Shown: one piece after another, positions 1-64,000 of the stretch | How the letters are laid out: each line of letters opens with the position of its first letter | How positions within the stretch are numbered: position 1 is the first letter of the stretch | NCBI GenBank assembly: GCA_030612005.1 | Contig: JAUWOU010000004.1 | Location: 4,238 to 68,237, forward strand | DNA length: 64,000 bases | Origin: Candidatus Thorarchaeota archaeon | GTDB lineage: Archaea > Asgardarchaeota > Thorarchaeia > Thorarchaeales > Thorarchaeaceae | Direction: 5' to 3' | Notes under the pieces: model-generated | The model's database searches: none | The model's input: only the letters and a program-made list of their open reading frames with translations | What the model was told of the DNA's origin: nothing | Made by a program: the position numbers and the translations under genes

Positions 1-1722
1 AGCATCCATCTGTTCTTCATAGGTATCCAAAGGAGTAATCTTCATCCGTGCGATATTATCCAAAACACTCAGGTCTAAGATTCTTTTTACTTGAACTCCC
101 ATTTTGACTGCTGCGGCCATCCTCTGTGTAAATCCAATGATGACTCTGAGCATTCGGTAGGTCTTACCAATAGGAGAGTATGTATCAATCTCATGAAGAG
201 CACTCTGAGTCAGAAAATCCTCCTTAATCATCCTAGCAGCTTCAAGGATGGCACGTTCAGACTCAGGAAGAGCGTCTGGTCCTACGAGCTGTACGATTTC
301 TCGTAGTTCCTGGTCTTTCTGCAAAAGTGCAAGAGACTCTTTAACTAATTCTGGCCAATCTTCGCCGAGATTTTCTATGTGCCATTTTTTCAATGTGCTA
401 TGATACAACGAATAACTAGTGAGTGTGTTAATAGCTGGGAAGAATCGTCTTGCGGCTAGGTCCTTATCTAATGCCCAAAATACCTTGACAATTCTCAATG
501 TTGCCTGAGTTACTGGTTCTGAAAAATCACCACCTGGAGGTGATACAGCTCCACAAATTGTGATTGAACCAAGTCTTTCATCAGAAGCCAGTGTCTTCAC
601 TCTACCACCACGTTCGTAAAATTGAGCAAGACGCGAACCAAGATATGCAGGATAACCTTCTTCTGAGGGTAGTTGACCAAGCCTTCCAGAAATTTCACGA
701 AGTGCCTCAGCCCATCGTGATGTGGAATCTGCCATGAGAGCAACATCGAACCCTTGGTCTCTGAAGTATTCTGCAATCGTAACTGCAACGTAAATTGATG
801 CCTCTCGAGCAGCTACTGGCATATTGGAAGTATTAGCTATCAGAACGGTACGTTCCATTAGCGGTCGTCCGGATTTTGGATCTTTCAAGCTAGGCCATTC
901 CTCAAGTGCCTCAGTCATTTCATTTCCTCGTTCCCCACAACCAACGTACACAACCACTTGAGCGTCTGCCCACTTAGCGAACTGGTGAAGGGTAACTGTC
1001 TTCCCTGTACCGAAACCTCCCGGAATTGCACCGGTACCTCCTTTTGCTTGGGGCATAAAAGTATCAATAACACGCTGTCCAGTCAATAGAGGTGTATCCA
1101 TCGGTGCGCGATCCTTGAATCCTCTACCTACTCTGACTGGAGTACGTTGCATCATAATAACATCATGAATATCACCATGACTATCTTTTACCTTGCAGAT
1201 TGTTTCAATTACTGTATATTCATCTTCAGAGGCGATTTCTACAACTTCACCCTGAACACCGACAGGAATCATGATCATTGTTGTGAGGATACCTGTTTCA
1301 GGTACTTTACCAATAATATCTCCTGGTGAAACCTTGGCGCCAACCTCAACTGAAGGTTTGAATTCCCATTTCTTCTCTTTGTTAAGTGCATCGACATTGA
1401 GTCCCCTTGAGATGAAATCACCAGACATTTCCCGTAGTTCAGGAAGTGGACGCTGAATGCCATCATAAATAGCTCCAAGAAGTCCAGGACCTAATTCAAC
1501 AGAAAGAGAATCTCCAGTACTTATCACGGGTTCTCCCGGTGCAAGACCAGAGGTTTCCTCATAGACCTGAGCTGTGAACTCCTTGTCACTTACCTCGATG
1601 ACCTCCCCAATCAGTTTTTGGGTCCCAACTCGTACTACTTCATACATTCGAACAGAAGGTAATCCAGAACATTTTACAACTGGGCCCGCAATGGTTTCAA
1701 TTCGTCCTGTCGATTCAGTCAT
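1..1722 (-). CDS. atpA: A/V-type ATP synthase subunit A, runs off the window edge (absent from ORF track)
   Basis: Minus-strand translation [17 protein letters not shown]..., Walker [33 protein letters not shown]; an alternative ATG exists at 1740. Confidence 0.95.
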
Positions 1723-1747
1723 GGTTTGTATCTCCAACATTTTGCGA

Positions 1748-2068
1748 TTAGATATTGATCTCGATTCCCACAGCACGTCTAATAAGTTCCTTCAATATTG
1801 CTTCATAAGTACCAGTAGATCCAGTTCTATCTGAAATCAGTAAAATCACAGGTACAGGGGACTGTGAGAGTTCAACGACTGTGTCTTCCACCTCTTTAGC
1901 AAGAGGCTCCGTGATGATAATTAGCCCCATATTAGGGTCTCGAAAGAAGGAGAGCAGTAATTCTCTTGTTTCATTAGGAGATTTAGGAGTTGCACATTCA
2001 CTGACTCCGACTAATCGGAATCCTGTAACTGTATCTATATCACCAATGACAGCAATCTTATCAGACAT
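1748..2068 (-). CDS. atpF: A/V-type ATP synthase subunit F
   Basis: KIAVIGDIDTVTGFRLVGV ... LIRRAVG motifs; directly upstream of atpA. Confidence 0.93.
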   Translation of the reverse strand: MSDKIAVIGDIDTVTGFRLVGVSECATPKSPNETRELLLSFFRDPNMGLIIITEPLAKEVEDTVVELSQSPVPVILLISDRTGSTGTYEAILKELIRRAVGIEINI

Positions 2069-2157
2069 GAGACCATCCAACTAATTTTGACTTGCGCCTT
2101 GTTTCTAAGGTCTATTAAAAAGCATTTGGAAATTGACCGGTGACATGTTTCATCGTG

Positions 2158-2640
2158 TCAACTTGTAAACGCGGAGATTATGTGTCCTTCTTCAACGAGT
2201 GTCCAACAATATAGACATTTAAGCTGGATTGGCTTGTGTGATATGACTTGGTACTTGCTATGAATTGGCTCTCGTTCTTTATTGGTGACACATCTCTGAT
2301 TAGGACACTTCATGATATCAGTTAAAGTGTCTGGGAGCTCAATTTGGATCTTTTTAATTAGTTTATTGTCTTTGATTAGATTGATTGTTGCTCCGGGTGC
2401 AACAAGAGCAATTCGAGCTACTTCTTCGTCTTTGAGAAATCGATGTTCAACCTTAACAATGTCCTTCTTCTCAATCTTAGAGCTGCTTATGTTCATTGCC
2501 AGAGATACAACATGACCATCCTCACCAGTGATTCTTAGAATCTTAAGCACCTCTAGAGCCATTCCTGCCTTGATGTGGTCAATAACGGTTCCATTGTGAA
2601 TTTTCACAATTCTGATTTTATCGTCTCCAACTTCAGACAT
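2158..2640 (-). CDS. pyrI: Aspartate carbamoyltransferase regulatory subunit
   Basis: IHNGTVIDHI, KKDIVKVE, CPNQRCVT...CLYC zinc site. Confidence 0.95.
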   Translation of the reverse strand: MSEVGDDKIRIVKIHNGTVIDHIKAGMALEVLKILRITGEDGHVVSLAMNISSSKIEKKDIVKVEHRFLKDEEVARIALVAPGATINLIKDNKLIKKIQIELPDTLTDIMKCPNQRCVTNKEREPIHSKYQVISHKPIQLKCLYCWTLVEEGHIISAFTS

Positions 2641-2769
2641 ATCAAATCACGCGCAGGTCCGTCCTACTAATCACTCTTTTTTAGACTTTCCTCTTTTCAT
2701 TCTGAATATACAAAGGCGAAGGTTGATATGGACAGCATAGGAGCAGTCCCAGAAGACGGTGATACTGTT

Positions 2770-4116
2770 TTGGTTCTCGAAGGTCTTGGTAAATCACTTA
2801 ACTCGGCTCTGAAGAAACTCTTTGGTGCAAATGTCATTGACGAGGAATTGGTAAAGGAGCTTGTCAAAGACATACAACGAGCCCTGCTAGTAGCTGACGT
2901 CGATGTCAACCTTGTAATGGCAATCACTAAGAGAGTAGAAGAGCAGGCATTAGATGAAAACTTGCCTAGAGGAATTTCTCGACGAGAACATGTCATTCGT
3001 GTAGTCTGGGATACTCTTGCATTCTTTCTTGGAGAAAAAGCTGTACCACTGACCATCAATCCTGGGAAGCAAAATCTAGTAATGATGGTGGGTATTCAGG
3101 GTTCGGGAAAGACTACGACAATTGGAAAACTAGCCAGATACTATCAGAAGAGAGGGATTAAGACAGGGGTTATCTGTGCAGACAATTTCAGACCGGGAGC
3201 ATATAATCAGTTGATGCAGCTAGCTGAGAAATCAAACGTACCTTTTTGGGGTGATGAGGACGAGAAAGATGCAGTCAAGCTAGCGAAGAAAGGATTCAAA
3301 GAGATGAAGAAGAAGGGCATTGAATTAATTCTCTTGGATACTTCAGGTCGCCATAAAGAGGAAAAAAGTCTCATAAAGGAGATGCGTGATATCTCCAAAT
3401 CTGTTAAACCCCAAGAGATTATTCTTGTTATTGATGGTACTCTGGGACAACAGGCAGGAGTTCAGGCAGAAGCATTTCGTAAAGCAACTCAGATTGGATC
3501 AATCATAATTACAAAATTAGACGGTAGTGCAAAAGGTGGCGGAGCAATATCCGCAATAGCAGCAACGAAGGCACCAATCAAGTTCATTGGTCTGGGAGAA
3601 GGAATGGATGCAATAGAACCTTTCAATCCAACCAAATTTGCTGGTCGTCTACTTGGAATGTCAGACATTGGAGGCTTAATTGAAAAAGTCAAAGAGGCTG
3701 AAATCGAGGTTGAAGATGACGTTATGAAGCGTATCATGAAGGGACAATTCACTCTGAAGGATATGATGGCTCAACTCAACCAATTGAAGAAAATGGGTCC
3801 AATTGGAAAAGTGATGGAAATGCTTGGTCTCCAGTATAAACTTCCAGAAGGTATGGCTGAGGTTCAAGAGGAGAACATGAAGAAATGGGAAGTTATCATG
3901 AACTCCATGACAAAGGAAGAGATGGAAGAGCCCAAACTCATCAAAGCAGCAAGAGTCAAACGTATTGCTAAGGGTTCAGGTACATCTTTGAAGGATGTGA
4001 GAGACCTCCTAAAACAATACGACCAAATGAAGAAAATGATGAAACAGATGGGAAAACAACGTCGTGGAAGGAAAGGAGGCATTCCAGGTCTTCCAGGCGG
4101 TCTACCGGGAATGTAA
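2770..4116 (+). CDS. srp54: Signal recognition particle protein Srp54
   Basis: GIQGSGKTTT, DTSGRH, TKLDGSAKGGG, Met-rich M domain; TTG start at 2770 after GGTGA preferred over 2728. Confidence 0.96.
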   Translation: MVLEGLGKSLNSALKKLFGANVIDEELVKELVKDIQRALLVADVDVNLVMAITKRVEEQALDENLPRGISRREHVIRVVWDTLAFFLGEKAVPLTINPGKQNLVMMVGIQGSGKTTTIGKLARYYQKRGIKTGVICADNFRPGAYNQLMQLAEKSNVPFWGDEDEKDAVKLAKKGFKEMKKKGIELILLDTSGRHKEEKSLIKEMRDISKSVKPQEIILVIDGTLGQQAGVQAEAFRKATQIGSIIITKLDGSAKGGGAISAIAATKAPIKFIGLGEGMDAIEPFNPTKFAGRLLGMSDIGGLIEKVKEAEIEVEDDVMKRIMKGQFTLKDMMAQLNQLKKMGPIGKVMEMLGLQYKLPEGMAEVQEENMKKWEVIMNSMTKEEMEEPKLIKAARVKRIAKGSGTSLKDVRDLLKQYDQMKKMMKQMGKQRRGRKGGIPGLPGGLPGM

Positions 4117-4128
4117 ACTGGAATTGGG

Positions 4129-4710
4129 ATGACAATGCGACATTTCCTGATCCTATTTGATGACATTCCTATTGACAAGATATCAGTAAAATCAGGCAAT
4201 AATTCTCCTGAAGTTATCACAGCAGCAAGATGTGTGAATGTAGGACTTTTCATTTCAGGAAATCTACGAAGAGATGTAGTAGTATCTCTAGCTAAAGGAA
4301 CGCCGGATGACTTGAAACTCATCTCATTCCCAGGAGCTAGTCTGAAACGTGTTTCACCTGATGAACGATCAATCTCGTTCTTTCTAATGAAAGCCATTTC
4401 AATTGCTGATGGGTTATTGATGGATTCTTTTGAAATAATGGATAATGGGATTGAAGTGAGAAGATTTAACTTGAAGAATTTCTTCGAATCACTAAATCCC
4501 GATAGAGTCTATATATCAACCTCAGAGATTTCCTCTAACACCATAAATGTTACAGAGTATGAAAATTCACTACTAATCTACTCCATTGGAAAACAATTCG
4601 AATCATTACAAGCAGATGGCAAATGGACACAAGTAGAGCTACCCCATTTTCCACATCCAGAGAGATTCATTCTGGATGTCAATATGATAGTAGACAGAAC
4701 CTCTTCTTGA
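4129..4710 (+). CDS. TrmY-like SPOUT methyltransferase, divergent C-terminus
   Basis: ARCV..LFIS..LRRDV and LKRVSPDERSI match the TrmY N-terminal half; C-terminal SAM-binding motifs not recognisable. Confidence 0.65.
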   Translation: MTMRHFLILFDDIPIDKISVKSGNNSPEVITAARCVNVGLFISGNLRRDVVVSLAKGTPDDLKLISFPGASLKRVSPDERSISFFLMKAISIADGLLMDSFEIMDNGIEVRRFNLKNFFESLNPDRVYISTSEISSNTINVTEYENSLLIYSIGKQFESLQADGKWTQVELPHFPHPERFILDVNMIVDRTSS

Positions 4711-4737
4711 ACACGAAGAAAGCTTCATAAAAACCCA

Positions 4738-5148
4738 TACCTTACAATTGTGAGTGAACTGTAAGAGACTCCTGTGTTCCACCTTTCTCACGACTGCTGT
4801 CGCCAGCATCTGAAAGACCTGAGTCATCCAAAGAGTCGCAAGCTTTGCCCCTCTTCACTGGAACATCGTTCCTCCGATGGGACTTGGCTTCTGTCCGCTG
4901 CATTGACTCACACGCACCAGTAGGTGTGATAGCAGTCGGTGTTTCCACAGCATTTACCATGGCAGGGTCTTCACTCCTCGCAAACGACTCAAGAGTCGCC
5001 TGGTCATAGGGGTCGGCCACGGACTCCCCTTTCAAGGCTGGTGTCCTCTGGGGGAGTGCGGACTTCCCATGAGAAGAACGAGTCTTCCTCCGGGCTTTCA
5101 GTATGGCTCTATCTCTAGGAGTGAGCCACATCCCTAGTCCGTTCTCAT
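4738..5148 (-). ncRNA. Putative long omegaRNA/reRNA overlapping the tnpB 3' end
   Basis: Collinear homology and compensatory pairing with the stand-alone copy at 25597-26050; position typical of TnpB reRNA; ends approximate. Confidence 0.7.
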
Positions 5149-6478
5149 TTCTCAGTGAAGGAATGAGCATAATAAGGCGCTTTCCAATGTTGATGGCGCC
5201 ATTCAGGTCGGCGTTCAGTTTTTGTCCACAGGTGGTACAGATGAAGAGGTTCTGTCTGGGTCTCTGTCCCTTGTGTCCACACTTGTGACACATGATTGAC
5301 GTCCATTGCTCAGGGACTGCCTTGAACTTTTTGGGGTTGAATCCAAGGGATGTAAGCTTGTGTTCTAATTTATCACGGACTCTCGCAAAGGCCCAGCGAT
5401 GGATCATCCCTCTGTACCTTCGTCCTCTATAGTTACCTTTTCGAGCAGTATTCCTGATTCCCTTCAGTTTCCCAATTGACACATAGAGGTCATATTGCCT
5501 AGTCATCTCTCTGATGTAAGCAGAGATATCTTTCACAAGCTTCTTGTCATGTTCTTTACTGACACGTTCGCGCTTTCCACTTAATTCCCTAAGCTGGGCA
5601 GTTGCTCTATCAGGATTTCCACCCTTGGTAATGAGTTGTTCCTTCTCTCGTTGAAGGGAAGAAACTCTCTCATCCAAGTTTTTCATACGCTGGAGCTTGT
5701 CTGGCTGTTTCCAGTATCGAATCTGCCTGTAGCCCTTCCTTGTGAGAAGGACTGAACATGCAGCCTTGTTAATCCCAAGGTCGATGGACAATACAGCAGG
5801 GGGTTTTCCAGTAGAATCGATTTTCTCAACAGCGAGAGTCACCGTGAAGATAGCCCACCACTTCCGACGAGAATCCTTGAATATTCGGACTGTCTTGACC
5901 TCCCCCTCTTTCATCCGATTGAGATGGAAGGAGGAGATGGAGAGGGGAATCATGAGTTTGTCGTGACGCTTTCTCTCTTCAGAAACTGAATCCAAAGAAT
6001 CTCTAAGCTTCAACCAGTGACGAATCTCAAGATTTGGATTATAAACCAACTTGAAACGTTTGTTAAAAGCAAAGCGTGGGATCTTCCGTGTGGAATATCC
6101 CCTAGTACGTAATGGCTTTGCACCACCCCGTTCAAGATAGCTCTGCCACATGGCAATAGCTGTATCTCGACACTCCTGAAACTCATTTACAGAGATGTTT
6201 GGAAACCTAACTTTGAAGTCATGAGGTACATAACTTCGGTCCGCCTTTCCTTTAGAAGCAGTCAGGGTGAGTTCTTCCAATTTTGAGGTGTCAATTCTCG
6301 TTCGTTTCTTACCTGTCAGTAACTCTTCTTCACACCTTTCAATCACTCCTAGATACGCCTTGATGACTCTACTATCTCTACCAGTTATCCGGTTGAGGCG
6401 AGTCTTCTGATTATCAGTCATCGAGTCCCATCTGATTGGAACCTTCACACTGATTATTGTACCCTTGGAGCGACCCAT
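4742..6478 (-). CDS. tnpB: Divergent TnpB-family RNA-guided endonuclease with rearranged RuvC and ~135-aa tail overlapping its RNA
   Basis: RuvC-I SIDLG, Zn ribbon CHKC...CTTC, RuvC-III NADLNGAINI; RuvC-II reads VSIGKL, with PEQWTS downstream. Confidence 0.85.
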   Translation of the reverse strand: MGRSKGTIISVKVPIRWDSMTDNQKTRLNRITGRDSRVIKAYLGVIERCEEELLTGKKRTRIDTSKLEELTLTASKGKADRSYVPHDFKVRFPNISVNEFQECRDTAIAMWQSYLERGGAKPLRTRGYSTRKIPRFAFNKRFKLVYNPNLEIRHWLKLRDSLDSVSEERKRHDKLMIPLSISSFHLNRMKEGEVKTVRIFKDSRRKWWAIFTVTLAVEKIDSTGKPPAVLSIDLGINKAACSVLLTRKGYRQIRYWKQPDKLQRMKNLDERVSSLQREKEQLITKGGNPDRATAQLRELSGKRERVSKEHDKKLVKDISAYIREMTRQYDLYVSIGKLKGIRNTARKGNYRGRRYRGMIHRWAFARVRDKLEHKLTSLGFNPKKFKAVPEQWTSIMCHKCGHKGQRPRQNLFICTTCGQKLNADLNGAINIGKRLIMLIPSLRNENGLGMWLTPRDRAILKARRKTRSSHGKSALPQRTPALKGESVADPYDQATLESFARSEDPAMVNAVETPTAITPTGACESMQRTEAKSHRRNDVPVKRGKACDSLDDSGLSDAGDSSREKGGTQESLTVHSQL

Positions 6479-6865
6479 TCATTTCACCTGAGCTGATTTA
6501 AACTTCTGACCTTTCTCTTTCGAGTTCACTCCCATCTTTGTTCCCAAGAGTGGTTATGTACTCGTACTATTTTCTATTACATTAACTGATTTAAACTTAT
6601 GAAGCAAAAATACAAATTGACCTGATTCTCTTAACTAATAGAAAATAATACACTAAACGTATTGCAAACAAATTATAATTACTTATAAATAAGCGTACAT
6701 ACTACTAACTGCCTTGGTGGAACCCAAAATGAAGGAAATATGGTGTTTTCTGGATCATACAGGATGGTTCAGAAGTGTATTAGAAGCCAATAGATTCACC
6801 TTATGGAACGAGGTAATTCTTGAACTACAGGAATATGGGGTCCACCCCAGTAAAGATGCTAAAAT

Positions 6866-6947
6866 ATTATGTACGTCCGTACATAATAAACAAATTTCTA
6901 TGTACGTGTGTACAGAGTGTACCGATTTTTCTGTACAACCGTACAGA
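6866..6947. promoter_or_regulatory. Three TGTAC-N4-GTACA palindromes at 31-bp period
   Basis: 6870-6883 TGTACGTCCGTACA, 6901-6914 TGTACGTGTGTACA, 6932-6945 TGTACAACCGTACA, just before GAGGAGGT RBS-like sequence. Confidence 0.7.
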
Positions 6948-6961
6948 GGAGGTATGAATCA

Positions 6962-7618
6962 ATGACTACAACACAATTAGAGACCCATCCCCCTCTAGAT
7001 GATATTCAAGAGTTCAGAAGATCCGAGTCAAACACAATCTACATCAAGAGCCCAATCGTGCAAGGAGTAGCTGGACTATTGATTGGTTCTGTCTGGCGTG
7101 TGGACTATTCTGATAGATCAATACGTCTACTTAATTCTAATCTCATATCACATCATGAGAAGGTTCCTCTTACTCCGTTTTCCATCCCTGATAGACATCT
7201 CCGTGCTGTTCGAAAGATTGGGGCGGCATTGTTCAATGTGCGACGATTTGATAGACTATTCCTTATTGACAAGACTGTTTCATCAATAGGGTATGTCGTC
7301 AATCGAGATGACGAAACTCGTCTGTTTGTAGACCGCACAGATGCTGAGTTGTATGTTTCCCAGATAGGTGAAGGCGCAGAGATAGTGACCCAACCACTAA
7401 CGAAGAAGACAACCCGTAATGCTCAGAGGAATAGTGCAGAGATTCGGACTGAGATGCTTCGACTGATGACTCAGTTCATGACCGGGACGGGTGCATTGAG
7501 GCAACTCAAGACCCTGAAAGAAAGAGGGGTAGACCCCAAAGAACTAGAGAAGATCTGGTGTGATGCACATGAACAAGACAATATCCCAGCTATCCTTGGG
7601 ACGTTCCTCTACGAGTAA
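6962..7618 (+). CDS. Hypothetical protein (~218 aa), first gene of a two-gene unit
   Basis: Open frame, RBS-like GAGGAGGT at ~6946, ATG at 6962; no recognisable motif. Confidence 0.7.
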   Translation: MTTTQLETHPPLDDIQEFRRSESNTIYIKSPIVQGVAGLLIGSVWRVDYSDRSIRLLNSNLISHHEKVPLTPFSIPDRHLRAVRKIGAALFNVRRFDRLFLIDKTVSSIGYVVNRDDETRLFVDRTDAELYVSQIGEGAEIVTQPLTKKTTRNAQRNSAEIRTEMLRLMTQFMTGTGALRQLKTLKERGVDPKELEKIWCDAHEQDNIPAILGTFLYE

Positions 7619-10600
7619 GGAACAGAAAATCCTAGGTATGAGGATGGTTCCGGCGCAGCCTGCAAAGGTCCTAGCTAATTCCATCTACGCAGGTTTAGCA
7701 GCTCTTGTCAGGCTTGCAGAACGACGCGTGACAAAGGACCCTGAGGTCATCCGTCTGTTCAATGAGATCAAGCAGATGTGGAAAGAAGCATGTGCCGAGT
7801 ATAAGCGATTGAAGAAGATGGGAATCCCTGACTTTTCACTGATTTTGAACATTGAGCATAATATGAGAAAGAACTACCTTGGGATGCTATGGTACAGTAC
7901 ACGACCCTTTGGAAACACAGAATACAAGCGAGTCTATCGATGGAGAGAAGGGACCATCGGACCACTCAATGAACTCCTCAACTATGCAGGGGCAGAACTG
8001 AGGAGTGTCGCAGCCAAATACTACAGCTTCCCTTTGGTGCAATATTATCAGGTCAGAGAACTTTCAGACAAAAGGGTGGATTTTGTCCACAAGAGCGTTG
8101 CACCGAAGTATCCTCCAGAGAAGGGAGTGAAGGTCTCGTGGACAGCAGCTTATCCAGGGAACTCAAAGCATCCTCTTGTCCGTGTTAGACACTCCACCCT
8201 TCCGGAGATGGACTTTATTGACATGATACGAGCTCATGTGATCGAGCTGGTCCGTCAGTGTTTCATACATAATGTTCCAAAGATGGCCTCCAGGAGGTAT
8301 ATTCGACTCCTCATCTATAGACTGCAACCCTTCCTGGACTGGGTGTATACTGATAGAGCTCAGGGGCGAGGAAAGTTCTGGCCAGATGCAGACAAGGTCC
8401 TTCGTGAGATGGTCCTTGAGGTGCGAGCAAGATACAGCAGGCGCTTAGGAAGGACTCCACGACTCACCCATCAGATTGAGTCTGGTTCAAGGAAACCCTC
8501 GATGGCGGACATAGTGACTCAGATCAACAAAGCCTACAGACAGGACACTTCCAAAAAGATGAAGCAGACTACCAGTGAACTTCTGAAGTTGATGGGTTAT
8601 TCTGTAGATAAGAAGAGAAAGACACTCACACTGAGAGCAGACACCTCACCTGCCATGAAAAAAGCACTTACAAAAATTGCTAAAGATATGAAGTACAAAA
8701 CCAGAGAGGTCAAGGAGTTCAAAGAACCTATCAAATCTGCCCTTACTGATGATGATGCACAGGACCTCTATGATAATATCCTCAGTCTGAGCCAGCGAGA
8801 GGGGAATGACTGGCATAGAGTACTCTTTGGAGATATGTTCCACCCCTCATCCCTGCGACAGCTTGTCTATGCTGGGGACAAATTTCTGGATGATACATCG
8901 GAATACTTGATCGCAGCTGAGGTCCCTGTGAAGAGTATCTCTGGGAGTGGACAGGCAGATATTGTGGTGTCAGTACGACGGTCCGTTGTTGGAGAAATTC
9001 TATACACCCCGATCGTGACGTTTGATGTCAAGACAAAGACTGGAATAAACTGGACTATGCGCGGAAAGCAACCGCGAACGAAGAAGGAAGACTCGCGGAT
9101 TCCAGGGCTTGTTGTTCGAAAGCGAGCATTGACTTCCACTGAGTGGTCTCGAATAGTCAATAGTACACCTAGCCCCACAGAACTCTCACAACTCCAGAGC
9201 TATGAGTCTGGTCTGCTAGAAGAGTATAGGGAATTGGTGAAGCAAGATCCAGACCACCCTAAGACCCTCTGGAAGGGAATCGTGCTATTGGACAGTGATG
9301 AGGACCGTGAAACTCTATTCACCCTCCTACCGGAACTTGTGAAATCAGTCATCAGCGACCTGAAGACTGGTCCATCCCCAGACGGACGGACCCTGTACAC
9401 ACTGAATTCACAAGGAGTTAAAAAAAGAGGGCAGTATAAGTTTGGCATAGTCTTGCTTCCAGCACTGGGACCGCACCATCTGCTTAAGCAGGCAATACCC
9501 ATTGAATCTATCATTGAAGATGATCCCTTCAGAAACAGGGTCAAGGATGATGTCCACTTCACCCTGTATCTGACAGTTCCCTCTGGAGGGTCTTCTGGTG
9601 AGTCTGCAGCATGGATATCGCGCAACTGGCATCTTTTACACTATCTGTCTGACCTTAGAGAAACCTCTGAAAGACAGAATATCAAGTGGTTAGATCTGAC
9701 TGGGGTACTCGCAGAGAGCGGTGTACGTCTTCAACGACTCCGTCTCGTTGGAGACCAGAAGCCCAGGAAGTTATCAAGAAGAAGGTTGGAATCCCTCCAA
9801 CAGCTAACAGAAGAGATTGAATTCCATGACCTCAGTAGCAATCTCAAGGAGTACTTCTTCTCGGATGCTACCACTGCCATTGAGGAGCTTGAAGCACAGA
9901 TAAGAGAGTGTATACAGCAGGCATCAGATGAGAGGTCTATTATCGTCGTAGATGGATGGCCCCAGCTTCGTAATATCATCCCCTCTCACATGGACTCATT
10001 ATTGAAGACCTTAGAACATAGGATCATCGAGTGGCTGCCAAAGGAAGATGCAGAGGTCATCTGGCTTGATAGACCAGTTCCTGTCCCGATACTGTCTGCT
10101 ACCTATCAGTTGCACAGGATGACTCCCCTACCTCACGACTCACCCAGATGGTTTCTCCTTGATGAGGTCATATGGAACCTCCCGACCTCTCCCCGAAATT
10201 TTGGATGGAGAACCCCTCGAAGGGAGGACATCAGGGTCATTGCACAGGACACTCCTACCTCGAATAAGCCAAGGGTGCTATCCTTCGGAGTTCCACACTT
10301 GAAGGGGTGGGCACGACGGTTTCGAGCAGACTCTAAGAGAGAGCGGACGGTTTCAGTGGATGAGGTGTTTGGTGATAATGAAACCTATGGGCGTGCGTTC
10401 TACTCTGCATCGTATGTAAAGGTCGGTCTTGGCTCTAGAAAGATCATACTTGATGATATCTACAAGTTAGTACCCAGTCTGAGTAGAGTCCGTGATACAC
10501 AGAAGGGGTCTTCAGATGAATCATCGAAGAATAATTCTCAATCAAAGTATAGAGTGAAGAGACAGATTCTTGGAAAGACCTCATCCTCTAGGGGAATCTG

Positions 10601-12503
10601 GGATCGAGTGTCCTTCATTCAGCAAAATATGGAGCCTCACCGAGGTCGACTTGGCACATATTCATCCATTGAGGATATCACCAGGGGCAAGGTCAGGAAA
10701 CCCTCCCGTGAAACCCAACTAGTATCAAGAACATCACGACGACCTCCGGTTGTGCGACCAACTCCTGTAGAGTTAATAGACACAGACCAGACCCGACATG
10801 ATGAGATCCTTCGTATAAAAAGAACTGTAGAGTTCTTGCTGCCCAAGTGTGATATTTTTGATGAATACTGGGAGGGTGTTCTGAAGAGTACGCTCAAGCT
10901 CTGTAAGAAGTATCAGAGGGGAGAGAATACATCTCTTGATACCTTTGACCAGCTACAGAAACTCTATGCGAAGCTTGAGGGCTCCCGAGACCTCTGGAAG
11001 GACCTCTCATATGAACGAAGATTTGGTAGCGGTCGTGAACAGATCCCTCGAAGTATACTCTCCGTAGTACGAGAAAAGCCAGAGCTCATCACTAGGTATG
11101 GGATTCCACTCTTCCTATTACTTCAAGGAGTAATGAGTGAGGACGACTCAGAGTCTTTGAAGGTCCATGTACCTACCCTTTGGAGCGCAGTGGCAGACTG
11201 GCAATGGGTGCACATGGGTTTCAACCCCCAGAATGACCAGCAGGGACTTGCACAATATAGATTTGATATTCCTGCCCTATGGTCAAATCTTCTCTGGAGA
11301 GCACAACAACTCGCCTCAGGACCTGTCAAATCTAGGCTTTTTGAGAGTCACAAGATTGGGGAACTTATTCCAAGGGGTGATGACCAAGTGTGGCTGGTCT
11401 TTCAGGAAAAGCCAAGGAGTGAGAAGATGATTGCAGGACTCCTCACTGGAGTCAACATGACTGCTCCACTACGGGGTACTTATGAAACAGTAGTAGACCT
11501 CGGTAAACTAGCAGCTTCTGTTGATTACACCCTGGATGAGTCTTCTGATGAACGACAGACCATCATCATCACTCGATTTGATGGGATGGACCTCCTTTGG
11601 GCAAAGCACCTGGAAGAGATTGATGATTCGGATTGGGCGCTCCTTGGAAAGATCAGATACAGAGCACCGAAGGAGGGGATAAGTGCTCCAATCAGAGGAG
11701 TCACTATCTCAGGGGTACCGAAAAAGGTCATTGAAAGAATACCATTTCCTGATGATACTGCCATTCCCTCAGACCTCAGAGTACGAGTGGATGAGAGTCT
11801 GAAACAGATCGTGAGTGATGCAGACCCAGTTCAATCAGTGCGTATCAATGTCACTATCAATGAAGAGTCGGGTTCGTATCTCATCAATCTAGTGGGACAA
11901 AATGAGGAACTCCTAGAGGAACTAGAATATGAAACTACTGATGAGGTGATCGGTTTCTTACGAAGTCCGATGACCAGGGGCGATTATTATCAGGCAGAGG
12001 ATGGTCGGCTGTATTCTTGGAATCCCCTGAAGGACGTTTCGTATGATGATGAGGTTGAAACAACAAATGGACTGTTGAGTCTGACCTTCCTTCGGCCACG
12101 AGTGGAGAATGAGCTATTTCTCAATGGAACATATGTCCTTCCGAGGACTGCACAGGAAGTCATTGAAAGTGAGTTGGGTGAGGAAGTCGTCATGGTGGCA
12201 ACACCGGACCTGGCCCGGTATAGGAAGGGTTGGAAACGGTGCTGGAATGTCTGGTTCATGAAATCTGATCTTGGCGAGGGAATGCGGTCAATGGAACAGG
12301 TATCCTGTACAATCTATGATATTGCATTACTCTTTGAGTGTGAGCAGATATTCGATGTTGATATGAAGAAACACTATCCAACATGGACATCAGTCAACCA
12401 TCTAGCTGAGGTCAAGATTCCAGATGAACTAATTCATCATAGTCGAATGGGACAGCATATGGATCTCAGAAACCTCGCTGAAAAGTATGGGTTATCTTAT
12501 TAG
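7560..12503 (+). CDS. Very large hypothetical protein with PD-(D/E)xK nuclease-like motif and degenerate P-loop-like region (start possibly 7638)
   Basis: 4.9-kb open frame; AEVPV...GQADIVV...FDVKTK...QLQSY; PSGGSSGES and SIIVVDG. Confidence 0.6.
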   Translation: MMHMNKTISQLSLGRSSTSKEQKILGMRMVPAQPAKVLANSIYAGLAALVRLAERRVTKDPEVIRLFNEIKQMWKEACAEYKRLKKMGIPDFSLILNIEHNMRKNYLGMLWYSTRPFGNTEYKRVYRWREGTIGPLNELLNYAGAELRSVAAKYYSFPLVQYYQVRELSDKRVDFVHKSVAPKYPPEKGVKVSWTAAYPGNSKHPLVRVRHSTLPEMDFIDMIRAHVIELVRQCFIHNVPKMASRRYIRLLIYRLQPFLDWVYTDRAQGRGKFWPDADKVLREMVLEVRARYSRRLGRTPRLTHQIESGSRKPSMADIVTQINKAYRQDTSKKMKQTTSELLKLMGYSVDKKRKTLTLRADTSPAMKKALTKIAKDMKYKTREVKEFKEPIKSALTDDDAQDLYDNILSLSQREGNDWHRVLFGDMFHPSSLRQLVYAGDKFLDDTSEYLIAAEVPVKSISGSGQADIVVSVRRSVVGEILYTPIVTFDVKTKTGINWTMRGKQPRTKKEDSRIPGLVVRKRALTSTEWSRIVNSTPSPTELSQLQSYESGLLEEYRELVKQDPDHPKTLWKGIVLLDSDEDRETLFTLLPELVKSVISDLKTGPSPDGRTLYTLNSQGVKKRGQYKFGIVLLPALGPHHLLKQAIPIESIIEDDPFRNRVKDDVHFTLYLTVPSGGSSGESAAWISRNWHLLHYLSDLRETSERQNIKWLDLTGVLAESGVRLQRLRLVGDQKPRKLSRRRLESLQQLTEEIEFHDLSSNLKEYFFSDATTAIEELEAQIRECIQQASDERSIIVVDGWPQLRNIIPSHMDSLLKTLEHRIIEWLPKEDAEVIWLDRPVPVPILSATYQLHRMTPLPHDSPRWFLLDEVIWNLPTSPRNFGWRTPRREDIRVIAQDTPTSNKPRVLSFGVPHLKGWARRFRADSKRERTVSVDEVFGDNETYGRAFYSASYVKVGLGSRKIILDDIYKLVPSLSRVRDTQKGSSDESSKNNSQSKYRVKRQILGKTSSSRGIWDRVSFIQQNMEPHRGRLGTYSSIEDITRGKVRKPSRETQLVSRTSRRPPVVRPTPVELIDTDQTRHDEILRIKRTVEFLLPKCDIFDEYWEGVLKSTLKLCKKYQRGENTSLDTFDQLQKLYAKLEGSRDLWKDLSYERRFGSGREQIPRSILSVVREKPELITRYGIPLFLLLQGVMSEDDSESLKVHVPTLWSAVADWQWVHMGFNPQNDQQGLAQYRFDIPALWSNLLWRAQQLASGPVKSRLFESHKIGELIPRGDDQVWLVFQEKPRSEKMIAGLLTGVNMTAPLRGTYETVVDLGKLAASVDYTLDESSDERQTIIITRFDGMDLLWAKHLEEIDDSDWALLGKIRYRAPKEGISAPIRGVTISGVPKKVIERIPFPDDTAIPSDLRVRVDESLKQIVSDADPVQSVRINVTINEESGSYLINLVGQNEELLEELEYETTDEVIGFLRSPMTRGDYYQAEDGRLYSWNPLKDVSYDDEVETTNGLLSLTFLRPRVENELFLNGTYVLPRTAQEVIESELGEEVVMVATPDLARYRKGWKRCWNVWFMKSDLGEGMRSMEQVSCTIYDIALLFECEQIFDVDMKKHYPTWTSVNHLAEVKIPDELIHHSRMGQHMDLRNLAEKYGLSY

Positions 12504-12558
12504 TGGTAAATCTTACATATTTTCTTACATTTTGCGTTAGTTGCTATTTAGGAATCTA

Positions 12559-12683
12559 TTATCTACGAAGAAACAGAAGACTTCATAATGTCATATTTTC
12601 CAGAATATACTTGACTCCTATTGCCTACTAATGTTACTCCAGAATTTGACAAGCAACGGCTTATCTACGAAGAAACAGAAGAC
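12559..12683 (+). repeat. Exact 23-bp direct repeat TTATCTACGAAGAAACAGAAGAC (12559-12581 and 12661-12683)
   Basis: Read directly; one copy intergenic, one inside the 5' end of the GTPase gene. Confidence 0.9.
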
Positions 12684-13796
12684 ATAGCGCAGCGGATAAT
12701 AGAATTAGAAAAACTTCTGTCTCTTGCCCCACGCCATAAGGGTGGGGAACGAATGGTAGGAGACTACCGAAAGAAACTAGCTCAGCTCAAGGCACTATTA
12801 GAGAAAAGACGAGAGCAAGATAAAGCCAGAAAGAGTGGAGGTACAGAAGAAGGAGTCGTTCGGAAAGAAGGCGCTGGACAAGTTTGCTTGGTGGGAGTAA
12901 CAAATTGTGGAAAATCAAGCATCATTAACGCTGTGACAAATGCAACTTTTGACATAGGAGATTATCCATTTACTACACCTATACCAACTCCAGCAATGCT
13001 AACTTTGGAAGACATCAACATCCAACTTGTAGAACTACCAGGAGTGTTCAAAGGAAGTCATAAAGCAGGAATTGGCAGACAGGCTCTTGCAGTAGCTAGA
13101 AACACTGACTGTATCGCAATAATCATTGATTTGTCACAGGACATCGATACTCAGATGAATGTAATTCTGGGTGAATTGGATGCTGCAAGAATTAGGTTGA
13201 ACAAGGAGAAGACTGCTGTTAGAATTGAGAGGGTTGGTCTCGGCGGTCTCATGATCTATGGTGCTCAGAATTATCAAGGTGATATTGAAGAAGTAATGGA
13301 ATATCTAAGAGCACGCAGAGTATCAAACATCATTGTCAGATTCCAGAAACCAGCCACTTTCGAACAACTCTTGGATGCAATGGATGCGAGTGTTTCTTAT
13401 GTACGCGCCATGGTAATTGCAACAAAGGGTGATTCGGAAGGATCTGAAGCAAGATTCAAAGAACTGGAAGAAAAATACAGTACAAGATTCGATATCATTC
13501 CAATATCTGCCGAAAAAGGAGAAAATCTTGATGGAATGAGTTGGACACTCTACAACCATCTTGATATTCTGAGGGTATACACCAAGATACCCGGACAGAA
13601 GAGGGAAAGGAAACCAATAGTCCTACCTGAAGGTTCAGTAGTTGAAGATGCAGCCGGTAAGGTTCACAAGGAGTTGTTTGTAGAACGCTTCCGGTCAGCT
13701 GTAATCCTTCGAGAAAATGACAAAATTAAACGTAGAGTTGTTGGTCTTAACTATCCACTCCAAGATGGCGACGTTCTTCAACTGGCACATAGTTAG
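12621..13796 (+). CDS. DRG/OBG-family GTPase with TGS domain
   Basis: GVTNCGKSS, YPFTT, ELPG, TKGD, C-terminal TGS (RVYTK...LQDGDVL). Confidence 0.88.
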   Translation: MPTNVTPEFDKQRLIYEETEDIAQRIIELEKLLSLAPRHKGGERMVGDYRKKLAQLKALLEKRREQDKARKSGGTEEGVVRKEGAGQVCLVGVTNCGKSSIINAVTNATFDIGDYPFTTPIPTPAMLTLEDINIQLVELPGVFKGSHKAGIGRQALAVARNTDCIAIIIDLSQDIDTQMNVILGELDAARIRLNKEKTAVRIERVGLGGLMIYGAQNYQGDIEEVMEYLRARRVSNIIVRFQKPATFEQLLDAMDASVSYVRAMVIATKGDSEGSEARFKELEEKYSTRFDIIPISAEKGENLDGMSWTLYNHLDILRVYTKIPGQKRERKPIVLPEGSVVEDAAGKVHKELFVERFRSAVILRENDKIKRRVVGLNYPLQDGDVLQLAHS

Positions 13797-13814
13797 TTGA
13801 ATCTGGAGGCATGA

Positions 13815-14555
13815 ATGTCCATGGAACTACCAAATATTGTTGTGGTTCTAGTTGAGCCTGAGGAACCTGGTAACGTTGGTTTTGTTTCTAGAGTCTTAGC
13901 GAATTTTGGTGTTCCAGAGTTGAGAATCGTGGGATGGGATCCACGGGAAGATATGACTGCACAAATCTTCTCCGTACGTGCAAACAATATTCTTGATTCT
14001 GCAGGTATTTTCGACGATTTACCATCAGCATTAGAAGATATAGAAGCGGCTTGGGCGACATCAGCAAGAGCAGGTAGAAATCATAGCGTAACCAGAGCTC
14101 TGGTTCCCCTCAAAGAGTTGCCTGACCCAACAAACCTTGAAGGAAAAATCGCTCTTGTCTTCGGAAGAGAGAGTTCAGGACTCACAAATGAAGAATTAGG
14201 TCTCTGTGAACTGGCTTTCACAATACCGACCTCAGAGGCGTATCCAAGCCTCAATCTCAGTCATGCTGTTGCGGTTGTTCTTCATCACTTGTTCTCAAAT
14301 TATGGACTTGAGGAACCAAGTGAAATCGTACTACCCAGAGCAGCTACTCGAAAAGAACGAGATCAGGTAATGATCTTCTTAGATGAAGTAATCGATGGAC
14401 TCAATCTGAAAGACTACAGAAAACCAATTGCAAAGCAGGTCTTCAGGAATTTACTAGGAAGAGCCTACATGACAGGACGTGAAGTGACTACCTTAACTGG
14501 TATCGCTCGAAAACTGTACGACCTTGTTAATGATTGCGAGAAGGTAGAAGATTAA
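13815..14555 (+). CDS. trmJ: TrmJ/LasT-family RNA 2'-O-methyltransferase
   Basis: VLVEPEEPGNVG, VFGRESSGLTNEEL, YPSLNLSHAV. Confidence 0.9.
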   Translation: MSMELPNIVVVLVEPEEPGNVGFVSRVLANFGVPELRIVGWDPREDMTAQIFSVRANNILDSAGIFDDLPSALEDIEAAWATSARAGRNHSVTRALVPLKELPDPTNLEGKIALVFGRESSGLTNEELGLCELAFTIPTSEAYPSLNLSHAVAVVLHHLFSNYGLEEPSEIVLPRAATRKERDQVMIFLDEVIDGLNLKDYRKPIAKQVFRNLLGRAYMTGREVTTLTGIARKLYDLVNDCEKVED

Positions 14556-15091
14556 ATGCCATAACCCATTTTTCGTTTGAGTTCTGGGTCAATCTTGTCA
14601 AACACAATCTTGCATGGGGTTGGCATCTTGGGTGCCGCTTTCTTTAGTGCAGCCCTTGCTGCTTTGATGTGCTCACGGTTTGTACGGATTGTGATGAGAG
14701 CCTGCTTTGGTTTGACTCTAGCCGCGGAACCTATGACCTTGCCCCAAGCCCTTCTCATTCCATCCTGCACACGATCCGCACCAGCTCCAGAGATCATCTT
14801 GTTCTCTCGAAGGTAGTGGTAAGGCTTGACACGAATCCGAAGATGATAGTTACTCCTACCAGCATTTTTGTTCATATCACGGTTGGATGCAATACGTGCA
14901 GACTCAAGAGCCTGGTGTCTAATCTGGCATCTCTCAAGACCAATCAGAGATAATTCAACCTCAAATTCACCACCAGGATTGCCCATGTCAAAGCTGACTA
15001 TACGGCTAGCTGGTCTCCGATGGATATACTTCTTCCTCACGAAGGCGGGTCGGTCGCACTCTCGATAACATTGTCCGGGACGTTTTCCCAT
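14552..15091 (-). CDS. rpl10e: 50S ribosomal protein L10e (uL16)
   Basis: RPGQCYR, ALESARI, RENKMISGAGADRVQDGMRRAWGK. Confidence 0.96.
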   Translation of the reverse strand: MGKRPGQCYRECDRPAFVRKKYIHRRPASRIVSFDMGNPGGEFEVELSLIGLERCQIRHQALESARIASNRDMNKNAGRSNYHLRIRVKPYHYLRENKMISGAGADRVQDGMRRAWGKVIGSAARVKPKQALITIRTNREHIKAARAALKKAAPKMPTPCKIVFDKIDPELKRKMGYGI

Positions 15092-15362
15092 AATCGTTCA
15101 CCTGATATTGATGGTCTTGAGTTGCTAGACTCAACGCTTCCGCGAGATGTTTCAATAAAAGGATTATGGAGTGGATGGGAAATCGATAGGTAAGAATGGC
15201 GAATTTTGAAGTGCAGAGTAGCAAAATCGGGTTATAGGGGATTAAAACCAGCTGGTCTGAATAATTTGTGCGAAAGAAACTCTTGATTGGGACTAGAGTC
15301 TTGCACACGTTCCCATAAACAATGAGTGTTTCTTGATGAGCACCGTTTCGTCTGCTGGGTTT

Positions 15363-15851
15363 TCACCATGGTGATGTGATTTCTTTTGGACCAGCAAGAT
15401 GCATCAACAAGAAACCAGTAGCTAGCTGTATAGGAATGGGACCAATGTAGACGAAGACTCCTGATGAGAGCATGACAGGTAATGTTGCTATCAGTGATAT
15501 AATTGGCAGGACTAAAGTCAGAGCTCCAGCTACAAGTGTACTCCTTTTACTTGTTTTACCTCTTATGTAACGAATCACCTGAAATGCGAAGATGATATTG
15601 AAAAAACCGAGCATAAGTCCAGCAGTCAAGGAGTAATAATTCAGCACCTGTAATCCACCTAAAGATGATTCAGGTGGATATATCGCCCAAAAGAGCGCAT
15701 ATATTGCTACACTCACGCTCATATGACCGTCATGACCGCCAAAACCATATAGAAAGGTTGTATACGGTGGCACCACTGTTGCCAATGCCATAATTAGTGA
15801 AGCATATTTACGTATGAGTCGTCCTTCCACATCTGACATGATTCTCTCCAA
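15363..15851 (-). CDS. Membrane protein, paralog of 15932-16465
   Basis: Several hydrophobic helices; GFFNIIFA..V.R.I.GKTS and GPIPIQL...PW shared with neighbour. Confidence 0.8.
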   Translation of the reverse strand: MERIMSDVEGRLIRKYASLIMALATVVPPYTTFLYGFGGHDGHMSVSVAIYALFWAIYPPESSLGGLQVLNYYSLTAGLMLGFFNIIFAFQVIRYIRGKTSKRSTLVAGALTLVLPIISLIATLPVMLSSGVFVYIGPIPIQLATGFLLMHLAGPKEITSPW

Positions 15852-15931
15852 CCACTACAGCCCATATTAGTTACAATTGATAGTTGTGAAATTATGATTT
15901 GAATTATTCGTTAACAATGAGTGTTTCTTAA

Positions 15932-16465
15932 TCACTCCCAAGGAACATCCACTGGTTTTGGACTATATTTTCTGGCAATTAGTATACCCATAATAAGCTG
16001 AATCGGTATCGGTCCTATGAAATACGGGCCGATTGTAAGTAAATAGGGAAGATAGAGAAAGGTTTGATACAATGGAATTGCAAGAGTCAATAAACCTGCA
16101 ATAATCGTCTTCCTCATGGATGTCTTACCTTGAATATGGCGTATAACCAGAACTGCGAAAAGAATGTTGAAGAATCCGAATATTGGTATCCACACCAAGA
16201 TAAGAGGATTAAGGATGTGTAGACCATAGAACACACTACTTGGATCAACTGGCAAGAAAATGCCAAATATGGATGTTCCAGCAAGTTCCCAATTTGCACT
16301 AGGGGGAATGTATGCCCAAAGTACTGAATAGATCATGTTGCCCCCAATAGAGGCCATGCCCCCTGCAAGTGCATAGTAGAACACTGCAAATGGTGCAAAT
16401 AGTGTTGTCAAAATACAAATAACAAGTACTGAAGTGGGAAACAGTTTTTCCTTCTTCTCTGGCAA
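15932..16465 (-). CDS. Membrane protein, paralog of 15363-15851
   Basis: Same shared motifs (GFFNILFA, GKTS, GPIPIQL, PW). Confidence 0.8.
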   Translation of the reverse strand: MPEKKEKLFPTSVLVICILTTLFAPFAVFYYALAGGMASIGGNMIYSVLWAYIPPSANWELAGTSIFGIFLPVDPSSVFYGLHILNPLILVWIPIFGFFNILFAVLVIRHIQGKTSMRKTIIAGLLTLAIPLYQTFLYLPYLLTIGPYFIGPIPIQLIMGILIARKYSPKPVDVPWE

Positions 16466-16618
16466 CTTTTACTCTTCCCTCCCAACAAATCGAAACTGAC
16501 GGTAGCTGTATTTCAGTCTATCCAAAGTTCTTCTATTGCACTACCTTTGATGGCAATGTTGTGGAAAGATGTTTATGGACACACACTACTTCAAGACACC
16601 AGAGTGGTGAAGCGGTGG

Positions 16619-16903
16619 ATGAGTGTAGAGGATAAACCGCCATCGAAAGAAAACAATTCTGCGATAACATCACAGAGAAGAAACTCTAAAGTTGAAACAA
16701 TCTACAAGATTTTAGAAACTGTGCTTGTATCTGAGATTGTTTTATTCCTTTTCGGAGGTTTCTTTGTAACCAATATGGATTCAATTTCATTGCGTATTTT
16801 ATACTGGATAGTGATACCATGGTCAACCCTGATTACGGGAATATTGTTTCTAATAGTACGCTATATGAAACGGAATTATCTTCGTGAAGAAGTTCCATCG
16901 TAG
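16619..16903 (+). CDS. Small two-helix membrane protein
   Basis: Two hydrophobic segments; ATG at 16619. Confidence 0.55.
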   Translation: MSVEDKPPSKENNSAITSQRRNSKVETIYKILETVLVSEIVLFLFGGFFVTNMDSISLRILYWIVIPWSTLITGILFLIVRYMKRNYLREEVPS

Positions 16904-19497
16904 GGGTATCCCTCGTATGTGTCAGAAGATTTGTACTTGTAAATTATCCAGATGGTTGCTATAGTCCCCATAAGCACTATAAGATCGAATCCGGGCCAAC
17001 CGAAGACTGATACAAAATATTGTACGAGTCCCACACTTGAGTCCAATGGATTAAAGCCATTATAGTATTCCCAAGAATCTAGATATCCATCTGCATCACT
17101 ATCTGCAAGTACTGGACTTGTACCAATCACAAACTCTTGCAGGTTGTCCAAATTATCCATATCCGGGTCTAGATGACTGTCATCAACTAACGGATTGAGT
17201 GAATGTTGCACTTCCCATCCATCGGGCATTTGATCAAAATCGGAGTCAGGGTTGGTTGGATCCGTACCATATATGAGCAATTCAGCTGAGTCAGATAGCG
17301 CATCAACATCTGTGTCATTTGTCAATGGACTAGTACCCGCAAGATATTCATCCAGGGCCGAAAGGTCATCGTCATCATCGTCCTGTTGACTATCATAGAC
17401 CAACGGATTCAGTCCATACTGAACTTCCCATCCATCCGGGATTGCATCCGAGTCGGTATCATTATTCAAAGGATCTGTGAAATAGATATACACTTCAGAA
17501 CCATCAGAGAGATTGTCAGAGTCTGCGTCAGGATTGTCAGGAGGTGTCCCCAATTCAAACTCAGCTCGTGAAAACAGTTCATCTTCATCAAGGTCATGTT
17601 CTAGTATCCACAACCCACAATCGATGTCAATCACATAGATGTAACCTTCTTTGTAAAATGCATCTATTGACATTCCGTTAGTCTTGTATGAACCCACCTC
17701 TATGATATTAGTAGGATTCTGAGCATTGAGAATTTGAAGCCCAGCGCCATCAGCAGCAACATAAAACAGTTCATTGTCAACGTATACTCCGCGAACATAA
17801 CCTGGTACATTGTACTCCCAGATTAATTCAGGATTTGCAGGATTAGCTGTGTCGAAGACCTTAACCCCAAAGTTTGCAACTGTCACAACTGTGACATTGT
17901 CTTTTACATGAATTCCTGTTTTTATGCCATAGATTGTGATACCACTACAACGAGTGGGATTGGTCGGAATACTCACATCAACTATCACCAAACCACCATC
18001 ATGAACATAGTAAACATAGTCACCAAACTTGTGGAGTGTTTCAACATCCGAACCATAAGATCCTACTTCATATGGGCTTGCAGGATTACTGATATCGACA
18101 ACCACCAGTCCATCTATGCCACATGCAAGGTATGCAAATTGCTGATCTACATGGACATCATATGTGTAGGTGGATGTTTTACAATGGCCTATGAGGGTGA
18201 TATCTTGGGGATCTGCAACATTGAGAATCAATAGTCCGTTGTCTCTATCAGCAACATATGCGCGTTTATCAACCACGAAAACTTCTACGGCATGACCTGG
18301 TGTTCTGTAGTTTCCAACTTCTACAGGATTTGTTGCATCGGATATGTCTACAACCCTTAAACCGGCGAGATTATTCGCAATATACGCATAATCTCCATTC
18401 ACAGACATTCCCCTGGCACTTCCAGCTGTATTATGGTTTCCAACTTCTAGCGGACTAAGCAAATTTCCAGTGTTGATTATGCTCAACCCTCTTTCAGAAA
18501 CAGGAACGTAGGCGTAATTTCCGTTAACAATAACATCGTAGCCAGGTCCTGATATCGCGCAACGTCCTAATGGACTAGGAGTATGTGGAGATTTGACATC
18601 GAATATCGAAAATGCACCCGCGCCTTCGTTGGGATCTCCTTCTGAAACATAAGCAGTACCGTCTATAACTTTGATATCTGATGAATATTCTATTGTATCA
18701 TGATGGCCAACCTGAGTTGGTGATGAGGGGTTATTTACGTCAATAACGTGAATTCCACCATATCCACTTGCAAGAAAGACATGATTTCCTTCATAGGCTA
18801 TTCCCAACGATGGCCATTCAGTATCGTAATGCCCTACCTCTATAGGACTTTCTTTGACACTAACATCAAACACGCGAATGCCACCGTAGCTATCGGATGC
18901 ATAGACATAGTCGCCGACAACAGTAGCATCTGTTAGTTTTCCTGATGTATCACATTGACTTATCTCAAAGAGTGCTACTGGGTCACTTACATCGACAAGA
19001 ACAAGACCACGATAGCTAATGATTACATAAGCAACCTCGGATTCGACGTAAACCCCCAACGCCCAAGCTGGAGTTCTTAATTGACTGATTCTCTTGGGAT
19101 CGTGTATATTTTCAATGTTGACTATTTGGAGCCCACCAAGTCTACAGGCTGCATAGACAAAGTCGCCCTCAGCATATATTCCCTCAACCACATACCCCAA
19201 GAAAACGCTGGATACGTGAGTAGGTAAAGCGGGATTTGATATATTGAGTATCTCCATGTGGCGTCCGTTTCCAATATATGCCAAATTGTTTTCAACAAAT
19301 ACTGCGTGACAGGGGCCAAGAGTCCAATTTCCAGTTGCCACAACATTTCCATTTGGAGTTTGAGCTTCCTGATACTCAGAGAATGATGTGGGAGTGATTA
19401 ATGGTTCAGTGATTGAAGAAACTCCTACTTGCACTTGCAGCAAACTCAATATGAGAGAAAAAATCAGGATTGGTCGCACAAGTGCTAGTTTAGTCAT
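16876..19497 (-). CDS. Cell-surface LVIVD-repeat protein with Asp-rich Ca-binding repeats and C-terminal membrane anchor
   Basis: Signal peptide; repeated YAYxA...GLxxxDISxPxxP; repeated DxDxDxxxDxxExxxGxxP; C-terminal TM. Confidence 0.88.
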   Translation of the reverse strand: MTKLALVRPILIFSLILSLLQVQVGVSSITEPLITPTSFSEYQEAQTPNGNVVATGNWTLGPCHAVFVENNLAYIGNGRHMEILNISNPALPTHVSSVFLGYVVEGIYAEGDFVYAACRLGGLQIVNIENIHDPKRISQLRTPAWALGVYVESEVAYVIISYRGLVLVDVSDPVALFEISQCDTSGKLTDATVVGDYVYASDSYGGIRVFDVSVKESPIEVGHYDTEWPSLGIAYEGNHVFLASGYGGIHVIDVNNPSSPTQVGHHDTIEYSSDIKVIDGTAYVSEGDPNEGAGAFSIFDVKSPHTPSPLGRCAISGPGYDVIVNGNYAYVPVSERGLSIINTGNLLSPLEVGNHNTAGSARGMSVNGDYAYIANNLAGLRVVDISDATNPVEVGNYRTPGHAVEVFVVDKRAYVADRDNGLLILNVADPQDITLIGHCKTSTYTYDVHVDQQFAYLACGIDGLVVVDISNPASPYEVGSYGSDVETLHKFGDYVYYVHDGGLVIVDVSIPTNPTRCSGITIYGIKTGIHVKDNVTVVTVANFGVKVFDTANPANPELIWEYNVPGYVRGVYVDNELFYVAADGAGLQILNAQNPTNIIEVGSYKTNGMSIDAFYKEGYIYVIDIDCGLWILEHDLDEDELFSRAEFELGTPPDNPDADSDNLSDGSEVYIYFTDPLNNDTDSDAIPDGWEVQYGLNPLVYDSQQDDDDDDLSALDEYLAGTSPLTNDTDVDALSDSAELLIYGTDPTNPDSDFDQMPDGWEVQHSLNPLVDDSHLDPDMDNLDNLQEFVIGTSPVLADSDADGYLDSWEYYNGFNPLDSSVGLVQYFVSVFGWPGFDLIVLMGTIATIWIIYKYKSSDTYEGYPYDGTSSRR

Positions 19498-19634
19498 TAC
19501 GGAGCTCCCTGTATAGATTCACAACCGTTGTTAATAATCTTGACAACTTAGCAGTGGAAGATGGATTGATAACCTTTCGAGGGTATGTAAGGATTAGAGG
19601 GATTCGCTAAGACTCCAATAAGGAGTTACAAATT

Positions 19635-19853
19635 ATGGGAAAGAAAGGTGTCGCAGTTGGTGCTATCACATTCATATTAGGTTTACTAATCTTTGTTGAT
19701 GATTTGCATGATTTTGTACCGGGTACTGAATTTCTACATTTTCTACCAGATTTCGATCCGTACATTATCGGTGGATTTCATTTGCACCATCTCTACTTAG
19801 GAATCATCATCATGCTGGTGGGATTATACATAGCCACAAAGTATGATGAGTAG
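19635..19853 (+). CDS. Small membrane protein with HLHH motif
   Basis: AGGAG RBS, two hydrophobic helices. Confidence 0.7.
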   Translation: MGKKGVAVGAITFILGLLIFVDDLHDFVPGTEFLHFLPDFDPYIIGGFHLHHLYLGIIIMLVGLYIATKYDE

Positions 19854-19905
19854 TGAACACAGGATTTACTGTTCGCTCTTGACTCGGACAGTTCAGTAGG
19901 AGAAC

Positions 19906-20823
19906 TCAAGATAATACTCCTATAACCAACAGAGGAAAGATGATAGTGGCATCACCGATTACTGTTTCAAAGTTGGACTCGGTCTGCATCTTCTGCCAAG
20001 AAACTCCTTCAATAAGAGGGGCTCCACCAAGACTACCTCCTTCTGGGCGATCTAGTGTTATTTGTATAGCCATGTTGAGACCACCTTTGAGAATTGTTGA
20101 GCCCATTGTGAAGTGCTTTGTGAGACCTCCCCCAAGCATGATTGCACCAGTCTTCTTGGTCTGGGTGACAATTTCACCCAAAATTCGAAGGTCCTTGACA
20201 AAATCAAGTGATAGTTGCTTAGTAGTACTGTAAGTATAGAGATGAAAACCGAGCATAGAATCCATCAGTCCTGGTGAAAAGATAGGGACATTTCGGAGTG
20301 CAGCTTGTCTGAGAATAGAGGAATCATCTTTTTGCACTAGACCGAGCTCTCGGAGAAATTCAGTTGGCGCAAGGGTTGTCATTTTCTCTTCAGGCAGTTC
20401 ATCAAGAAATGTGTAGATTCCCTTCTCGAACTTTTCGAAATCTTCTTCTTTTACATAGATATCAGCAATACGACCCATTCCAGCCTCACGCAGCTCATAG
20501 TCGTCTTTTCCAGCAGGTACTCGATAGTGAGCTCCCCCGTATGCTTCAACAAGATCATGCACAATGTTAGCACCACTAGTCACTATTGCATCTATTTTGC
20601 CACTCTCAACTAGTTGACTCACTACTTTTCTTAGTCCTCCTGGAACCATTGGACCAGACATTGAAAGAAATGTAAAACACTCTGAATCCTCGAACATTCT
20701 CTGGATAATCCCTGCAGCTCTACCTAGACGACCAGCACCAAGTACTCCTACTTTTTCCATCGAGTCAAGAAATGTTTGAAGATCTTTGGTCTTTGTGGGA
20801 TCGATGTGATGAACTTTATCCAT
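19906..20823 (-). CDS. dys: Deoxyhypusine synthase
   Basis: SGPMVPGGLR, TSGANIVHD, LGGGLTKH, GSLGGA...EGVSWQK. Confidence 0.9.
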   Translation of the reverse strand: MDKVHHIDPTKTKDLQTFLDSMEKVGVLGAGRLGRAAGIIQRMFEDSECFTFLSMSGPMVPGGLRKVVSQLVESGKIDAIVTSGANIVHDLVEAYGGAHYRVPAGKDDYELREAGMGRIADIYVKEEDFEKFEKGIYTFLDELPEEKMTTLAPTEFLRELGLVQKDDSSILRQAALRNVPIFSPGLMDSMLGFHLYTYSTTKQLSLDFVKDLRILGEIVTQTKKTGAIMLGGGLTKHFTMGSTILKGGLNMAIQITLDRPEGGSLGGAPLIEGVSWQKMQTESNFETVIGDATIIFPLLVIGVLS

Positions 20824-21086
20824 AGTGGTCACCTGTGTTCGAACCTAGAATTTTGGTGATAAGTGATTCTGTAAGAAAAAGAAGAGGAGGCGAGTCCAGG
20901 CAAAATTCCGGGAGGACAATACCCGGACCCGCGCGATCCAAAATAAAACCTATGACAAGACTTGCTCCAAAGAGGGTTCAGGTTTTTCATAGTGCACAGT
21001 TTTCTAGAGTGAACAGTGACGTTGTAGGGAGTGACCCGAAAGTATTGTTCTATCGCGTAGTTACATACGTTTAAACGCAAAATTTC

Positions 21087-21734
21087 ATGGGAAAGCCTAT
21101 GCAGGCCCTTTTCAGCCCAGTTTCACTGGTTTTCATTCTACATGCTTTGTTCCTGCAGGGTATCTGGCTATACATAGGTCGAATTTCACGGAATAGATAC
21201 CTTACTGATCTCATGACCTTTCAAGCTCCATCCTCAAGACTATCAAGATACTATCACTGGCGCGTGACTAGTATTGAGCATGCATTAGGCGAAGGGATTG
21301 CATATCTTCTAATTCTTATAGCATCATTATATGGGCTGGGTTTTGCATTATTTGGTTTTGAACAAGTTAATGGAGCTTTCTTAATAGTACTCTTTGTCGC
21401 CTTGCTCTCATTAATGAGTGCTTTACAACATGCATGGAGAGTCAAAGAGGTTGTTGATAGTGAAAGTAGGATAGCTGTAGGCATTCAAATAGCAACTGAC
21501 AAAATTGGTGTGACAAGAATGATGGTCGACGACCTATTTATTCAAGGGGCCATGGGTGATGGAAGAACTTGGTTTGCACTGTTCAAGCTGGCGCAAAGAA
21601 AGGATCAGGTTGGATGGACGGTCAGGGATGTATTGTTAGAGAAAGGCAAGGAAGAAGATGCTCGTTTTCAAAGTCAAGGTCCTGAATCCAGTTCAACTAG
21701 TTCTAGTAAGGACAGTGGTCCAGACATTGCTTAA
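21087..21734 (+). CDS. Hypothetical membrane protein
   Basis: Three hydrophobic segments, open frame of 215 aa. Confidence 0.7.
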   Translation: MGKPMQALFSPVSLVFILHALFLQGIWLYIGRISRNRYLTDLMTFQAPSSRLSRYYHWRVTSIEHALGEGIAYLLILIASLYGLGFALFGFEQVNGAFLIVLFVALLSLMSALQHAWRVKEVVDSESRIAVGIQIATDKIGVTRMMVDDLFIQGAMGDGRTWFALFKLAQRKDQVGWTVRDVLLEKGKEEDARFQSQGPESSSTSSSKDSGPDIA

Positions 21735-21823
21735 TCCTAGAGAGTAAAAATAAAGTTCATTCAGTAAGTCTTATATCCGATTCCAAGGGGCGTTCACCAG
21801 AACTCCCATAGGAGGAACTCCGC

Positions 21824-22105
21824 ATGTCTAAGAGTGTATCAACTGGTCAAAGAGGCGTTGTCGTAAGCTATCGTAGAGGAAAACATCTACAGCATCCTAA
21901 TCAAGTGATTTTAATTTTTGATAGTATTAAGACCAGAGCGGACGCTTCCGCTCTTGTAAGTCGTAAGGTGAAATGGACATCACCCGGGGAAAGAGAATTC
22001 TTAGGTAAAGTACTTGGAGCACATGGAAACAGTGGTGCAGTTAGAGCAAAATTCCGTACTAACCTCCCAGGTCAGGCTATTGGAACACCTGTTTTCCTAA
22101 TGTAG
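21824..22105 (+). CDS. rpl35ae: 50S ribosomal protein L35Ae (eL33)
   Basis: SYRRGKHLQHPNQ, HGNSGAVRAKFRTNLPGQAIG. Confidence 0.95.
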   Translation: MSKSVSTGQRGVVVSYRRGKHLQHPNQVILIFDSIKTRADASALVSRKVKWTSPGEREFLGKVLGAHGNSGAVRAKFRTNLPGQAIGTPVFLM

Positions 22106-22260
22106 GCCAATCACGAAGTTTTATCAGGAAATCATCGGAAGTCAACTTGGCTCCAGTGATGTAATTGGCTATCTGAGGATAGAAATATCCAGCGACGAGT
22201 CATAGTTAAGCTGAGGGGCCACTATAACAATCGTTGTTTGTTTCTGGTCGGTGAATACGT

Positions 22261-22815
22261 ATGATAGAATGGGTGGTGTATTTCTCAGCCTATCTTCTTG
22301 CAGGATTAACCCTGAAGATTGGCGATGACCTTCTTGACGAACTAGACAGACCAGATCTCTCATGGATTCCACTTGCTCTTGCTGGTGTTCTTTTTGGTTT
22401 CATAATGACTGTATCAGAATGGGACCTTGCACTCATGACAAGCATAATCATTGGAGTCATTGTGTCAGGGAAAGTCAATCGATTGCAGTTTGTTGCGGGA
22501 TTTGTACTAATATTCTCAGTGTTGATTATTTTTGGGCTTCCACCCATTAGCAATTGGCTAGATTGGTTGGCAGTGGTCATTATGTTGTTTCTTGCAGCCG
22601 TTCTTGATGAACGAGGAAATGACTGGGCAAATCAAGAGATTTCCCCTAAGGCGTACAAATTCTTTGAGTACAGATTTACACTGAAAACTTCTGTAATCCT
22701 AATATCGATACTTTGGCCACTGCTCTTACCAGCAGCAGTAGGTCTCTGGTTTTTTGATTTGGGTTATGAAACCGCGGGCTGGATTGTAAAGAAGAATTAC
22801 AATAGTGATCTATAG
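22261..22815 (+). CDS. Polytopic membrane protein
   Basis: Multiple hydrophobic helices. Confidence 0.75.
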   Translation: MIEWVVYFSAYLLAGLTLKIGDDLLDELDRPDLSWIPLALAGVLFGFIMTVSEWDLALMTSIIIGVIVSGKVNRLQFVAGFVLIFSVLIIFGLPPISNWLDWLAVVIMLFLAAVLDERGNDWANQEISPKAYKFFEYRFTLKTSVILISILWPLLLPAAVGLWFFDLGYETAGWIVKKNYNSDL

Positions 22816-23804
22816 GCAAGGCTACAGCACACATCTTCAAAGACGGGTTCTAATTCTCGTTCTTTGGCAAAATCTACTCCTTCTTGGCTGATAAGGGCAA
22901 TTCCATTGGCACCACTTCTGATTGCATACTTGTCTGTGTCAATTTTGTGTTGCCCCATTGGACGAGCACAACCCAACAAAATTGGAATGTCTTGGAATCC
23001 TAAACGTGCTGCTGTCATCAGACGACCAATACTTTCAGGAGTCGGTGGTGTAATACTCTCCATTGGTGTTTTCCGAACGGGACTGAGTGCAATAATAACC
23101 ACTGCTGAAGGAGTTCCCTCCGATATCATTTGAAGCGCTTCAATTTCTCCTTTAATTTGTCCATAATTCAATCCGACAAGCACATGTGGTACGGTAGGTA
23201 TCTTGTGTTCTTCAAGGATATCAAGGGATTTTCGCATCTTTTGTGGACCATCATCTATATGATAGACCTTTGAGGAAACTGTTTCATCACCAATGACATC
23301 GATCATCGCAGCATCAATTCCCGCTGCTGCAAGTTGATGAGCGGTTTCAGGTGTTACAAGACCCGTATGGACTACAACTAACATGTCCAGTTCATTCTTT
23401 ACACGTCCAATTGCCTTGCCAAATCGTTCCAGTGGAACATAACCAGCAGAATCAGAGCCACCGCTAATCAGAACACCTTCTCCTCCCTGATTCTTTATCT
23501 CCAGGCAGCGCTCAAACAGTGATTCTGGGGTAAGAGTTGACTCCATGCCTTTCAGGAGCTGACCATCACAATGTTCACAGTTCAATGAACAAGATGTACC
23601 TGTCACACTAAGAGAAGGAAAGTTGTTTGACCGAACCTGTTTATGAGCTCTAATCTTGTAGGGATAGGCAGTGGGGCTATAACATAATAGCTTCTGATCA
23701 AATGAACTCAATCTCGATTCGAAAGCTTTGTTCATCCACTGACTAAGTTCGTCTGTGGGAGCTTGCATTATAGAATGTCCATCATTAATAATATCAAAGT
23801 TCAA
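22797..23804 (-). CDS. Radical SAM protein
   Basis: SVTGTSCSLNCEHC (CxxxCxxC), LISGG, LGCARP. Confidence 0.88.
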   Translation of the reverse strand: MNFDIINDGHSIMQAPTDELSQWMNKAFESRLSSFDQKLLCYSPTAYPYKIRAHKQVRSNNFPSLSVTGTSCSLNCEHCDGQLLKGMESTLTPESLFERCLEIKNQGGEGVLISGGSDSAGYVPLERFGKAIGRVKNELDMLVVVHTGLVTPETAHQLAAAGIDAAMIDVIGDETVSSKVYHIDDGPQKMRKSLDILEEHKIPTVPHVLVGLNYGQIKGEIEALQMISEGTPSAVVIIALSPVRKTPMESITPPTPESIGRLMTAARLGFQDIPILLGCARPMGQHKIDTDKYAIRSGANGIALISQEGVDFAKERELEPVFEDVCCSLAYRSLL

Positions 23805-23938
23805 GACTCTGCCTCATGATTGGAAGTCTATCAATTGTGCTATTAGGATTGTTATCTATGACCAAATGGCAAAGAACAAGTACCACTTAGGTTACAACAC
23901 CATCCAGCTGAGTGTGAAAAAACGTGAATTGTGGGAAT

Positions 23939-25360
23939 ATGGAGTCAATTGACATATTTTTCAATGCAAAGAGTGTCGCTATTTATGGAGCATCTACGAG
24001 CCAGAATAGTGTGGGACAATCAATCATTCAGAATTTTATCAAACCTCAATATGCTGGAAAGGTCTATGCAGTCAATCCAAAATATTCACAGGTACTTGGT
24101 GTTCCCTGTTTTTCAACTCTCCAAGAAATTAAAGATCCTATTGATTTAGTGATAGTTGCAGTACCCGCGAGAATAATACCTAGGGTGTTTGATGACATAG
24201 CAGCTAAAGGTGTCAAAGCATCAATAATCATCTCTGGTGGTTTTTCAGAAACGGGTGTTATTGGTACAGAACTTGAGAATGAAGTTGTAGCGATAGCAAA
24301 GAAACATGGAATCCGTATTATTGGACCAAATTGTATTGGTGTGGTAGATACACTCAGTCATATTGATACATTCTTCCTGCCTGAGTATAGATGTGGTAGA
24401 CCAAAGCCCAGCAATGTTGCAAATATTTCACTAGTATCTCAGTCGGGAGCTTTTGCTGCAGCAATCGCAGATTGGACTTCTGAGCTAGGTATCGGTGTTA
24501 GTAAGCTAATTAGCCTTGGTAACAAATGCGATGTAGATGATGATGATTTGCTCTGTTATCTTGCAGAAGATAATTCTACCCAGGTCATTTGCTATTACAC
24601 AGAAGGGTATGATCAGAATAAAGGTCGTACTTTCTTTGATACAGCTAGCAGAGTGACTCCTAACAAGCCTGTAATTGTTGTAAAGTCAGGAAGGGGTCAG
24701 AGAGCGAAGGCCGCTGCAAGTTCTCACACAGGTTCTCTTGCAGGTTCAGATAGTGTTGCTGATGCAGCTTACAAGCAGTCGGGTGTAATTAGAGTAGATA
24801 ACTTTGAACATATGTTTGACACCGCCAAAGCACTGGCGATGCAACCTCCAGCAAAGGGAGATAGAGTCCTTATGATTACAAATGGAGGTGGTTTGGGTGT
24901 GATGACCACCGATGCTCTTGAAGCTCTTGAGTTAGCAATACCAACCCCATCAAAGGAACTAACAGACATTTACAAAAAACGTCTTCCATCATATTGTGCA
25001 ATAGGAAATCCCATTGATGTTGTTGGAGATGCAAATGCGTCCAGATATGATATCGTCTTCGAAGAAGCAATCAAGAGTGGAGAGTATGATATGTTTGTTG
25101 TAGGTATGCTACTCCAGACACCTAGTCTAAGCATGGAAATAACCAATGTCATTGCAAACCATCAGCGTCAATCTAGTCTTCCCTTTGTCGTGGTTTCTAT
25201 GGGCGGTGGTTTCACAACTAAGGCTGGAGAGATTATGGAGTTAATGGGTGTACCAACATATGCAACTGGTGAGAAAGCAGCACTTGCAGCAAAGGGATTG
25301 GCACAATATGGTGAAATCAAATACAGAGATATATTCAACAAAACTCTTGCAAGTTCATAA
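23939..25360 (+). CDS. acdA: ADP-forming acyl/acetate-CoA ligase alpha subunit
   Basis: CoA-binding SVAIYGAS, IIGPNCIG, SQSGA, SHTGSLAG, NPIDVVGDA. Confidence 0.92.
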   Translation: MESIDIFFNAKSVAIYGASTSQNSVGQSIIQNFIKPQYAGKVYAVNPKYSQVLGVPCFSTLQEIKDPIDLVIVAVPARIIPRVFDDIAAKGVKASIIISGGFSETGVIGTELENEVVAIAKKHGIRIIGPNCIGVVDTLSHIDTFFLPEYRCGRPKPSNVANISLVSQSGAFAAAIADWTSELGIGVSKLISLGNKCDVDDDDLLCYLAEDNSTQVICYYTEGYDQNKGRTFFDTASRVTPNKPVIVVKSGRGQRAKAAASSHTGSLAGSDSVADAAYKQSGVIRVDNFEHMFDTAKALAMQPPAKGDRVLMITNGGGLGVMTTDALEALELAIPTPSKELTDIYKKRLPSYCAIGNPIDVVGDANASRYDIVFEEAIKSGEYDMFVVGMLLQTPSLSMEITNVIANHQRQSSLPFVVVSMGGGFTTKAGEIMELMGVPTYATGEKAALAAKGLAQYGEIKYRDIFNKTLASS

Positions 25361-25596
25361 ATAATTTCCGTTGAAGATTGTAAGAAAATGTGTTAAATAT
25401 TCATTAAGATAATAGTTTATGAATATTTGACACTTATTAATCAAATTAGAAATCAAACAACACCCAATCAATATCTCAATTCCCCCTTCATTTCAGTGGT
25501 ATCTAAGTATGAAAAAGCTCAGAAATCTACTAAGATATTTTCTTCGTATTTAGAGAAATTGAATGAGCTCATATACTCGCACTAGTATGTAATAGT

Positions 25597-26050
25597 ATGA
25601 GAGGACTAGGTATGTGGACTAGAGCAGTTGTTCGAGGAACAACTAATCGACGTGCGCGACTGAAAGCCCGAAAGAAGAAACCTTCTTCCAAAGGGAAGTC
25701 CTTACTCTCTATAAATGAACCAACATCAGGTTCCGGAGAGTCCGCGGCTGTTCACTTTGTCCAGTTGGACCTTGTCAGTTTCTGTGATGGAACGGGTGAG
25801 AGTGATAATGACCCCGCCGTGGTAAGAACTGTGGAAACGCTCACTGTCGTTGGAAGTGATGTATCAACATCAGTACAGGAGAAAGAAGCCAGGTCTTCAG
25901 GAGGGATACCATCCCGATGAACGTCGACAAAGCTCTTGCTAAGTTTAGCATTTTCTCGAAAATGCTGGATGGTGGTGACACTGGCAGGAGAAGGGCGGAA
26001 CATAGAAATATCTTACAGTTAAGAATTACTCACCATTAAATGTAGGATAT
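25597..26050 (+). ncRNA. Stand-alone copy of the TnpB-associated long structured RNA (no tnpB gene attached)
   Basis: Collinear blocks shared with reverse complement of 4738-5148: GGACTAGGxATGTGG, CTGAAAGCCCG, GGGAAGTCC, GACCCYGCCRTGGTAA, CTGTGGAAAC, AGAAGCCARGTC, GAGAARGGYGGAACA, TCTTACAGTT. Confidence 0.75.
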
Positions 26051-26112
26051 AAGTTATAACCATAAAAGGAACGGAAACTGTGGTAGCAAATAGAGCTGAG
26101 GTCTGAAAAGCG

Positions 26113-26847
26113 ATGAAAGAAGCCCAAAAAATCTTCAAGACTGCCCTCGAAGAGGGAAGAACGTTTGTACTGGAGCACGAAGCAAAGGACATAATGAAAG
26201 CATATGGGATTCCCATTCCAGCTTATGATACTGCGGTGACTGCAGATGAGGCTGTAGAAAAGTCCAAAGCTATCGGTTTTCCTGTAGTACTCAAAATCCT
26301 CTCAAAGGATGTTTTGCACAAATCCGACGCAGGAGGAGTGAAAATCAATCTTAAGAATGAAGAAGAGGTTCGCAAAGCGTTCACTGAGATTATGGATAAC
26401 GCAAAGAACTATGGAAAAGAGAAAGGCATTGATGTGGATCTGAGTCGAGGAGTATTCATTTCAGATTTCGCAGATATGGGTACAGAGATTATTGTCGGTG
26501 TCACAAAAGATCCTCAGTTTGGGCATGCACTGATGGCAGGTCTTGGTGGCATTTTTGTTGAAGTCTTGAAAGACGTATCTTTCAGATTGATTCCATTCAC
26601 CGAGAATGATGCCAGAGAGATGTTGAAGGAACTAAAAGCATACAAGATATTGGAAGGTATCCGTGGCGAACCTCCAAGAGATGTAGATTCTCTAGTCAAT
26701 GTCATGTTGGCTGTATCCAAGATGATTGAAGAGAATCCTGAAATCATAGAACTAGATTGCAATCCAACCTTTGTGTATGAAAAAGGGAAGGGGACTCTAG
26801 TTGTTGATGCACGGATTCTGATTGGTAGCTCGGAAGCTAGCCACTAA
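26113..26847 (+). CDS. acdB: ADP-forming acyl/acetate-CoA ligase beta subunit (ATP-grasp)
   Basis: GFPVVLKI, HKSDAGGV, DPQFG, GLGGIFVEVLKD, ELDCNP. Confidence 0.92.
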   Translation: MKEAQKIFKTALEEGRTFVLEHEAKDIMKAYGIPIPAYDTAVTADEAVEKSKAIGFPVVLKILSKDVLHKSDAGGVKINLKNEEEVRKAFTEIMDNAKNYGKEKGIDVDLSRGVFISDFADMGTEIIVGVTKDPQFGHALMAGLGGIFVEVLKDVSFRLIPFTENDAREMLKELKAYKILEGIRGEPPRDVDSLVNVMLAVSKMIEENPEIIELDCNPTFVYEKGKGTLVVDARILIGSSEASH

Positions 26848-28060
26848 TCAACTTGTAAAGAAGAATCAGACCTCTCTTTATATCAGAATCCTCAATTGGA
26901 GTGGTTGCAGAGTCTTTGGTACTACTGGCTAATAGTAATATCAATGCAATAAGGCGTGGTACAAGACGGGCATATTGAAGGAGAAAATCCCTGTTTCCAG
27001 TGGAATCTACGATTAAACCTTCAAGTCGTCTGATTAAGAGCTGAATACGTTCGTCAACTCCATCTCCAGGACGAAGACTCTTGAAAATAGCCACAGCTGA
27101 TGAATCATTTTGAAGGAAATCAGATGATACTCCGACACTCTCTATTAGATCTAATGCACCAACAATGATGGCATCATAGTGCTCTTCTTCCAGACGTTCA
27201 ATACCCTGTTTCACTGCTTGAAGTTGACCAAGTAGTCTTAATGAATTTGTGAGAATTGAGCGAGATGCACCTGAAGTTGCCTTTGCCATTTGAATAAGAT
27301 GCTCACCATGTTCTTTCTCAAGACTTGCAGCAACTGATGCATTTAGCTTCTTTTCAAATCCTGGAGAAAAATTAACACTTGCAGCCTTTGGAAGTAAAGT
27401 GTGAGTTCCTAGTTGACGAACAATAGAGAGTGCTTTGAAATCGTCAAGGCTGACGTAGAATAGAAGTATACGGACAACATCATAAGCTGTTTCAAAATCA
27501 GCTTCTGACGCAACATTTCTACCCTGACCCTTGCATGCAAATGCACTAAGTAGAGCCCAAGCAGAGAGCATACCATTACAGAGCCGTTCAACCTCTCCTG
27601 ATTTTTCAATTTCGTGTTCTTCAAGAAACCTAGAGAGTTTGTCAGTAGACCCAGAGATTCTTTGAAGAGTTGTTCCACCAACATGAAGATCGGCAATGGA
27701 TTTGATGAAACCGCGAGCTTCACGGGAGGGAGGTCTCAGAACAATACTTGGTTCCTGTCGTGTAACTGTCCACCACTTAGAAGCAGAAGTAAGATAGTCA
27801 AGAAGGTCAATTGACATTGTTAGGTGACTTTGATTAGCACTTGTTTCAGAGTCTATTAATGCAATCAAGCGTGTTGTGAGATCAAGAAACCTATTGAGAT
27901 GGATAGATAGTTTTTCGCCAGCAAATACAAAATCAGTAAATCTAGATACGACTGAATTAATCTGTTCTGTTATTTTGTCATCGAGCTGTGTTTGCACGAG
28001 ACCTCGATAGACATCAACTGGAGTTCTAGCCAAAGCCTCATTGTCTCCTAATATCAACAA
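26837..28060 (-). CDS. Hypothetical helical protein with four loose ~100-aa repeats
   Basis: 407-aa open frame; recurring RL/ALL...D..(A/G)..L pattern. Confidence 0.7.
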   Translation of the reverse strand: MLILGDNEALARTPVDVYRGLVQTQLDDKITEQINSVVSRFTDFVFAGEKLSIHLNRFLDLTTRLIALIDSETSANQSHLTMSIDLLDYLTSASKWWTVTRQEPSIVLRPPSREARGFIKSIADLHVGGTTLQRISGSTDKLSRFLEEHEIEKSGEVERLCNGMLSAWALLSAFACKGQGRNVASEADFETAYDVVRILLFYVSLDDFKALSIVRQLGTHTLLPKAASVNFSPGFEKKLNASVAASLEKEHGEHLIQMAKATSGASRSILTNSLRLLGQLQAVKQGIERLEEEHYDAIIVGALDLIESVGVSSDFLQNDSSAVAIFKSLRPGDGVDERIQLLIRRLEGLIVDSTGNRDFLLQYARLVPRLIALILLLASSTKDSATTPIEDSDIKRGLILLYKLISG

Positions 28061-28099
28061 ATAAAATGGAGGGCATATAAAACACTGTGTTGTTTGAAA

Positions 28100-28876
28100 T
28101 CACTTACCATATCTTCGTGACCGGGCACCATAGGAACGTAATGCACGCCAAATATCAATTCGTCTCACTGCAGGCCAATAAATCTGTGCAAAGTATAGTT
28201 CAGAATAAGCAGATTGCCAGAGAAGGAAACCCGATAATCGCTCTTCGCCGGATGTTCGAATAATGAGATCTGGGTCTGGTACACCATTGGTATAGAGATG
28301 GCCTTCAATTACATCCTCATTGATGTCAGCAGGGCTCATTGTACCGGCCTCTATCTTCTCGCCAATGGCCTTCACTGCATCCACAAGTTCTGCTCGACCA
28401 GAGTAACCAATAGCCACATTGAGAATATGGTCTGTATAATCTCGAGTTTCTTCTTCTGCAGCCATTATTGCAATTTGAACATCTTCTGGAAGTAAATCGA
28501 CTCGCCCAATGGCTTGAATCCGAACTTTGTATTTATGAACGTCGGGGTTGTCAACGACTTCTGCGAACTTATCTTTAGCCAGGGACATGATCTCTTCGAC
28601 CTCATCCTTGCTTCTCTCAAAGTTCTCTACTGAAAACGCATAGAGTGTGCATACCTTGACACCTGCTTCCCAGAGAATACGTAGTACCTCCATGACCTTG
28701 GCTGCACCCTTCTGATGACCAAACCATGGGACTTCCATACCCTGTTTCTTGGCATAACGTCGGTTTCCATCAAGTATGATACCAACATGACGGGGAGCTA
28801 ATTCCTTGTCTAACTGACGATACAAGAAGTATTCGTATAATCGGTAGACTGGACCAGTAATATTCAACAGTAACAC
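28100..28876 (-). CDS. uppS: cis-prenyltransferase (undecaprenyl diphosphate synthase family)
   Basis: HVGIILDGNRRYA, YAFSVENF, DLIIRTSGEERLSGFLLWQ. Confidence 0.95.
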   Translation of the reverse strand: MLLLNITGPVYRLYEYFLYRQLDKELAPRHVGIILDGNRRYAKKQGMEVPWFGHQKGAAKVMEVLRILWEAGVKVCTLYAFSVENFERSKDEVEEIMSLAKDKFAEVVDNPDVHKYKVRIQAIGRVDLLPEDVQIAIMAAEEETRDYTDHILNVAIGYSGRAELVDAVKAIGEKIEAGTMSPADINEDVIEGHLYTNGVPDPDLIIRTSGEERLSGFLLWQSAYSELYFAQIYWPAVRRIDIWRALRSYGARSRRYGK

Positions 28877-28937
28877 TCTCTGTAATGATAATTTGACATG
28901 TAAACCTAATAGAGTTGGTGCTAGGAGACCTAACGTA

Positions 28938-29306
28938 CTAAATCATCTGTGAAACCTTTTCTGCAGCACGTTTCATGTCCAAGAATATGAGACCGAGTTT
29001 GGCATTTGCAGTTGTAGAAACGGTGAGACAGGCGTTCATTCCAGCTTGAATCACAAGCAGCCAACCATTTACACCCTTGATGTTGACCTGTTCAAGCTCA
29101 CCTTTACCTAGTTCCATTGCAGCTTTTTCTCCCAGTGTTAACATTGCTGCGGTCATTGCTGCAACCTTGGCCTCATCAACATCTGTGGGAAGTGCTGACA
29201 CAATAGGGAGCCCTTCAACACTTACTATAGCACAGGCTTCAATCTCAGGAATACTTCCCTGTAGTTCATTTAGAACACCTTCGAGCGTATTTTCGCGGGA
29301 TTGCAT
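28938..29306 (-). CDS. Roadblock/LC7 (MglB-like) protein
   Basis: AIVSVEGLPIVSAL...AAMTAAMLTLGE...LGLIFLDMKRAAEK. Confidence 0.9.
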   Translation of the reverse strand: MQSRENTLEGVLNELQGSIPEIEACAIVSVEGLPIVSALPTDVDEAKVAAMTAAMLTLGEKAAMELGKGELEQVNIKGVNGWLLVIQAGMNACLTVSTTANAKLGLIFLDMKRAAEKVSQMI

Positions 29307-29323
29307 TTTGCCTCACCTGAATT

Positions 29324-29887
29324 TTACTTGTACATTCTTTTCAATATGACTTCTCGTGCTATAGCTTGGAACGCCCTCTTAACTCCTACGCCCTGAACTG
29401 CAATAGTTTCATAGATTGGAACATTGCCTCCAAGACCAAGAAGATCAAGCATTTCGTCACGTGACATTCTATTGGGTAGGTCTCTCTTGTTGAGCATGAC
29501 CACAATTGGGATTTCGCGCCCAAGAGCATCACCCAAGAATAATTTCAATTCTTCAAAGCTCTCTGTATTCTCATCACGCTGGTCTGGTGATGAGTCAGCA
29601 ACAAAGAGGATTCCATCTGTACCCTGTAGTACCACCTTTCTCTGGTGACGATGGCGCTTCTGTCCTGCTACTGTAAAGACGTCAAAGAGAACGCGGCCAC
29701 CTGCACTCATCGGGACGTAATCGAAGAACAATGTCCGATTGGTTTCATCCTCGATGGCAGTGAACTCTCCCTTCTGTAGACCTTCAACTTTTCCATAAAG
29801 CCATCGCAGTGCTGTTGTCTTACCACCAAGGGATGGTCCGTAAAAGACCAGTTTCAAATGAATTCTACCCTTGTCGTCTTTGCGAAT
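29324..29887 (-). CDS. MglA-type small GTPase (start uncertain: ATT 29887 or TTG 29857)
   Basis: KLVFYGPSLGGKTT, RTLFFD, TVAGQ (G3 without Asp as in MglA), NKRD. Confidence 0.88.
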   Translation of the reverse strand: MRKDDKGRIHLKLVFYGPSLGGKTTALRWLYGKVEGLQKGEFTAIEDETNRTLFFDYVPMSAGGRVLFDVFTVAGQKRHRHQRKVVLQGTDGILFVADSSPDQRDENTESFEELKLFLGDALGREIPIVVMLNKRDLPNRMSRDEMLDLLGLGGNVPIYETIAVQGVGVKRAFQAIAREVILKRMYK

Positions 29888-30086
29888 TGTAACACCTCAG
29901 TATATCGAAACTTGGGCCCTGTGATGGGAGATTGATTGAGTTAGAAATCATGTCTCATAAAAGCCTTTGTGGGACAAGAATCTCATATCTCACCATTCCA
30001 GACCTCTGATTTAGACCTTCAAGTAATATTAACTAATCTTGAGTAGATAGGACAAAACAACCACTGCAATTGTGTGTTGCTTTTGG

Positions 30087-30551
30087 TCATACACGTTCGA
30101 GCTCAGCTAGAGCAGACTTGAGATCTTCTTCGTCAAGCTCACTTTCCTTTGGGGACAATGGCTCAACTGCTAAGAATTTGTCAAGTTCGTCAGCAAGTTG
30201 TACACCCTGCTTCTTCATCACAAGCCGGATCAGACCAATGTTAACTTCAGCCTCTGATACTACACAGAGTACACCTTTCCCACAGGCTGAGGCGAAGATT
30301 TTGCCCTCCGAAAATTCAGAAGTGACTATCTCAAGCTCCCCAATCTGCAGGTTCTTGCCCTGCTCCTCACTTGCACAGAAAACTGCGCTAGCGATAGCAC
30401 CGATTGAATCGACATCAACAGGATAATAACTCAATTTTGACACATTAGCGATTGTGAGCCCTGTTTTGTCGACAAGTATGACCTTCTTAATACCCTTGTC
30501 CTGTCTTATGATCTCAGTCAATATTTTATCGAAGGCTTTCGGATCACTCAT
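30087..30551 (-). CDS. Roadblock/LC7 protein with acidic C-terminal extension
   Basis: VILVDKTGLTIA, IGAIASAVF, VNIGLIRLVMK. Confidence 0.85.
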   Translation of the reverse strand: MSDPKAFDKILTEIIRQDKGIKKVILVDKTGLTIANVSKLSYYPVDVDSIGAIASAVFCASEEQGKNLQIGELEIVTSEFSEGKIFASACGKGVLCVVSEAEVNIGLIRLVMKKQGVQLADELDKFLAVEPLSPKESELDEEDLKSALAELERV

Positions 30552-30566
30552 TCAAGTACACTCCAT

Positions 30567-30866
30567 TTATTCATTATCTTTGAGGACTACTAATATTACG
30601 CCCTCGCTCACATCCGGTGCGATGTTGATCTGACCCTTGGTTGTGTCCAAGGTCAGGAATTGTAACGACCCCTCACGAAGTTCCCTTACTGCATCGAGGG
30701 ACTTTCCAACAAGAGAGGTAATAATTGCAGCGACGTTCTCGGTTGTTTCGGGATCTAGATCACTGCTAAGTGGAAGACCCTCCATATTGGTCACAACAAC
30801 TCCTCGTACACCTTCTTGCGACTTAAGTCGCGCTAAGATTTTCTGGAGTTTTTCTTGTGTGATCAA
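30567..30866 (-). CDS. Roadblock protein resembling dynein light chain roadblock (DYNLRB/LC7)
   Basis: RLKSQEGVRGVVVTNMEGLPLSSDLD...FLTLDTTKGQINIAPD. Confidence 0.85.
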   Translation of the reverse strand: MITQEKLQKILARLKSQEGVRGVVVTNMEGLPLSSDLDPETTENVAAIITSLVGKSLDAVRELREGSLQFLTLDTTKGQINIAPDVSEGVILVVLKDNE

Positions 30867-30959
30867 TGTACGGAATCCCCGCTTTTTTCAACTGTGCACT
30901 AACAACATTTACCCCGCAGTTGACTATTTTAGACTTGTGGAGATATGCTGCTAGGCACC

Positions 30960-31037
30960 TGTTCAAAATGCGCATTTTGAACATATACAATGCTGTGTTA
31001 TACTAAAATAAAGTTAGCCGTGCTGAATTCAGCACGG
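30960..31037. promoter_or_regulatory. Two perfect loopless palindromes (24 bp at 30960-30983; 20 bp at 31018-31037)
   Basis: TGTTCAAAATGCGCATTTTGAACA and CCGTGCTGAATTCAGCACGG; function inferred only. Confidence 0.5.
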
Positions 31038-31067
31038 TATATTCTATTGTGAGCTTGTATCTTAGGA

Positions 31068-32693
31068 TTATTCTTCGTCTTCATCGCTAAAGAGACGTTT
31101 TGAGCTTCTCTTCATCTGAGCAAGATTCTGCGTGAAAGCTTCATCTGCAGCACCTGACGGAGCTGATGGAAGCAGCTCCCTCATCTTTAGCTCCTGACGT
31201 TGAATCTCTTTCTCTTCTGAATCTAGAGCTCTGTCTGCCCTCTCAAGCATTGCCTGTACAGATTTTGGAGCGGCTCCAGCCTTCTTCCTCAATGCAGACC
31301 TGAAGGATGCAATCCTCTTGCGACCCTTTTCTCGGTTTCCACCAAAGGACTCTTCTCCAGCCTTCTGTGTAACAAAAGTTGCACCAACAGTTGGGTCTAG
31401 AGTAGCCATAATCTCATCTTCCTTCTTTGAAACTTTTAGCTTGGTTGTGACTGCACGAACACGGCGAGCTCCCGCTTCATCAGTGTATGTGACTTGGATC
31501 TGAATTGGTACTTCAGATTCTTTGATCTCCGTCTCAGGAGCAATCTCAAAGTAGAGTTCATGGTCTTCACCAACAACACCGATTTTACTATGGCCCTCCT
31601 TCTTGAGTGTTTCAACTACTGCTCGTGATACTCCTGAAGCATCTTTTATGGTGATTCCAGGTGGCGTAACAAGACGGACCTCTACATCACGACCTAGCAT
31701 GGATGCACCCGCTAGTTCGGAGAGGCTTCGGTCAAGCTCGTTTGGTGTGACATAATACATCTGTCCACCAGTAGCCTCAGGTAGTAGACCAAGTGTCTTC
31801 AGTTCCATTCCTCTACCAGAAGCAATTCCTACAACATCAACGGCGGCTCCAATATCTAAGAACATCTTTCCTAGATCTTCATAGTACTTGCTTGCAGGAG
31901 TGACTTGGTAACCTTCAAGGGCGCCAATTCCCTCATTTGCAAGACCGTCGGTGAGAAGTACAATTCTCCCCACATCTCGATGTTTAGCAATAACAAAAGC
32001 CATTGCGGCTGCAGGTCCTAGAGCAGTACCACCCTGGTCGCGTAATGCTTGAATATGACCCTTTAGGCTGTCCTTGTTCTTTCCAACATTGACTAGCTTG
32101 ATTTTATCTAGGAGTTTCTTGGTGGACTCCATTATAGCATTAAGACTTGCAAAGGAGTCATGGGGTAGTGTAATAGCTTCTCCAGTTTCCAGATTTCTCG
32201 ATACAACAGTGCTCTCAAACTCGATGAGGCCAAACATCGTTTCTGGAGCATTTGCAGCTAGGCTGTCTATAGAAGTATTCAAACTTCGCTTGACTGCGGC
32301 AAGATTAGCACCACTCATAGATCCAGATACATCTATCAATGCTAGGAAGGACTTACCACCTGTTGATGGAACACCGGTATCAGTATCGGTCGTATCTTTT
32401 GGTGGTTCTATAACAAAGTCTGTGTCAGTTCCAGCAACAACAATCTCGCCTTCAATAATATTCAGGGTACCACAGAAAGGACAGATGAAATGTTTACCTA
32501 CCTTCGGGTCTTCCTGAATTTGATCTAAACTAAGAAGGAAACCATTACACTTGTGGCATGCGATTGGCTTCCCAACTATCTTTGTGGTCTCGTGTGCAAG
32601 ATGGCTAAACTCTACACGCAAGACGTACGGAATATCGCTCATGATGTCTTTCGACGCAGGAAAGGCCTCTGAGCTAGTTCTCAACATAGACAT
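31068..32693 (-). CDS. Sec23/Sec24-like protein (zinc finger + vWA trunk + beta-sandwich + helical tail)
   Basis: CHKC...FICPFCGTLN zinc finger; LIDVSGSM, GGTALGPA, LLTDGLAN vWA motifs; ATGG; RRVRAVT. Confidence 0.8.
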   Translation of the reverse strand: MSMLRTSSEAFPASKDIMSDIPYVLRVEFSHLAHETTKIVGKPIACHKCNGFLLSLDQIQEDPKVGKHFICPFCGTLNIIEGEIVVAGTDTDFVIEPPKDTTDTDTGVPSTGGKSFLALIDVSGSMSGANLAAVKRSLNTSIDSLAANAPETMFGLIEFESTVVSRNLETGEAITLPHDSFASLNAIMESTKKLLDKIKLVNVGKNKDSLKGHIQALRDQGGTALGPAAAMAFVIAKHRDVGRIVLLTDGLANEGIGALEGYQVTPASKYYEDLGKMFLDIGAAVDVVGIASGRGMELKTLGLLPEATGGQMYYVTPNELDRSLSELAGASMLGRDVEVRLVTPPGITIKDASGVSRAVVETLKKEGHSKIGVVGEDHELYFEIAPETEIKESEVPIQIQVTYTDEAGARRVRAVTTKLKVSKKEDEIMATLDPTVGATFVTQKAGEESFGGNREKGRKRIASFRSALRKKAGAAPKSVQAMLERADRALDSEEKEIQRQELKMRELLPSAPSGAADEAFTQNLAQMKRSSKRLFSDEDEE

Positions 32694-32801
32694 CTAATTA
32701 TTCGCCTCCAAAATTCTTAGCCTCCCTTTTCGCGAGTGGATTTAAGTCAATCGACGATTGTTGAGTCCTTCAATGTACCAATATTTGGTTATGAGAGAAA
32801 G

Positions 32802-34173
32802 GGCGCGGTCTAAACAGCTGCGTAAATCCTGAACGAACCTAGACATCAATGAAACCAATAGTTGAATAAAGACTATTCTTGTATGAGCTTATTAGCTCCC
32901 AGCAAGACCCATTATCGAACCTGAATGTTGATCAACAAGGCTTACAGGTATGAACTGGACCCGAACAACATCCAGAGATCATCCCTTGCTCAACATGCTG
33001 GAGTAGCTCGTTTTGCCTATAACTGGGGTCTCGAGAAAAGGATTACACGGTACAAGAACAATCAGGGTGACGACCGGTTCACTAACGCTATGAAGCAGCA
33101 CAAGCTCCTCAACTCCCTGAAGAAAATAGAGTTCCCATGGATGTACGAAACCTCGAAGTGTGCACCCCAGGAAGCCCTGAGAGACCTCCATAGAGCCTTC
33201 AAAAACTTCTATCGAGGACTCAAGTCTGGGAAGAAAGTCGGATTCCCACGTTTCAAGAGGAGAGGAGTCAGGGACAGCTTCAGACTGACCGGGGCCATCA
33301 GGTTCCACGAGCGAGCAATCCAGCTCCCTAGAATCGGAAAAGTTCGTATCAAAGAGAAGAGGGAGCACTATTACAAGGGAAGGATACTCTCAGTCACAGT
33401 GCGACGAAGGGCCAACAGGTGGTTCGTGTCAGTCACTGTGGAGGAGAACATCATTGACCCGCAGCCTGTAAGAGGGGCATCAGTGGGGGTCGACCTGGGA
33501 GTGAAGACTCTGGCCACACTCTCGGATGGGACCACCTTTGCAAACCCACGAGCCCTTGGAAGACGCTGAGGAAACTGCGACAGCTCTCAAAGAGCCTGTC
33601 ACGAAAGGAGAAGGGGAGCAAGAACCGCGAAAAAGCGAAATTACGACTTGCAAAGATGTACTTGAGGATCTTCAATGTCCGACGAGACACACTGCACAAG
33701 CTGACGACCTACCTTGCCAAGAGCCACAGTAAGGTAGTGATCGAGGACTTGAATGTGTCAGGGATTCTGAAGAACAGAAGGCTTGCAAGAGCCATAGCTG
33801 ATGTGGGGTTCTACGAGTTCAGACGACAGTTGGAGTACAAGTGTGGATGGTACGGTTCTGAGCTTGTCGTCGTTTCAAGGACCTTTCCCTCCTCGAAGAT
33901 GTGTTCACAGTGTGGGCACAGGAAGAAGGAACTCTCTCTATCAGAGAGGAAGTATAATTGTGATCAGTGTGGACTTGAAATCGATAGGGACCTCAATGCT
34001 GCACTGAATCTAGTCGCCGTCAGTTTGCCGGAGACTGAAAACGCCTGCGGAGAGGAAGTAAGACATAGCAAATCTTCCGAGATTTGCAATGCAGCCTCGA
34101 TGAAACAGGAACCGAACATCATCCCGGACTCGATATCCAGGAATGTCTAGGTTTCGGGGAACGGCGCGGTCTA
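32802..34173 (+). mobile_element. Non-autonomous IS607/IS605-type tnpB element without transposase
   Basis: 11-bp direct repeats GGCGCGGTCTA (32802-32812, 34163-34173); inverted AACCTAGACAT/ATGTCTAGGTT (32836-32846, 34143-34153). Confidence 0.7.
32925..34150 (+). pseudogene. tnpB: Canonical TnpB split by a one-base frameshift near 33565
   Basis: KAYRYELDP..ARFAYNWGL and VGVDLG in one frame; RKLRQLSKSLSRK..., VIEDL, CSQC..CDQC, DRDLNAALNL in the next. Confidence 0.85.
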
Positions 34174-34248
34174 GCGCACAAGATTTAAAGAGCCCGGCGT
34201 TCAACACGATACTAGAAAGTTGAAACCTCTTAAGAGGAGAACTCACAG

Positions 34249-34617
34249 ATGGTAGACCAAGCTAAGATTGAAGAGATTGTTACTGAAACAATGTCGAATA
34301 ACGCAGACATACAAGGAATAATCGTTTGCGATGCAAAGGGAAAGGTGCTCTTTGGACATACTATTACTGGAGGTATCAAACACGAAGATGTTGCAAGTCT
34401 TGCGGTGAAAATAGCAGGTAACTCTTCTCAACTGACGGCAGGTCTTGACAAGGGAGGCCTCAAAGAGGTGAATATATCCTCTGATCATGGACTTGTGATT
34501 ATTCTTGGTGATGCAAAAGTAGTGATGGCTGCAGTCGCCGGAGAAGGAGCCCGTGAGAGTCAAGGTCTCCTATTGATATCGCTACGTAGAACTTTACTCG
34601 CAATATTGGGTAAGTGA
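34249..34617 (+). CDS. Roadblock/LC7-like protein
   Basis: GIIVCDAKGKVL, LKEVNISSDHGLVII, QGLLLISLRR. Confidence 0.7.
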   Translation: MVDQAKIEEIVTETMSNNADIQGIIVCDAKGKVLFGHTITGGIKHEDVASLAVKIAGNSSQLTAGLDKGGLKEVNISSDHGLVIILGDAKVVMAAVAGEGARESQGLLLISLRRTLLAILGK

Positions 34618-34781
34618 TATAGTAAAACAGCACCAGAGTTACCTTTTTGTGCCCAAGGTTAATGGGCCATACGAGAAACAGAGGTATATTCTAATATAGC
34701 TAGGGTATTACCCACGTCATACTAACCATATTTAGGCCTCTGTAACATCTGAATAATACAAACGCAGACACGTCAAATTGG

Positions 34782-37700
34782 TTGAAATTGCCGGGAAGGG
34801 AACGGGACTTGGTTTACATAGAGAAGCTAGTATGCAAGGGCTTCAAATCATTCGGTCGAGACTCCGTTACTATAAAATTCAACAAGGGATTTACATGCAT
34901 TGTTGGTCCTAATGGTTCAGGGAAATCAAATGTAATTGATGCGATATTATTTGTGCTAGGCCAACTGAGCGCAAAAACTCTCCGTGCTACAGTTTTCTCT
35001 GATTTGTTGTATTCCCCTCCAAAACCACATATGCCACCAAAAGCCAAGACTGCAGTTGTTGAACTTCATTTCAATAATAAAGATAGAAAACTGCAGGTCG
35101 AATCAGATCGTGTTGTTATTGAGAGGCAGCTTGATGACACAGGGAAGTCAGTTTGTCGTATTAATGGTAAGACTTACACTCGTAGTGCAGTTCTTGATGT
35201 GCTTGGAACCATTGGTGTCGACCCTAATGGTTACAATCTTGTACTGCAGGGTGAGATTGCCCAGATGGTCAAGGTCAGCCCCAATGAGCGCCGCAAACTT
35301 ATCGAAGAGATAGCTGGAATAGCTGCTTATGATGAACAGAAGGATCGAGCGCTCAAGAAACTAACAGAGAGCGAGAGTAATCTTGGGAAAGTAGATACTC
35401 AACTTCAAGAACGTAGACGCCAGCTTGAGAAACTTGAAGGTGAAAGGGGAGATGCTCTGCGTCATAAAGGAATGAATGACCAGATAGAGAAATTCAAAAT
35501 TGATATTCAATCTTGGAGTGTCATCAAGGGTAGACTAAGGATAGACACTATCAATGAGACTCTTGCCCAAAGAGCACAAGAAGCTGAAGGACTTGTCACA
35601 GAGTTAGTTGAGGTTGAAACAAATAGTGGCACAACTGAAACCGAGATTGATACTATTGACCATGAGATTGATCAGATAACTGGAGGAGATTCAGCAAGAG
35701 TTTCTGAACAATACGGTATTGTTTCTGCAGCTGTGAACCATGTTAGATCTGATCTAGAACGTGCACAAGGAGAACATGACGGGTCTGCAAGTGATAGAGC
35801 GGGGTTGGTGGAAGAGCTAGAAAAGACCCAGGATGAGATAGCTCAAAATGAGAAAATGTTGACTGAAAAGAACGATGATCTTCAAAAACTGGAAAAGGAG
35901 ATTTCAGGAACTTCAGCTCAGATTATTCGAATGGAAGATTTAGCAGAGAAAGAACAGACTACATATTACGAAACAACTCTTCGTCTACAGGATTTGAATA
36001 ATCAATTACGTGCACTTGATGAGGGTGTTTCAGAAGTTCGATCATCAATTAAATCTGATAATAGAGAACTTGGTACATCGTATGAAGATGTTCGTGATTC
36101 AACAGAGAATCTTGAGAAAACAACTGAGGACCTTGAACAGCTAAAAGGAATCATACCTGAAAAGAAAGAATCACTAGAAAAGACAGAACAGATTGAATCC
36201 GAAAGAAAAGTTGAGATCAAAGAGATTGCAAAACAGTTGAAGGTAGTAGATGCAGAAGTCGATGAGAGTGCAAAGATTGTTGCAGCAACTCGAGAAGAAC
36301 TGATCAAGGTGCAAGCACGTCAAGATGCGCTACAAGAAGCAGAAGATGCATTTCTGAAGAGGCGAAGAGCTCTTGCAAAAGTCCTCGAACTAAGGGACAC
36401 TGGTACTATCGAAGGCATCTATGGTACGGTTGCAGAATTGGGAACTATTAATCCAGATTATGCCACAGCTATGGAGATTGCAGGTGGCAATAGATTATCC
36501 CACATAGTTGTAGAAGATGATAATGTAGCTACTGCATGTGTAGATGTTCTGAAACGAGATAGAGTGGGAAGAGCATCTTTCATACCCCTTGATAAAATCA
36601 AAACACATTCACCAAGAAAACTTCCAAATGATGCGGGAGTCATAGATTTTGCTCTTAATCTTGTTAGCTTTGAACCGAAGATGTCGCCAGCATTCGAATT
36701 CGTATTCTCGGATACCATTGTAACTGAAGATTTTGATACTGCTAAACGATTAGGTTTCAAGGGTCAACGCGCTGTTTCACTCGAAGGAGACCTAGTTGAA
36801 AGATCAGGTCTTATGACTGGTGGTTATTATCAAAAAGGTGCAGCGAGGCTATCACTCCAAGTAGAAGATACTAGTCCAGAAATAACAAAACGGCTTCAGG
36901 GTCTAGATGCTATTTTGAGTGAACTCCGCGAGAAACAAGAGAAATTGAGAAGCCAGAAAAAGGAAATTGATACTGAGATTCAAGAACTATCAAAGAAAAA
37001 TTACCGTGGTCGACTCGATTTAGAAAAACAAGAAGAGCGATATGATGAACAAGAATATCGAAGTAGTATTCTGAAAGAAAGAATCGAGAAGGGCACACTC
37101 ACAATCAGTGCACTTGAGGCTCAAATTACCAATCTCCAAGAACGCGATGATGAGCTTACTGTCCAACGTGAACGTGTAATGGCACAGCGAGACCAGTACA
37201 ATGAAGACCTCACAAAGTCAGATTCTGCAAAATTGAATCAGGATATTAAAGATCTAAAAGAGGTCCTAGAGCAGTACCAGAAGAAACGTGAAAAGATGCA
37301 GACTAACCTTACAGCCCTTAGAGTTGGACTTGATGAACGACTCGGACCAAAGGCCGTTGAGATTGAGTCTAAAATCCAAGCACTTGATGTAGTGCTGCCT
37401 GGATTGGAGGAACAAGTCAAGCGTTTTGAGATGGGACTCGCGGAGAGAGAGAAAGAGTTTGTCAAATTGAAGAGTGAGCGCGAAGAGATTGATGAGGCGG
37501 TTAAGGACAAACGAGTCCGTCAACTAGAGTTGAGGGAGAAATTACGCAACCTAAGGATGAGACATGAGGAGATTCGTGAAGCTCAAACATCGAATGAGAA
37601 AGCCGTGTATAGGTTACAGACTGAACAAAATCGTCTTGAAACGGACATAGTTGCTTTCGTCGCAGAACTTGGAACTCTCACTGACACAGATGAAGCTCTT

Positions 37701-38399
37701 GAAGATAGAAAGGATGAACGTGAACTTACATACAGAGAACTTGAAGAGTTTCAAGAGAAAATCAAAGAGATTGAAAGAGAACTTGAAGCAATGGGTCCTG
37801 TAAATCTGAAAGCATTAACAGATTACGAATCTGAACGTGACCGATATGATGAGATAGTAGACAAAAAGACCCAGCTGGAAGAGGAACGAAAAGAAATTCT
37901 TGCATTTATGGAAGAACTTGAGGCAGAGAAGACTCAGAAATTCCTAACGGTCTATAATGAGATTGCTGATAATTTTGCAACAGTGTTTGCTCGACTTTCA
38001 CCTGGTGGTGACGCTACTCTCATGCTTGAGAATCCTGAGCACCCATTGATGGGTGGAATTACTGTAAGATCAAAGCCAAGAGGTAAAGAATTAGTCACTC
38101 TTGATGCTATGAGTGGTGGAGAAAAGACCATAACTGGTCTTGCTCTAATCTTTGCAATCCAGATGTATAACCCCACTAGTTTCTACATTTTTGATGAGAT
38201 TGATGCAGCTCTAGACAATGTTAATGCTCACAATGTAGCTCTGCTAATCTCAGAGATGGCTAAAGCATCTCAGTTCGTTGTGGTATCATTAAGAGACACT
38301 ACTGTTAGAAAAGCCGATCTTCTCATTGGTGTATCTAACCAAGATGGAATATCAAAGATTGTGTCGGTAGACCTAGAAGAGGTGAGTGCTAAATCATGA
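34782..38399 (+). CDS. smc: Chromosome segregation protein SMC (start possibly TTG 34809)
   Basis: GFKSF, GPNGSGKS, coiled coils, hinge (GRASFIPLDKI), MSGGEKT, FDEIDAALD. Confidence 0.97.
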   Translation: MKLPGRERDLVYIEKLVCKGFKSFGRDSVTIKFNKGFTCIVGPNGSGKSNVIDAILFVLGQLSAKTLRATVFSDLLYSPPKPHMPPKAKTAVVELHFNNKDRKLQVESDRVVIERQLDDTGKSVCRINGKTYTRSAVLDVLGTIGVDPNGYNLVLQGEIAQMVKVSPNERRKLIEEIAGIAAYDEQKDRALKKLTESESNLGKVDTQLQERRRQLEKLEGERGDALRHKGMNDQIEKFKIDIQSWSVIKGRLRIDTINETLAQRAQEAEGLVTELVEVETNSGTTETEIDTIDHEIDQITGGDSARVSEQYGIVSAAVNHVRSDLERAQGEHDGSASDRAGLVEELEKTQDEIAQNEKMLTEKNDDLQKLEKEISGTSAQIIRMEDLAEKEQTTYYETTLRLQDLNNQLRALDEGVSEVRSSIKSDNRELGTSYEDVRDSTENLEKTTEDLEQLKGIIPEKKESLEKTEQIESERKVEIKEIAKQLKVVDAEVDESAKIVAATREELIKVQARQDALQEAEDAFLKRRRALAKVLELRDTGTIEGIYGTVAELGTINPDYATAMEIAGGNRLSHIVVEDDNVATACVDVLKRDRVGRASFIPLDKIKTHSPRKLPNDAGVIDFALNLVSFEPKMSPAFEFVFSDTIVTEDFDTAKRLGFKGQRAVSLEGDLVERSGLMTGGYYQKGAARLSLQVEDTSPEITKRLQGLDAILSELREKQEKLRSQKKEIDTEIQELSKKNYRGRLDLEKQEERYDEQEYRSSILKERIEKGTLTISALEAQITNLQERDDELTVQRERVMAQRDQYNEDLTKSDSAKLNQDIKDLKEVLEQYQKKREKMQTNLTALRVGLDERLGPKAVEIESKIQALDVVLPGLEEQVKRFEMGLAEREKEFVKLKSEREEIDEAVKDKRVRQLELREKLRNLRMRHEEIREAQTSNEKAVYRLQTEQNRLETDIVAFVAELGTLTDTDEALEDRKDERELTYRELEEFQEKIKEIERELEAMGPVNLKALTDYESERDRYDEIVDKKTQLEEERKEILAFMEELEAEKTQKFLTVYNEIADNFATVFARLSPGGDATLMLENPEHPLMGGITVRSKPRGKELVTLDAMSGGEKTITGLALIFAIQMYNPTSFYIFDEIDAALDNVNAHNVALLISEMAKASQFVVVSLRDTTVRKADLLIGVSNQDGISKIVSVDLEEVSAKS

Positions 38400-39106
38400 T
38401 GGGTGATGACTCACCATTCTGGGCAACTCCACCATATATCCTTCTTACTGATGTCCTTCAATTGGATAAAGTGGAGCCTTGGAACGTAGATGTTGGAAAA
38501 CTTGTTGTTGGTTTCCTTAATGAAATGAAGCGAATGGGAGATATTGATTTCCGCATATCAGGAAATGCTCTCTATTCTGCATCGGTCATCTTCATGCGTA
38601 AGACGCGAGATCTTGTTCAACTTGGAATACTTCCGCCAGAGAAAGATGACGATGATGAGGAACTAGAGATTCCTTTGATTCGTCCTCCATTTAGACTGAC
38701 TAACCGTAGAGTTACCATGGAAGAATTACTAATAGCAATGGACCATGTCTTGAGCAAGGGGGTCAGAAAGAGAAGTATTCCCACCAAACGCCAATACAAA
38801 ATAAAGGCAGATCCAATTACATTCACAATGAACGTGGACCAGGCGAATATCGAGGAAACCTTGGCAGAGGCGTATATGGACCTGCAAAGATTGTTGAAAG
38901 TAGGCGAATCTTCAAAATTCACAGATATCTTGATGAACAACACTAGAAAAGAGATAGTTCGTGTCTTCTTCTCAATTCTGTTCCTTTATAATCGTAAGTT
39001 CATAGACATCTGGATGGATGAAAATGTTATTTGGGTGAAAATGATTGAACCACCGGAGATTAATGAAGAAGAAACTAAGGAAGCAACACCAACGATAAAG
39101 AGCTAA
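38396..39106 (+). CDS. scpA: Kleisin ScpA
   Basis: VEPWNVDV, DFRISGNALYSAS, VTMEELL, VRVFFSILFL; overlaps smc stop. Confidence 0.85.
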   Translation: MMGDDSPFWATPPYILLTDVLQLDKVEPWNVDVGKLVVGFLNEMKRMGDIDFRISGNALYSASVIFMRKTRDLVQLGILPPEKDDDDEELEIPLIRPPFRLTNRRVTMEELLIAMDHVLSKGVRKRSIPTKRQYKIKADPITFTMNVDQANIEETLAEAYMDLQRLLKVGESSKFTDILMNNTRKEIVRVFFSILFLYNRKFIDIWMDENVIWVKMIEPPEINEEETKEATPTIKS

Positions 39107-39115
39107 GGTGATTTT

Positions 39116-39667
39116 ATGGAAGAAGATTTGGTAACACTTGAAGCAGCCCTTTATGTATCGGGCAGAGCTTTAACACTTGAAGAGTTATCCAATATCATAG
39201 GAAAATCACAATCAACTGCACAGAAACTTCTAGACGAACTTGGTTTTGAATACAGTAAACGAAAGGGAGCATTAGAAGTTGTAGCTCTTCCTAGAGACCG
39301 TTATGCAATGCAGCTTCGACCTGAACTCACACCAAGTGTTGGAAAATTGATACCTGGTGGTCTTCTATCATATGCAACATTGCAAACTTTGGTGATTATC
39401 GCAATAAAACAACCAATTATTCAATCAGTGCTTGTAACAGAAAGAGGAACGCACTGCTACGATCATGTGAAGGAACTCATCGAGAAGAAATTTGTTGAGG
39501 CTGTGCCAGAGGGAAGGTCGAAAACTCTGACAACAACTCCACTCTTTGCGGACTACTTTGGACTTGACAATGATAGAATCAAACTTAAAGCTCAACTCAA
39601 ATTTAAAATAAAAAAAATACTTGAAGACCATCGAGAAGCAGAAGAGGTTTCTGTGGTCCAAGACTAA
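39116..39667 (+). CDS. scpB: SMC-Scp complex subunit ScpB
   Basis: LEAALYVSG, TLVIIAIKQPI, TTPLFADYFGL. Confidence 0.9.
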   Translation: MEEDLVTLEAALYVSGRALTLEELSNIIGKSQSTAQKLLDELGFEYSKRKGALEVVALPRDRYAMQLRPELTPSVGKLIPGGLLSYATLQTLVIIAIKQPIIQSVLVTERGTHCYDHVKELIEKKFVEAVPEGRSKTLTTTPLFADYFGLDNDRIKLKAQLKFKIKKILEDHREAEEVSVVQD

Positions 39668-39683
39668 TTTTGAATGTACTTCA

Positions 39684-40166
39684 TCAGATTGGTGTACCTA
39701 TTGATACAAGAAGCAAGATTCCAAGAGCTAGTAGGAAGAGTCCTGAAATGAAACCGGTATTTTTTCTGAATTTGATTAAAATTGCTGTATGGGCGACGCC
39801 ATTGAGAATTCCATTGAATGCTACACCAATACCGTAGATTATTGCCCAAGGAGCACCTGCATTAACTGGAAAATAGAACAGAAAACTCAACAATATTAAG
39901 ACATGACTGAAAGCTACCAAGAAATTCCGTGTACCTAGTTGTTCTTTGGGAGTTCCATCAGCGTTCTTCCTCAGTTTTGCTTCCATTTCCCATGCTTTAG
40001 TAAAATTTTCTTCAAGTAAATGACCGGCCATTGCAAAACAAAGAAGTAGGTATATTGTGGGAGAGAAGGCGAATGGTGCTATTTGAGTAGGAAAAAGATA
40101 TCCTACAGCAATTGATATCGTAGTCAAGAGAGTAAGGAAGATAACAAGCGGATGGGCGATTTTCAT
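39684..40166 (-). CDS. HXXEE-motif membrane protein
   Basis: HLLEE motif after TM helices, later NGVAH. Confidence 0.65.
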   Translation of the reverse strand: MKIAHPLVIFLTLLTTISIAVGYLFPTQIAPFAFSPTIYLLLCFAMAGHLLEENFTKAWEMEAKLRKNADGTPKEQLGTRNFLVAFSHVLILLSFLFYFPVNAGAPWAIIYGIGVAFNGILNGVAHTAILIKFRKNTGFISGLFLLALGILLLVSIGTPI

Positions 40167-40226
40167 TTATTTCACAAGTGTAGCCACTGATAACCAAGTT
40201 ATTAAAATTCCGAGATTGAGTGAACT

Positions 40227-41240
40227 TTAACAGACTCGAGGTACTGGTTCACCATAAGGTACCTGTATCACTTTTCTTCCACCAATTGCAGTCTTCATAA
40301 GAACCCTCGATGGACCTTTCTGGAATTTCCCTACGAGTTGGGCATCTTTGGTAGATTCATGCTTGCGAAGAACTCCAAGGATATCATCTGTGTAATTGGA
40401 ATCAACAGCCATTACGAATTTACCTTCACTGCTCATGTGTAGTGGATTCAGACCCAGTACTTCACAGAGTGACTGGACTGCTGGGCGAACTGGAATAAGG
40501 CTCTCTTGAATTTCAAGTTCCAATTGTGATTTCGATGCTATTTCATTTAGTGCAACCGCCGTACCACCTCTTGTGGGATCTTTCATTGCATGAACACCCC
40601 CCACATCAAGACAATCATGAATTGGATTCCAAAGTGGAGCAACATCACTAGTCAGACTGGTTTCAAACTCCAAACCTTCTCGATGTGCCAAGAGGACTGT
40701 ACCATGGTCTCCGATGGGACCAGAGATTATGAGGTCATCACCTGCCCTTGCACCTCCATCGGACACTGGTCGGTCAAGATAGATTTCACCAATACCAGTA
40801 GTGGACATGATGAGTCCATCTAGGGTTCCAACTGGCATGACCTTCGTATCCCCGGCAACCATTGCGATACCTAGTGGTTCGATGATACTGTTCAAAGAGG
40901 TGAGCACTGTCTGAAGTGTTTCAATCTTTGTTCCTTCTTCAACAATGACTGTATTTGTCATTGCAATTGGTCGAGCACCCATGACAGCTATATCATTCAC
41001 TGTGCCACAGGCTGTTAGAGTGCCCAAATTACCGCCTGGAAAAAAGATTGGATGAACAGTATGTGCATCAGTGCATACAATCAGATTAGTTCCAGATACC
41101 TGAACAGTAGCTCCATCATCCATCTCATCAAGACCGATAGAGCCACTCTTTCTTCGACTAAACGAGGGAATGATTACTTCTTCCAACAATCGCTGCATAA
41201 TCTTACCACCAGCACCGTGAGCGGATTCTATCGTAGGCAT
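40227..41240 (-). CDS. hypE: Hydrogenase maturation protein HypE
   Basis: HGAGG, FFPGGNLG, GDTKV, MKDPTRGG, terminal PRVC. Confidence 0.95.
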   Translation of the reverse strand: MPTIESAHGAGGKIMQRLLEEVIIPSFSRRKSGSIGLDEMDDGATVQVSGTNLIVCTDAHTVHPIFFPGGNLGTLTACGTVNDIAVMGARPIAMTNTVIVEEGTKIETLQTVLTSLNSIIEPLGIAMVAGDTKVMPVGTLDGLIMSTTGIGEIYLDRPVSDGGARAGDDLIISGPIGDHGTVLLAHREGLEFETSLTSDVAPLWNPIHDCLDVGGVHAMKDPTRGGTAVALNEIASKSQLELEIQESLIPVRPAVQSLCEVLGLNPLHMSSEGKFVMAVDSNYTDDILGVLRKHESTKDAQLVGKFQKGPSRVLMKTAIGGRKVIQVPYGEPVPRVC

Positions 41241-41397
41241 CTGTCATTCTCCGAGTATTCGATATGTCAAGATAATTATAGATTGTATTTGAACAGAACT
41301 ATTGGGACGTCCTAGTGTCTGTGGAAGTTCGCCACTAAGCAAGATTTAAAACCACTCCACAGAGTGCGTCATTGACCTAACAAAGAGGTAGTCAAAT

Positions 41398-41775
41398 ATG
41401 GCCATCTGGCATAGAAGATCTAATCGTACAAGCACTGGATCTCGATTAAGGCGATTCCGTAGCAAGAGAAAGTATGAGATGGGCCGCACTCCAACTGAAA
41501 CCCTGATGGGTGACACAAAGAGGATAATAGTCGATAGCAGGGGTAAGGCAAAGAAGACACCAGCCCTTAGAATTCAATTTGCTAACGTAACAGACCCTGC
41601 AAAGGGAGTTACATTTCGTGCAGAGATTCAGGACGTTGAAACGAATCCTGCAAACATGGACTACCAACGGAGAAAGGTCATCACCAGAGGTACAATCATC
41701 AAGACTACAAAGGGTCGTGCTAAGGTCACAAATCGCCCAGGTCAAGATGGTATTCTGAATGCCATACTAATCTAG
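41398..41775 (+). CDS. rps8e: 30S ribosomal protein S8e
   Basis: KRKYEMGR, VITRGTII, RPGQDGILNA. Confidence 0.96.
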   Translation: MAIWHRRSNRTSTGSRLRRFRSKRKYEMGRTPTETLMGDTKRIIVDSRGKAKKTPALRIQFANVTDPAKGVTFRAEIQDVETNPANMDYQRRKVITRGTIIKTTKGRAKVTNRPGQDGILNAILI

Positions 41776-41807
41776 TTTTGTTAGATTATTTCCTGTAAAG
41801 TTTTTCA

Positions 41808-42200
41808 CTATGTAGTGGATTCTGAAATTTCTGCTTCTATGCTAGCAATGATGAAGTCCTTTCCACCAGTGATTGTAGTCGAGCTGGATCCACATTTGGG
41901 ACATTTCATCGGAGCAAAGACAGCTATCTGAGGTGGAATATCAGGGTCAACCTTAGATTCTCCTTCAAAACCACAATCACCACATAAAAGCTGACCTTTG
42001 ACTATTTTTATGCAAAGTTCTGCACCCTCCACTATTGTATTCTTACTTGCAATCTCAAAGTTGAATGAAAGCTGTTCAGGAATTAGAAATGTAAACTCGC
42101 CCACTTCAACATTAACTACTGTGATCTTTGTAGCATTGTTGCTCTTAGCAGCTTCTAGGGCTGTATCAACAATTGAACATGCAGCAGAGAATTCGTGCAA
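41808..42200 (-). CDS. hypA: Hydrogenase nickel chaperone HypA
   Basis: MHEFS (TTG start at 42200), CGDC...CPKCGS. Confidence 0.92.
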   Translation of the reverse strand: MHEFSAACSIVDTALEAAKSNNATKITVVNVEVGEFTFLIPEQLSFNFEIASKNTIVEGAELCIKIVKGQLLCGDCGFEGESKVDPDIPPQIAVFAPMKCPKCGSSSTTITGGKDFIIASIEAEISESTT

Positions 42201-42322
42201 ATGGAGGCACCATGTAAATGATGTTTTATGCCAGTTAAGTCGTTTCCGTTGTGGCGAAAGCAACTAAGACACTTTTTATATGAAACAGTGTTTATTCCTG
42301 TCGCGTTTGAGGAGTTATCATC

Positions 42323-42877
42323 TTGTCAAAGTCTACTAAGACAGCCAAGAAAGGGAGTAAGCCAAAAAAAAGGGATACTGTAAAAACCACTAAAATTACA
42401 AAGACGAAGAAGGCATCAGCTCCTAAGAAGAAGAAGACAGCAAAGAAGAAACCAGCTCCAAAAAAGAAAACTACGAGTAAAAAGAAGAAAAGCCCAACAA
42501 AAACTGCTGTTGATCGTGCTGTATTAAAAGAACTCGAAAATGAGATGGGAAACCAAGATGAACAGGTCAGTCTTGGGGCGATTGGAAGACTAGGTCTCAT
42601 GAAGAACCGTCAGGCAACACAGGTTTTGATTGTCGGACTCAAAGACCCAAGGCATATGGTCAGAATTCATGTAGCAGCTCAACTTGGAGAAAGAAAAGAC
42701 TCGAAAGCAGTCGATGCTCTAATCGATGCCCTTCAGGACGAATCAATTTTCGTGAGACAAACGGTAGCAGGAGCTCTTGAAAATATAGGTAGTGCAAAGG
42801 CAAAGAAAGCAGTCAAAAAGGCTGAAAACGATAACTTACTTCTTGATGAACTACCTGAAGGTCGACGTTTAGACTAA
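42323..42877 (+). CDS. HEAT-repeat protein with Lys/Ala/Pro/Thr-rich N-terminus
   Basis: KKASAPKKKKTAKKKPAPKKK then LKDPRHMVR..AAQLG and LQDESIFVR..AGAL repeats. Confidence 0.8.
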   Translation: MSKSTKTAKKGSKPKKRDTVKTTKITKTKKASAPKKKKTAKKKPAPKKKTTSKKKKSPTKTAVDRAVLKELENEMGNQDEQVSLGAIGRLGLMKNRQATQVLIVGLKDPRHMVRIHVAAQLGERKDSKAVDALIDALQDESIFVRQTVAGALENIGSAKAKKAVKKAENDNLLLDELPEGRRLD

Positions 42878-42978
42878 GAGCAATCTTCCTTCAAATCAAG
42901 GATACTATGAGCTAGCTCTTCTTATATTGCTGAAGTAATCGATGAATATTAGAAGCCTGAAACCCGGAGGCAGTAAGT

Positions 42979-43518
42979 ATGGAAGACCATGGTGAAATTG
43001 CTAAACTTGAAGCGGCAATCAAAGATCTTGACCTTGATTATATGCGTGGATGGGTGTCAGAAGAAGAATACCAGACAAAGATGAATGGACTGAAATCAAG
43101 TTTGATAGCAGCTGGAGGAACCCCATCAGCATCGCCTACTCCAAAAATAGAAGCATCAGAGATACAGACTGCCAAATTGCAACCACCTCAGATAAAAAAG
43201 AAAGCTACTGTTGATCCTGTTACAGCTGTAAAGAGAACTGTTCAAGCAATGAGAAGAATATCAATAGAGAGATTATCTCAGGAGTCTGGAGTTTCAGCAC
43301 ACAATGTTACCAAGATTTTAGGAGACCTTCTTGATGGAAGAGAACTCTCTGGCAGAGTTGACCACGATGCAGGTGATTTCATTCTTGGAACAGGAACCGG
43401 TCCTCCACCTAAAACCATTCATGGTTGTCCCTATTGTAGAACTGAGTTAGAGAGAGTAGCAGTGAAGGGAGAAACAGTTACCTGTTCAGTGTGTAGAGAG
43501 TCCTTCATTGTATCATAA
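42979..43518 (+). CDS. SHOCT-like + PCI-like winged helix + zinc ribbon protein
   Basis: GWVSEEEYQ; RISIERLSQESGVS..V..IL.DLL..RELSGRVD; CPYC...CSVC. Confidence 0.6.
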   Translation: MEDHGEIAKLEAAIKDLDLDYMRGWVSEEEYQTKMNGLKSSLIAAGGTPSASPTPKIEASEIQTAKLQPPQIKKKATVDPVTAVKRTVQAMRRISIERLSQESGVSAHNVTKILGDLLDGRELSGRVDHDAGDFILGTGTGPPPKTIHGCPYCRTELERVAVKGETVTCSVCRESFIVS

Positions 43519-43546
43519 TCAATTCTCAACCAGGTGATATTCTCAA

Positions 43547-44818
43547 ATGGACCTTGTTGAATCATGTCTAAAGGCAAAGGGTAGAGAGGCTGTGAAAGCA
43601 GTCAGAGCTATGTTACCTTCTGTTAGACCATCAGCAATCTGGGCAATAATAATGCACGCAGCAGCATGGCATGAGGAACGATCATATGATACATCTCATG
43701 CTACAATTGCAGTTTATACAGTTCATCGGATGATTGAGAGTCTTGGTGAACATTCAAGTCTGATAACAGAGAATGCCCTTGCGTCACAGACAATTAACCT
43801 TCCTGATGAACATAGGACAAGCTTGCAGGAGGTATTGGTCGAACGGCTAGCATATCATTTAGCCGATACAGATCACTGGCGACCTGAACATGGTCCGCGA
43901 TATGACATTAGAACTCGGCTTGATTCAAAAGGAAATGCAGTTCAAATCTATGTTCAGTCAATTAGAGAGCATGTACAAATGAGTGCTCTGAAAGCTGCTG
44001 CAGTTCTAGGAGCAAGAAACGATCGTACTATGCTCATCAGAGCTACAGCATCAATAGCAGCAGAAGAACCGGATAGGCTAGGACATGGTTTCATTATGCC
44101 TACTTCTCTTGCCATGGAGCTTCCAGCCCCAGAATATACTCGACCACATATTGCTTCATTATGGCATCTCACAGAGTATCTATCAAGAAAAGTATCATCC
44201 AAGGCTGTTGAAGGGTTCAGTATGGATGAAAAGATAGGAAAATTTACAAAACAGACTGACCTATCGCCTAATCAAAATCTATTCTTGAATTCAGTAATTA
44301 ATATTGGAACCTTAGGGCATAATGCAATTTTCGCACATAGAATATCAGAGGCTGCACGATTAGGTCTTGTCAATACAAATACAATCCAGTGGCTTCTGAA
44401 AAAACTTGAACGGAATGTTGGATCTAATATTGATGTTGCGGACGACTTGTCGCTCACCGACCTCATTAGTAAAAAGGAGGGTACTAACTGGGACGTCCAA
44501 CCCACTGAGATTAGTTTACCAAGTTCGAAGAAAGTCAGGGAATGGATATGTGCAGAACATGAGGATCTTTGGGATGCAATGTTTCATCAAGAATCATCAG
44601 TGTTTGAAAACATGATTCTAGAGATGGATGATGATTCTTGGCCAATAGTAAGAGCATTACAATACGCGATGGTTGCATTTACTGGAGATATGGAAGCCTC
44701 ACATCCATTGATTTTCACCCAATCTGTTTGGGGTCTAGTTGATAATCAACTAGTTTCAGATTCTCTTGTTGCATTACAGGTTCATAGGTTTCTCAGAGAA
44801 CAACTAAATGGAATGTAA
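43547..44818 (+). CDS. Hypothetical helical protein with four His-containing repeats
   Basis: SHATI, GHGFI, GHNAIF, SHPLIF. Confidence 0.7.
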   Translation: MDLVESCLKAKGREAVKAVRAMLPSVRPSAIWAIIMHAAAWHEERSYDTSHATIAVYTVHRMIESLGEHSSLITENALASQTINLPDEHRTSLQEVLVERLAYHLADTDHWRPEHGPRYDIRTRLDSKGNAVQIYVQSIREHVQMSALKAAAVLGARNDRTMLIRATASIAAEEPDRLGHGFIMPTSLAMELPAPEYTRPHIASLWHLTEYLSRKVSSKAVEGFSMDEKIGKFTKQTDLSPNQNLFLNSVINIGTLGHNAIFAHRISEAARLGLVNTNTIQWLLKKLERNVGSNIDVADDLSLTDLISKKEGTNWDVQPTEISLPSSKKVREWICAEHEDLWDAMFHQESSVFENMILEMDDDSWPIVRALQYAMVAFTGDMEASHPLIFTQSVWGLVDNQLVSDSLVALQVHRFLREQLNGM

Positions 44819-44831
44819 AAAGAAGAATGCG

Positions 44832-44848
44832 GAGAGGATTGTCCTCTC
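44832..44848. terminator. Hairpin between convergent genes
   Basis: GAGAGGA-TTG-TCCTCTC. Confidence 0.45.
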
Positions 44849-44867
44849 TCACATAATCTGTAGTTGT

Positions 44868-46427
44868 TTATTCGTCGCCCTTTTTGTAGGACTCGGCAAG
44901 TAAATCAGGAATATACCGTACCTTCATCTCTGTACCTTTCATCATATCGTTAAGTTGAATTGTACAGAAAGGACACTCTGTGGTCACCATATCGGCACCG
45001 GTTTCTTCTATGTACTCTTTCCTGGTATTAGCAATCTGTTGGGAAAGTTCTCGATAACCTGCACGAACTCCTCCACCTGCACCACAACAACGATCCTTCA
45101 TGGGATCATCAATATACTCAACACCAGGTATTAGTTTCAACAATTCAATAGGTTGATCGACAACACCCTGACCACGACCAAGATGACAAGGTTCGTGGTA
45201 AGTGATTTTCAGATTAATCTCACCCTTTGGAGGTACGATATTCTCCTTGCCAATCACATCAAGCATGTATTCTGCCAAATCATAGACCTTGTACGTTGGA
45301 GGTGTACCACGCTCTTCCTCAATAAGAGGATAATGATCTTCACGGAGAGTCTTTCCACAACCTGCACATGCCACAACAACAGTATCAAAATTGTATTTTT
45401 CAACTGCTTTTTCGAATATCTCAGTGACTCTTCTTGCTGAATCTCTACCTGTGTTTAAATCACCAGTTCGGAAGGCGGGACTTGCACAGCACCACTGTTC
45501 CTTCGGTACAATAACATCAATATGATTGCGATTAAGGACATCAATCAGTGCCTTGCCAGTACTCTGCATTCGATAGTCAATTAGACATCCAGTAAAGAAA
45601 CCAACTCGTCCACGTGGATTATCCACCAAGAACTCCTCTGTACCAAGGTCTTCCAAAAGAGGGGTATCCTTCACTGTTACAGAGCGTCCAGTTTTATTGA
45701 CTTCATCAAGGAACGCTTGTTGACCGGGATCAAGTGGATATCCAGCCTCAACAGCCTTAGCTCTAAGAAGCTCTACAGCGAGAGCAGGTATCTTGATGCT
45801 TTTTGGACATATGTCCTCGCACATCTTACAGGTAGTACATGAATAGACCGCCTCATTCATCGCCATTGCTACACGGTCTTCCACATCACGCGGGTCTAGC
45901 TCCAATCGTGCTATCTGGCGAATGATCATGGGACCAGGATAGTCCCAGGTTTCATGTACAATTGGACAGTTTGAGAGACAGGCACTGCACTCGATACACT
46001 TTCTAATCTCACGCAACTTCTCAATTTGTTCAGAATGAATGATTTCAGGGTGTACTGGTTTTTTATCTCGTGCAACATAAGGACGAATCCGTCGCAATCG
46101 ATAAGTTACTTGAGCCATATCATTGACAAGATCTTTGATTACGGGCATCTTCTCCAGTGGTTCAAGAACGAGATCTTCATCAGGTTCAACCTTTGTCCTG
46201 CATGCGACTCGAGCAGTTTTATTCACTCTAACAGCACAGGAACCACATTGACCACCTCTGCATTCCCAGCGAAATGCTAGACTTGAGTCAAACTTATCTT
46301 GAATATAGAGAAGTACATCTAATACTGTCATTCCAGGCTCGTATTCAACATCAAAATCTTGGAGATATGGTTGATCATCAGAGTCAGGATTGTATCTTAG
46401 GACACTTGTTTTGATTGTCTTTGTCAT
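44868..46427 (-). CDS. tfrB: Thiol:fumarate reductase Fe-S subunit (SdhB-like fused to CCG domains)
   Basis: CRGGQCGSC, CIECSAC, CTTCKMC, YHEPCHL, CCGAGGG, CPFC. Confidence 0.85.
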   Translation of the reverse strand: MTKTIKTSVLRYNPDSDDQPYLQDFDVEYEPGMTVLDVLLYIQDKFDSSLAFRWECRGGQCGSCAVRVNKTARVACRTKVEPDEDLVLEPLEKMPVIKDLVNDMAQVTYRLRRIRPYVARDKKPVHPEIIHSEQIEKLREIRKCIECSACLSNCPIVHETWDYPGPMIIRQIARLELDPRDVEDRVAMAMNEAVYSCTTCKMCEDICPKSIKIPALAVELLRAKAVEAGYPLDPGQQAFLDEVNKTGRSVTVKDTPLLEDLGTEEFLVDNPRGRVGFFTGCLIDYRMQSTGKALIDVLNRNHIDVIVPKEQWCCASPAFRTGDLNTGRDSARRVTEIFEKAVEKYNFDTVVVACAGCGKTLREDHYPLIEEERGTPPTYKVYDLAEYMLDVIGKENIVPPKGEINLKITYHEPCHLGRGQGVVDQPIELLKLIPGVEYIDDPMKDRCCGAGGGVRAGYRELSQQIANTRKEYIEETGADMVTTECPFCTIQLNDMMKGTEMKVRYIPDLLAESYKKGDE

Positions 46428-46439
46428 ATGATAGCCTCC

Positions 46440-48128
46440 TCATGGTGGTGTAATCTTTGTAATCACAAGGTCATCCTTTTGCATCTCCATCTTGCCATCC
46501 TTGCCTTTCTTGATTACAATGTTATAGTAGCCCTTATCGTTAGGATCAGCATCAACACGATAATGGGCGCCTCTGCTACCCTTTCTCATAACCGCCGCTT
46601 CTGCAACCATTCTTGCAGTAAGGACCATGTTAACGAATTCCATGGCTTGATGCCAACCGGGGTTGAACCTCTTAACAGGTACATCGACTTTGATGTTTGG
46701 TACAACCTCTTTCTCTATTCGACGTAATTCATTGACCGCAAATTGCATATCCTCTTCCTTTCGGAAGATTTGCACCTTTTCCCACATAAGCTCGGTCAAT
46801 TCACTCCTCGCATCTGCAGGAGAGATTCCATCTTTTCTATTGAGCATTGATTCTATACGCTCGAACTCCTGTGTGATAGTTTTTCTATCTACACCAAGGT
46901 GTGATACAGATTTAGCGTATTTTGCTGCACTCTCACCTGAGATTGCTCCATATACTTGAGTATCAGCAAGAGCATTTCCTCCGAGCCTATTTCCACCATG
47001 AAGTCCACCCGTACATTCACCCGATGCGAAGAGACCAGGAATTATAGTGCCTGCATCCTCATCAGTCTTGATTCCACCCATGAAGTGATGAGCGGTTGGT
47101 GATACCTGCATTGGTTCTTCTCGGATATCAATACCCGCGTCCTCAAATTGTTCTATCATACTCTCAAGACGGAATTCCACAATAGACTTTGGCAAGTGTG
47201 CAATACTAAGATAAGCGCCACCATCTGGGGAACCTCTTCCCTCAAGAACTTCGGTCATTATTGACCTTGCAACTTGGTCACGACCTGCAAGTTCCATAAC
47301 TTCAGGATAGTAACGATTCATGAAACGTTCACCCTTGTTGTTAAGGAGTATTCCACCCTCACCTCGTACAGCTTCAGTCACAAGTCTACCCTTAGCAGAC
47401 TCGGGTTTGACCATACCTGTGGGGTGAAACTGTATCATCTCCATGTCAATCAGTTCACAACCAGCTTCATAGGCCATACCATAGCCATCTCCAACATCGA
47501 GCTGAGCGTTGCTTGTGACACTGAAGATTCTACCAGCTCCGCCAGTGGCCATGACTACTGATTTTGCACGGAATACAAGATAATCACCATACTTTAGATC
47601 TACAGCACAAACACCTGAGATTTTGCCATTGGTGATAAGAAGCTTAGTTGCAAAGACTTCGTCAAAAACTCTGACAGAGGTCTTCCTAATTGCCTCAGTC
47701 AGTGTAACCATAATCTCTGAACCTGTTCGGTCAGAAGCATAAGCGGTTCTACGCCAACTCTGCTTTCCAAATGTTCTCTGAGCAATTTTACCTTCGGGGG
47801 TTCTATCGAAAACTGCGCCCATATCTTCGAGATCGAAGATTCTCTGAGCGGCTTGTTCTACAAGAATTTCAGCTAGTTTCTGATTATTGATGTAGTTTCC
47901 TCCCGAAATTGTGTCCTTGAAGTGAGTTTCAGGATTGTCGTCTGGGTCGACATTTCCTAGGGACACATTTAATCCTCCCTCGGCCATGGCTGTGTGAGCC
48001 TTGCCAAGGAGCTCTTTGCTCAGCATAATAACGTCAAGGTTGTTTGCAGCAGCCTCAATTGCAGCGCGGCAGCCAGCTCCGCCAGCACCAACAACGAGAA
48101 TATCACACATTATTGTCTTATAATCCAA
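46440..48128 (-). CDS. tfrA: Thiol:fumarate reductase / succinate dehydrogenase-type flavoprotein
   Basis: GAGGAG, AHTAMAEGG, QFHPTG, TEAVRGEGG, HHFMGG, HGGNRLGGN. Confidence 0.88.
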   Translation of the reverse strand: MDYKTIMCDILVVGAGGAGCRAAIEAAANNLDVIMLSKELLGKAHTAMAEGGLNVSLGNVDPDDNPETHFKDTISGGNYINNQKLAEILVEQAAQRIFDLEDMGAVFDRTPEGKIAQRTFGKQSWRRTAYASDRTGSEIMVTLTEAIRKTSVRVFDEVFATKLLITNGKISGVCAVDLKYGDYLVFRAKSVVMATGGAGRIFSVTSNAQLDVGDGYGMAYEAGCELIDMEMIQFHPTGMVKPESAKGRLVTEAVRGEGGILLNNKGERFMNRYYPEVMELAGRDQVARSIMTEVLEGRGSPDGGAYLSIAHLPKSIVEFRLESMIEQFEDAGIDIREEPMQVSPTAHHFMGGIKTDEDAGTIIPGLFASGECTGGLHGGNRLGGNALADTQVYGAISGESAAKYAKSVSHLGVDRKTITQEFERIESMLNRKDGISPADARSELTELMWEKVQIFRKEEDMQFAVNELRRIEKEVVPNIKVDVPVKRFNPGWHQAMEFVNMVLTARMVAEAAVMRKGSRGAHYRVDADPNDKGYYNIVIKKGKDGKMEMQKDDLVITKITPP

Positions 48129-48330
48129 CTACGGACCTCCAGTAGAGAGTTCTCCATTGGTTAAACCGTCGAGTTTGTGCTCCCCGTTTAAGAGTTACTG
48201 TTGAGGTTGATTAGCAATAGAAGAAGAATAGGCAGAAAATCAAGGCTGGTAATTCAAATGCTAAGTCTTTCGTATTATTGATTCAAATTTACTAAGGAAA
48301 GTTTATGTTTTTTAAACCATAGTTGAGTAT

Positions 48331-48714
48331 GTGGTTGAAATGGCGTTTACAACAGTGACTGTAACAATATTTGTAAGCATGATAGCAATTATCTCTGCAA
48401 TTCTAGTGGGCCACTATTCTGTGCGGAGTCCGAATATAGGAACACTACAAGCTCTTGTTGTATCTGCAATAGCCATCCCTATTGGAATAGTAATTGTATC
48501 CGTTCCATTGTACAACATTGCTCTCTACGATTGGCCAATGACCTACGCTCCACTTCCACAATTTGCCATTTGGGTAGCAGCATTTTTAGGTGTAGTCCTT
48601 GGTTTCAAATCAGGAGAAATCTGGAACCAAGGGGATGCTAGTTGCATTCGATGTTTACTATCATTTGTCGCTATGCTGACAGTATTGTCACTGGTGATTG
48701 TGCTCATGCCCTAA
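48331..48714 (+). CDS. Four-helix membrane protein
   Basis: Hydrophobic segments throughout. Confidence 0.65.
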   Translation: MVEMAFTTVTVTIFVSMIAIISAILVGHYSVRSPNIGTLQALVVSAIAIPIGIVIVSVPLYNIALYDWPMTYAPLPQFAIWVAAFLGVVLGFKSGEIWNQGDASCIRCLLSFVAMLTVLSLVIVLMP

Positions 48715-48767
48715 AACCTACTCTTTGAATAAGTTACATTGAAAAATCAGGCAATGAATAGAGCGTT

Positions 48768-48783
48768 GGGGCCCAAAGGCCCC
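48768..48783. terminator. GC hairpin between convergent genes
   Basis: GGGGCC-CAAA-GGCCCC. Confidence 0.45.
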
Positions 48784-48790
48784 GTTACGT

Positions 48791-49399
48791 TCATTCTTTG
48801 ACACCAATCTTGGAGTAGACCTCAGCCTTTCGGGCTGCGACCATCTTATCCATATCATCGTGCATGCTATTACCATGTGAATCCATTGTCACCAAGAGTG
48901 GACCGAACTCCTCTGCTGTGATAACCCATAGAGCTTCAGGCATACCTAGGTCAGACCAGAGATAGCCCGTTACCTCTTTGAGGCCTTTAGCCGCAAGAGC
49001 ACCGCACCCACCAGTGTAGCTGGTGTAGACAGCTCCTACTTCTTTCAGAGCACTCAAGGTCTTTTGGCCCATTCCACCTTTTCCAACAAGAATTCGTGCC
49101 TTGTACTTCCGGAGGAACTCATCTTCAAATAGCTCCATCCTAGCACTGGTTGTTGGACCAGCAGAAACAACTTTCCACTTGCCATCCTTTTGCCAGGCAA
49201 GAGGACCTACATGGTAGACCACACTACCCTCGAAATCCACTGGAGTTTTTTCGCCTTTCTCATACATTTCCAAAGCACGTTCATGTGCTTCATCACGGGC
49301 AGTATAGACATGCTCACCTGTAACATAGACAATGTCGCCAACTTTGAGCTTTCGCGCATCTTCCTCAGAAATTGGTGTAGTTAAATGATATTCAGCCAT
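48791..49399 (-). CDS. Class I fumarate/tartrate hydratase beta subunit
   Basis: TARDEAH, GPTTSARM, GKGGMG, DLGMPEA, MDSHGNS. Confidence 0.93.
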   Translation of the reverse strand: MAEYHLTTPISEEDARKLKVGDIVYVTGEHVYTARDEAHERALEMYEKGEKTPVDFEGSVVYHVGPLAWQKDGKWKVVSAGPTTSARMELFEDEFLRKYKARILVGKGGMGQKTLSALKEVGAVYTSYTGGCGALAAKGLKEVTGYLWSDLGMPEALWVITAEEFGPLLVTMDSHGNSMHDDMDKMVAARKAEVYSKIGVKE

Positions 49400-50287
49400 T
49401 TAGTTACCCTCCATTGGGTGTGTTACATATATGACCTTCATATCCTTAGAGATTACAGCCTTGCTTTGCCGAGCAGCCCAGCATTGTACAGCAACGCCAA
49501 CAGGAAGACTGGCTGGATGTCGCATTGCATAGTCGACTTTGACACCGAGGACAGTTGTACTACCTCCAAGACCCATTGGTCCAATACCGGTAGTATTGAT
49601 GGCCTCCATAATTTCTTCCTCGATCTTTGCTACTTCAGGTTCGGGATGTTTGTCAGAAAGGGGTCTCATAAGCTGTTGTTTTGCAATCTTGATAGCAATG
49701 TCAGAACCACCACCAATGCCAACACCGATGATGTTTGGTGCACATGCCTTTCCCATGTAGTTCATTGCGTTGTCCACTACTAGTTTCTTAACACCAGTTA
49801 GGCCAACACCAGGTTTTAGCATGCCAACAATGCAGACGTTCTCGCTACCACCACCTTTTGGAAATGCTGTGATTTCAAGAGAGTCGCCTTCTACAATCTC
49901 CCAGTTTATCCAAGGTATCTTCACACCTGTGTTATCACCAGAATTACCTCCCACAATGGGATTCACTGCATTCGGCCGTATTGGAACCTCAACTGTTGCT
50001 TTTCTTGTTGCCATAGTTAGCGCATTCTTAATCTCCTCCATGAAGGGGAACTTTGCACCGACTTTGACATAGAAAATCATGATTCCTGTGTCCTGACACA
50101 TCGGAACACCGGATTCAGCAATTTCCATGTTAGTAAGAATAGCAGACAACTGAGTCTTAGCGGTTTCATTCGTTTCACGCTCATAGGCAGCTTTCAGGGC
50201 TTCTTCCACATCTTTTGGAAGCACTGTTGCAGCCTTCTTGAGCAGACGAAATGTCGTATCATGAATTACTTGGTAAGGATCTTCCAT
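49400..50287 (-). CDS. Class I fumarate/tartrate hydratase alpha subunit
   Basis: PMCQDTG, PKGGGSEN, GIGPMGLGG, HPASLPVGVAVQCWA. Confidence 0.93.
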   Translation of the reverse strand: MEDPYQVIHDTTFRLLKKAATVLPKDVEEALKAAYERETNETAKTQLSAILTNMEIAESGVPMCQDTGIMIFYVKVGAKFPFMEEIKNALTMATRKATVEVPIRPNAVNPIVGGNSGDNTGVKIPWINWEIVEGDSLEITAFPKGGGSENVCIVGMLKPGVGLTGVKKLVVDNAMNYMGKACAPNIIGVGIGGGSDIAIKIAKQQLMRPLSDKHPEPEVAKIEEEIMEAINTTGIGPMGLGGSTTVLGVKVDYAMRHPASLPVGVAVQCWAARQSKAVISKDMKVIYVTHPMEGN

Positions 50288-50439
50288 CTGATCAGCTTCT
50301 GAACAGTTGTTCTGGAAACCTAAATTTAGTCTCCAGACAACTGCCGAGTGGCTAACAGGTGGCTAATCTATATTACTATTCAACCACTGTGGCTATATGC
50401 TGAAAACTGAACAGTAATTTCAGTGGAGATATACGATAG

Positions 50440-50922
50440 ATGGTATTGATAATTACAATGTCGACAATTGCTTCCTTTGTGTTTACAACCAGTCTGTTGA
50501 TTATGTATGCTGTTCTTGATATTCGTACAAGAAAAGTCCCAAATCAGGCACTGCTGATTGGAGGGATTACGGGCTTAGCCGTTGTTCTACGATTCAGTCA
50601 TATTGTAGACTATGCACTACTACATCTAACTGCAGCACTTGTCGCAGTGATTCTTGGATATACCTTGTTTAGAATAGGTGCATTCGGAGGTGCAGATGTG
50701 AAGGTGCTCTTTACAATTGCACTCATAAGCCCAGGTATAGAATTTGCAAGTTGGGGAAATCCGATACTGGAGGGTATTATAGCAGTAGGATTACAGCTTG
50801 TGATTACCTTACTTGTCGGATATCTAATCGCACAGAGAAAAACGGATGAAACTGGTATTATCCCACTAATTCCAATACTATTAGGTGCTTATCTTGTGGT
50901 GCAACTTATTGCTCTGTTCTAA
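50440..50922 (+). CDS. A24 prepilin-peptidase-family protein
   Basis: LDIRTRKVPN and GGADVK aspartate motifs, IPLIP. Confidence 0.82.
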   Translation: MVLIITMSTIASFVFTTSLLIMYAVLDIRTRKVPNQALLIGGITGLAVVLRFSHIVDYALLHLTAALVAVILGYTLFRIGAFGGADVKVLFTIALISPGIEFASWGNPILEGIIAVGLQLVITLLVGYLIAQRKTDETGIIPLIPILLGAYLVVQLIALF

Positions 50923-51656
50923 CGACTCTTTGTGGTAGAACTCTTTCTTGACTTAATCTCAATTCCATTCTTACCGATTGTGAATGTGTGCTTCTTGAGA
51001 CTATGTGAAGTCTGGCGCATTTTCCAGACGAGTAGGTTACGTTTCAGAGTTCCACTATCCTCGAAAAGATTGAGTGATATCAGTCCCTGAGTAACGAATT
51101 GCTCGACACCAGCTCTACTATGGGTTTCAGGGTCAATCGTTTCACTGATCAATAGTGATGTGACCTCGAGCTCTCTCAGTAATGCACTAATTCGGAATAA
51201 TTCACTACGGACTTCAGATGGTTCGTTAAATTTCATACCAAGAGCCGAAATACAGTCGATAACTAATCTCTTAGCTTTTGAGTCCTCTACTGCACGATAG
51301 ATTTCCTCAGCAAGTGTACTAACGTCAAAACCCCTGCGTAGTGCATATTTCTCAGAAGTAGGAAGTCCAGCCTTACTTGATGCTGCATCTACAATAATGA
51401 GTGCATTCTTCTTCTCAAGTTCCTCTAGATCCCATCCAAATTGTTGAGCTTCAAGTCTGAGGTCTCTTGGTCTTGTTTCAATGGTCACAAAAACACCAGG
51501 TTCATCGTACTTAGCTACACCATTATACAGAAACTGAAGACCAAATATTGTCTTACCCGAACCGGCCCCACCGGATACTAAAATGGTACTACCTTCAACA
51601 AGACCTCCCCCTATCAACTCATCAAGGCCCGATATTCCGGTTTTCGTGCGAGTCAT
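50919..51656 (-). CDS. KaiC/RAD55-like single-domain ATPase
   Basis: TGISGLDELIGGG, GGAGSGKT, RLVID, KMR. Confidence 0.88.
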   Translation of the reverse strand: MTRTKTGISGLDELIGGGLVEGSTILVSGGAGSGKTIFGLQFLYNGVAKYDEPGVFVTIETRPRDLRLEAQQFGWDLEELEKKNALIIVDAASSKAGLPTSEKYALRRGFDVSTLAEEIYRAVEDSKAKRLVIDCISALGMKFNEPSEVRSELFRISALLRELEVTSLLISETIDPETHSRAGVEQFVTQGLISLNLFEDSGTLKRNLLVWKMRQTSHSLKKHTFTIGKNGIEIKSRKSSTTKSR

Positions 51657-51659
51657 ATA

Positions 51660-52142
51660 CTAATCATCTCGTTCTTCAGGGGTTCCACTAATCTCCCAGC
51701 CTTTTACAACCGAACTCACTGGATTAATTGTAACTTTTACAACATCAGGAGATTTTCGTATTGTTTCCACTCGTTGTTTCAAATCTTGATCATTCTCACC
51801 CATTATTACAGCATGGATTATCATAGGTTCATCATCCACTGCAATCCAGAGGTATTGGTCTTCTTTGCCGAGCTCTGCTGCAAAGGTTCGAGTACGGTCC
51901 TTACTAATCTCGGGTAGTATATGTCCACCAATCTCAATGGTAAGGAGGGCAGCTGTTGTGAATCCTAGAGCCTCAGGGCGCACTAATGCACAGAATCGGG
52001 TTACTGTTTTGTTTTCTTTCAATCGTTTTGCTCTGAAGTGGATAGTAGTATCTGGTTGTTTGAGCTCTTCAGCTATCTGAGTAAATGGTCTCTTTGCATC
52101 CTGTTGTAGGATTCGAATTAAGTCTCTATCTAGCTGGTCCAT
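51660..52142 (-). CDS. Lrp/AsnC-family transcriptional regulator
   Basis: MDQLDRDLIRILQQDAKRPFTQIAEEL HTH. Confidence 0.88.
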   Translation of the reverse strand: MDQLDRDLIRILQQDAKRPFTQIAEELKQPDTTIHFRAKRLKENKTVTRFCALVRPEALGFTTAALLTIEIGGHILPEISKDRTRTFAAELGKEDQYLWIAVDDEPMIIHAVIMGENDQDLKQRVETIRKSPDVVKVTINPVSSVVKGWEISGTPEERDD

Positions 52143-52313
52143 TATGTAGACTACCACCTTCCCCGTCAAGAGGGGGTTCTGTGCACCAATTATCTTCTCT
52201 AATATATTATTAAGGATTGTTTGTGTGATTCGCAATCTATTTGGAATAAATTGAGGATTCTACTAGATATGAACACAAAACTGCAATCACTTTGTTTGAA
52301 ATCTGTAATTTTC

Positions 52314-52691
52314 TCAAGGTACTACGGGATTATTGATGATAAGGAGAATATTTTCAGGGATTGAGAAAGCATAGAGAAGAGTCCAAATCACTGTCCAAAG
52401 CATGAGATATGAGAACAGCGAGTTTGTGATCATCTTTTGCATACCCCCAAGCTGCTCAGGTTCAACTTCCAACAAGTAACGAATAACAAAGAGGGCCAGA
52501 GCATAGATCAAGAAGCCTAGCATAACACCTCTTGTGCCAGCAAAAGCTTGTCCACCGATACCACAGATTATGGCACTGATGAAGGCAAAGAGAATCTTGA
52601 CATAGTACTGCTGGTCATTTGGTGAGTCTGCCCATTTGCCAAACATTCGATTAAAGACGTTCTTTAGAGGGGTAAGGTCCATATCAATCAC
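52314..52691 (-). CDS. EMC6/Rab5ip-like three-helix membrane protein
   Basis: ISAIICGI..G..G and LFSYLMLWTVIWTLLY resemble the EMC6 pattern. Confidence 0.55.
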   Translation of the reverse strand: MIDMDLTPLKNVFNRMFGKWADSPNDQQYYVKILFAFISAIICGIGGQAFAGTRGVMLGFLIYALALFVIRYLLEVEPEQLGGMQKMITNSLFSYLMLWTVIWTLLYAFSIPENILLIINNPVVP

Positions 52692-52759
52692 TGACCAGTT
52701 GAAGGTGGTTCAATCGACTATGTTATAATCATGTCGGTTTGTTGACGATGTGAACTTCA

Positions 52760-54787
52760 ATGAAGGACTCAATGAGTAATATTGACATTCACCTTATACT
52801 ACCAGAGCTACGTGAGGCTGCAGAAGGTGCCTTCATCAAGAATGTCTACCAGTATGGAGATATCTTTGTTCTCAAGCTGTATCGGCCAGGGGGAGGCACA
52901 ACAAACCTACTCATTCACCCAGGAAGAAGAGTCCACCTTACAGAATATGCTCGTAAGGCACCACGCCAACCTCCACATTTTTGCACAGTATTAAGGAAGT
53001 ATTTGAGAGAGAAACGAGTTCTCTCAATTAAACAACACGATCTTGATAGAATTATGATTATTGAGATTGGAAGCGAGGATGAAACCTACAAGCTTGTTGC
53101 AGAGATGTTTGGAACGGGGAATATGCTTCTCTTAGACCCTAAGAATATGATTTTCGTCGCTATGCGATATAAGCGGATGAAAGATCGAAATATCATTCCA
53201 AAGGCGCAGTATCTATTCCCTCCACAAAGGGGGGAAGATTTGTTCAGTATTGATGATGATTCATTTGATCAATTGTTAGTGGATTCAAATGCTAATATAG
53301 TGAGAACACTTGCAAGCAGGTTAAATCTTGATTCACTAAGCTGTGAGGAAATATGTGCCTTATCAACAGTTTCACCCAAAGTTATGGTCCCAGAGATTGA
53401 TGGCCAAACACTCTCAGATTTGAAGAGTGGATTTGCAGAATTTACAAACAAGCTAAAGACAGGTGTATCTCAACCTAATTTGGTCCTTAATGATGAACCA
53501 TCCGAGGAAGAAGATACTTCTGACTATGTAGCATTCTTACCTTTCCAATTCCAACTCTATAATGAACTACCATCCGAAAACTTCGATACTTTTAGCAAAG
53601 CTATCGACGAGTTCTTCGGTGTATCTGATAGTGAGCTTGAAGATGAGGAACTTCAAAGCGCACTTACCAAGGAGCAGAAGCGTCTCCAAAGAATCATTGA
53701 CAAACAGGGCGAGGGAATAGGAAACCTAAAGGCAAAGGCAGACAAACTAAGGATTATAGGCGAGCTCATTTACTCTCATTTTTCTATTACTCAAGAAGTC
53801 CTTGGAACTGTGACTAAGGCCAGAGCAGACGACATTCCCTGGGATGAAATCATTCGGAGAATTGAAGAAGGAAAGACAAAGGGAATTCCATCAGCAATAA
53901 TAATTGAGAAAATAAGCCCATCACAGGGACAAATCATAGTTAACCTGAATGATTCTAAAGTAACTCTTGATGTTAGACTCACTGCTCAAGATAATGCCTC
54001 TCGTGCATACGATTTAGCAAAGAAATCTGAGGCTAAAATCAAAGGGGCCAATATACAGATTGAAAGGACAAAGGCAAAACTAGAGAAACTTGAAGTGAGT
54101 ATCGCAACAGAACCAGAAATCAAGAGGGTCCGCGTAAAAATAAGAAAGAAACGGTGGTACGAAAAGTTCCGCTGGTTCACATCATCAGAAGGCTATCTGG
54201 TTCTTGGAGGACGGGATATCAAGAGTAATGAGGATATTGCTAAGCGTCAAATGAGTGCGAACGATATCTTTCTGCATGCTGTAATTCATGGGGCACCATA
54301 CACAGTGATCAAGGTCCCCGATGAAGCACCAGGGCAGCAAACAATAGAAGAAGCTGCACAGTTTGCAGTGACTTTCTCTAGAGCATGGCAGGACGGTCTA
54401 TCAGGAGGCGACGCTTTTTGGGTAAATCCAGAGCAAGTTAGTTTCTCGCCACCATCAGGAGAACACCTGCCTACAGGTTCCGTTATGCTGTATGGAACAA
54501 AGAATTTCGTACGCAAAGTAGCTGTGGAATTGGCTGTGGGTGTATTATTGGAAGGGGACTATGCAATTGCAGTGTCTGGTCCTCCATCAGCTATAGAAGC
54601 TAATACCGAGTATTTTGTTCGAGTTATACCTGCTGATGGAAAGAAGGGACAGTTAGTCAAGGAAATACAGGCTAAGCTGAAGAAACTTGTTCCAGAAGAA
54701 CAATCTCATTTAGTCAGTCAGATTCCACAAGAAGATTTTATGCGAGCTCTTCCTGCTGGTGGTGGAAAAGTAGTAGATAAGTCATGA
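52760..54787 (+). CDS. rqcH: Ribosome quality control protein RqcH/Rqc2 (NFACT)
   Basis: LRKYL..Q.DLDRI, WYEKFRWF.SSEGYLVLGGRD, FLHAVIHGAP. Confidence 0.93.
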   Translation: MKDSMSNIDIHLILPELREAAEGAFIKNVYQYGDIFVLKLYRPGGGTTNLLIHPGRRVHLTEYARKAPRQPPHFCTVLRKYLREKRVLSIKQHDLDRIMIIEIGSEDETYKLVAEMFGTGNMLLLDPKNMIFVAMRYKRMKDRNIIPKAQYLFPPQRGEDLFSIDDDSFDQLLVDSNANIVRTLASRLNLDSLSCEEICALSTVSPKVMVPEIDGQTLSDLKSGFAEFTNKLKTGVSQPNLVLNDEPSEEEDTSDYVAFLPFQFQLYNELPSENFDTFSKAIDEFFGVSDSELEDEELQSALTKEQKRLQRIIDKQGEGIGNLKAKADKLRIIGELIYSHFSITQEVLGTVTKARADDIPWDEIIRRIEEGKTKGIPSAIIIEKISPSQGQIIVNLNDSKVTLDVRLTAQDNASRAYDLAKKSEAKIKGANIQIERTKAKLEKLEVSIATEPEIKRVRVKIRKKRWYEKFRWFTSSEGYLVLGGRDIKSNEDIAKRQMSANDIFLHAVIHGAPYTVIKVPDEAPGQQTIEEAAQFAVTFSRAWQDGLSGGDAFWVNPEQVSFSPPSGEHLPTGSVMLYGTKNFVRKVAVELAVGVLLEGDYAIAVSGPPSAIEANTEYFVRVIPADGKKGQLVKEIQAKLKKLVPEEQSHLVSQIPQEDFMRALPAGGGKVVDKS

Positions 54788-54928
54788 TTCTTTGTGAATA
54801 TGATTTGAGGTTTATACAGACGATACAGACACATTTAAAATCTGAAAAATGACAACTCAGCTTGAGAAGACACTCTGCCGGTTGGTCATTGAGTGTCAAA
54901 CCAACTTCTTACGATTGGAGGATAATTC

Positions 54929-55513
54929 GTGTCAAATCCCACTCATTCAATGTTTGTGAGAGACATCATGGCGGTCAATGTAGTATCAATGCCTCCAGAT
55001 GCATCTATATTTGAGGTTTCCAAGGCTATGGCCAAGATGGACATTGGTTCCGTTATTATAGCTGATAAGGATAGACCATTAGGAATCATCACGGAATCAG
55101 ATATCGTTAGACGTGTGATAGTTGGGGAAAAGGATACGAAGACAACTACTGCATCAGAGGTTATGTCATCGCCAATTATCCATGTAGAACCAGGAACTGG
55201 GCTTACAGATGCTATGAGGGTAATGGCAAAAAGCAACATTAGACGAGTAGCAGTATTGAAGAACAACACCCTTGCAGGCATCATTACATCAAGGGATCTT
55301 CTTCGTTGGTCACCCGAACTTATCGATATTCTAGTAGAGTCATTGCGACTCAAGGATGAAGTGGCCTCAAGTAGAACAGCGGATGTAGATGACGACCTCA
55401 TTGCTTATGGCGGCGACTGTTCAAGCTGTGGGGAATATTCAACTGACCTAGTTCTTGAGGATGGTGAATATCTCTGCGAGTCCTGCCGTGAAGGTTGGGA
55501 AGACACTGATTGA
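54929..55513 (+). CDS. CBS-pair protein with C-terminal zinc ribbon
   Basis: GIITESDI, VMSSP, GIITSRDL, CSSC...CESC. Confidence 0.9.
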   Translation: MSNPTHSMFVRDIMAVNVVSMPPDASIFEVSKAMAKMDIGSVIIADKDRPLGIITESDIVRRVIVGEKDTKTTTASEVMSSPIIHVEPGTGLTDAMRVMAKSNIRRVAVLKNNTLAGIITSRDLLRWSPELIDILVESLRLKDEVASSRTADVDDDLIAYGGDCSSCGEYSTDLVLEDGEYLCESCREGWEDTD

Positions 55514-55546
55514 TTACTCCTGTCATTCTATGATTGATATACCATA

Positions 55547-56365
55547 TTGGAGGATGTAAATATGCAAGTAAGTCAGATTATGATTGAGCCAGTTACAATA
55601 AGTAAAGATCAAAGACTCTCATATGCCCTAGAACAACTAGACAAGAAGGGTGTAGACCGACTGGTTGTTGTTCAAGATGGAGAGGTTACAGGTATCTTAA
55701 CATACGCAGACATAGCCGATCGTTTGGGAGTAAGTAAGGTTGTAGCCCTTTCAATAAAGAGACTCCATGTTTCAAGTGCAATGGCTGATACTGTCATTAC
55801 TGTTGGACCTGATGATGATGTAAATGAGGTTGCCCAACTTATGATTGAAAGAGGTATGAGTGGGTGCCCAGTGGTTAATGAAGATGGTAAACTAGTTGGT
55901 GTAATTACCAAAGTACAGATTTCCAAACTAGTAGATAGATTCGACAAGGTCAAAGTTTCCGAACTTATGACCACAGAGGATATTCTTCAAGTAAATCCTG
56001 TAACACGTTTAGTGAAAGCTCGAGGAGATATGCTTGATGCAGGATATTCTGGTCTTCCAGTGACTGATGGCGGACGTGTGCTTGGTCTGATTACTGAGAG
56101 AATGGTTGCCGAAGCAATGGCACGTTTTACTGTAGAAGTTCCAGACAAACACAGAGCAAATCAAGTGAGACAGATTCGTGTTGTGGATGCTATGAAGCAA
56201 CAGCCACCTATGGTTGCTCCTGAAGATTCCATAGCTGAGGCTGCGACTAAAATGCTTGATGCAAATCTGAATACACTCCCAGTGGTGGAAAAGGGTAACA
56301 GATTAGTCGGTATGATCAGTGCTACTGACCTAACTCGTTTCGTTGCAAACAAGTTTAAGGTGTAG
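55547..56365 (+). CDS. Four-CBS-domain protein
   Basis: Repeated PVV..G.LVG.I motifs. Confidence 0.9.
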   Translation: MEDVNMQVSQIMIEPVTISKDQRLSYALEQLDKKGVDRLVVVQDGEVTGILTYADIADRLGVSKVVALSIKRLHVSSAMADTVITVGPDDDVNEVAQLMIERGMSGCPVVNEDGKLVGVITKVQISKLVDRFDKVKVSELMTTEDILQVNPVTRLVKARGDMLDAGYSGLPVTDGGRVLGLITERMVAEAMARFTVEVPDKHRANQVRQIRVVDAMKQQPPMVAPEDSIAEAATKMLDANLNTLPVVEKGNRLVGMISATDLTRFVANKFKV

Positions 56366-56424
56366 AATGCATCTGTATATTATTGGTCACTGCGTATAAT
56401 TGACCACACCGGCGTGGTTGTCTA

Positions 56425-57729
56425 ATGGATGTAGATATAGTCCTCATAGATGGAATAGTCATTGTAAATGATAGGGAAACAGTTCGATCTCTCGCTATAG
56501 ATAGAGGAAAAATCGAGGGTTTCTATAAACACGGAGAAGAACCAGAAAGTAAAAGGAGTATTGATTGTAGAGGACTTTACATTCTTCCTGGACTTATCGA
56601 TATGCATGTACATCTTCGAGACTTGAATCAGTCAGAGAAAGAGGATTACGAAACAGGTACTATGGCTGCTGCAGCTGGCGGAATTACAACAGTTGTTGAT
56701 ATGCCAAATTCGAGTCCCCCTGTTTTAACGCGTGAAGTGCTAGACCAAAAAATTACGAGTGCTACAACTAAACGTTACGTGAACGTTGGTTTTTATGCAG
56801 GAATCGCCGAGAGATTTGACACTTCTATGGTTCCAGATATTCTTGGTTTGAAGGTATATCCACATTCACCATTAACGGACGGAGTGAATTATGATATCGA
56901 ACGGATAAGGAATTGTGTCCAACTTGCCAACAAACATAATCTCCCACTCCTTTTCCATCCAGATTCTTCAACAGAGGATGAAAAACCTGAAACAAGAGAG
57001 GAGTTCTTCCTTATTCATAGCTGTGAGAGCGAAGTCAACTCGCTTCAAGCATTTTTAGATGCAAAGGTCGAATATGAAGCAAGACTTCATGTCTGCCATG
57101 TGAGCTGTGCGGCCACTACAAGACTGATTTTGGAACATAGAGCAGAACATACCTTGACTGCAGAGGTGACACCACATCACATCTTTTTATCCGGTGGTGA
57201 TTTTTCACATGACGATGGAGTGGCCAAAATGCTACCGCCGCTCAGGTCTCCATATGACTCCCAGATGCTTGCTCAAGCATTATGCAAGAAATGTGCCATA
57301 GACTGCGTAGTTTCTGATCATGCCCCTCATATTAATTCTGAGAAGACTATGCCTTTCATTGAGGCACCTTCAGGGATTCCAGGACTTGAAACTACTTTGC
57401 CATTAATACTTACAGAAGTATTCGAGGGGAGAATCAGTTGGGTTGATTTTCTTAGGTGCTGTTGTTCTGGACCAGCTATGATACTTGGAATTCCAAGTAA
57501 GGGAATACTGACAGAAGGATATGATGCGGATATTGTTCTCGTACGTAGACAGGAATGGTATATTTCAGGAGCAGATTTCTACTCCAAAGCGAAAATCACA
57601 CCATTTGAAGGGCGCCGTGTGCTTGCAAAACCTGTGACAACAATCGTTGGTGGTGAGGTTGTCTATCATGAAGGTAGATTCATGGTTGGACCAGGAATTG
57701 TAGGAAGAGTTCCAATACGCAAAGTTTGA
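56425..57729 (+). CDS. pyrC: Dihydroorotase-family amidohydrolase
   Basis: PGLIDMHVHLR, GGITTVVDMPN, EVTPHH, SDHAPH, GIPGLET. Confidence 0.8.
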   Translation: MDVDIVLIDGIVIVNDRETVRSLAIDRGKIEGFYKHGEEPESKRSIDCRGLYILPGLIDMHVHLRDLNQSEKEDYETGTMAAAAGGITTVVDMPNSSPPVLTREVLDQKITSATTKRYVNVGFYAGIAERFDTSMVPDILGLKVYPHSPLTDGVNYDIERIRNCVQLANKHNLPLLFHPDSSTEDEKPETREEFFLIHSCESEVNSLQAFLDAKVEYEARLHVCHVSCAATTRLILEHRAEHTLTAEVTPHHIFLSGGDFSHDDGVAKMLPPLRSPYDSQMLAQALCKKCAIDCVVSDHAPHINSEKTMPFIEAPSGIPGLETTLPLILTEVFEGRISWVDFLRCCCSGPAMILGIPSKGILTEGYDADIVLVRRQEWYISGADFYSKAKITPFEGRRVLAKPVTTIVGGEVVYHEGRFMVGPGIVGRVPIRKV

Positions 57730-57783
57730 TGACTGCAAAACAAATAACGGTGAGATTTCTCAGATATAGTGAGTTGATACCAC

Positions 57784-58413
57784 ATGTCCAATGTATATTC
57801 AGATGAGCAGGGTAAATTCCTTGTTAGGCTTGCGAGAAAGACAGTAGATGACTATGTCACTCAAAAGAGGAAATCTGAAATTCCTGAGGACACGTCAGAA
57901 CAGCTTAGACTCAAATCTGGAGTGTTCGTCACTCTTAACTCCATAACTGGAAATCAAGTTTCGTTACGCGGATGTATAGGACGGCCATATCCAACTCAAC
58001 CTCTTGTTGAAGCAACTATTGATTCCTCAGTGGATTCTGCGGTTAATGACCCGCGTTTTCCAGCAGTTACTACGAAAGAACTTGATACTATCATAATTGA
58101 CCTGAGCGTCTTAACACCTCCAAAGAAAATTGAGTATTCAAATCCAGAGGATTTACTGAATCTTGTGAAAGTAGGTCGTGATGGATTGATTGCAATAAGA
58201 GGTGTGCAGCGTGGTCTTCTACTACCCCAAGTACCTGTTGACTGGAACTGGAATACTTTGGAGTTCATAAAACACACATGCAGTAAAGCAGGACTTCCAG
58301 AAAATACGTGGAAAGACCCAAAGACAGAGTTCATGTCCTTTCAAGCTGAGATATTCGGTGAGGAAACCCCTAGAGGTAATATTGTAAGAGAACCAAAACA
58401 TCCTAAATGTTAG
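57784..58413 (+). CDS. AMMECR1-domain protein
   Basis: GVFVTL, LRGCIG, DPRFP, GLLLPQV. Confidence 0.92.
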   Translation: MSNVYSDEQGKFLVRLARKTVDDYVTQKRKSEIPEDTSEQLRLKSGVFVTLNSITGNQVSLRGCIGRPYPTQPLVEATIDSSVDSAVNDPRFPAVTTKELDTIIIDLSVLTPPKKIEYSNPEDLLNLVKVGRDGLIAIRGVQRGLLLPQVPVDWNWNTLEFIKHTCSKAGLPENTWKDPKTEFMSFQAEIFGEETPRGNIVREPKHPKC

Positions 58414-58426
58414 TAGAGGTGATCAT

Positions 58427-59284
58427 GTGAACACACTCCCACCCGAGATTGTTGAAACCCTGAAGAAGTTCCTTGAAGAAGATGTTAGATCTGGAGATTT
58501 AACGACAAATGTAACAATTCCTTTGGAAAAGACAGCCCTTGCTACAATTTACGCTAGGGAGAAAGTTGTCCTTGCAGGTGTTAAAGAAGTAGAGGGCATT
58601 GCACATTTGACTGGTTTAACCTACGAAATCCTTGCATTTGAAGGGAACTGGGTAAATCCGGAAGATCCCATCATGCGACTTAGGGGGAGTGCAAGAACAC
58701 TGCTAACTGTTGAACGATTATGTTTGAATATCATTCAAAGAATGAGCGGCATAGCTACAAAGACCTATAGAATGGTGAGTATAGCAAGAGAAGAAAATCC
58801 CAAAGTGAAGATAGCGTGCACTCGAAAGACAACTCCAGGATTCAGGTTCTTCGAGAAACGTGCTGTCGTCATTGGTGGGGGAGACCCTCATAGATATGCA
58901 CTCGATGATATGATCTTAATCAAGAATAATCACATCACCGCAGTGGGAGGAGTGCATGAAGCCGTAAGTGCTGCTAGAGATGCTGTTTCATTTAGTAAGA
59001 AGATATCATGCGAGGCACGTACACTCCAAGAAGCCCAAGAGGCAATTGGTGCAGGAGCAGACATCGTGCTCCTTGACAATTTCTCACCAAAAGATGTGGG
59101 AGGAGTAGTCGAGGTTCTCAAAAGTAAGGGGCTTCGCGGTAATGTCATTCTTGAGGCTTCAGGTGGTATTGACGAAAATAATGTCAGAGAATATGCAAGA
59201 AATGAAATTGATGTGATTTCATCAGGCTCATTGACGCATTCTTACGATTCTGCAGATTTCAATATGCGACTCTCTTTGAATTAG
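58427..59284 (+). CDS. nadC: Nicotinate-nucleotide diphosphorylase (carboxylating)
   Basis: TRKTTPG, HRYALDDMILIKNNH, LLDN, EASGGI. Confidence 0.93.
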   Translation: MNTLPPEIVETLKKFLEEDVRSGDLTTNVTIPLEKTALATIYAREKVVLAGVKEVEGIAHLTGLTYEILAFEGNWVNPEDPIMRLRGSARTLLTVERLCLNIIQRMSGIATKTYRMVSIAREENPKVKIACTRKTTPGFRFFEKRAVVIGGGDPHRYALDDMILIKNNHITAVGGVHEAVSAARDAVSFSKKISCEARTLQEAQEAIGAGADIVLLDNFSPKDVGGVVEVLKSKGLRGNVILEASGGIDENNVREYARNEIDVISSGSLTHSYDSADFNMRLSLN

Positions 59285-59303
59285 CGAATTACAAAAAAAT
59301 GAG

Positions 59304-59381
59304 TGGTGCCCCGACCGGGATTTGAACCCGGGTCTACGGGTCGAAAACCCGCGATGCTGGGCCGTGCTACACTATCGGGGC
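59304..59381 (-). tRNA. tRNA-Glu (TTC), CCA encoded
   Basis: GCCCCGA/TCGGGGC acceptor, anticodon loop TT-TTC-GA, GGTTCAAATCC T arm. Confidence 0.93.
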
Positions 59382-59437
59382 CAGTTTAGCCTCGAACCTT
59401 GATTTACGGTTATTAAGATTGTGTAGAGGACCTGATT

Positions 59438-59788
59438 TTATGCACTTCGAACTACAGGGTCTTCACTAACCTTTGAGCTCTGAAGTTTTCTAGCCTCACG
59501 AAGTACTGAGCTTGGCGCGTCTTTCTTTAAACGAGACCGCGATCCAGGATTTAATTGGAGAATAAACGACCTCAAATCGGATGATGTGGGGACTCCCGAA
59601 ATCTTCTGCATTCCTGATACGAGTGTGGGAACAACGAGAATACTGTACGCTTCTGCTATGTGATAATGTTTGTCTACATTAACTTCGAATACTGATTGAT
59701 GTAGTCCAAGCTCCTCTGATTCCTCTTCTAACATAGTCTTGAGTACGTCGCACCATACACAATGATCAGAGGTGAATAACAGAATCAT
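59438..59788 (-). CDS. Thioredoxin-like protein
   Basis: CVWC motif, VPTL cis-Pro motif. Confidence 0.8.
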   Translation of the reverse strand: MILLFTSDHCVWCDVLKTMLEEESEELGLHQSVFEVNVDKHYHIAEAYSILVVPTLVSGMQKISGVPTSSDLRSFILQLNPGSRSRLKKDAPSSVLREARKLQSSKVSEDPVVRSA

Positions 59789-60004
59789 ATATACAACTCG
59801 TTCAAGTTTTCTCGTTGTTTTGTTGCAGGCATTTAAAGTCGGAGAAATCTTGAGTGTGAAATTGGATGATTTTGCTAATTCTGTATAATTCTAAGATAGC
59901 AAAATACTATCTATCGAAAGCACTTACGGTCTCATAGATACTAGCCTACATTCGCAACGTTAATATCTCAAAGTAAACGGACAAGCCTTGCCAAGCAATT
60001 TCAA

Positions 60005-60081
60005 GGGCCCGTAGCTCAGCTTGGTAGAGCAGCAGGCTCATAACCTGTCGGTCGGGAGTCCAAATCTCCCCGGGCCCACCA
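60005..60081 (+). tRNA. tRNA with CAT anticodon, probably tRNA-Ile2; CCA encoded
   Basis: GGGCCCG/CGGGCCC acceptor typical of archaeal tRNA-Ile; CT-CAT-AA loop; T loop TCCAAAT. Confidence 0.85.
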
Positions 60082-60762
60082 TATTTTCTTGATCATGTGA
60101 ATGATATTAGACAAAGCGAATTAGCTGACTAGAGACAAGACAGATATCGAAAAATGTAGTATACTAATCGGGGATTACAATGCGTAAGAGAGAACTGAGC
60201 TGTATCGTGCTCTTAGTCTTGTTTTCATTTCCTGTATTTGCTCAAGCTTTTGGAATAGAAAGATACCTTGGTGCTGGTGAATTCTACGCAGTATATAGAA
60301 ACGCAGATGCTGACTGGAGAATTGAGGGTTCTTTCTCTGTCAACAATGAGATTGAGTTTTTCATATGTGACGAAGGTAATTACACTAGATGGCAAAGAAA
60401 CGAAAGTGCAGTGCTTTATGAACACAGTATTGAAACTACTGGTCAGATGTTCAATTTTACTATTCCTTACACTTCAATATGGTATGTGATCTTTTCAAAT
60501 GTTCAATCACAAGATGTCACTAATCTGGACGCGGAACTTTACTATATAGACCAGTCAAATATCACACAAACACAAGTCACATGGACTGTTCAATCCTCAA
60601 TTGTGACTCCATTATTTATTGGATTCCTAGTGGCAGTTCTGGCCATTTTTCTTCTTGGTATTTGGTTATCAAGAAGAGGTGAACCGCAACCTGCAGTTAG
60701 ATATGACAAAATCCTACCAAAACCGAATTAATTCAAATCTCCCCGGGCCCACCATATTTTCT
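60061..60762. mobile_element. One-gene islet bounded by a 29-bp duplication of the tRNA 3' end
   Basis: CAAATCTCCCCGGGCCCACCATATTTTCT at 60061-60089 and 60734-60762. Confidence 0.75.
60180..60731 (+). CDS. Type I membrane protein with GOLD/p24-like luminal domain
   Basis: Signal peptide; IEFFICD..., FNFTIP...WYVIFSN; C-terminal TM with short tail. Confidence 0.6.
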   Translation: MRKRELSCIVLLVLFSFPVFAQAFGIERYLGAGEFYAVYRNADADWRIEGSFSVNNEIEFFICDEGNYTRWQRNESAVLYEHSIETTGQMFNFTIPYTSIWYVIFSNVQSQDVTNLDAELYYIDQSNITQTQVTWTVQSSIVTPLFIGFLVAVLAIFLLGIWLSRRGEPQPAVRYDKILPKPN

Positions 60763-60902
60763 AACGTATCTAGCTCAATAACTCCGAGATAGGCGCTAAT
60801 AAGGTATCAAACTGATAATATCATGACGATGAAGTATTCGGAGGAACTTTAGTGAGAATTCGTTAAGCAACGCCGCACCCACACCTAATTTGTTCTTTTT
60901 TC

Positions 60903-60921
60903 TGGCCTCATAGTGAGGCCA
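60903..60921. promoter_or_regulatory. Inverted repeat upstream of ZIP transporter (operator or terminator)
   Basis: TGGCCTCA-TAG-TGAGGCCA. Confidence 0.4.
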
Positions 60922-60997
60922 ACTATTTCCTATTTGAGCCATCTACAGCAATGACCTTATACTACAACGTATATCCATTCTATTCGAGGATATCACC

Positions 60998-61798
60998 ATG
61001 CAGCTCTTCTCCGACCCAGTTTCAATGGGACTTCTTGCAAGTCTCCTGGCTGGCTTAGCAACAGGTTTAGGCGCTCTACCGATCCTTTTGAAGAAAGATT
61101 TCAGTAGAAGAACATTAGATCTGATGCTTGGATTTGCTGCAGGAGTAATGTTGGCAGCCTCAGCATTTAGTCTGCTTGTTCCTGCGTTTCAAGAACAGGC
61201 GGTATTAGATGCCGGCTGGACTGGAGTATTTACCATAGTAGGAGCAGGGTTCTTGCTAGGTGCTTTGTTTGTTCATATGGCTGACAAATACTTGCCCCAT
61301 GAACACTTTCAGAAGGGATCTGAAGGACCTTCATCAAACTTAGCCAGAGTATGGCTTCTTGTCATTGCGATAACGATTCACAATTTTCCAGAGGGGCTTG
61401 CAGTGGGTGTATCGTTTGGTGGCGGAGATATTATGACTGGAATGTCTGTGGCTGTAGCAATTGGATTGCAGAATATACCAGAGGGACTTGCAGTTGCAGC
61501 ACCTTTGGTAAGAGAAGGTTACTCAAGAAAATATGCAGTAGGACTAGCACTATTGACAGGCCTTGTTGAGCCGATTGGGGGAATTATTGGTGTTTCAGTA
61601 ATAACTTTCGCAGTAGGTCTTCTTCCCTATGGACTTGCTTTCGCTGCAGGAGCAATGATATTCGTTGTTGGGGATGAGATGGTTCCGGAGAGCCATGCTG
61701 GTGGAAATGAACGGCTTGCAACGTGGGGATTGATGATTGGTTTCTTCATCATGATGATTCTTGATAATGTGTTCCCATTCATATTTGGAGCGGGATAG
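60998..61798 (+). CDS. ZIP (GufA/ZupT-family) metal transporter
   Basis: FAAGVML, IHNFPEGLAVG, QNIPEGLAV, FAAGAMI. Confidence 0.93.
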   Translation: MQLFSDPVSMGLLASLLAGLATGLGALPILLKKDFSRRTLDLMLGFAAGVMLAASAFSLLVPAFQEQAVLDAGWTGVFTIVGAGFLLGALFVHMADKYLPHEHFQKGSEGPSSNLARVWLLVIAITIHNFPEGLAVGVSFGGGDIMTGMSVAVAIGLQNIPEGLAVAAPLVREGYSRKYAVGLALLTGLVEPIGGIIGVSVITFAVGLLPYGLAFAAGAMIFVVGDEMVPESHAGGNERLATWGLMIGFFIMMILDNVFPFIFGAG

Positions 61799-61799
61799 G

Positions 61800-62276
61800 C
61801 TAGTCCTTAGATTCTTGCCTTGTGTAAGGAGTAATATTGGCTGCAACACCCGTGTGAATTTCCTTGAGAGAGAACTTAGATATTTCACCTGAAACCTCGA
61901 TAGTCACCTCACCATCAAGAACCTGTGTTTTATCATATTGAGAGAAATCATCCTCATCGAAATGATACCTGAACGTAACTCTGATTTTGTCATCAAGAAG
62001 TCTTTCGATCTCGCTTAGTGTCAGCTCTTCAAACTCACAGTTAGGACGTAATGGATTTCCCCAGCCGGTTTCAGAATGTAGGAAATCAAGAATGATTGCA
62101 TTACAATCTACTTCTTCCATATCAGATGTACGCTCCCAAATCCCATGATTATTACTACAAACAGCAACGTTAATATTGTAATCTCGGGCGAAACCGATAA
62201 TAAGCCACCGTGGCTCAGTTGGTAGGACCGATTCCAATTGGAATAGTGTGCCTAAAGCGACAGCTTTTAGGCGCAA
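61800..62276 (-). CDS. Hypothetical acidic protein (true start probably internal)
   Basis: Open frame only; no motif. Confidence 0.4.
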   Translation of the reverse strand: MRLKAVALGTLFQLESVLPTEPRWLIIGFARDYNINVAVCSNNHGIWERTSDMEEVDCNAIILDFLHSETGWGNPLRPNCEFEELTLSEIERLLDDKIRVTFRYHFDEDDFSQYDKTQVLDGEVTIEVSGEISKFSLKEIHTGVAANITPYTRQESKD

Positions 62277-62610
62277 TTTGCGTCATGCTGCTTAAGCCTG
62301 TTACCTCTCAGTAGGTAGCTGAGAGCCAGACAGTTGTTGGTCGTAGGTTAGCGCGCCTTGCTCATTCTTAGTGATAGTTGACCTAGGAATTCGTCCTGAA
62401 ATACTATAAAAACTGCAAACCACGGCCATACACTATGTAAGAACTCCAACAATAGGAGCGTTTGCTGGAAAAGGACCCACCATATTGCTTGCTTGGCGAC
62501 TTGATTGGGTTTGAATTGCAGAAAGTGCAGGAACGGAACGCATGTTGAATTTCTATCATCAAGGGCACAATCAATAGGTATTGCGTTCTTCATTTTCCTT
62601 GTGAAATGTT

Positions 62611-64000
62611 ATGACAGATGAGGGAAAATCGAACCTTGCATCACAGCTATTTTTTATCTTCCTACTAACAGTGGTTCCTGGTAATATAGTCTTCGAGATG
62701 ATCATATCTACCTCCTACGTTGATGGTACGATTCGTTTGCTGGCCTTCTTACTCGCTGGAGGATGCTTTCTGGTAGGATCATCGCTCCTTGCATTTTTTG
62801 GAGCTTCGAAAAATAGAGTGATACTCTGGTTTCTAGGCATTGCAATTGCAGTAGGAATCTTAGCACTCAACGGCATTATTTATCTTACCGCAGTCGCGAT
62901 GGTGTATCCTGTCGAAACTTTTGTTATTTCACTTATTCTCATTGCTCTTAGTGTTTATTTATACATTCAATATATGTCACGGAAACAACCAGCTACCCCG
63001 ACCGCTGTTACAAAAACCATGGATGTTTTCTCCCTTTCCAGAAAACCATTTTCAAAACAAGTGCTCATTGGCGGAGTAGAACTAGTTCAACTCCCAGAGG
63101 GCCATCTCTCTCAATCTTCTGATCTGTTAAAGTATAGACCCTTTCTAGACCTACTCAGAGCACTAACCCTAGCTGACATTCCAATTGCTCTTAGATTAGA
63201 GCGAATAAGACACAAGACGAGGGTCTTCTTTCTCACATGGGCAAAGGAGGAGAGTACTCTCACAGAATACATTGTACGAATGGAGGACAATCTCCGGGGT
63301 AATCTCTCAGGGATGAAATTCGAAATCCTTCTCAAATTTGAAGGAATCAAGCTTGATGAACGACAAACTGCAGTGGTTTCATATCTCCAAGGTGAACCAC
63401 TATCGATTGAAGATGAAAGCCAGAAGCGCGATGCATTAACAGTCATGGCCACTGTATTGCAAAATCTACCAAATGGCGTTATCCAGATCTCAGCAACTCC
63501 ACAGAAAACAAATCGAAGAAGACTGAAGAATCTCGAAGACAAGTATAGAGCAGAGATTGCCCGAGCCGAATGTGTCGTGTCAACACCTAGGTCAACTCTA
63601 TTCTCAGGTGAAGTACAAGAATCAACAACACAGGTGAATCCCGAGGCTCAGCGCAAGGCCGCATCCTTGGCTATTCAGATAGAACGGTTAAGCACGGTCC
63701 ATCTCTGTGACGTTCGAGTTGCAGCTATATGCTGGGACACAGAAAAGACGATTGCAGAAGAGAGTTCAAAGAGACTGATGACAACTCTTAGAGGAAATCT
63801 TGCTCCCGCTGATAAGAATAGAAGCCTAACTCTGGAAACCAAATCGAACATCCGTGAAGTGAGTCAAGTCCTTCGAGGAGAACCTGTTGGGCAATCAACC
63901 CTCTTGTCAATAGACGAAGCAGCAATCTTCTTTGTTATTCCAACATGCGACCTTGGAATACCGGTAGCGGACCATGCAACCTTTACTTCCAATCCTGCAA
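62611..64000 (+). CDS. Membrane protein with ~4 N-terminal TM helices and a large soluble domain, runs off the window (absent from ORF track)
   Basis: Stop-free frame from ATG 62611 (MTDEGKSNLASQLFFIF...) to the window end. Confidence 0.8.
   Translation, partial: MTDEGKSNLASQLFFIFLLTVVPGNIVFEMIISTSYVDGTIRLLAFLLAGGCFLVGSSLLAFFGASKNRVILWFLGIAIAVGILALNGIIYLTAVAMVYPVETFVISLILIALSVYLYIQYMSRKQPATPTAVTKTMDVFSLSRKPFSKQVLIGGVELVQLPEGHLSQSSDLLKYRPFLDLLRALTLADIPIALRLERIRHKTRVFFLTWAKEESTLTEYIVRMEDNLRGNLSGMKFEILLKFEGIKLDERQTAVVSYLQGEPLSIEDESQKRDALTVMATVLQNLPNGVIQISATPQKTNRRRLKNLEDKYRAEIARAECVVSTPRSTLFSGEVQESTTQVNPEAQRKAASLAIQIERLSTVHLCDVRVAAICWDTEKTIAEESSKRLMTTLRGNLAPADKNRSLTLETKSNIREVSQVLRGEPVGQSTLLSIDEAAIFFVIPTCDLGIPVADHATFTSNPA

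Follow-up and report, generated by a model that had tools for sequence, protein, structure and literature searches.

The window analyzed here, a stretch of 64,000 nucleotides from a Candidatus Thorarchaeota archaeon (assembly GCA_030612005.1, contig JAUWOU010000004.1), contains a tnpB gene whose RuvC nuclease site departs from the canonical arrangement. The initial annotation described an Asgard-type TnpB with a Fanzor-like active site and no transposase, and proposed either an active, divergent nuclease relevant to the TnpB-Fanzor transition or a domesticated protein. The questions raised by this locus are whether the encoded protein is a functional RNA-guided nuclease, whether it has any tie to the Fanzors, and what moves the gene.

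Judged from its sequence and a predicted structure, the open reading frame encodes a TnpB-type RNA-guided DNA endonuclease with a predicted RuvC triad of D233 (β1), E390, and D424 and a glycine at β4. The product is matched by the NCBIfam model guided_TnpB (NF040570, 107.7 bits; cutoff 100) and by the Pfam model Cas12f1-like_TNB (PF07282, 4.9e-14, 52.7 bits; cutoff 26.3), and its close homologs carry the name Candidatus Thorarchaeota, in agreement with the Asgard assignment. In the AlphaFold2 model the core has a pLDDT of ~80–90, and residues 459–578 fall below 50. Foldseek matches of this model to AsCas12f (5e-16), ISFba1 TnpB (1e-14), ISDra2 TnpB (6e-11), and ApmFanzor2 (9b0l, 7e-11) place the WED/REC, RuvC, and zinc-finger fold in the protein. 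D233 is found in the sequence SIDLG, and D424, in NADLN, opens the helix of residues 423–438. The canonical D-E-D triad with a glutamate in β4 (residues 330–337) is absent; G336 in VSIGKL occupies that position, whereas the second TnpB of the window, at ~33734 on the plus strand, reads VVIEDL. The replacement is E390 (VPEQWTS), which follows β5 (residues 385–389) and lies six residues ahead of the first CxxC motif (E390-QWTSIM-C397) of the zinc finger formed by C397, C400, C414, and C417, with the two CxxC motifs beginning at 397 and 414. D233, G336, E390, and D424 had been pointed out in the initial annotation, and they were found exactly as described.

The same residues are retained by relatives. 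G336 and E390 are kept in 15 of 15 paralogs from the same genome, and D233 and D424 are each kept in the 14 of 14 that hold that region. An alignment of 69 rows (the query plus 68 representatives, each at least 350 aa) contains 57 that read D-G-E-D. The four rows with the canonical glutamate at 336 have proline or alanine at 390, and Glu336 and Glu390 are mutually exclusive across the alignment. By these comparisons the residue pattern is not due to chance, since it is kept across the paralogs and most of the aligned rows. Substitutions in the gene body fall 56/38/170 by codon position, the signature of purifying selection. Purifying selection on the gene body and conservation of the catalytic residues make it probable, as was originally supposed, that TnpB is an active nuclease. 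The geometry proposed for the active site is taken from the topology of the model and from published models of relatives.

A shifted RuvC-II glutamate, which the initial annotation treated as established knowledge, has indeed been described previously for the Ealt, "TnpB2", and RIIr clades (Altae-Tran 2023, PNAS, PMC10691335; Jiang 2023, Sci Adv, PMC10530073; Yoon 2023, NAR, PMC10711439; the first and last in the sections consulted), and DNA cleavage has been published for two enzymes with this arrangement, TvTnpB and ApmFanzor (PMC10530073). In the sections consulted of PMC10711439, Ealt is defined by glycine or proline at the canonical RuvC-II position and a glutamate six residues ahead of the first CxxC; the sequence, the 15 paralogs, and 57 of the 69 aligned rows display this combination as G336 and E390. 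By reading, the sequence also matches the expression D{P}G...ExxxxxxCxxC...CxxC...D published there. The window's protein further resembles these TnpBs in the glutamate placed after β5, the NADxN motif at RuvC-III, the C4 zinc finger, and the ωRNA at the gene's 3′ end. It differs from them in that its reading frame runs through the entire ωRNA module. It is therefore of the known "shifted glutamate" type, and the rearranged site itself is not new.

The proposed relevance to the TnpB-Fanzor transition found no support in this comparison. Fanzors and pro-Fanzors combine Ealt with DPG at RuvC-I, and their origin has been traced to cyanobacterial IS607 elements (PMC10711439, in the sections consulted). 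The window's TnpB shares with them the position of the RuvC-II glutamate and the overall TnpB fold, but RuvC-I reads DLG (D233-L-G) here and in all 14 paralogs holding this region. The host is archaeal, whereas theirs are eukaryotes, giant viruses, or cyanobacteria, and the partner is Cas1-like instead of an IS607 serine recombinase. The nearest solved relatives, by sequence and by fold, are Cas12f and TnpB; Fanzor2 is lower in the list, and Fanzor is absent from a PDB sequence search at E ≤ 1. A Fanzor link is not supported by the sequence, because RuvC-I reads DLG and not DPG. For much of the TnpB family a relocated catalytic glutamate is textbook knowledge, and here it carries no special Fanzor tie.

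The gene lies within a mobile element of 7.85 kb (4731..12558, or to 12580 with a 22-nt junction filler) that has an 8-bp duplication on both flanks (Table 1). The empty site is present in four genomes of the same genus (G008, G010, G007, and G003), where the 8 bp occur once, and they occur twice in the window, at 4723 and 12581. Three of the four empty-site relatives (G008, G007, and G003) likewise carry the counterpart of the filler inside the neighboring GTPase gene, and for this reason the GTPase-gene copy is taken, from the sequences, to be the original. A duplication of 16–18 bp was considered for this site and dropped in favor of 8 bp plus the filler, which is identical to native neighbor-gene sequence. 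Short derivatives on contigs C12 and C225 also have duplications of 7–8 bp. The derivative on C8 has an overlap of only 2 nt and an atypical far half, the C254 site has been rearranged, and an empty site was sought and not found for the C92 derivative and for two complete elements, those of C174 and C131. Both the C171 copy and the short derivatives keep the far end up to ...GGAATCTA, and three mapped copies have far ends that begin at differing points. The TnpB family is multi-copy and demonstrably mobile, which speaks against the earlier suggestion of a domesticated gene.

Table 1. Features of the element and its borders (window coordinates).
Feature	Position	Strand	Remarks
Target-site duplication, ωRNA-end copy	4723..4730		CTTCATAA on the plus strand; repeated at the far end
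ωRNA-like structured RNA module and element right end	4731..5144	−	Overlaps tnpB codons 445–578
tnpB open reading frame	4742..6478	−	578 aa; nuclease core ~aa 1–444 = 5147–6478
GTTCACTCA motif	4751..4759	−	Conserved in both subfamilies of the genome
Intergenic stretch between the divergent genes	6479..6907		Similarity to C189 copy stops at 6616, to C171 copy begins at 6927; putative promoters presumed here
236-aa open reading frame	6908..7618	+	Inside element; coding signature 53/36/100 vs C171 copy
Giant gene, whole open reading frame	7560..12503	+	1647 aa; divergent from tnpB; coding signature 206/130/448
Giant gene: Cas1-like α-helical catalytic domain	7644..8405	+	By fold match; model residues 1–254
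Giant gene: Cas4/MGME1-like PD-(D/E)xK nuclease domain	8451..9467	+	By fold match; model residues 270–608
Giant gene: RecA/KaiC/RadB-like domain	9543..10433	+	By fold match; model residues 634–930
Giant gene: C-terminal third	10434..12503	+	Fold model reaches aa 988
Element far end	12504..12558		Two TCTTACAT motifs (ATGTAAGA on the minus strand)
22-nt filler between far end and duplication	12559..12580		With the next base, equals 12661–12683 inside the neighboring GTPase gene
Target-site duplication, far-end copy	12581..12588		CTTCATAA

The element holds three open reading frames, and the only Pfam matches above threshold are those of the TnpB models. The 236-aa frame has weaker paralogs on C189 and C185, and it gave no match above noise in Pfam, NCBIfam, or PADLOC and no usable match in the ESM Atlas. 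The remaining gene encodes a giant protein for which a confident model was obtained (pLDDT 87, pTM 0.85). In a VIA search all 10 of the rows covering model residues 1–254 are Cas1 or casposase. The best is 8flj_A (rmsd 3.8, 175 residues aligned), with a Z score of 13.2; the search tool itself notes that chance alone can give helical folds a score of this order. The casposase 6opm_A has a Z score of 10.9. Residues E93, N109, N113, H183, D193, and R196 (model numbering) are invariant in this domain and resemble the Cas1 E/H/D set, to which they may be equivalent. The Cas4-like domain matches 5zyt_A and Cas4 8d3l_I (Z 7.8 for each) and has invariant E426, D439, K463, and K465. The RecA-like domain matches 2ekd_A (Z 11.3) in addition to Elp456, KaiC, RadB, and RAD51 paralogs. 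Foldseek with the 960-residue model recovered the RecA-like domain alone, weakly (RAD51 paralog, 5.6e-5), and the Cas1 and Cas4 matches come only from the full VIA search. The C-terminal third gave no usable match in the ESM Atlas. Sequence searches with the giant protein returned nothing above noise in Pfam, NCBIfam, and PADLOC, nothing shared in Pfam among 28 family members, and chance-level rows only in a PDB profile search with the family alignment; the Cas1 Pfam HMM had zero matches across the whole genome. Cas1 is thus seen in this protein by predicted fold and not by any sequence method, and the model depicts a fusion of Cas1-like, Cas4-like, and RecA-like domains. We propose that the giant protein probably moves the element. 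The initial annotation was correct, in a narrow sense only, that no tnpA is nearby, and the Pfam Y1_Tnp model has no match in the whole genome (90.9% complete), but the statement that there is no transposase overlooked this candidate, which adjoins tnpB within the same mobile element.

The 3′ end of tnpB has properties of its own. In the last 134 codons substitutions fall 12/10/9 by codon position, in contrast to the distribution in the gene body, and a second comparison gave 35/38/37, again without a third-position excess. Nucleotide identity is 92% in this module and 80% in the tnpB body. The predicted structure contains 127 pairs, with 98.3% of cells paired vs 39–43% for slid partners, and 10 pairs are compensatory. 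The genome has ten more stand-alone copies, each 300 nt or longer (85–92% identity); these begin at precisely the same base and also contain the other end of the element, and the module spreads in this form in short deletion derivatives of ~0.6–0.7 kb, reduced to the RNA module plus the far end. Contigs from RNA libraries (four runs) cover ~4789–5154, with the last ~58 nt of the module uncovered in three of the four; these contigs are assembled, such that strand and transcript ends are not visible. They may also reflect carried-over DNA, and the greater number of genomic copies of the module relative to the tnpB body bears on this coverage. An Rfam scan of 4300–7000 at E ≤ 1 gave no family match. 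Because the codon-position bias is absent, compensatory pairs are present, and metatranscriptome contigs cover the region, the last 134 codons behave, by sequence criteria, as a structured RNA and not as a protein domain. The module is structured, overlaps the 3′ end of the gene, and ends at the element border, as expected of an ωRNA, and the RNA-library contigs are what supports its transcription. Some selection for read-through translation is conceivable, since every full-length homolog (578–585 aa) keeps the frame open, whereas a stop codon interrupts 5 of the 11 stand-alone copies.

Related mobile systems provide a context for these features. Casposons carry a family B DNA polymerase, terminal inverted repeats, and 14–15-bp duplications. 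The window's element resembles them in having a Cas1-fold protein as presumed integrase and in making target-site duplications, but it has no PolB gene and a duplication of 8 bp, and its protein, which also has Cas4-like and RecA-like domains, matches Cas1 only over the helical catalytic part. By eye, the two ends of the element are asymmetric and terminal inverted repeats are not apparent in the end sequences, which is a further difference from casposons. Asymmetric ends, short nonautonomous derivatives, and an ωRNA at the right end, here presumed to be read out into the flank, are shared with IS200/IS605 and IS1341-type elements and their PATE/MITE derivatives. To our knowledge, Y1 transposition makes no target-site duplication; the window's element has one, its genome is without Y1 TnpA by the Pfam model, and it is 7.85 kb in length with genes on both strands. 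The window's tnpB is not a solo IS1341-like gene. Aloposons were considered as a home for the giant gene and rejected; in the sections consulted of PMC8813620 these have tandem genes of 3000–6000 aa and insert at tRNA genes, and no TnpB is described.

The closest precedent is found in section 9 of PMC10691335, which briefly notes aCas1-TnpB Asgard transposons (groups Cas1H-Asgard-1 and -2). In the sections consulted, the GTTCACTCA motif is reported downstream of these tnpB genes, a "hypervariable region" upstream of GTTCACTCA is suggested as a possible guide, and the repeat-flanked loci are proposed to be transposons. The window's element fits this description, with an Asgard host, a Cas1 homolog (by fold) adjoining tnpB, flanking repeats, and GTTCACTCA downstream of the nuclease core. 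The stretch upstream of GTTCACTCA differs between the two subfamilies but is conserved within each among copies at different sites, and in the copies of this genome the truly variable sequence begins at the element border. The term aCas1 itself is said to be defined by Makarova in 2020 (CRISPR J).

Other explanations can be weighed against this reading. The giant protein could be cargo or a partner with a role in end processing, repair, or defense, with the mover encoded elsewhere or by the 236-aa frame. The missing Cas1 signal at the sequence level, the duplication of 8 bp in place of the casposon-like 14–15 bp, the ragged far ends, and the spread of 4 of the 15 TnpB paralogs and of all short derivatives without the giant gene are what such a role would predict. 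We nevertheless regard it as unlikely. The giant gene, which has tblastn matches on 32 contigs of the genome (including partial matches and short 3′ remnants in derivatives), is the divergent neighbor of 8 of the 15 paralogs, with contig ends cutting 3 more, and only 205–290 nt separate the two matched genes in seven other pairs of the genome. The same pairing recurs at 24 of 35 testable loci in Thorarchaeota genomes of other species. No Y1 transposase is found in the genome by a search that covered this family, the 236-aa frame is the only other one in the window's element, every fold match of the N-terminal domain is Cas1 or casposase, and the residues resembling the Cas1 set are invariant.

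A further alternative, quite improbable, is that these 134 C-terminal residues form a genuine protein domain of a long TnpB, with the stand-alone copies being fragments of the gene and not RNA genes. The frame that remains open in every full-length homolog and in 6 of the 11 stand-alone copies would agree with such a domain, but the third-position excess is absent, nucleotide identity exceeds that of the gene body, the pLDDT is below 50 over residues 459–578, and the helices contain compensatory changes. Moreover, the stand-alone copies share one exact start base together with the element's other end, and in a second subfamily the frame ends ~110 nt sooner with the downstream sequence retained. 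A nuclease-dead or domesticated TnpB, similar to TldR or Cas12m and serving the host as an RNA-guided repressor, is scarcely credible. The canonical RuvC-II glutamate is missing and nuclease activity is a prediction, which would suit a dead protein; against this, a compensating glutamate is present in all 15 paralogs and accompanies the glycine in 57 of the 69 rows, and relatives with the same arrangement cleave DNA (PMC10530073). Inactivated TldR-like proteins have lost the catalytic residues and come from a single immobile copy, whereas the window's TnpB keeps these residues, and a multi-copy gene in a mobile element with empty sites is the opposite of the immobilized state expected after domestication.

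We therefore return to the TnpB as one arm of a 7.85-kb Thorarchaeota transposon and the giant Cas1-like protein as the other, a reading that we consider likely, together with the following mechanism. The giant protein would integrate the element via an 8-bp staggered cut. The tnpB transcript would pass through the 414-nt structured RNA, and because this RNA ends at the element boundary, the 3′ extension of the transcript would read flanking DNA as the guide. The complex of TnpB and ωRNA would cut the emptied or naive site, and homologous repair would restore or retain the element, a homing role like that in IS200/IS605 and IS607 elements. The deletion derivatives would be moved in trans and would supply extra guide RNAs. 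A module RNA ending 19 nt past GTTCACTCAC, within element sequence, would instead imply a fixed guide and not one taken from the flank.

A bolder version, which we hold to be very improbable, would have a single transposon unite the two sides of CRISPR biology in a working hybrid, with a Cas1-Cas4-RecA fusion integrase that inserts DNA at an 8-bp stagger, a guide-RNA-using TnpB, and short derivatives that act as dispersed, separately transcribed guide-RNA genes. If true, one nuclease would be armed with a dozen or more guides, and the 22 nt at the far junction, copied from a gene that lies 100 nt away, would represent a trace of nearby-DNA capture mediated by Cas1/Cas4, a spacer-like acquisition outside any CRISPR array.

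The window's TnpB belongs to a known type and occurs in a setting that has received little study. In the literature covered, the Cas1-linked Asgard TnpB transposons have received one paragraph and no experiment so far. The sections consulted of PMC10691335 do not mention the deletion derivatives, the empty sites, the duplication of 8 bp, or the combination of Cas1, Cas4, and RecA domains in the partner, although some of these points may already be in print. The window provides a complete, bounded copy, with empty sites, an 8-bp duplication, an ωRNA module with metatranscriptome traces, and nonautonomous derivatives, in addition to a confident model of the partner as a Cas1-Cas4-RecA fusion. 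Two questions are made directly testable by this copy: whether a Cas1-family enzyme serves as the transposase for an RNA-guided nuclease, and where the guide is located in the aCas1-linked TnpBs.

The reading frame examined here encodes a protein of the TnpB family with a rearranged active site, an assignment that we regard as nearly certain. A script check of the tnpB ORF located D233 in SIDLG, G336 in VSIGKL, E390 in VPEQWTS, and D424 in NADLN, all as read in the initial annotation; the two CxxC motifs begin at 397 and 414. The NCBIfam model guided_TnpB scored 107.7 bits against this ORF (cut-off 100), and the Pfam Cas12f1-like TNB domain matched the protein at 4.9e-14. The closest solved relatives by sequence are a TnpB (9nzp, 2.4e-8) and several Cas12f proteins. 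In the AlphaFold2 model (33 input sequences, confident core), the predicted strand of residues 330-337 has G336 at its end, the strand of residues 385-389 is followed by E390, and the helix of residues 423-438 begins at D424. A Foldseek search with this model returned AsCas12f (5e-16), ISFba1 TnpB (1e-14), ISDra2 TnpB (6e-11), and the mimivirus Fanzor2 (7e-11).

The same genome (3.64 Mb in 271 contigs, 90.9% complete) contains 15 TnpB paralogs with 48-84% identity. All 15 have Gly at position 336 and Glu at position 390, and D233 and D424 are each found in 14 of the 14 paralogs that cover the respective region. HMMER, run in full against 1.84 billion cluster representatives, found 1884 matches at E ≤ 1e-3, of which 73 reached E ≤ 1e-30. 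The query was aligned with those 68 of the 150 matches listed that have at least 350 aa (the 82 shorter ones were left out), and the D-G-E-D pattern was present in 57 of these 69 rows. Glu occupies position 336 in 4 of the 69, where position 390 is Pro or Ala, and so the two Glu positions are alternatives. To judge from the alignment, this mutual exclusivity is as would be expected if either Glu completes the active site. The second TnpB of the window, annotated as reading VVIEDL, does have the canonical Glu; its RuvC-III motif is DRDLN, and its two ORFs look like a typical TnpB broken in two.

Rearrangements at RuvC-II are placed in two major clades and eight large branches in the available sections of Altae-Tran et al. 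2023 (PMC10691335). Proteins with a shifted Glu are named "TnpB2" in those of Jiang et al. 2023 (PMC10530073), where TvTnpB and a Fanzor with a shifted site are reported to cleave DNA with no collateral activity. The accessible text of Yoon et al. 2023 (PMC10711439) defines Ealt, the relocated RuvC-II Glu, as a Glu six residues ahead of the first CxxC, and gives DPG at RuvC-I for the Fanzors and their cyanobacterial "pro-Fanzor" relatives. The window TnpB matches the Ealt expression of that text (E390-x6-C397), but its RuvC-I motif is DLG, and it is therefore taken to be an ordinary Ealt TnpB and not a Fanzor-like intermediate. The initial annotation was thus right about the rearranged site, an arrangement already known from print. 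The connection it made to the TnpB-Fanzor transition is not borne out, given DLG at RuvC-I and the absence of any Fanzor at E ≤ 1 from the sequence search of solved structures.

The last 134 codons of the tnpB ORF (the tail) very probably constitute an RNA gene or module. BLASTN of the locus against the same genome revealed a separate repeat from 5144 to ~4730 on the minus strand. This omegaRNA-like module is found at full length in the window and on contig C189, in ten more copies of at least 300 nt (85-92% identity), and in five shorter pieces, mostly at contig ends. All copies share one first base, which falls at codon 445. Between the window and C189, the gene body (80% DNA identity) has 56, 38, and 170 differing sites at the three codon positions, and the tail (92%) has 12, 10, and 9; across ten copies the variable tail sites number 35, 38, and 37. 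The pLDDT is below 50 at residues 459-578 of the AlphaFold2 model. With nine copies, RNAalifold gave 127 pairs in which 98.3% of the cells were paired, versus 39-43% with slid partners, and compensatory changes in ten pairs, versus 0-4 when slid, clustered in two helices; this test is favored by its own source, the structure having been derived from the alignment on which it was scored. Rfam contained no family matching the module. Metatranscriptome contigs (four runs from four studies) cover ~4789-5154 at summed depths up to ~600, with nothing for the gene body in three of these runs and a little in one, which is only a hint of expression because such assembled contigs are blind to strand and ends and because DNA carry-over and copy number contribute. 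The frame through the module is open in all full-length homologs and interrupted in 5 of the 11 stand-alone copies, and read-through translation of the disordered tail is therefore likely, perhaps under mild selection. Elsewhere in the window, a weak translated match to tail residues 444-534 (46%, E 2e-6) could represent a stand-alone omegaRNA module that has diverged.

Features of the element, its flanks, and related sequences in the window
Feature	Position	Strand	Remark
SRP54	2728-4116		flanking housekeeping gene
TrmY-like tRNA methyltransferase	4129-4710		flanking housekeeping gene
Target duplication CTTCATAA	4723-4730 and 12581-12588		
Element start	4731		AAACCCATACC...
tnpB ORF	4742..6478	-	578 residues
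GTTCACTCA motif	4751-4759	-	
236-aa ORF	6908-7618	+	inside element, coding signature, no known family
Giant gene	7560..12503	+	1647 aa
Conserved far end of element	12558 (last base)		
DRG/Obg-like GTPase with TGS domain	12621-13796		flanking housekeeping gene
Match to TnpB tail	25594-25899	+	
Second TnpB	32925-33569 and 33656-34150	+	two ORFs, 214 and 164 aa

In the stand-alone copies, the 5' side of the module adjoins the last ~240 bp of the divergent giant gene. The deletion junction runs from ~5144 to ~12315, with ~45 nt of unclear origin between. Because the module is joined to the end of the giant gene, these copies of ~0.6-0.7 kb are considered internal-deletion derivatives of a unit spanning ~4731 to ~12558. 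Another complete unit is distributed over two contigs, C189 with tnpB (83%) and C171 with the giant gene (82.6% over 5.6 kb, reaching the contig edge). Ahead of the module, within ~45 nt of its start, the derivatives (e.g., loci L023 and L024) share a stretch that the full element lacks; it contains a TATA-like TTCATATA and may be the derivatives' own promoter. The RNA module of a second subfamily (locus L053 on contig C174 of the same genome; query 1222-1600) recurs in the same-genus genomes G008 and G010 as numerous stand-alone pieces, 350-460 nt long, and thus RNA-only derivatives are not confined to one subfamily.

The insertion site is the short spacer that separates the TrmY-like gene from the GTPase gene. 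Four genomes of the same genus have an empty site, in which these two genes adjoin with ...GAAGAAAGCTTCATAATG... between them. The 22 nt that separate the far end from the second CTTCATAA, together with the next base (12559-12581), form an exact 23-nt direct repeat of 12661-12683. The latter copy, which is within the GTPase gene, is taken as the original, since it is present in three of the four relatives with the empty site. We read the 22 nt as filler copied from nearby DNA, which could stem from templated repair or capture. When the window and six further insertions in the same genome, seven in all, were probed against five relatives, two-sided empty sites were found for the window and for contigs C12, C225, C8, and C254 (the last rearranged), and none among these relatives for C92, C174, and C131. 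The duplication measures 8 bp in both the window and C225 and 7-8 bp in C12; C8 has a 2-nt overlap only and an atypical far half. The near end is constant across insertions (...GTTCACTCACAATTGTAAGATATGGGTTT). Among the three copies mapped (C12, C225, and the window; loci L024 and L028), the starting point of the far end varies, and all three keep a ATGTAAGA-like motif. We have high confidence in the borders as mapped. Taken together, a constant 3' end (the omegaRNA end), a 5' end of variable position, and filler at the junction form a pattern unusual for a cut-and-paste element.

The giant gene is the divergent neighbor of 8 of the 15 TnpB paralogs; contig ends interrupt three of the others, and the remaining four stand alone. 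The gap between the two genes is 1082 nt in the window, where the 236-aa ORF lies between, and 205-290 nt in the seven other pairs of this genome. Paralogs of the 236-aa ORF are found on C171 (67%), C189 (33%), and C185 (30%). In a scan of species-representative genomes, the giant protein was encoded at 51 loci, nearly all titled Thorarchaeota. Upstream sequence of at least 1900 nt is available for 35 of them. A divergent TnpB of the same family (42-84% identity) is present in 24 of these 35, and a truncated TnpB in 6 of the 16 with less. One locus with a truncated TnpB (L091) is on a contig binned as Ignavibacteria, probably in error since all other loci are from Thorarchaeota or unnamed archaea.

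No sequence method gave an identity for the giant protein, and its 62 homologs are hypothetical proteins, mostly from Thorarchaeota with a few from other Asgard archaea. The model of residues 29-988 (55 sequences, pLDDT 87.0, pTM 0.85) has three domains by structural search against representatives; residues are numbered within the model. For residues 1-254, all ten covering rows are Cas1 or casposase chains aligned to the Cas1 catalytic helical domain, including 8flj_A (Z 13.2, rmsd 3.8 Å, 175 aligned), 4n06_B (Z 12.1), 7kft_D (Z 11.8), and the casposase 6opm_A (Z 10.9), on a scale where helical folds can reach Z ~13 by chance. Residues 270-608 match MGME1 and Cas4 (both Z 7.8), and E426, D439, K463, and K465 fit a PD-(D/E)xK site. 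Residues 634-930 match RecA, KaiC, RadB, Elp456, and RAD51 paralogs (Z up to 11.3). E93, N109, N113, H183, D193, and R196 are invariant in the family, in the context GPLNxLLNYAGA ... HPTLPxLDFVDMIRAH, which we take to resemble Cas1 motifs. The Cas1 reading gains weight because every N-terminal row is Cas1 or casposase and these residues are invariant. Across the whole genome, neither the Pfam Cas1 model nor a Y1 transposase model found a match. The initial annotation had described the tnpB as having no transposase; a divergent gene with a Cas1-like fold in the same element speaks against this, and a transposase function for the giant protein is somewhat favored.

The Asgard Cas1 variants called aCas1 were reportedly defined by Makarova et al. 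2020. In the available sections of PMC10691335, two TnpB groups linked to Asgard archaea have aCas1 beside them in place of the usual transposases, and aCas1 is considered a likely transposase given the repeats on either side of the loci. A conserved GTTCACTCA lies downstream of tnpB in those loci, as it does in the window element. The stretch ahead of it is described there as hypervariable and a possible guide, whereas in this genome two subfamilies differ in this stretch, which is nevertheless conserved between copies from different sites. The sequence peculiar to each copy starts at the element border in subfamily 1, and directly after GTTCACTCAC in subfamily 2. From sequence comparison, the flank is therefore the more likely guide, as it is in other TnpBs. 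In subfamily 1, a further 19 conserved nucleotides fold back and pair with the scaffold (helix 22). A literature search for further descriptions returned nothing more; the Cas1, Cas4, and RecA architecture, the 8-bp duplication, and the short derivatives may be in print.

The best explanation of these results is an Ealt TnpB with an omegaRNA in a mobile, Cas1-linked Thorarchaeota transposon that has RNA-only derivatives. The TnpB is probably an active nuclease.

Follow-up and report, generated by a model that had tools for sequence, protein, structure and literature searches.

To our knowledge, Cas1-based transposons that carry TnpB have so far been proposed from genome comparisons only. The Asgard Cas1 homologues concerned reportedly trace back to Makarova et al. 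2020 CRISPR J. In the parts considered here, namely section 9 and an SI text, Altae-Tran et al. 2023 PNAS (PMC10691335) describe Asgard TnpBs associated with Cas1 homologues ('aCas1') in the groups Cas1H-Asgard-1 and Cas1H-Asgard-2, and cite Makarova et al. 2020. The locus studied here matches these descriptions in its Asgard host, in a TnpB encoded beside a giant, extremely diverged Cas1 homologue that is proposed there as the transposase, in its flanking repeats, and in the conserved GTTCACTCA close to where tnpB ends. A hypervariable stretch is placed upstream of GTTCACTCA in those parts, whereas in 21 aligned copies here the motif occupies a hairpin loop and the variable part starts ~25–30 nt downstream of it. 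The predicted Cas1-like fold, together with the GTTCACTCA motif, places the locus with a kind of element that is already published, rather than with defense systems. A first-pass annotation of this DNA had suggested a new defense system or mobile element, possibly coupled to TnpB; mobility and the coupling to TnpB are borne out below, whereas neither defense nor novelty is supported, the latter because aCas1-associated Asgard TnpBs, including the motif, are described in the above parts of PMC10691335.

The window, i.e., the whole 64,000-nt stretch of DNA from a Thorarchaeota (Asgard) archaeon that was analyzed, contains a mobile element at positions 4731–12580, 7,850 bp long plus an 8-bp duplication (Table 1). 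It carries three genes, i.e., tnpB, a gene for a 218-aa protein, and a giant gene, and is inserted in the 55-nt spacer between a TrmY-like gene and a DRG gene; the neighbors in the window encode SRP54, a TrmY-like PF04013 protein, a TnpB/Cas12f-like protein, a DRG GTPase, SpoU, and L10e. These measurements agree with the block of ~7.8 kb, apparently richer in GC than its surroundings, that had been seen between the TrmY-like and DRG genes: GC is 0.462 for 4731–12580 compared to 0.419 in the left and 0.423 in the right flank.

Table 1. Features of the element, with positions in the window.
Feature	Position	Strand	Basis or remark
Target-site duplication, left copy, 8 bp, CTTCATAA	4723..4730	.	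Single copy in G039/G040 empty sites
Right end (RE, tnpB orientation) and omegaRNA-like structured region	4731..5143	-	Kept in mini elements
tnpB ORF, 578 codons	4742..6478	-	Pfam PF07282, E 4.9e-14; PADLOC Cas12f/Cas12u models
Divergent intergenic region, AT-rich (GC 0.35)	6479..6961	.	Repeat listing
Small gene, 218 aa from ATG	6962..7618	+	Confined to clade of elements nearest this one
Giant 'aCas1'-type protein, 1619 aa from M29	7644..12503	+	ORF open from 7560 (GTG, 1647 aa)
Cas1-like alpha-helical catalytic domain (predicted), aa ~29–280	7644..8399	+	Structural alignment of model
PD-(D/E)xK nuclease domain with QxxxY (RecB/Cas4/MGME1-like)	8757..9479	+	Invariant motif and fold
RecA/KaiC/RAD51-like domain, aa ~661–958	9540..10433	+	Foldseek, VIA, and consensus
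Putative degenerate copy of a Cas1-like helical domain (second in the protein), aa ~1066–1240	10755..11279	+	VIA, C-terminal model
Left end (LE, tnpB orientation)	12315..12557	+	Last 63 giant-gene codons and 54 nt; kept in mini elements
Copy-specific filler, conserved LE to duplication	12558..12580	+	Without counterpart in empty-site contigs
Target-site duplication, right copy, 8 bp, CTTCATAA	12581..12588	.	Empty-site alignment and contig joints

Comparison with uninterrupted sites confirmed the boundaries. The SRP54, TrmY-like, and DRG genes are adjacent and element-free in 23 of the 24 DRG loci of genus relatives; the 24th is truncated at a contig edge. Alignment against the G039 and G040 empty sites, which contain CTTCATAA once, leaves the 8-bp duplication. 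Three of four metagenome runs (X2, X3, and X4) yielded empty-site contigs with a joint from 4722 to 12581 that skips 7,858 nt, its placement being ambiguous in that eight letters fit both sides. The presence of the empty-site allele in the same population shows that the intact-looking copy at 4731–12580 was inserted recently between the TrmY-like and DRG genes. For a second insertion, on contig C92, the duplication measures 9 bp, and G039, G040, and G053 contain the site as a single copy. The length of the duplication is not constant, with 8 and 9 bp observed and 10 and 11 bp as candidates, and no repeat of at least 8 nt was found beside the left end in two of six complete copies.

The element is also multicopy. 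Matches occur on 31 contigs of its own genome, and both end segments recur across it; the giant gene, within the mobile unit, is present on some 22 contigs or more of a single genome, and a full-length copy on contig C171 is 82% identical. The RE occurs as ~90% identical copies on at least 12 contigs, with a depth of 113–159 compared to ~10 inside the element. End-only, gene-less mini copies of ~700 bp are scattered in the genome: on seven contigs, the two ends are adjacent via a common ~44-nt linker, each time in different flanks. Across the class, 57 of 87 genomes contain a match, i.e., the distribution is patchy. The RecA-like domain, together with the Rad51-like neighbors of some subfamilies, might suggest non-mobile, expanded host paralogues for recombination or repair, with the repeats being assembly or duplication artifacts. 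We give next to no credence to this explanation, as it is contradicted by the empty site in the relatives and the exact joints in metagenome contigs, and as the mini copies sit in unrelated flanks. Boundaries, 8–9-bp duplications, empty sites, many copies, and end-only mini copies together demonstrate that the element is mobile.

The two ends are asymmetric and contain subterminal hairpins. At the RE, a terminal CTTACA/TGTAAG hairpin contains GTTCACTCA (4751–4759, minus strand) in its loop, and the tip of the element reads ...ATGGGTTT; the LE contains two CTTACA repeats, at 12512 and 12524. There are no terminal inverted repeats: of 369 inverted pairs, the 25 longest include none that joins one end to the other. 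Across copies, the RE is precise and the LE is ragged, with a filler of 13–35 nt that derives from flank DNA 40–100 nt away. In the filler region of the present copy, 12559–12581 is an exact copy of 12661–12683 inside the DRG gene, a 22-nt match that was reached by none of 500 shuffles.

The RE overlaps the 3′ end of the tnpB reading frame, and substitution patterns separate the two. The real protein core spans ~aa 1–445 (5144–6478) and has a dN/dS of 0.10, whereas the part of the frame within the RE has a dN/dS of 1.27 and a dS of 0.07, compared to a dS of 1.0 in the core. A consensus structure of the RE from 21 copies contains 63 bp, 28 of them with compensatory changes, and 96% of its cells are canonical compared to 37–48% with the partners slid. 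The unusual TnpB of 578 aa is thus a core of ~445 aa followed by an open frame across its own guide-RNA gene. The predicted omegaRNA is structured, ~330–400 nt long, overlaps the tnpB 3′ end, and terminates at the RE of the element, which would mean that the guide is taken from the flanking target. In tnpB orientation, GTTCACTCA is found near the 3′ end of 11 of the 14 tnpB copies of the genome, and it has 72 matches genome-wide compared to ~28 expected. As read from the sequence, the TnpB core contains RuvC-I (SIDLG), RuvC-III (NADLN), and a CxxC...CxxC zinc finger, and the RuvC-II glutamate is replaced by glycine (SIGKL). Both E-to-G 'rearranged RuvC-II' and NADXN types of TnpB are described in the parts of PMC10691335 considered. 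Since the RuvC-I and RuvC-III residues are kept and the rearranged RuvC-II type is known, TnpB itself is probably a nuclease rather than a mere targeting module.

Both reading frames reported by the first-pass annotation are present, i.e., the small gene at 6962–7618 (+, 218 aa) and the large frame at 7560–12503 (+, 1647 aa from GTG); a database twin of the giant protein, P0004, has 1619 aa and starts at M29 (7644). Comparison with the C171 copy gives a dN/dS of 0.19 in the giant gene and of 0.21 in the small one; all three genes of the element are under purifying selection. The intergenic region contains, at 6867–6945, three boxes of the palindrome TGTAC-N4-GTACA with 31-nt spacing. The 218-aa protein has 27 homologues, of which all those with a named source are from Thorarchaeota; neither a Pfam nor a PDB sequence match was found for it, nor a Pfam domain in the homologues. 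Its gene lies upstream of the giant gene in seven of 37 loci. The giant protein has 62 relatives of 1400–1900 aa, of which all source-named ones are from Asgard archaea (Thorarchaeota, Lokiarchaeota, Promethearchaeati), and 191 matches at E ≤ 1e-3 among 1.84 billion representatives. It consists of the Cas1-like, nuclease, and RecA-like domains and ~650 more residues.

Structural modeling (pLDDT 84.6, pTM 0.83) suggests that the N-terminus of the giant protein is Cas1-like by fold and motif order. The best VIA-align match of this domain is 8flj_A (Z 13.3, rmsd 3.8, 175 aligned), followed by 4n06_B (Z 11.8), 7kft_D (Z 11.7), and the casposase 6opm_A (Z 10.8), and 10 of the 11 rows on model residues 1–254 are titled Cas1 or casposase; helical domains reach high Z easily, and Z 13.3 is close to the warning level of the tool. 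In an alignment of 54 full-length relatives, the invariant residues of this domain are E99/E121, N137 (in GPLNxLLNYAG), H211, D218, and D221, which match E171, N206, H237, and D249 of an Asgard Cas1 alignment in order only. Sequence profiles gave no such link: the giant protein has no match to Pfam Cas1 (PF01867) at E ≤ 0.1 and the whole genome none at E ≤ 1, hhalign against 30 canonical Asgard Cas1 proteins returned probabilities of 0.1–0.6%, and the family profile does not match other large, Pfam-positive Asgard Cas1 proteins. The only local hhalign match, which is not significant, places GPLNxLLNYAGAxL on the Cas1 signature PxNxLLSxGxxLL. The Cas1 N-terminal beta-sandwich is absent from the model, which opens with helices at residue 6, and the Cas1 rows align only from chain residues ~85–115 onward, which corresponds to the C-terminal domain of Cas1. 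Because a sequence-profile match is missing, 'Cas1-like by fold' is our term for the domain, and 'aCas1' serves solely as the name given in the literature. Tentatively, the C-terminal part may contain a second, degenerate Cas1-like domain: nine of the top 17 VIA rows of its model are Cas1 or casposase, at a Z of only 4.6–5.5, and hhalign places the family motif PxLLxLYGNNLFL on the Cas1 signature, again non-significantly.

The nuclease pattern and the degenerate Walker-like motifs were located where they had been claimed. The former comprises E454 (AAEVPV), D467 (QADIVV), D489-V-K491 (FDVKTKTG), and Q544...Y548 (QLQSY); in the 54 relatives, E454, D467, K491, K493, Q544, and Y548 are invariant and position 489 is D or E, so the pattern is not due to chance. 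A nuclease fold is predicted for this domain, with VIA matches to MGME1 (5zyt_A) and Cas4 (8d3l_I), both at Z 8.1. None of the Fe-S cysteines of Cas4 is conserved, with no column of at least 30% Cys within aa 400–640, and the domain is, by its residues, predicted to be RecB/MGME1-like rather than Cas4 proper. The following domain resembles RAD51 paralogues, KaiC, and DnaB by Foldseek (best E 4.8e-4) and gives a VIA Z of 9–11.7 in 36 of 50 rows over model residues 627–951. At the Walker A position, PSGGSSGES (674–682) corresponds to a family consensus, SxTSSGxSAAW, that has no lysine; S675, S678, G680, and A683 are conserved, and the Walker B-like hhhhD is kept (IIVVDGW 794–800, IIVVD798). Lacking the P-loop lysine, the RecA-like domain is probably a non-ATPase.

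Gene neighborhoods link the giant gene to tnpB and to the mobile unit. Among 30 informative loci (at least 400 nt of upstream DNA), a divergent tnpB lies upstream of the giant gene in 19, the small gene and then the end in four, and neither tnpB nor the small gene in seven. Neither of the outcomes that the first-pass annotation had named as refuting it was obtained: a nuclease fold is predicted, and the homologues are not single-copy syntenic core genes. It could be argued that the two genes are a defense or other cargo module, passive on a TnpB insertion sequence, since a nuclease beside an ATPase-like domain, a narrow and patchy taxonomic range, and a higher GC are reminiscent of defense islands. 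However, PADLOC returned zero matches for both genes, the copy number of the giant gene is far above that usual for defense genes, it keeps a fixed place, head to head with tnpB and within the mobile unit, across relatives of 25–35% identity, and the element would otherwise have no candidate for its own movement. We therefore regard passive cargo as very unlikely.

It is instead likely that this is an intact-looking copy of an aCas1–TnpB transposon, in which the giant protein acts as transposase, TnpB–omegaRNA serves for homing, and the 218-aa gene is an accessory. The nuclease domain would cut the element out, and the Cas1-like site would, in the fashion of casposases, join a 3′-OH end to the staggered target. 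The RE junction would be made precisely, while host repair synthesis would complete the LE junction and produce ragged ends with filler copied from the nearby flank. By analogy, TnpB–omegaRNA would then recognize the empty site (duplication and left flank) and cut it, whereupon the element would be copied back, as has been shown for TnpB of IS200/IS605. Candidate support comes from the low dN/dS (0.19) of the giant gene, from the lack of any other recombinase in the three-gene element, and from the absence of Y1 TnpA (PF01797) from the genome, which is 90.9% complete and in which controls were positive. Y1 transposases (IS200/IS605) and serine recombinases (IS607) insert without target duplication; the duplications observed fit staggered Cas1-type integration and neither of these enzymes. 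Against this reading, the ends are asymmetric and, unlike those of casposons, lack terminal inverted repeats, and the duplication length varies.

Sister subfamilies do encode a classical transposase, so an accessory role is conceivable for the giant protein. The element may be an IS607-type derivative that a serine recombinase TnpA from sister elements moves in trans, with the giant protein serving, e.g., in end processing, recombinational repair, or copy-back with Rad51-like partners. The genome encodes just two intact serine recombinases (PF00239, MerR-HTH and resolvase, the type of IS607 TnpA), and both adjoin giant-gene homologues: on C20, the order is a TnpB-like protein (701 aa), giant protein (1659 aa), and serine recombinase (205 aa), and on C189, serine recombinase (204 aa), giant protein (1426 aa), a Rad51-like protein (332 aa), a small-gene homologue, and a TnpB-like protein (715 aa). 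Recombinase fragments adjoin giant genes at L033, L036, L037, and C218, and Rad51/KaiC-like genes come after the giant gene on C17, C189, C218, C249, C42, and C180. The CTTACA direct repeats, present at either end, would be suitable as binding sites for an HTH. We nevertheless judge this derivation unlikely. Serine recombinases are conservative and leave no duplications, whereas those of 8 and 9 bp were verified against empty sites; tnpB and the giant gene occur without a recombinase in the DNA seen, here and at the 19 paired loci; and none of the 54 relatives departs from the predicted catalytic residues of the Cas1-like domain and the nuclease domain. Moreover, the C20 and C189 TnpBs are only ~23% identical to the TnpB here, which makes a common end recognition doubtful.

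A more far-reaching form of the transposase reading is possible, if on balance doubtful: a single-chain transposase with a new mechanism, in which active and degenerate Cas1-like domains would form a built-in asymmetric 'dimer' alongside an excision nuclease and a RecA-like scaffold. Only the omegaRNA-bearing end would be joined precisely to the staggered target, synthesis-dependent repair would finish the other one, and TnpB, its guide renewed at each insertion, would enforce retention. This would explain the ragged LE, the flank-derived filler, and duplications varying from 8 to 11 bp, and the element would be the first Cas1-based cut-or-copy transposon working with an RNA-guided nuclease. 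For bench work, the locus provides exact ends, a natural ~700-bp mini element as substrate, verified insertion scars of 8–9 bp, named candidate catalytic residues in two domains, and, from the same population, an allele in which the site is empty. A role of the IS607-type recombinase needs excluding before Cas1 is named the transposase. If a Cas1-type integrase beside an RNA-guided nuclease were confirmed, it would be of interest for research on CRISPR origins and for genome-insertion tools.

Compared to other known systems, the element shares with casposons a Cas1-fold integrase as candidate transposase and a target-site duplication. Casposons, however, have a family B polymerase, which is none of the three genes here, terminal inverted repeats, and a duplication of 14–15 bp rather than 8–9 bp; here, in contrast, the Cas1 N-terminal beta domain is unseen, predicted nuclease and RecA-like domains are fused to the Cas1-like one, and TnpB is present. 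With IS200/IS605 and IS607, it has in common tnpB, a predicted omegaRNA that covers the tnpB 3′ end and extends as far as the right end of the element, ends that are asymmetric and contain subterminal hairpins, and derivatives that, like PATEs, lack genes but retain the ends. It differs from IS200/IS605 in that the genome has no Y1 TnpA and duplications are present, and from IS607 in that none of the three genes matches PF00239, the recombinase being in the sister elements C20 and C189. Tn7-like elements, including type V-K CRISPR-associated transposons, are alike by function only, combining a TnsA-like nuclease, an integrase, a TnsC-like ATPase fold, and a protein of the TnpB/Cas12 lineage. 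In this element, the integrase would be of the Cas1 fold and not DDE, the three functions would reside in one chain, the P-loop lysine is missing, and TnpB keeps RuvC residues and is probably a nuclease rather than a targeting module.

Its closest relatives are the aCas1–TnpB systems. Within section 9 and one SI text of PMC10691335, we found no exact ends, no 8–9-bp duplications confirmed by comparison with empty sites, no mini derivatives devoid of genes, no contrast of a precise RE with a ragged LE and templated filler, no domain map of the giant protein, and no extra 218-aa gene. Relative to these parts of the publication, the present locus adds exact ends with their duplications, the RE/LE asymmetry with flank-copied filler, and a possible second Cas1-like domain.

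The SRP54, TrmY and DRG genes lie adjacent, ~55 nt apart and without the element, at 23 of the 24 DRG loci of genus relatives, giving the empty site that the first-pass annotation had proposed to seek by synteny. No tnpB or giant-gene match was found at these 23 loci; the 24th is cut through by a contig end. The window contig, C205, is part of a 3.64-Mb genome of 90.9% completeness, and its gene order is as annotated, with a two-gene unit beside a TnpB ORF between the TrmY-like and DRG genes; the block is also richer in GC than its flanks, as had been suspected (0.462 vs 0.42). Among the genus relatives (loci L072-L095), the TrmY-like protein is 45-85% identical and often alignable over only its first 120-130 residues, whereas the neighboring SRP54 and DRG are far more conserved (80-97%).

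Genes of the window, predicted domains of the giant protein, and sister elements elsewhere in the same genome (contigs C20 and C189; locus numbers L124 and L123 are paired with contigs by order of listing)
Feature	Location	Strand	Remarks
SRP54	2728-4116	+	
TrmY-like gene	4129-4710	+	PF04013
TnpB/Cas12f-like ORF	4742-6478	-	
218-aa gene	6962-7618	+	
Giant ORF, 1647 codons	7560-12503	+	Database twin begins at M29 = 7644
DRG GTPase	12621-13796	+	
SpoU, L10e	after DRG GTPase		
Cas1-like domain (predicted)	aa 29-280		VIA-align
Nuclease domain (predicted)	aa 400-640		MGME1 and Cas4, Z 8.1; invariant nuclease motif
RecA-like domain (predicted)	aa 661-958		RecA/KaiC/RAD51-like fold; Foldseek E 4.8e-4; VIA Z up to 11.7
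Sister element, L124	C20 609-8516		Giant gene, IS607-type serine recombinase, TnpB-like
Sister element, L123	C189 9030-18278		Giant gene, IS607-type serine recombinase, TnpB-like, Rad51/KaiC-like, small-gene homologue

Alignment with the two closest genomes set the insertion point: CTTCATAA is single in their empty site and double in the window (4723-4730 and 12581-12588). Contigs from three of four public cold-seep metagenome runs join 4722 directly to 12581, skipping 7,858 nt, with 8 letters that fit both sides, and over 523 nt the left flank of the joint contig from run X2 matches the window without a difference; closely related populations thus harbor both filled and empty alleles. An apparent duplication of 17-18 nt in the window was discarded: exactly 8 letters are ambiguous at the contig joint, which fits an 8-bp duplication with adjoining filler. 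Metagenome depth was 113-159 over 4501-5102 compared to ~10 within the element, as expected of a multi-copy end.

A blastn search of the own genome with window 3001-15000 recovered both ends of the element, which are named in tnpB orientation. Segment 4730-5144, at the right end (RE, 4731-5143), has ~90% identical copies on at least 12 contigs, and segment 12315-12557, the conserved part of the left end (LE), has ~80-90% identical copies on at least eight; a full-length copy on contig C171 is 82% identical. On seven contigs (C121, C167, C92, C9, C12, C166, and C114) the two end segments lie side by side within unrelated flanks, bridged by one common linker of ~44 nt. Such pairs are mini elements of ~700 bp, devoid of genes, which spread following a single internal deletion. 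The linker is absent from that place in the full-length copy, and metagenome contigs showed it as loose ends at positions 5144 and 12315; on contigs C254, C8, and C225 the RE and linker are retained, with the LE different or lost. Five sister genomes searched for complete mini copies gave mostly RE-only or full-length matches. The mini copy on C92 represents a second insertion, with a 9-bp duplication, ATCCTTATA, that occurs once each in three relatives (G039, G040, and G053). Candidate flanking repeats of 11 nt and 10 nt were observed at the C121 and C9 mini copies, respectively, and no flanking repeat of at least 8 nt adjoins the C167 and C12 copies. The C9 repeat belongs to a longer imperfect repeat of ~45 nt and was left out of the verified duplications. 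No TAM candidate was derivable from four insertions.

The RE appears to be both the end of tnpB and a structured RNA. Compared with the copy on C189, tnpB codons 1-445 have a dS of 1.0 and dN/dS of 0.10, whereas codons 446-578 have a dS of 0.07 and dN/dS of 1.27; constraint on the last 133 codons thus acts on the nucleotide sequence and not on the protein. The constraint boundary, 5144, is the exact start of the mini elements. Across 21 RE copies of two subfamilies, the consensus structure comprises 63 base pairs, of which 28 show compensatory changes; canonical pairs fill 96% of cells, compared to 37-48% with partners slid. It ends in a CTTACA/TGTAAG hairpin whose loop holds GTTCACTCA; AU.U.GGUU comes next, and then the tip of the element (4731). 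Accordingly, the omegaRNA would draw its guide from the flank, the duplicated 8 bp coming first. The loop motif (4751-4759) is present in 11 of the 14 tnpB copies of the own genome and 72 times genome-wide, compared to ~28 expected. The protein itself carries RuvC-I SIDLG, a Glu-to-Gly change in RuvC-II, RuvC-III NADLN, and a C4 finger, motifs matching the types that Altae-Tran et al. (2023; PMC10691335) call "rearranged RuvC-II" and "NADXN". A second, weak TnpB-like match lies at ~33536-34051 (+) of the window (C205:37773-38288; 24.7% identity to TnpB aa 283-447, E 1.9e-4). The only Rfam match, a sub-threshold sR55 at 9513-9569 (E 0.12), was treated as chance.

The LE, in turn, is imprecise. 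Conserved sequence stops at differing points among copies, and 13-35 nt of copy-specific filler separates it from the duplication. At the filler/LE junction of the window copy (12558-12581), 22-23 nt are an exact copy of 12661-12683, i.e., DRG codons 14-21, ~100 nt downstream, a match attained in 0 of 500 shuffles. The C121 filler has a 12-nt match ~60 nt downstream (2/500 shuffles), the best flank match of the C92 filler was non-significant (34/500), and the C9 filler region holds a more complex repeat. The window filler is missing from the empty-site contigs and therefore arose with insertion. The flank-derived filler of the window and C121 copies suggests templated repair at one transposon junction, and a ragged LE with filler fits synthesis-dependent repair completing that junction.

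We compared AlphaFold2 models of giant-protein aa 29-990 (pLDDT 84.6, pTM 0.83) and aa 991-1647 (pLDDT 79, pTM 0.47) with the PDB. Among the 50 VIA-align matches listed, 11 map to the N-terminal domain and ten of these are titled Cas1 or casposase, including 8flj_A (Z 13.3, rmsd 3.8, 175 aligned), 4n06_B (Z 11.8), 7kft_D (Z 11.7), and the casposase 6opm_A (Z 10.8). All Cas1 matches are to the C-terminal catalytic domain of Cas1, and no Cas1 beta-sandwich domain was seen in the model. The invariant residues E99/E121, N137, H211, D218, and D221 are arranged in the order canonical for Cas1 (Glu, Asn, His, Asp). In hhalign comparisons, the N-terminal domain and C-terminal third gave non-significant results against 30 canonical Asgard Cas1 proteins and against each other; the only local match, also non-significant, placed GPLNxLLNYAGAxL on the Cas1 signature PxNxLLSxGxxLL. 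With all sequence tests non-significant, Cas1 membership is therefore shown by fold only, and on the predicted model this is a Cas1-like domain.

The model of the nuclease domain resembles MGME1/Cas4, and E454, D467, K491, K493, Q544, and Y548 are invariant across 54 full-length relatives. All motifs noted in the giant protein from the sequence alone are at the residues named. Lacking conserved cysteines, the nuclease domain is RecB-like and no genuine Cas4. The RecA-like domain lacks the P-loop lysine and retains the hhhhD motif. The remainder, aa 991-1647, has no clear structural match, and a Foldseek search with its model found no hit at E ≤ 0.001. For aa 1066-1240, Cas1 or casposase structures make up nine of the 17 highest-ranked VIA matches (Z 4.6-5.5), a weak hint of a second Cas1-like domain in degenerate form.

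Sequence searches with the giant protein found nothing beyond its own family, Pfam giving only chance-level matches; a screen of 1.84 billion cluster representatives places 191 relatives at E ≤ 1e-3. None of the 62 relatives of 1400-1900 aa has a Pfam domain, and all of these 62 with a named source are from Asgard archaea. Against the PDB there was no match by sequence and, by family profile, only at E ≥ 0.11; the family HMM did not match the Pfam-positive Cas1 proteins of 1325-1367 aa in two relatives (G123 and G138). Matches fall on 31 contigs of the own genome, ~22 of them substantial, and 57 of 87 genomes class-wide have matches, usually several each. Thirty loci extend 400 nt or more upstream of the giant gene; 19 of them show a divergent tnpB start, four the small gene and then the end, and seven neither. 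Empty sites, the duplication, mini copies, and this divergent pairing bear out the earlier proposal of a mobile, TnpB-coupled unit; its reading as a defense system finds no support, with no PADLOC match.

Only seven of 37 loci carry the small gene, and every one of them belongs to the clade closest to the window copy; compared with the C171 copy, this gene has a dN/dS of 0.21 and the giant gene one of 0.19. Its 218-aa product had no Pfam match above cut-off and no PDB sequence match, and weak PSF1_C matches in 6 of 21 members were treated as chance. The ESM Atlas gave no usable match for this protein or for giant aa 29-345, and a complex prediction pairing it with giant aa 29-640 scored 0.00 and gave no verdict. 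Immediately 5' of the small gene, in the AT-rich divergent region between it and tnpB (6867-6945), three palindromic TGTAC-N4-GTACA boxes at 31-nt spacing may serve the transposon as operators or promoter elements.

Alternatively, the giant protein may serve IS607-like elements as an accessory. The own genome has just two intact serine recombinases (MerR-HTH plus resolvase, IS607 TnpA type), and both adjoin giant-gene homologues, in the order TnpB-like (701 aa), giant (1659 aa), recombinase on C20, and recombinase, giant (1426 aa), Rad51-like ATPase, small-gene homologue, TnpB-like (715 aa) on C189. Recombinase fragments flank other homologues, and a Rad51-like gene always follows the giant gene in the ~1420-aa subfamily; an accessory role is therefore possible. 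However, most giant-gene loci have no recombinase, and the verified duplications speak against this reading for the window element, which serine recombinases are not known to make. On C17 (2258-7500) and C218 (2110-7203), loci L125 and L126, the Rad51-like ATPase gene lies directly 3' of a ~1420-aa giant gene, and no tnpB was detected nearby; this subfamily may represent another type of element or have been domesticated.

We favor the giant protein as the enzyme that moves the window element. Insertion occurs with an 8-9-bp duplication, the RE tip is invariant and precise, and mini copies are trans-mobilisable. No Y1 transposase was found in the own genome (90.9% complete) and no recombinase gene within the element. 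Judging from the models, the giant protein would cut through its nuclease domain and join DNA through its Cas1-like domain, much as casposases join DNA through Cas1. TnpB-omegaRNA could then cut the empty site and drive copy-back, by analogy with bacterial IS200/IS605 TnpB, for which this has been shown, and synthesis-dependent repair would complete the LE junction.

Asgard Cas1 homologues are said to have been described originally by Makarova et al. in 2020. Our literature searches found no publications on Thorarchaeota TnpB transposons, only one relevant paper on aCas1, and nothing further on the element under Cas1, TnpB, Asgard, and casposon. That paper describes TnpBs associated with "Asgard Cas1s (aCas1s)", groups Cas1H-Asgard-1/-2, and a conserved GTTCACTCA motif behind tnpB, and it regards aCas1 as a likely transposase because the loci are often repeat-flanked (Altae-Tran et al., 2023; PMC10691335). 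With the same neighborhood and motif, the window element is therefore a member of this published kind rather than the new system or element supposed in the first-pass annotation. The kind has been proposed from genome comparisons, and the window copy, well resolved and apparently recently active, makes the idea of Cas1 as transposase directly testable.

Follow-up and report, generated by a model that had tools for sequence, protein, structure and literature searches.

A putative stand-alone omegaRNA element between acdA and acdB of a Thorarchaeota archaeon: an unusually large and abundant archaeal form of a known kind of element

Stand-alone omegaRNAs have been found and shown to act in trans, according to a passage of PMC10691335 that cites Altae-Tran 2021, and PATE elements often encode omegaRNAs for use in trans, as stated in one part of the preprint 10.1101/2023.03.14.532601. 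The portions of PMC10691335 that treat Asgard archaea report a GTTCACTCA motif downstream of tnpB, and TnpB groups associated with aCas1 (Cas1H-Asgard-1/2). A further passage of that paper considers clades with Gly at RuvC-II and NADXN at RuvC-III to be rearranged and probably active. Because trans-acting stand-alone omegaRNAs and the Asgard GTTCACTCA motif are both in print in these passages, the locus described here is of a known kind and new only as a variant; the original prediction had put forward the concept of a protein-free guide RNA loaded in trans as undescribed. What we describe is an unusually large, abundant archaeal form of that kind of element.

The element lies in our window, the 64,000-nt stretch of Candidatus Thorarchaeota DNA analyzed here, in the gap between an acdA-like gene (23924-25360, with Succ_CoA_lig and CoA_binding domains) and an acdB-like gene (26113-26847, ATP-grasp_5). 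These two genes are ∼12 nt apart in the same-genus genomes G008 (flanks 93-94% identical), G010 and G003, and a match table gave adjacent acdA/acdB match pairs of the same kind in G007, G017 and G001. Metagenome contigs from three runs (X17, X18 and X20) join position 25347 to 26056 via nine other letters, and the sequence of the empty site is ..ACTCTAATCTCTGA/ATAACCATAAAAGGAACGG.. Since relatives and metagenome contigs have an empty site there, we map the insert to 25348-26056 on the forward strand, a mini-element of ∼708 nt. Its right junction coincides with the right end of the whole family of copies treated below, and at its left junction nine target bases have been replaced. An extent of 25597-26050 had been proposed for the feature. 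The locus was right, but the conserved RNA occupies 25603-26056 and the whole element 25348-26056.

The left 220 nt of the insert are not flank. They begin with a left-end motif 'X' (TGTAAGAAAATRTGTWARAT and its neighbors, 25348-25430, + strand), which recurs at the far, left end of the 7.8-kb tnpB element described below and also 40-240 nt upstream of other copies that lack the TnpB core (solos). A junction piece common to solos follows (25567-25602, +), with an in-frame ATG at 25597, and leads into the structured RNA region, a putative omegaRNA scaffold of ∼454 nt (25603-26056, +) that is homologous to a tnpB 3' end. Overlapping these is a 107-codon ORF (25597-25920, +), equivalent to a detached TnpB C-terminal tail. 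Rfam covariance models found no match at E ≤ 1 in window 25300-26200. Only one of 233 highly conserved columns deviates in the window solo, by which measure it is as good as the tnpB-attached copies.

Pairwise alignment bore out the original claim that the acdA-acdB gap is collinear with the 3' region of the window's tnpB gene, from GGACTAGG (window 25603; tnpB strand 5140) to the terminal hairpin; collinear homology extends ∼10 nt past that hairpin, and the flanks beyond are unrelated. No 5'-flank homology was found between the window solo and the window tnpB copy; the 5' piece common to solos emerges on comparing copies within one subfamily. The frame at 25597-25920 does read GLGMWTRAVV..LKARKKK..SSKGKS..GES..DPAVV..VET..EARS. 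RuvC-coding DNA, said to be missing, is indeed missing: the upstream sequence has no RuvC or zinc-finger coding, and there is no adjoining TnpB core match.

The window's own tnpB gene (4742-6478, − strand), assigned below to subfamily A, encodes 578 aa, matching NCBIfam NF040570 over aa 94-434 at 107.7 bits (cut-off 100) and Pfam Cas12f1-like_TNB (PF07282) over aa 364-431 at 52.7 bits (cut-off 26.3). As the NF040570 match ends at residue 434, the ∼145 residues of the tail are what overlaps the homologous region; the subfamily-A omegaRNA-like region itself (4732-5140, −) overlaps the last 134 codons of the gene. TnpB motifs in the protein are GIDLGI, NADLNGAINI and CHKCG..CTTCG, and its RuvC-II is SIGKLKG, with Gly at the usual Glu position. 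Together with a 236-aa ORF and a 1647-aa ORF, tnpB makes up a 7.8-kb mobile element (4732-12564, −) that is absent from G036, G008 and G010, where its flanks abut. An ∼18-nt target direct repeat surrounds it, with the right copy at 4714-4731 and the left copy (TTATGAAG..TTTCTTCGT, bearing a 6-nt insertion) at 12565-12588; the empty sites in G036 and G008 have the repeat once. The left-end motif of this element is the reverse complement of window 12500-12560.

The 1647-aa orphan protein is encoded divergently beside tnpB (7560-12503, +). It gave no match in Pfam, NCBIfam or PDB, the last searched by both sequence and profile, and all 62 of its database homologues, from 5.8 billion proteins searched, are unnamed or 'hypothetical'. 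A motif in it, ADIV..LEIKTK, presumably resembles that of PD-(D/E)XK nucleases. Within the genome, tblastn gave 20 further matches on other contigs, full-length or partial. Homologues of this ORF are mostly titled 'Candidatus Thorarchaeota', as are the TnpB relatives in public genomes. Y1 TnpA (PF01797), on which assignment to IS200/IS605 depends, had no match in the 90.9%-complete genome, and Cas1 (PF01867) had no Pfam match there at E ≤ 10. Two IS607-type serine recombinases are present, one of them adjoining a paralogue of the large ORF.

We searched the genome assembly (3.64 Mb, 271 contigs, with the completeness given above) with both DNA and protein queries. The copies found fall into two subfamilies; 13 are attached to tnpB, and at least 27 lack the TnpB core. 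Subfamily B, to which the window solo belongs, has 10 attached copies (counting C184, which has TnpB coding sequence upstream, and C255, both cut by contig ends) and 17 solos with one shared 5' junction, beside three uncertain fragments (C127, C176 and C114). Subfamily A, that of the window's tnpB, has three attached copies (C205, C189 and C131) and 10 solos with a shared junction, eight of them complete, beside three contig-edge fragments. The solo is therefore far from being the lone copy it had been taken for, and many more occur in related genomes. Nor is it a second copy of the RNA of the window's TnpB: its nearest relative is the tnpB 3' end on C184, 89% identical over 460 nt. The 578-aa TnpB had also been named as its partner; because the solo's subfamily has TnpBs of its own on other contigs, ∼50% identical to the 578-aa subfamily-A protein, the likely partner is to be sought among those instead.

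Solos have in common ∼36-45 nt that are absent from attached copies. In subfamily B the junction reads TTGTAYGAGTTCATATACTCACATCAACATGAAATTGTATGAAA, then GGACTAGG, and this piece was present in 17 of the 17 solos of the genome that reach that point and in none of the attached copies; in subfamily A it reads GTATGAGTTCATATACTCACATGACCATAGAACATTATGAAC, then GGACTAGG. The first ∼15 nt of the junction piece resemble TTGTACGAGTACATA, found ∼100 nt upstream of tnpB start codons. The right boundary is sharp, at ..TGTAAGATTTAGGTTA in subfamily B and ..TGTAAGATATGGGTT in subfamily A. Homology among copies stops at ..AGGTYA and beyond it the copies all differ, as do the 20-mers past the right end in 30 of 30 copies examined. 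Because variability starts only past ..AGGTYA, we place the predicted guide outside the element; for the window solo it would be the unique flank directly past the right end (26057-26076, +). This agrees with the earlier suggestion of a different guide for the solo, in that a unique 3' flank sits where the guide would be.

Right junctions were exact in all four empty-site comparisons, namely those of the window solo, C166 (compared with G036/G008), C25 (with G036) and the 7.8-kb element. Left junctions were irregular across copies. C166 is a clean insertion without duplication, a ∼650-nt host deletion adjoins the insertion at C25, and direct repeats of 18, 11 and 9 nt occur around three subfamily-A elements. 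Two orthologous subfamily-A solos have the right side in common and the left side not. The subfamily-A solos share 239 nt, at 84% identity, with the left end of the 7.8-kb element, a stretch in which the final ∼62 codons of the large ORF lie in antisense. Keeping both this left end and the right end, these solos thus derive from a double deletion. In the window solo the left-end motif is recognizable over 44-65 nt only, at 74-84% identity. As in PATEs and MITE-like elements, the protein genes of the parent are gone and both its ends are kept, and the copies are multiple, at unrelated loci, with presence/absence polymorphism. The sequences before the target at 4-5 empty sites (CTGAA/TCCAA, GGAAT, TCAAT and TTGCA) gave no usable TAM consensus. 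We also considered RNA-guided ectopic homing, in which new copies would carry the right flank of the donor; this was ruled out, since all right flanks differ.

Folding of an alignment of 36 complete copies (A3) with RNAalifold gave 76 pairs in 15 helices. Cells of the alignment were paired at 97.0%, versus 38.9-48.5% when partners were slid by 1-3 columns, and none of 500 shuffles reached any of the five measures used. Pairs with double changes numbered 34, versus 7-17 in the slid controls, with fewer independent events than the cell counts suggest, because many double changes reflect a single split between subfamilies A and B (11 of 36 rows); helices 4, 12, 13 and 15 have several pair types each. 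Invariant or frequent G-U pairs fit the tnpB-sense strand only, for example that of columns 148-224, seen in 36 of 36 rows. These comparisons demonstrate, at the level of aligned sequences, that compensatory changes have preserved an RNA structure on the tnpB-sense strand. When the window copy was folded by itself, the result was only modestly better than shuffles, with z = −1.74 for sense and −0.84 for antisense.

Most of the stems originally proposed from two copies were kept across the larger set. CCGYGGC/GCCRUGG pairs columns 146-152 with 220-226, its pair 149-223 being C-G in 25 and U-A in 11. ACUCYCY/GGRGAGU pairs columns 108-114 with 139-145, with both sides changed in five of seven pairs. 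The terminal hairpin pairs columns 427-432 with 457-462; it is 97% paired, and both sides have changed in four of six pairs. A further stem, UGAUGU/ACAUCA, stood only in part: it is present in the minimum-free-energy fold of the window copy, but most subfamily-B copies have GYUGGAA/UUCCARC there, so that a hairpin at the site is kept and its exact pairing differs. In the window the terminal hairpin (helix 15) is CTTACA..TGTAGG at 26012-26046 (+), with loop ATTACTCAC (family consensus GTTCACTCAC). The loop motif equals the GTTCACTCA motif, and is present in both subfamilies.

Attached subfamily-B tnpB genes were examined for the mark of an overlapping RNA. Their synonymous difference drops from 0.42-0.74 in the core to 0.16-0.33 from GLGMW on, and their pN/pS rises from 0.12-0.37 in the core to 0.53-0.79 in the tail. 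Judged on substitution patterns, this drop and rise together mark an RNA gene that overlaps a protein tail under weak constraint. In keeping with an omegaRNA, the region overlaps the tnpB 3' end and ends at the right end of the element, has a covarying structure, and is followed by a variable 3' flank. Orthologous solos in G008 and G036 were 89-93% conserved versus 93-96% for the right flank; being no better conserved than the flank, they give no sign of selection on the copy in place.

In the same genus, DNA matches at E ≤ 1e-30 were found in 16 of 25 other genomes. A covariance-model search for further copies, which had been suggested as a check on the original prediction, was productive. 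Built from the last 158 nt, the model scored the window RNA region at 168.9 bits and matched 12 of 17 other genomes of the family, in seven of nine genera including the window's own; it matched none of 103 genomes that represent 25 other families in the phylum, for which filtering was stricter and no more than 24 candidates were scored in any genome. In genomes of other genera in the family, RNA matches and full-length TnpB cores numbered, respectively, at least 24 and 5 (G053), 19 and 1 (G122), 16 and 4 (G072), 13 and 4 (G063), and 8 and 1 (G038). The solos of G053, which belongs to genus g16, have a different 5' junction, from which we conclude that the RNA-only architecture arose independently there.

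The window solo entered its site by insertion, with its right junction exact; many other copies exist, and intact TnpB genes of its own subfamily are present in the genome, for example on contigs C230, C64 and C266. We consider it probable that 25348-26056 derives by internal deletion from a tnpB transposon and is non-autonomous, and that its RNA is transcribed and is loaded in trans by a subfamily-B TnpB. Such a mini-element would have kept four parental pieces (the motif of the left end, a short stretch that lay upstream of tnpB, the ∼450-nt RNA gene and the right end) and would have lost the nuclease core and the other parent genes. Its RNA may be transcribed from a TATA-like TTCATATAC, a candidate promoter ∼25 nt upstream of 25597. 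A subfamily-B TnpB produced from another locus would then load the solo RNA in trans, with the ∼20 nt past 26056 (26057-26076) acting as its putative guide. By analogy with the established homing model for IS605 TnpB, set out in part of the preprint 10.1101/2023.03.14.532601, the nuclease might cut the empty allele of the site, after which the mini-element would be kept or copied back.

Two RNA-labeled metagenome libraries yielded contigs 90-95% alike to the window over 25657-25861, where DNA carry-over is possible; at that level of likeness the contigs stem from other copies. The suggested search of the 3' flank located the 20-mer 26057-26076 at its own genomic place with no second site in the genome, and gave no viral target: the first 18 nt of the predicted guide had no exact match in IMG/VR viral contigs, on a search with this one 18-mer for exact matches only. 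Lacking a second genomic site and an IMG/VR match, the predicted guide fits a homing role rather than one in defense or regulation.

The open frame of the solos could be read otherwise. The mini-element might be bifunctional or mainly protein-coding, making a ∼105-aa TnpB-tail peptide from the ATG at 25597, with selection keeping the frame instead of, or along with, the RNA; we think this unlikely, although several features of the solos speak for it. An in-frame ATG stands 6 nt before GGACTAGG in every genus g1 solo examined. The frame is open to a conserved stop in the complete solos of this genome (16 of 16 in subfamily B and 8 of 8 in subfamily A), in 3 of 3 complete subfamily-A solos of G008 and G036, and in 26 of 31 subfamily-B solos from other genomes of the genus; of the remaining five, four have a frameshift and one a nonsense mutation. 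From the private substitutions in the solos of this genome, ∼4.25 stops would be expected (3.50 in B and 0.75 in A), and none was observed. Of the indel patterns in the ORF part, 11 of 14 were multiples of three, compared with 5 of 19 for those of the untranslated tail (Fisher p = 0.005), but a single GAA/TTC-repeat hairpin, in which slippage by 3 nt is to be expected, accounts for 8 of those 11. Constraint on the amino acids is weak, with dN/dS at 0.62-0.79 in a solo set that also held the attached copy C184, and private changes were 28-31% synonymous versus 26-28% expected at random. The ORF at 25597-25920 has no Pfam family. The solos of genus g16 (G053) weigh further against a peptide: the ATG is present in 0 of 17 and the open frame in 0 of 17 anchored solos (of the 20 fetched, 3 lacked an anchor), and yet, despite the closed frame, they number ∼20 in one genome.

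A more specific proposal combines coding with the guide function. Within the genus, the ∼320 nt might have two uses, forming the 5' two-thirds of a giant omegaRNA and also being read as a leaderless mRNA that encodes the ∼105-135-aa tail, the tail peptide being needed to assemble, stabilize or restrain the trans-loaded RNP. We offer this dual-coding arrangement as a speculative and rather improbable one. If true, the 'protein-free' guide element would supply, along with a guide, a detachable part of its nuclease.

Conservation of the region could instead reflect a function of the DNA, namely a long right transposon end recognized by a transposase, with no functional solo RNA. The right end is the precise junction in four of four empty-site comparisons, and ATGTAAGATTTA, a motif of 12-14 nt, is found both at the right end and close to the left one, as might be expected of such a role. 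We nonetheless hold it to be very improbable. The compensatory changes span ∼450 nt and 15 helices, many of the G-U pairs would turn into A-C mismatches if formed by the opposite strand or by hairpins derived from duplex DNA, and synonymous change is depressed in the same region inside tnpB, as for an omegaRNA. Finally, the missing nuclease core of the window copy might suggest an inert relic, left by a tnpB paralog recently deleted in place between acdA and acdB, but this scarcely credible reading is refuted by related genomes (G008, G010 and G003) and contigs of three metagenome runs in which the orthologous site is empty rather than tnpB-bearing, and it fits poorly with one deletion junction common to 17 copies elsewhere in the genome and 31 in other genomes and with a window copy that is among the best conserved.

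The non-autonomous mini-element with a probably trans-loaded RNA, the reading we favor, draws its interest from size, abundance, mapped boundaries and an unexplained open frame. Few stand-alone omegaRNAs have been described in anatomical detail, and to these is added a mapped family of ∼450-nt TnpB-associated RNAs in Asgard archaea. The boundaries of scaffold and predicted guide are fixed by natural empty sites, and dozens of natural variants define the 15 helices. RNA-only derivatives arose at least twice and are several-fold commoner than nuclease genes. The family also permits a concrete reading of the Asgard GTTCACTCA region that the 2023 TnpB census left open, as a hairpin loop with the predicted guide lying past ..AGGTYA. 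It supplies ready-made constructs for testing trans-loading, as well as cross-compatibility between its two subfamilies, whose proteins are 50% identical, and it draws attention to a mobile element of 7.8 kb that encodes a large orphan protein.

Compared with stand-alone omegaRNAs and PATEs as these are presented in the source passages cited at the outset, our solos are alike in that the effector gene is lost, the ends and the guide-RNA gene are kept, and effector-bearing copies are present in the genome. They differ in their parent, here a 7.8-kb element with a 1647-aa orphan gene rather than a tnpA/tnpB insertion sequence, and in the direct repeats of 9-18 nt that some subfamily-A copies have. 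The solos of the genus, moreover, keep the ATG and an open TnpB-tail frame, and solos are here several-fold commoner than TnpB genes. Bacterial TnpB omegaRNAs measure roughly 130-250 nt; the Thorarchaeota scaffold, at ∼450 nt, is far longer.

Similar comparison can be made with TnpB/omegaRNA of the ISDra2 type. There too the RNA overlaps the tnpB 3' end, the scaffold ends at the right end, and the flank is the guide, as predicted here. In contrast, no Y1 TnpA was found in the present genome, the ORF tail that overlaps the RNA is much longer (134-145 codons), and RuvC-II is rearranged.

The aCas1-associated Asgard TnpBs, as characterized in the relevant portions of PMC10691335, are alike in their Asgard host, in belonging to a larger repeat-flanked element, in the GTTCACTCA downstream of the TnpB core, and in RuvC-III NADXN and the Gly for Glu at RuvC-II. 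Against that description, profile and sequence searches recognized no Cas1 in the 1647-aa neighbor or in the genome, although a very divergent Cas1 is conceivable for the neighbor. The segment upstream of GTTCACTCA, moreover, is not hypervariable among paralogues here, unlike in that account, and it pairs downstream, forming helix 15.

MITEs, lastly, are like these solos in their internal deletion with both ends kept, in high copy number and in insertion polymorphism. Our elements differ from MITEs in having no terminal inverted repeats, and in carrying, rather than ends only, a long RNA gene that looks functional.

Insertion of the window solo, a copy that has the putative omegaRNA region and lacks the TnpB core, replaced the final codons of the acdA-like gene (25340-25360), so that the product ends in ..KTLASS* rather than the ..KTLISNKP* of the same-genus genome G008, and shifted the acdB-like gene ~700 nt from it. 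In another same-genus genome, G012, a separate solo lies immediately upstream of that genome's acdB homologue (contig C270, locus L144, 1500-2010). Its flank differs from that of the window solo, so this gene has a solo nearby in both genomes through separate insertions.

A genome from another genus of the family, G053, holds ~20 solos (L204-L223) with a different 5' junction, ..ttattaggcccagtacgaaatttcgtttcagta preceding GGACTAGG; their frame is closed and lacks an ATG. In the window's own genome, the subfamily-A solos of contigs C121 and C92 sit between direct repeats, 11 nt (TAGGAGGCCAC) and 9 nt (TATAAGGAT) in length. Two subfamily-B solos whose empty sites are known lack such repeats.

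The tnpB gene itself lies in a 7.8-kb insertion (4732-12564) that is missing in three same-genus genomes and is bounded by a ~18-nt direct repeat of the target, at 12565-12588 (left, with a 6-nt insertion) and 4714-4731 (right). Upstream of tnpB (6479-6620, minus strand) are two copies, ~100 nt apart, of a TATA-like motif, AAGTTTAAATCAG, which co-vary across elements. Between them is GAGTGAAC; reverse-complemented, it reads GTTCACTC, the motif of the right-end loop.

The divergent neighbor of tnpB (7560-12503, plus strand) encodes a 1647-aa protein for which searches of Pfam, NCBIfam and PDB gave no match. A D..E.K-like motif, ADIV..LEIKTK, is conserved near aa 439-465. Other contigs of the same genome yielded 20 more tblastn matches, and the two gene types are divergent neighbors on at least nine contigs. 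The 62 homologues from databases all lack a name or are annotated as "hypothetical"; where named, they carry Thorarchaeota, Lokiarchaeota or Promethearchaeati labels.

Relatives of this large orphan protein occur on the two contigs of the window's genome that bear serine recombinases (L183 and L184): a 483-aa protein matching its C-terminal part on C20, and a 1426-aa paralogue following the recombinase on C189. Both recombinases are IS607-type, ~205 aa long, with MerR HTH and Resolvase.
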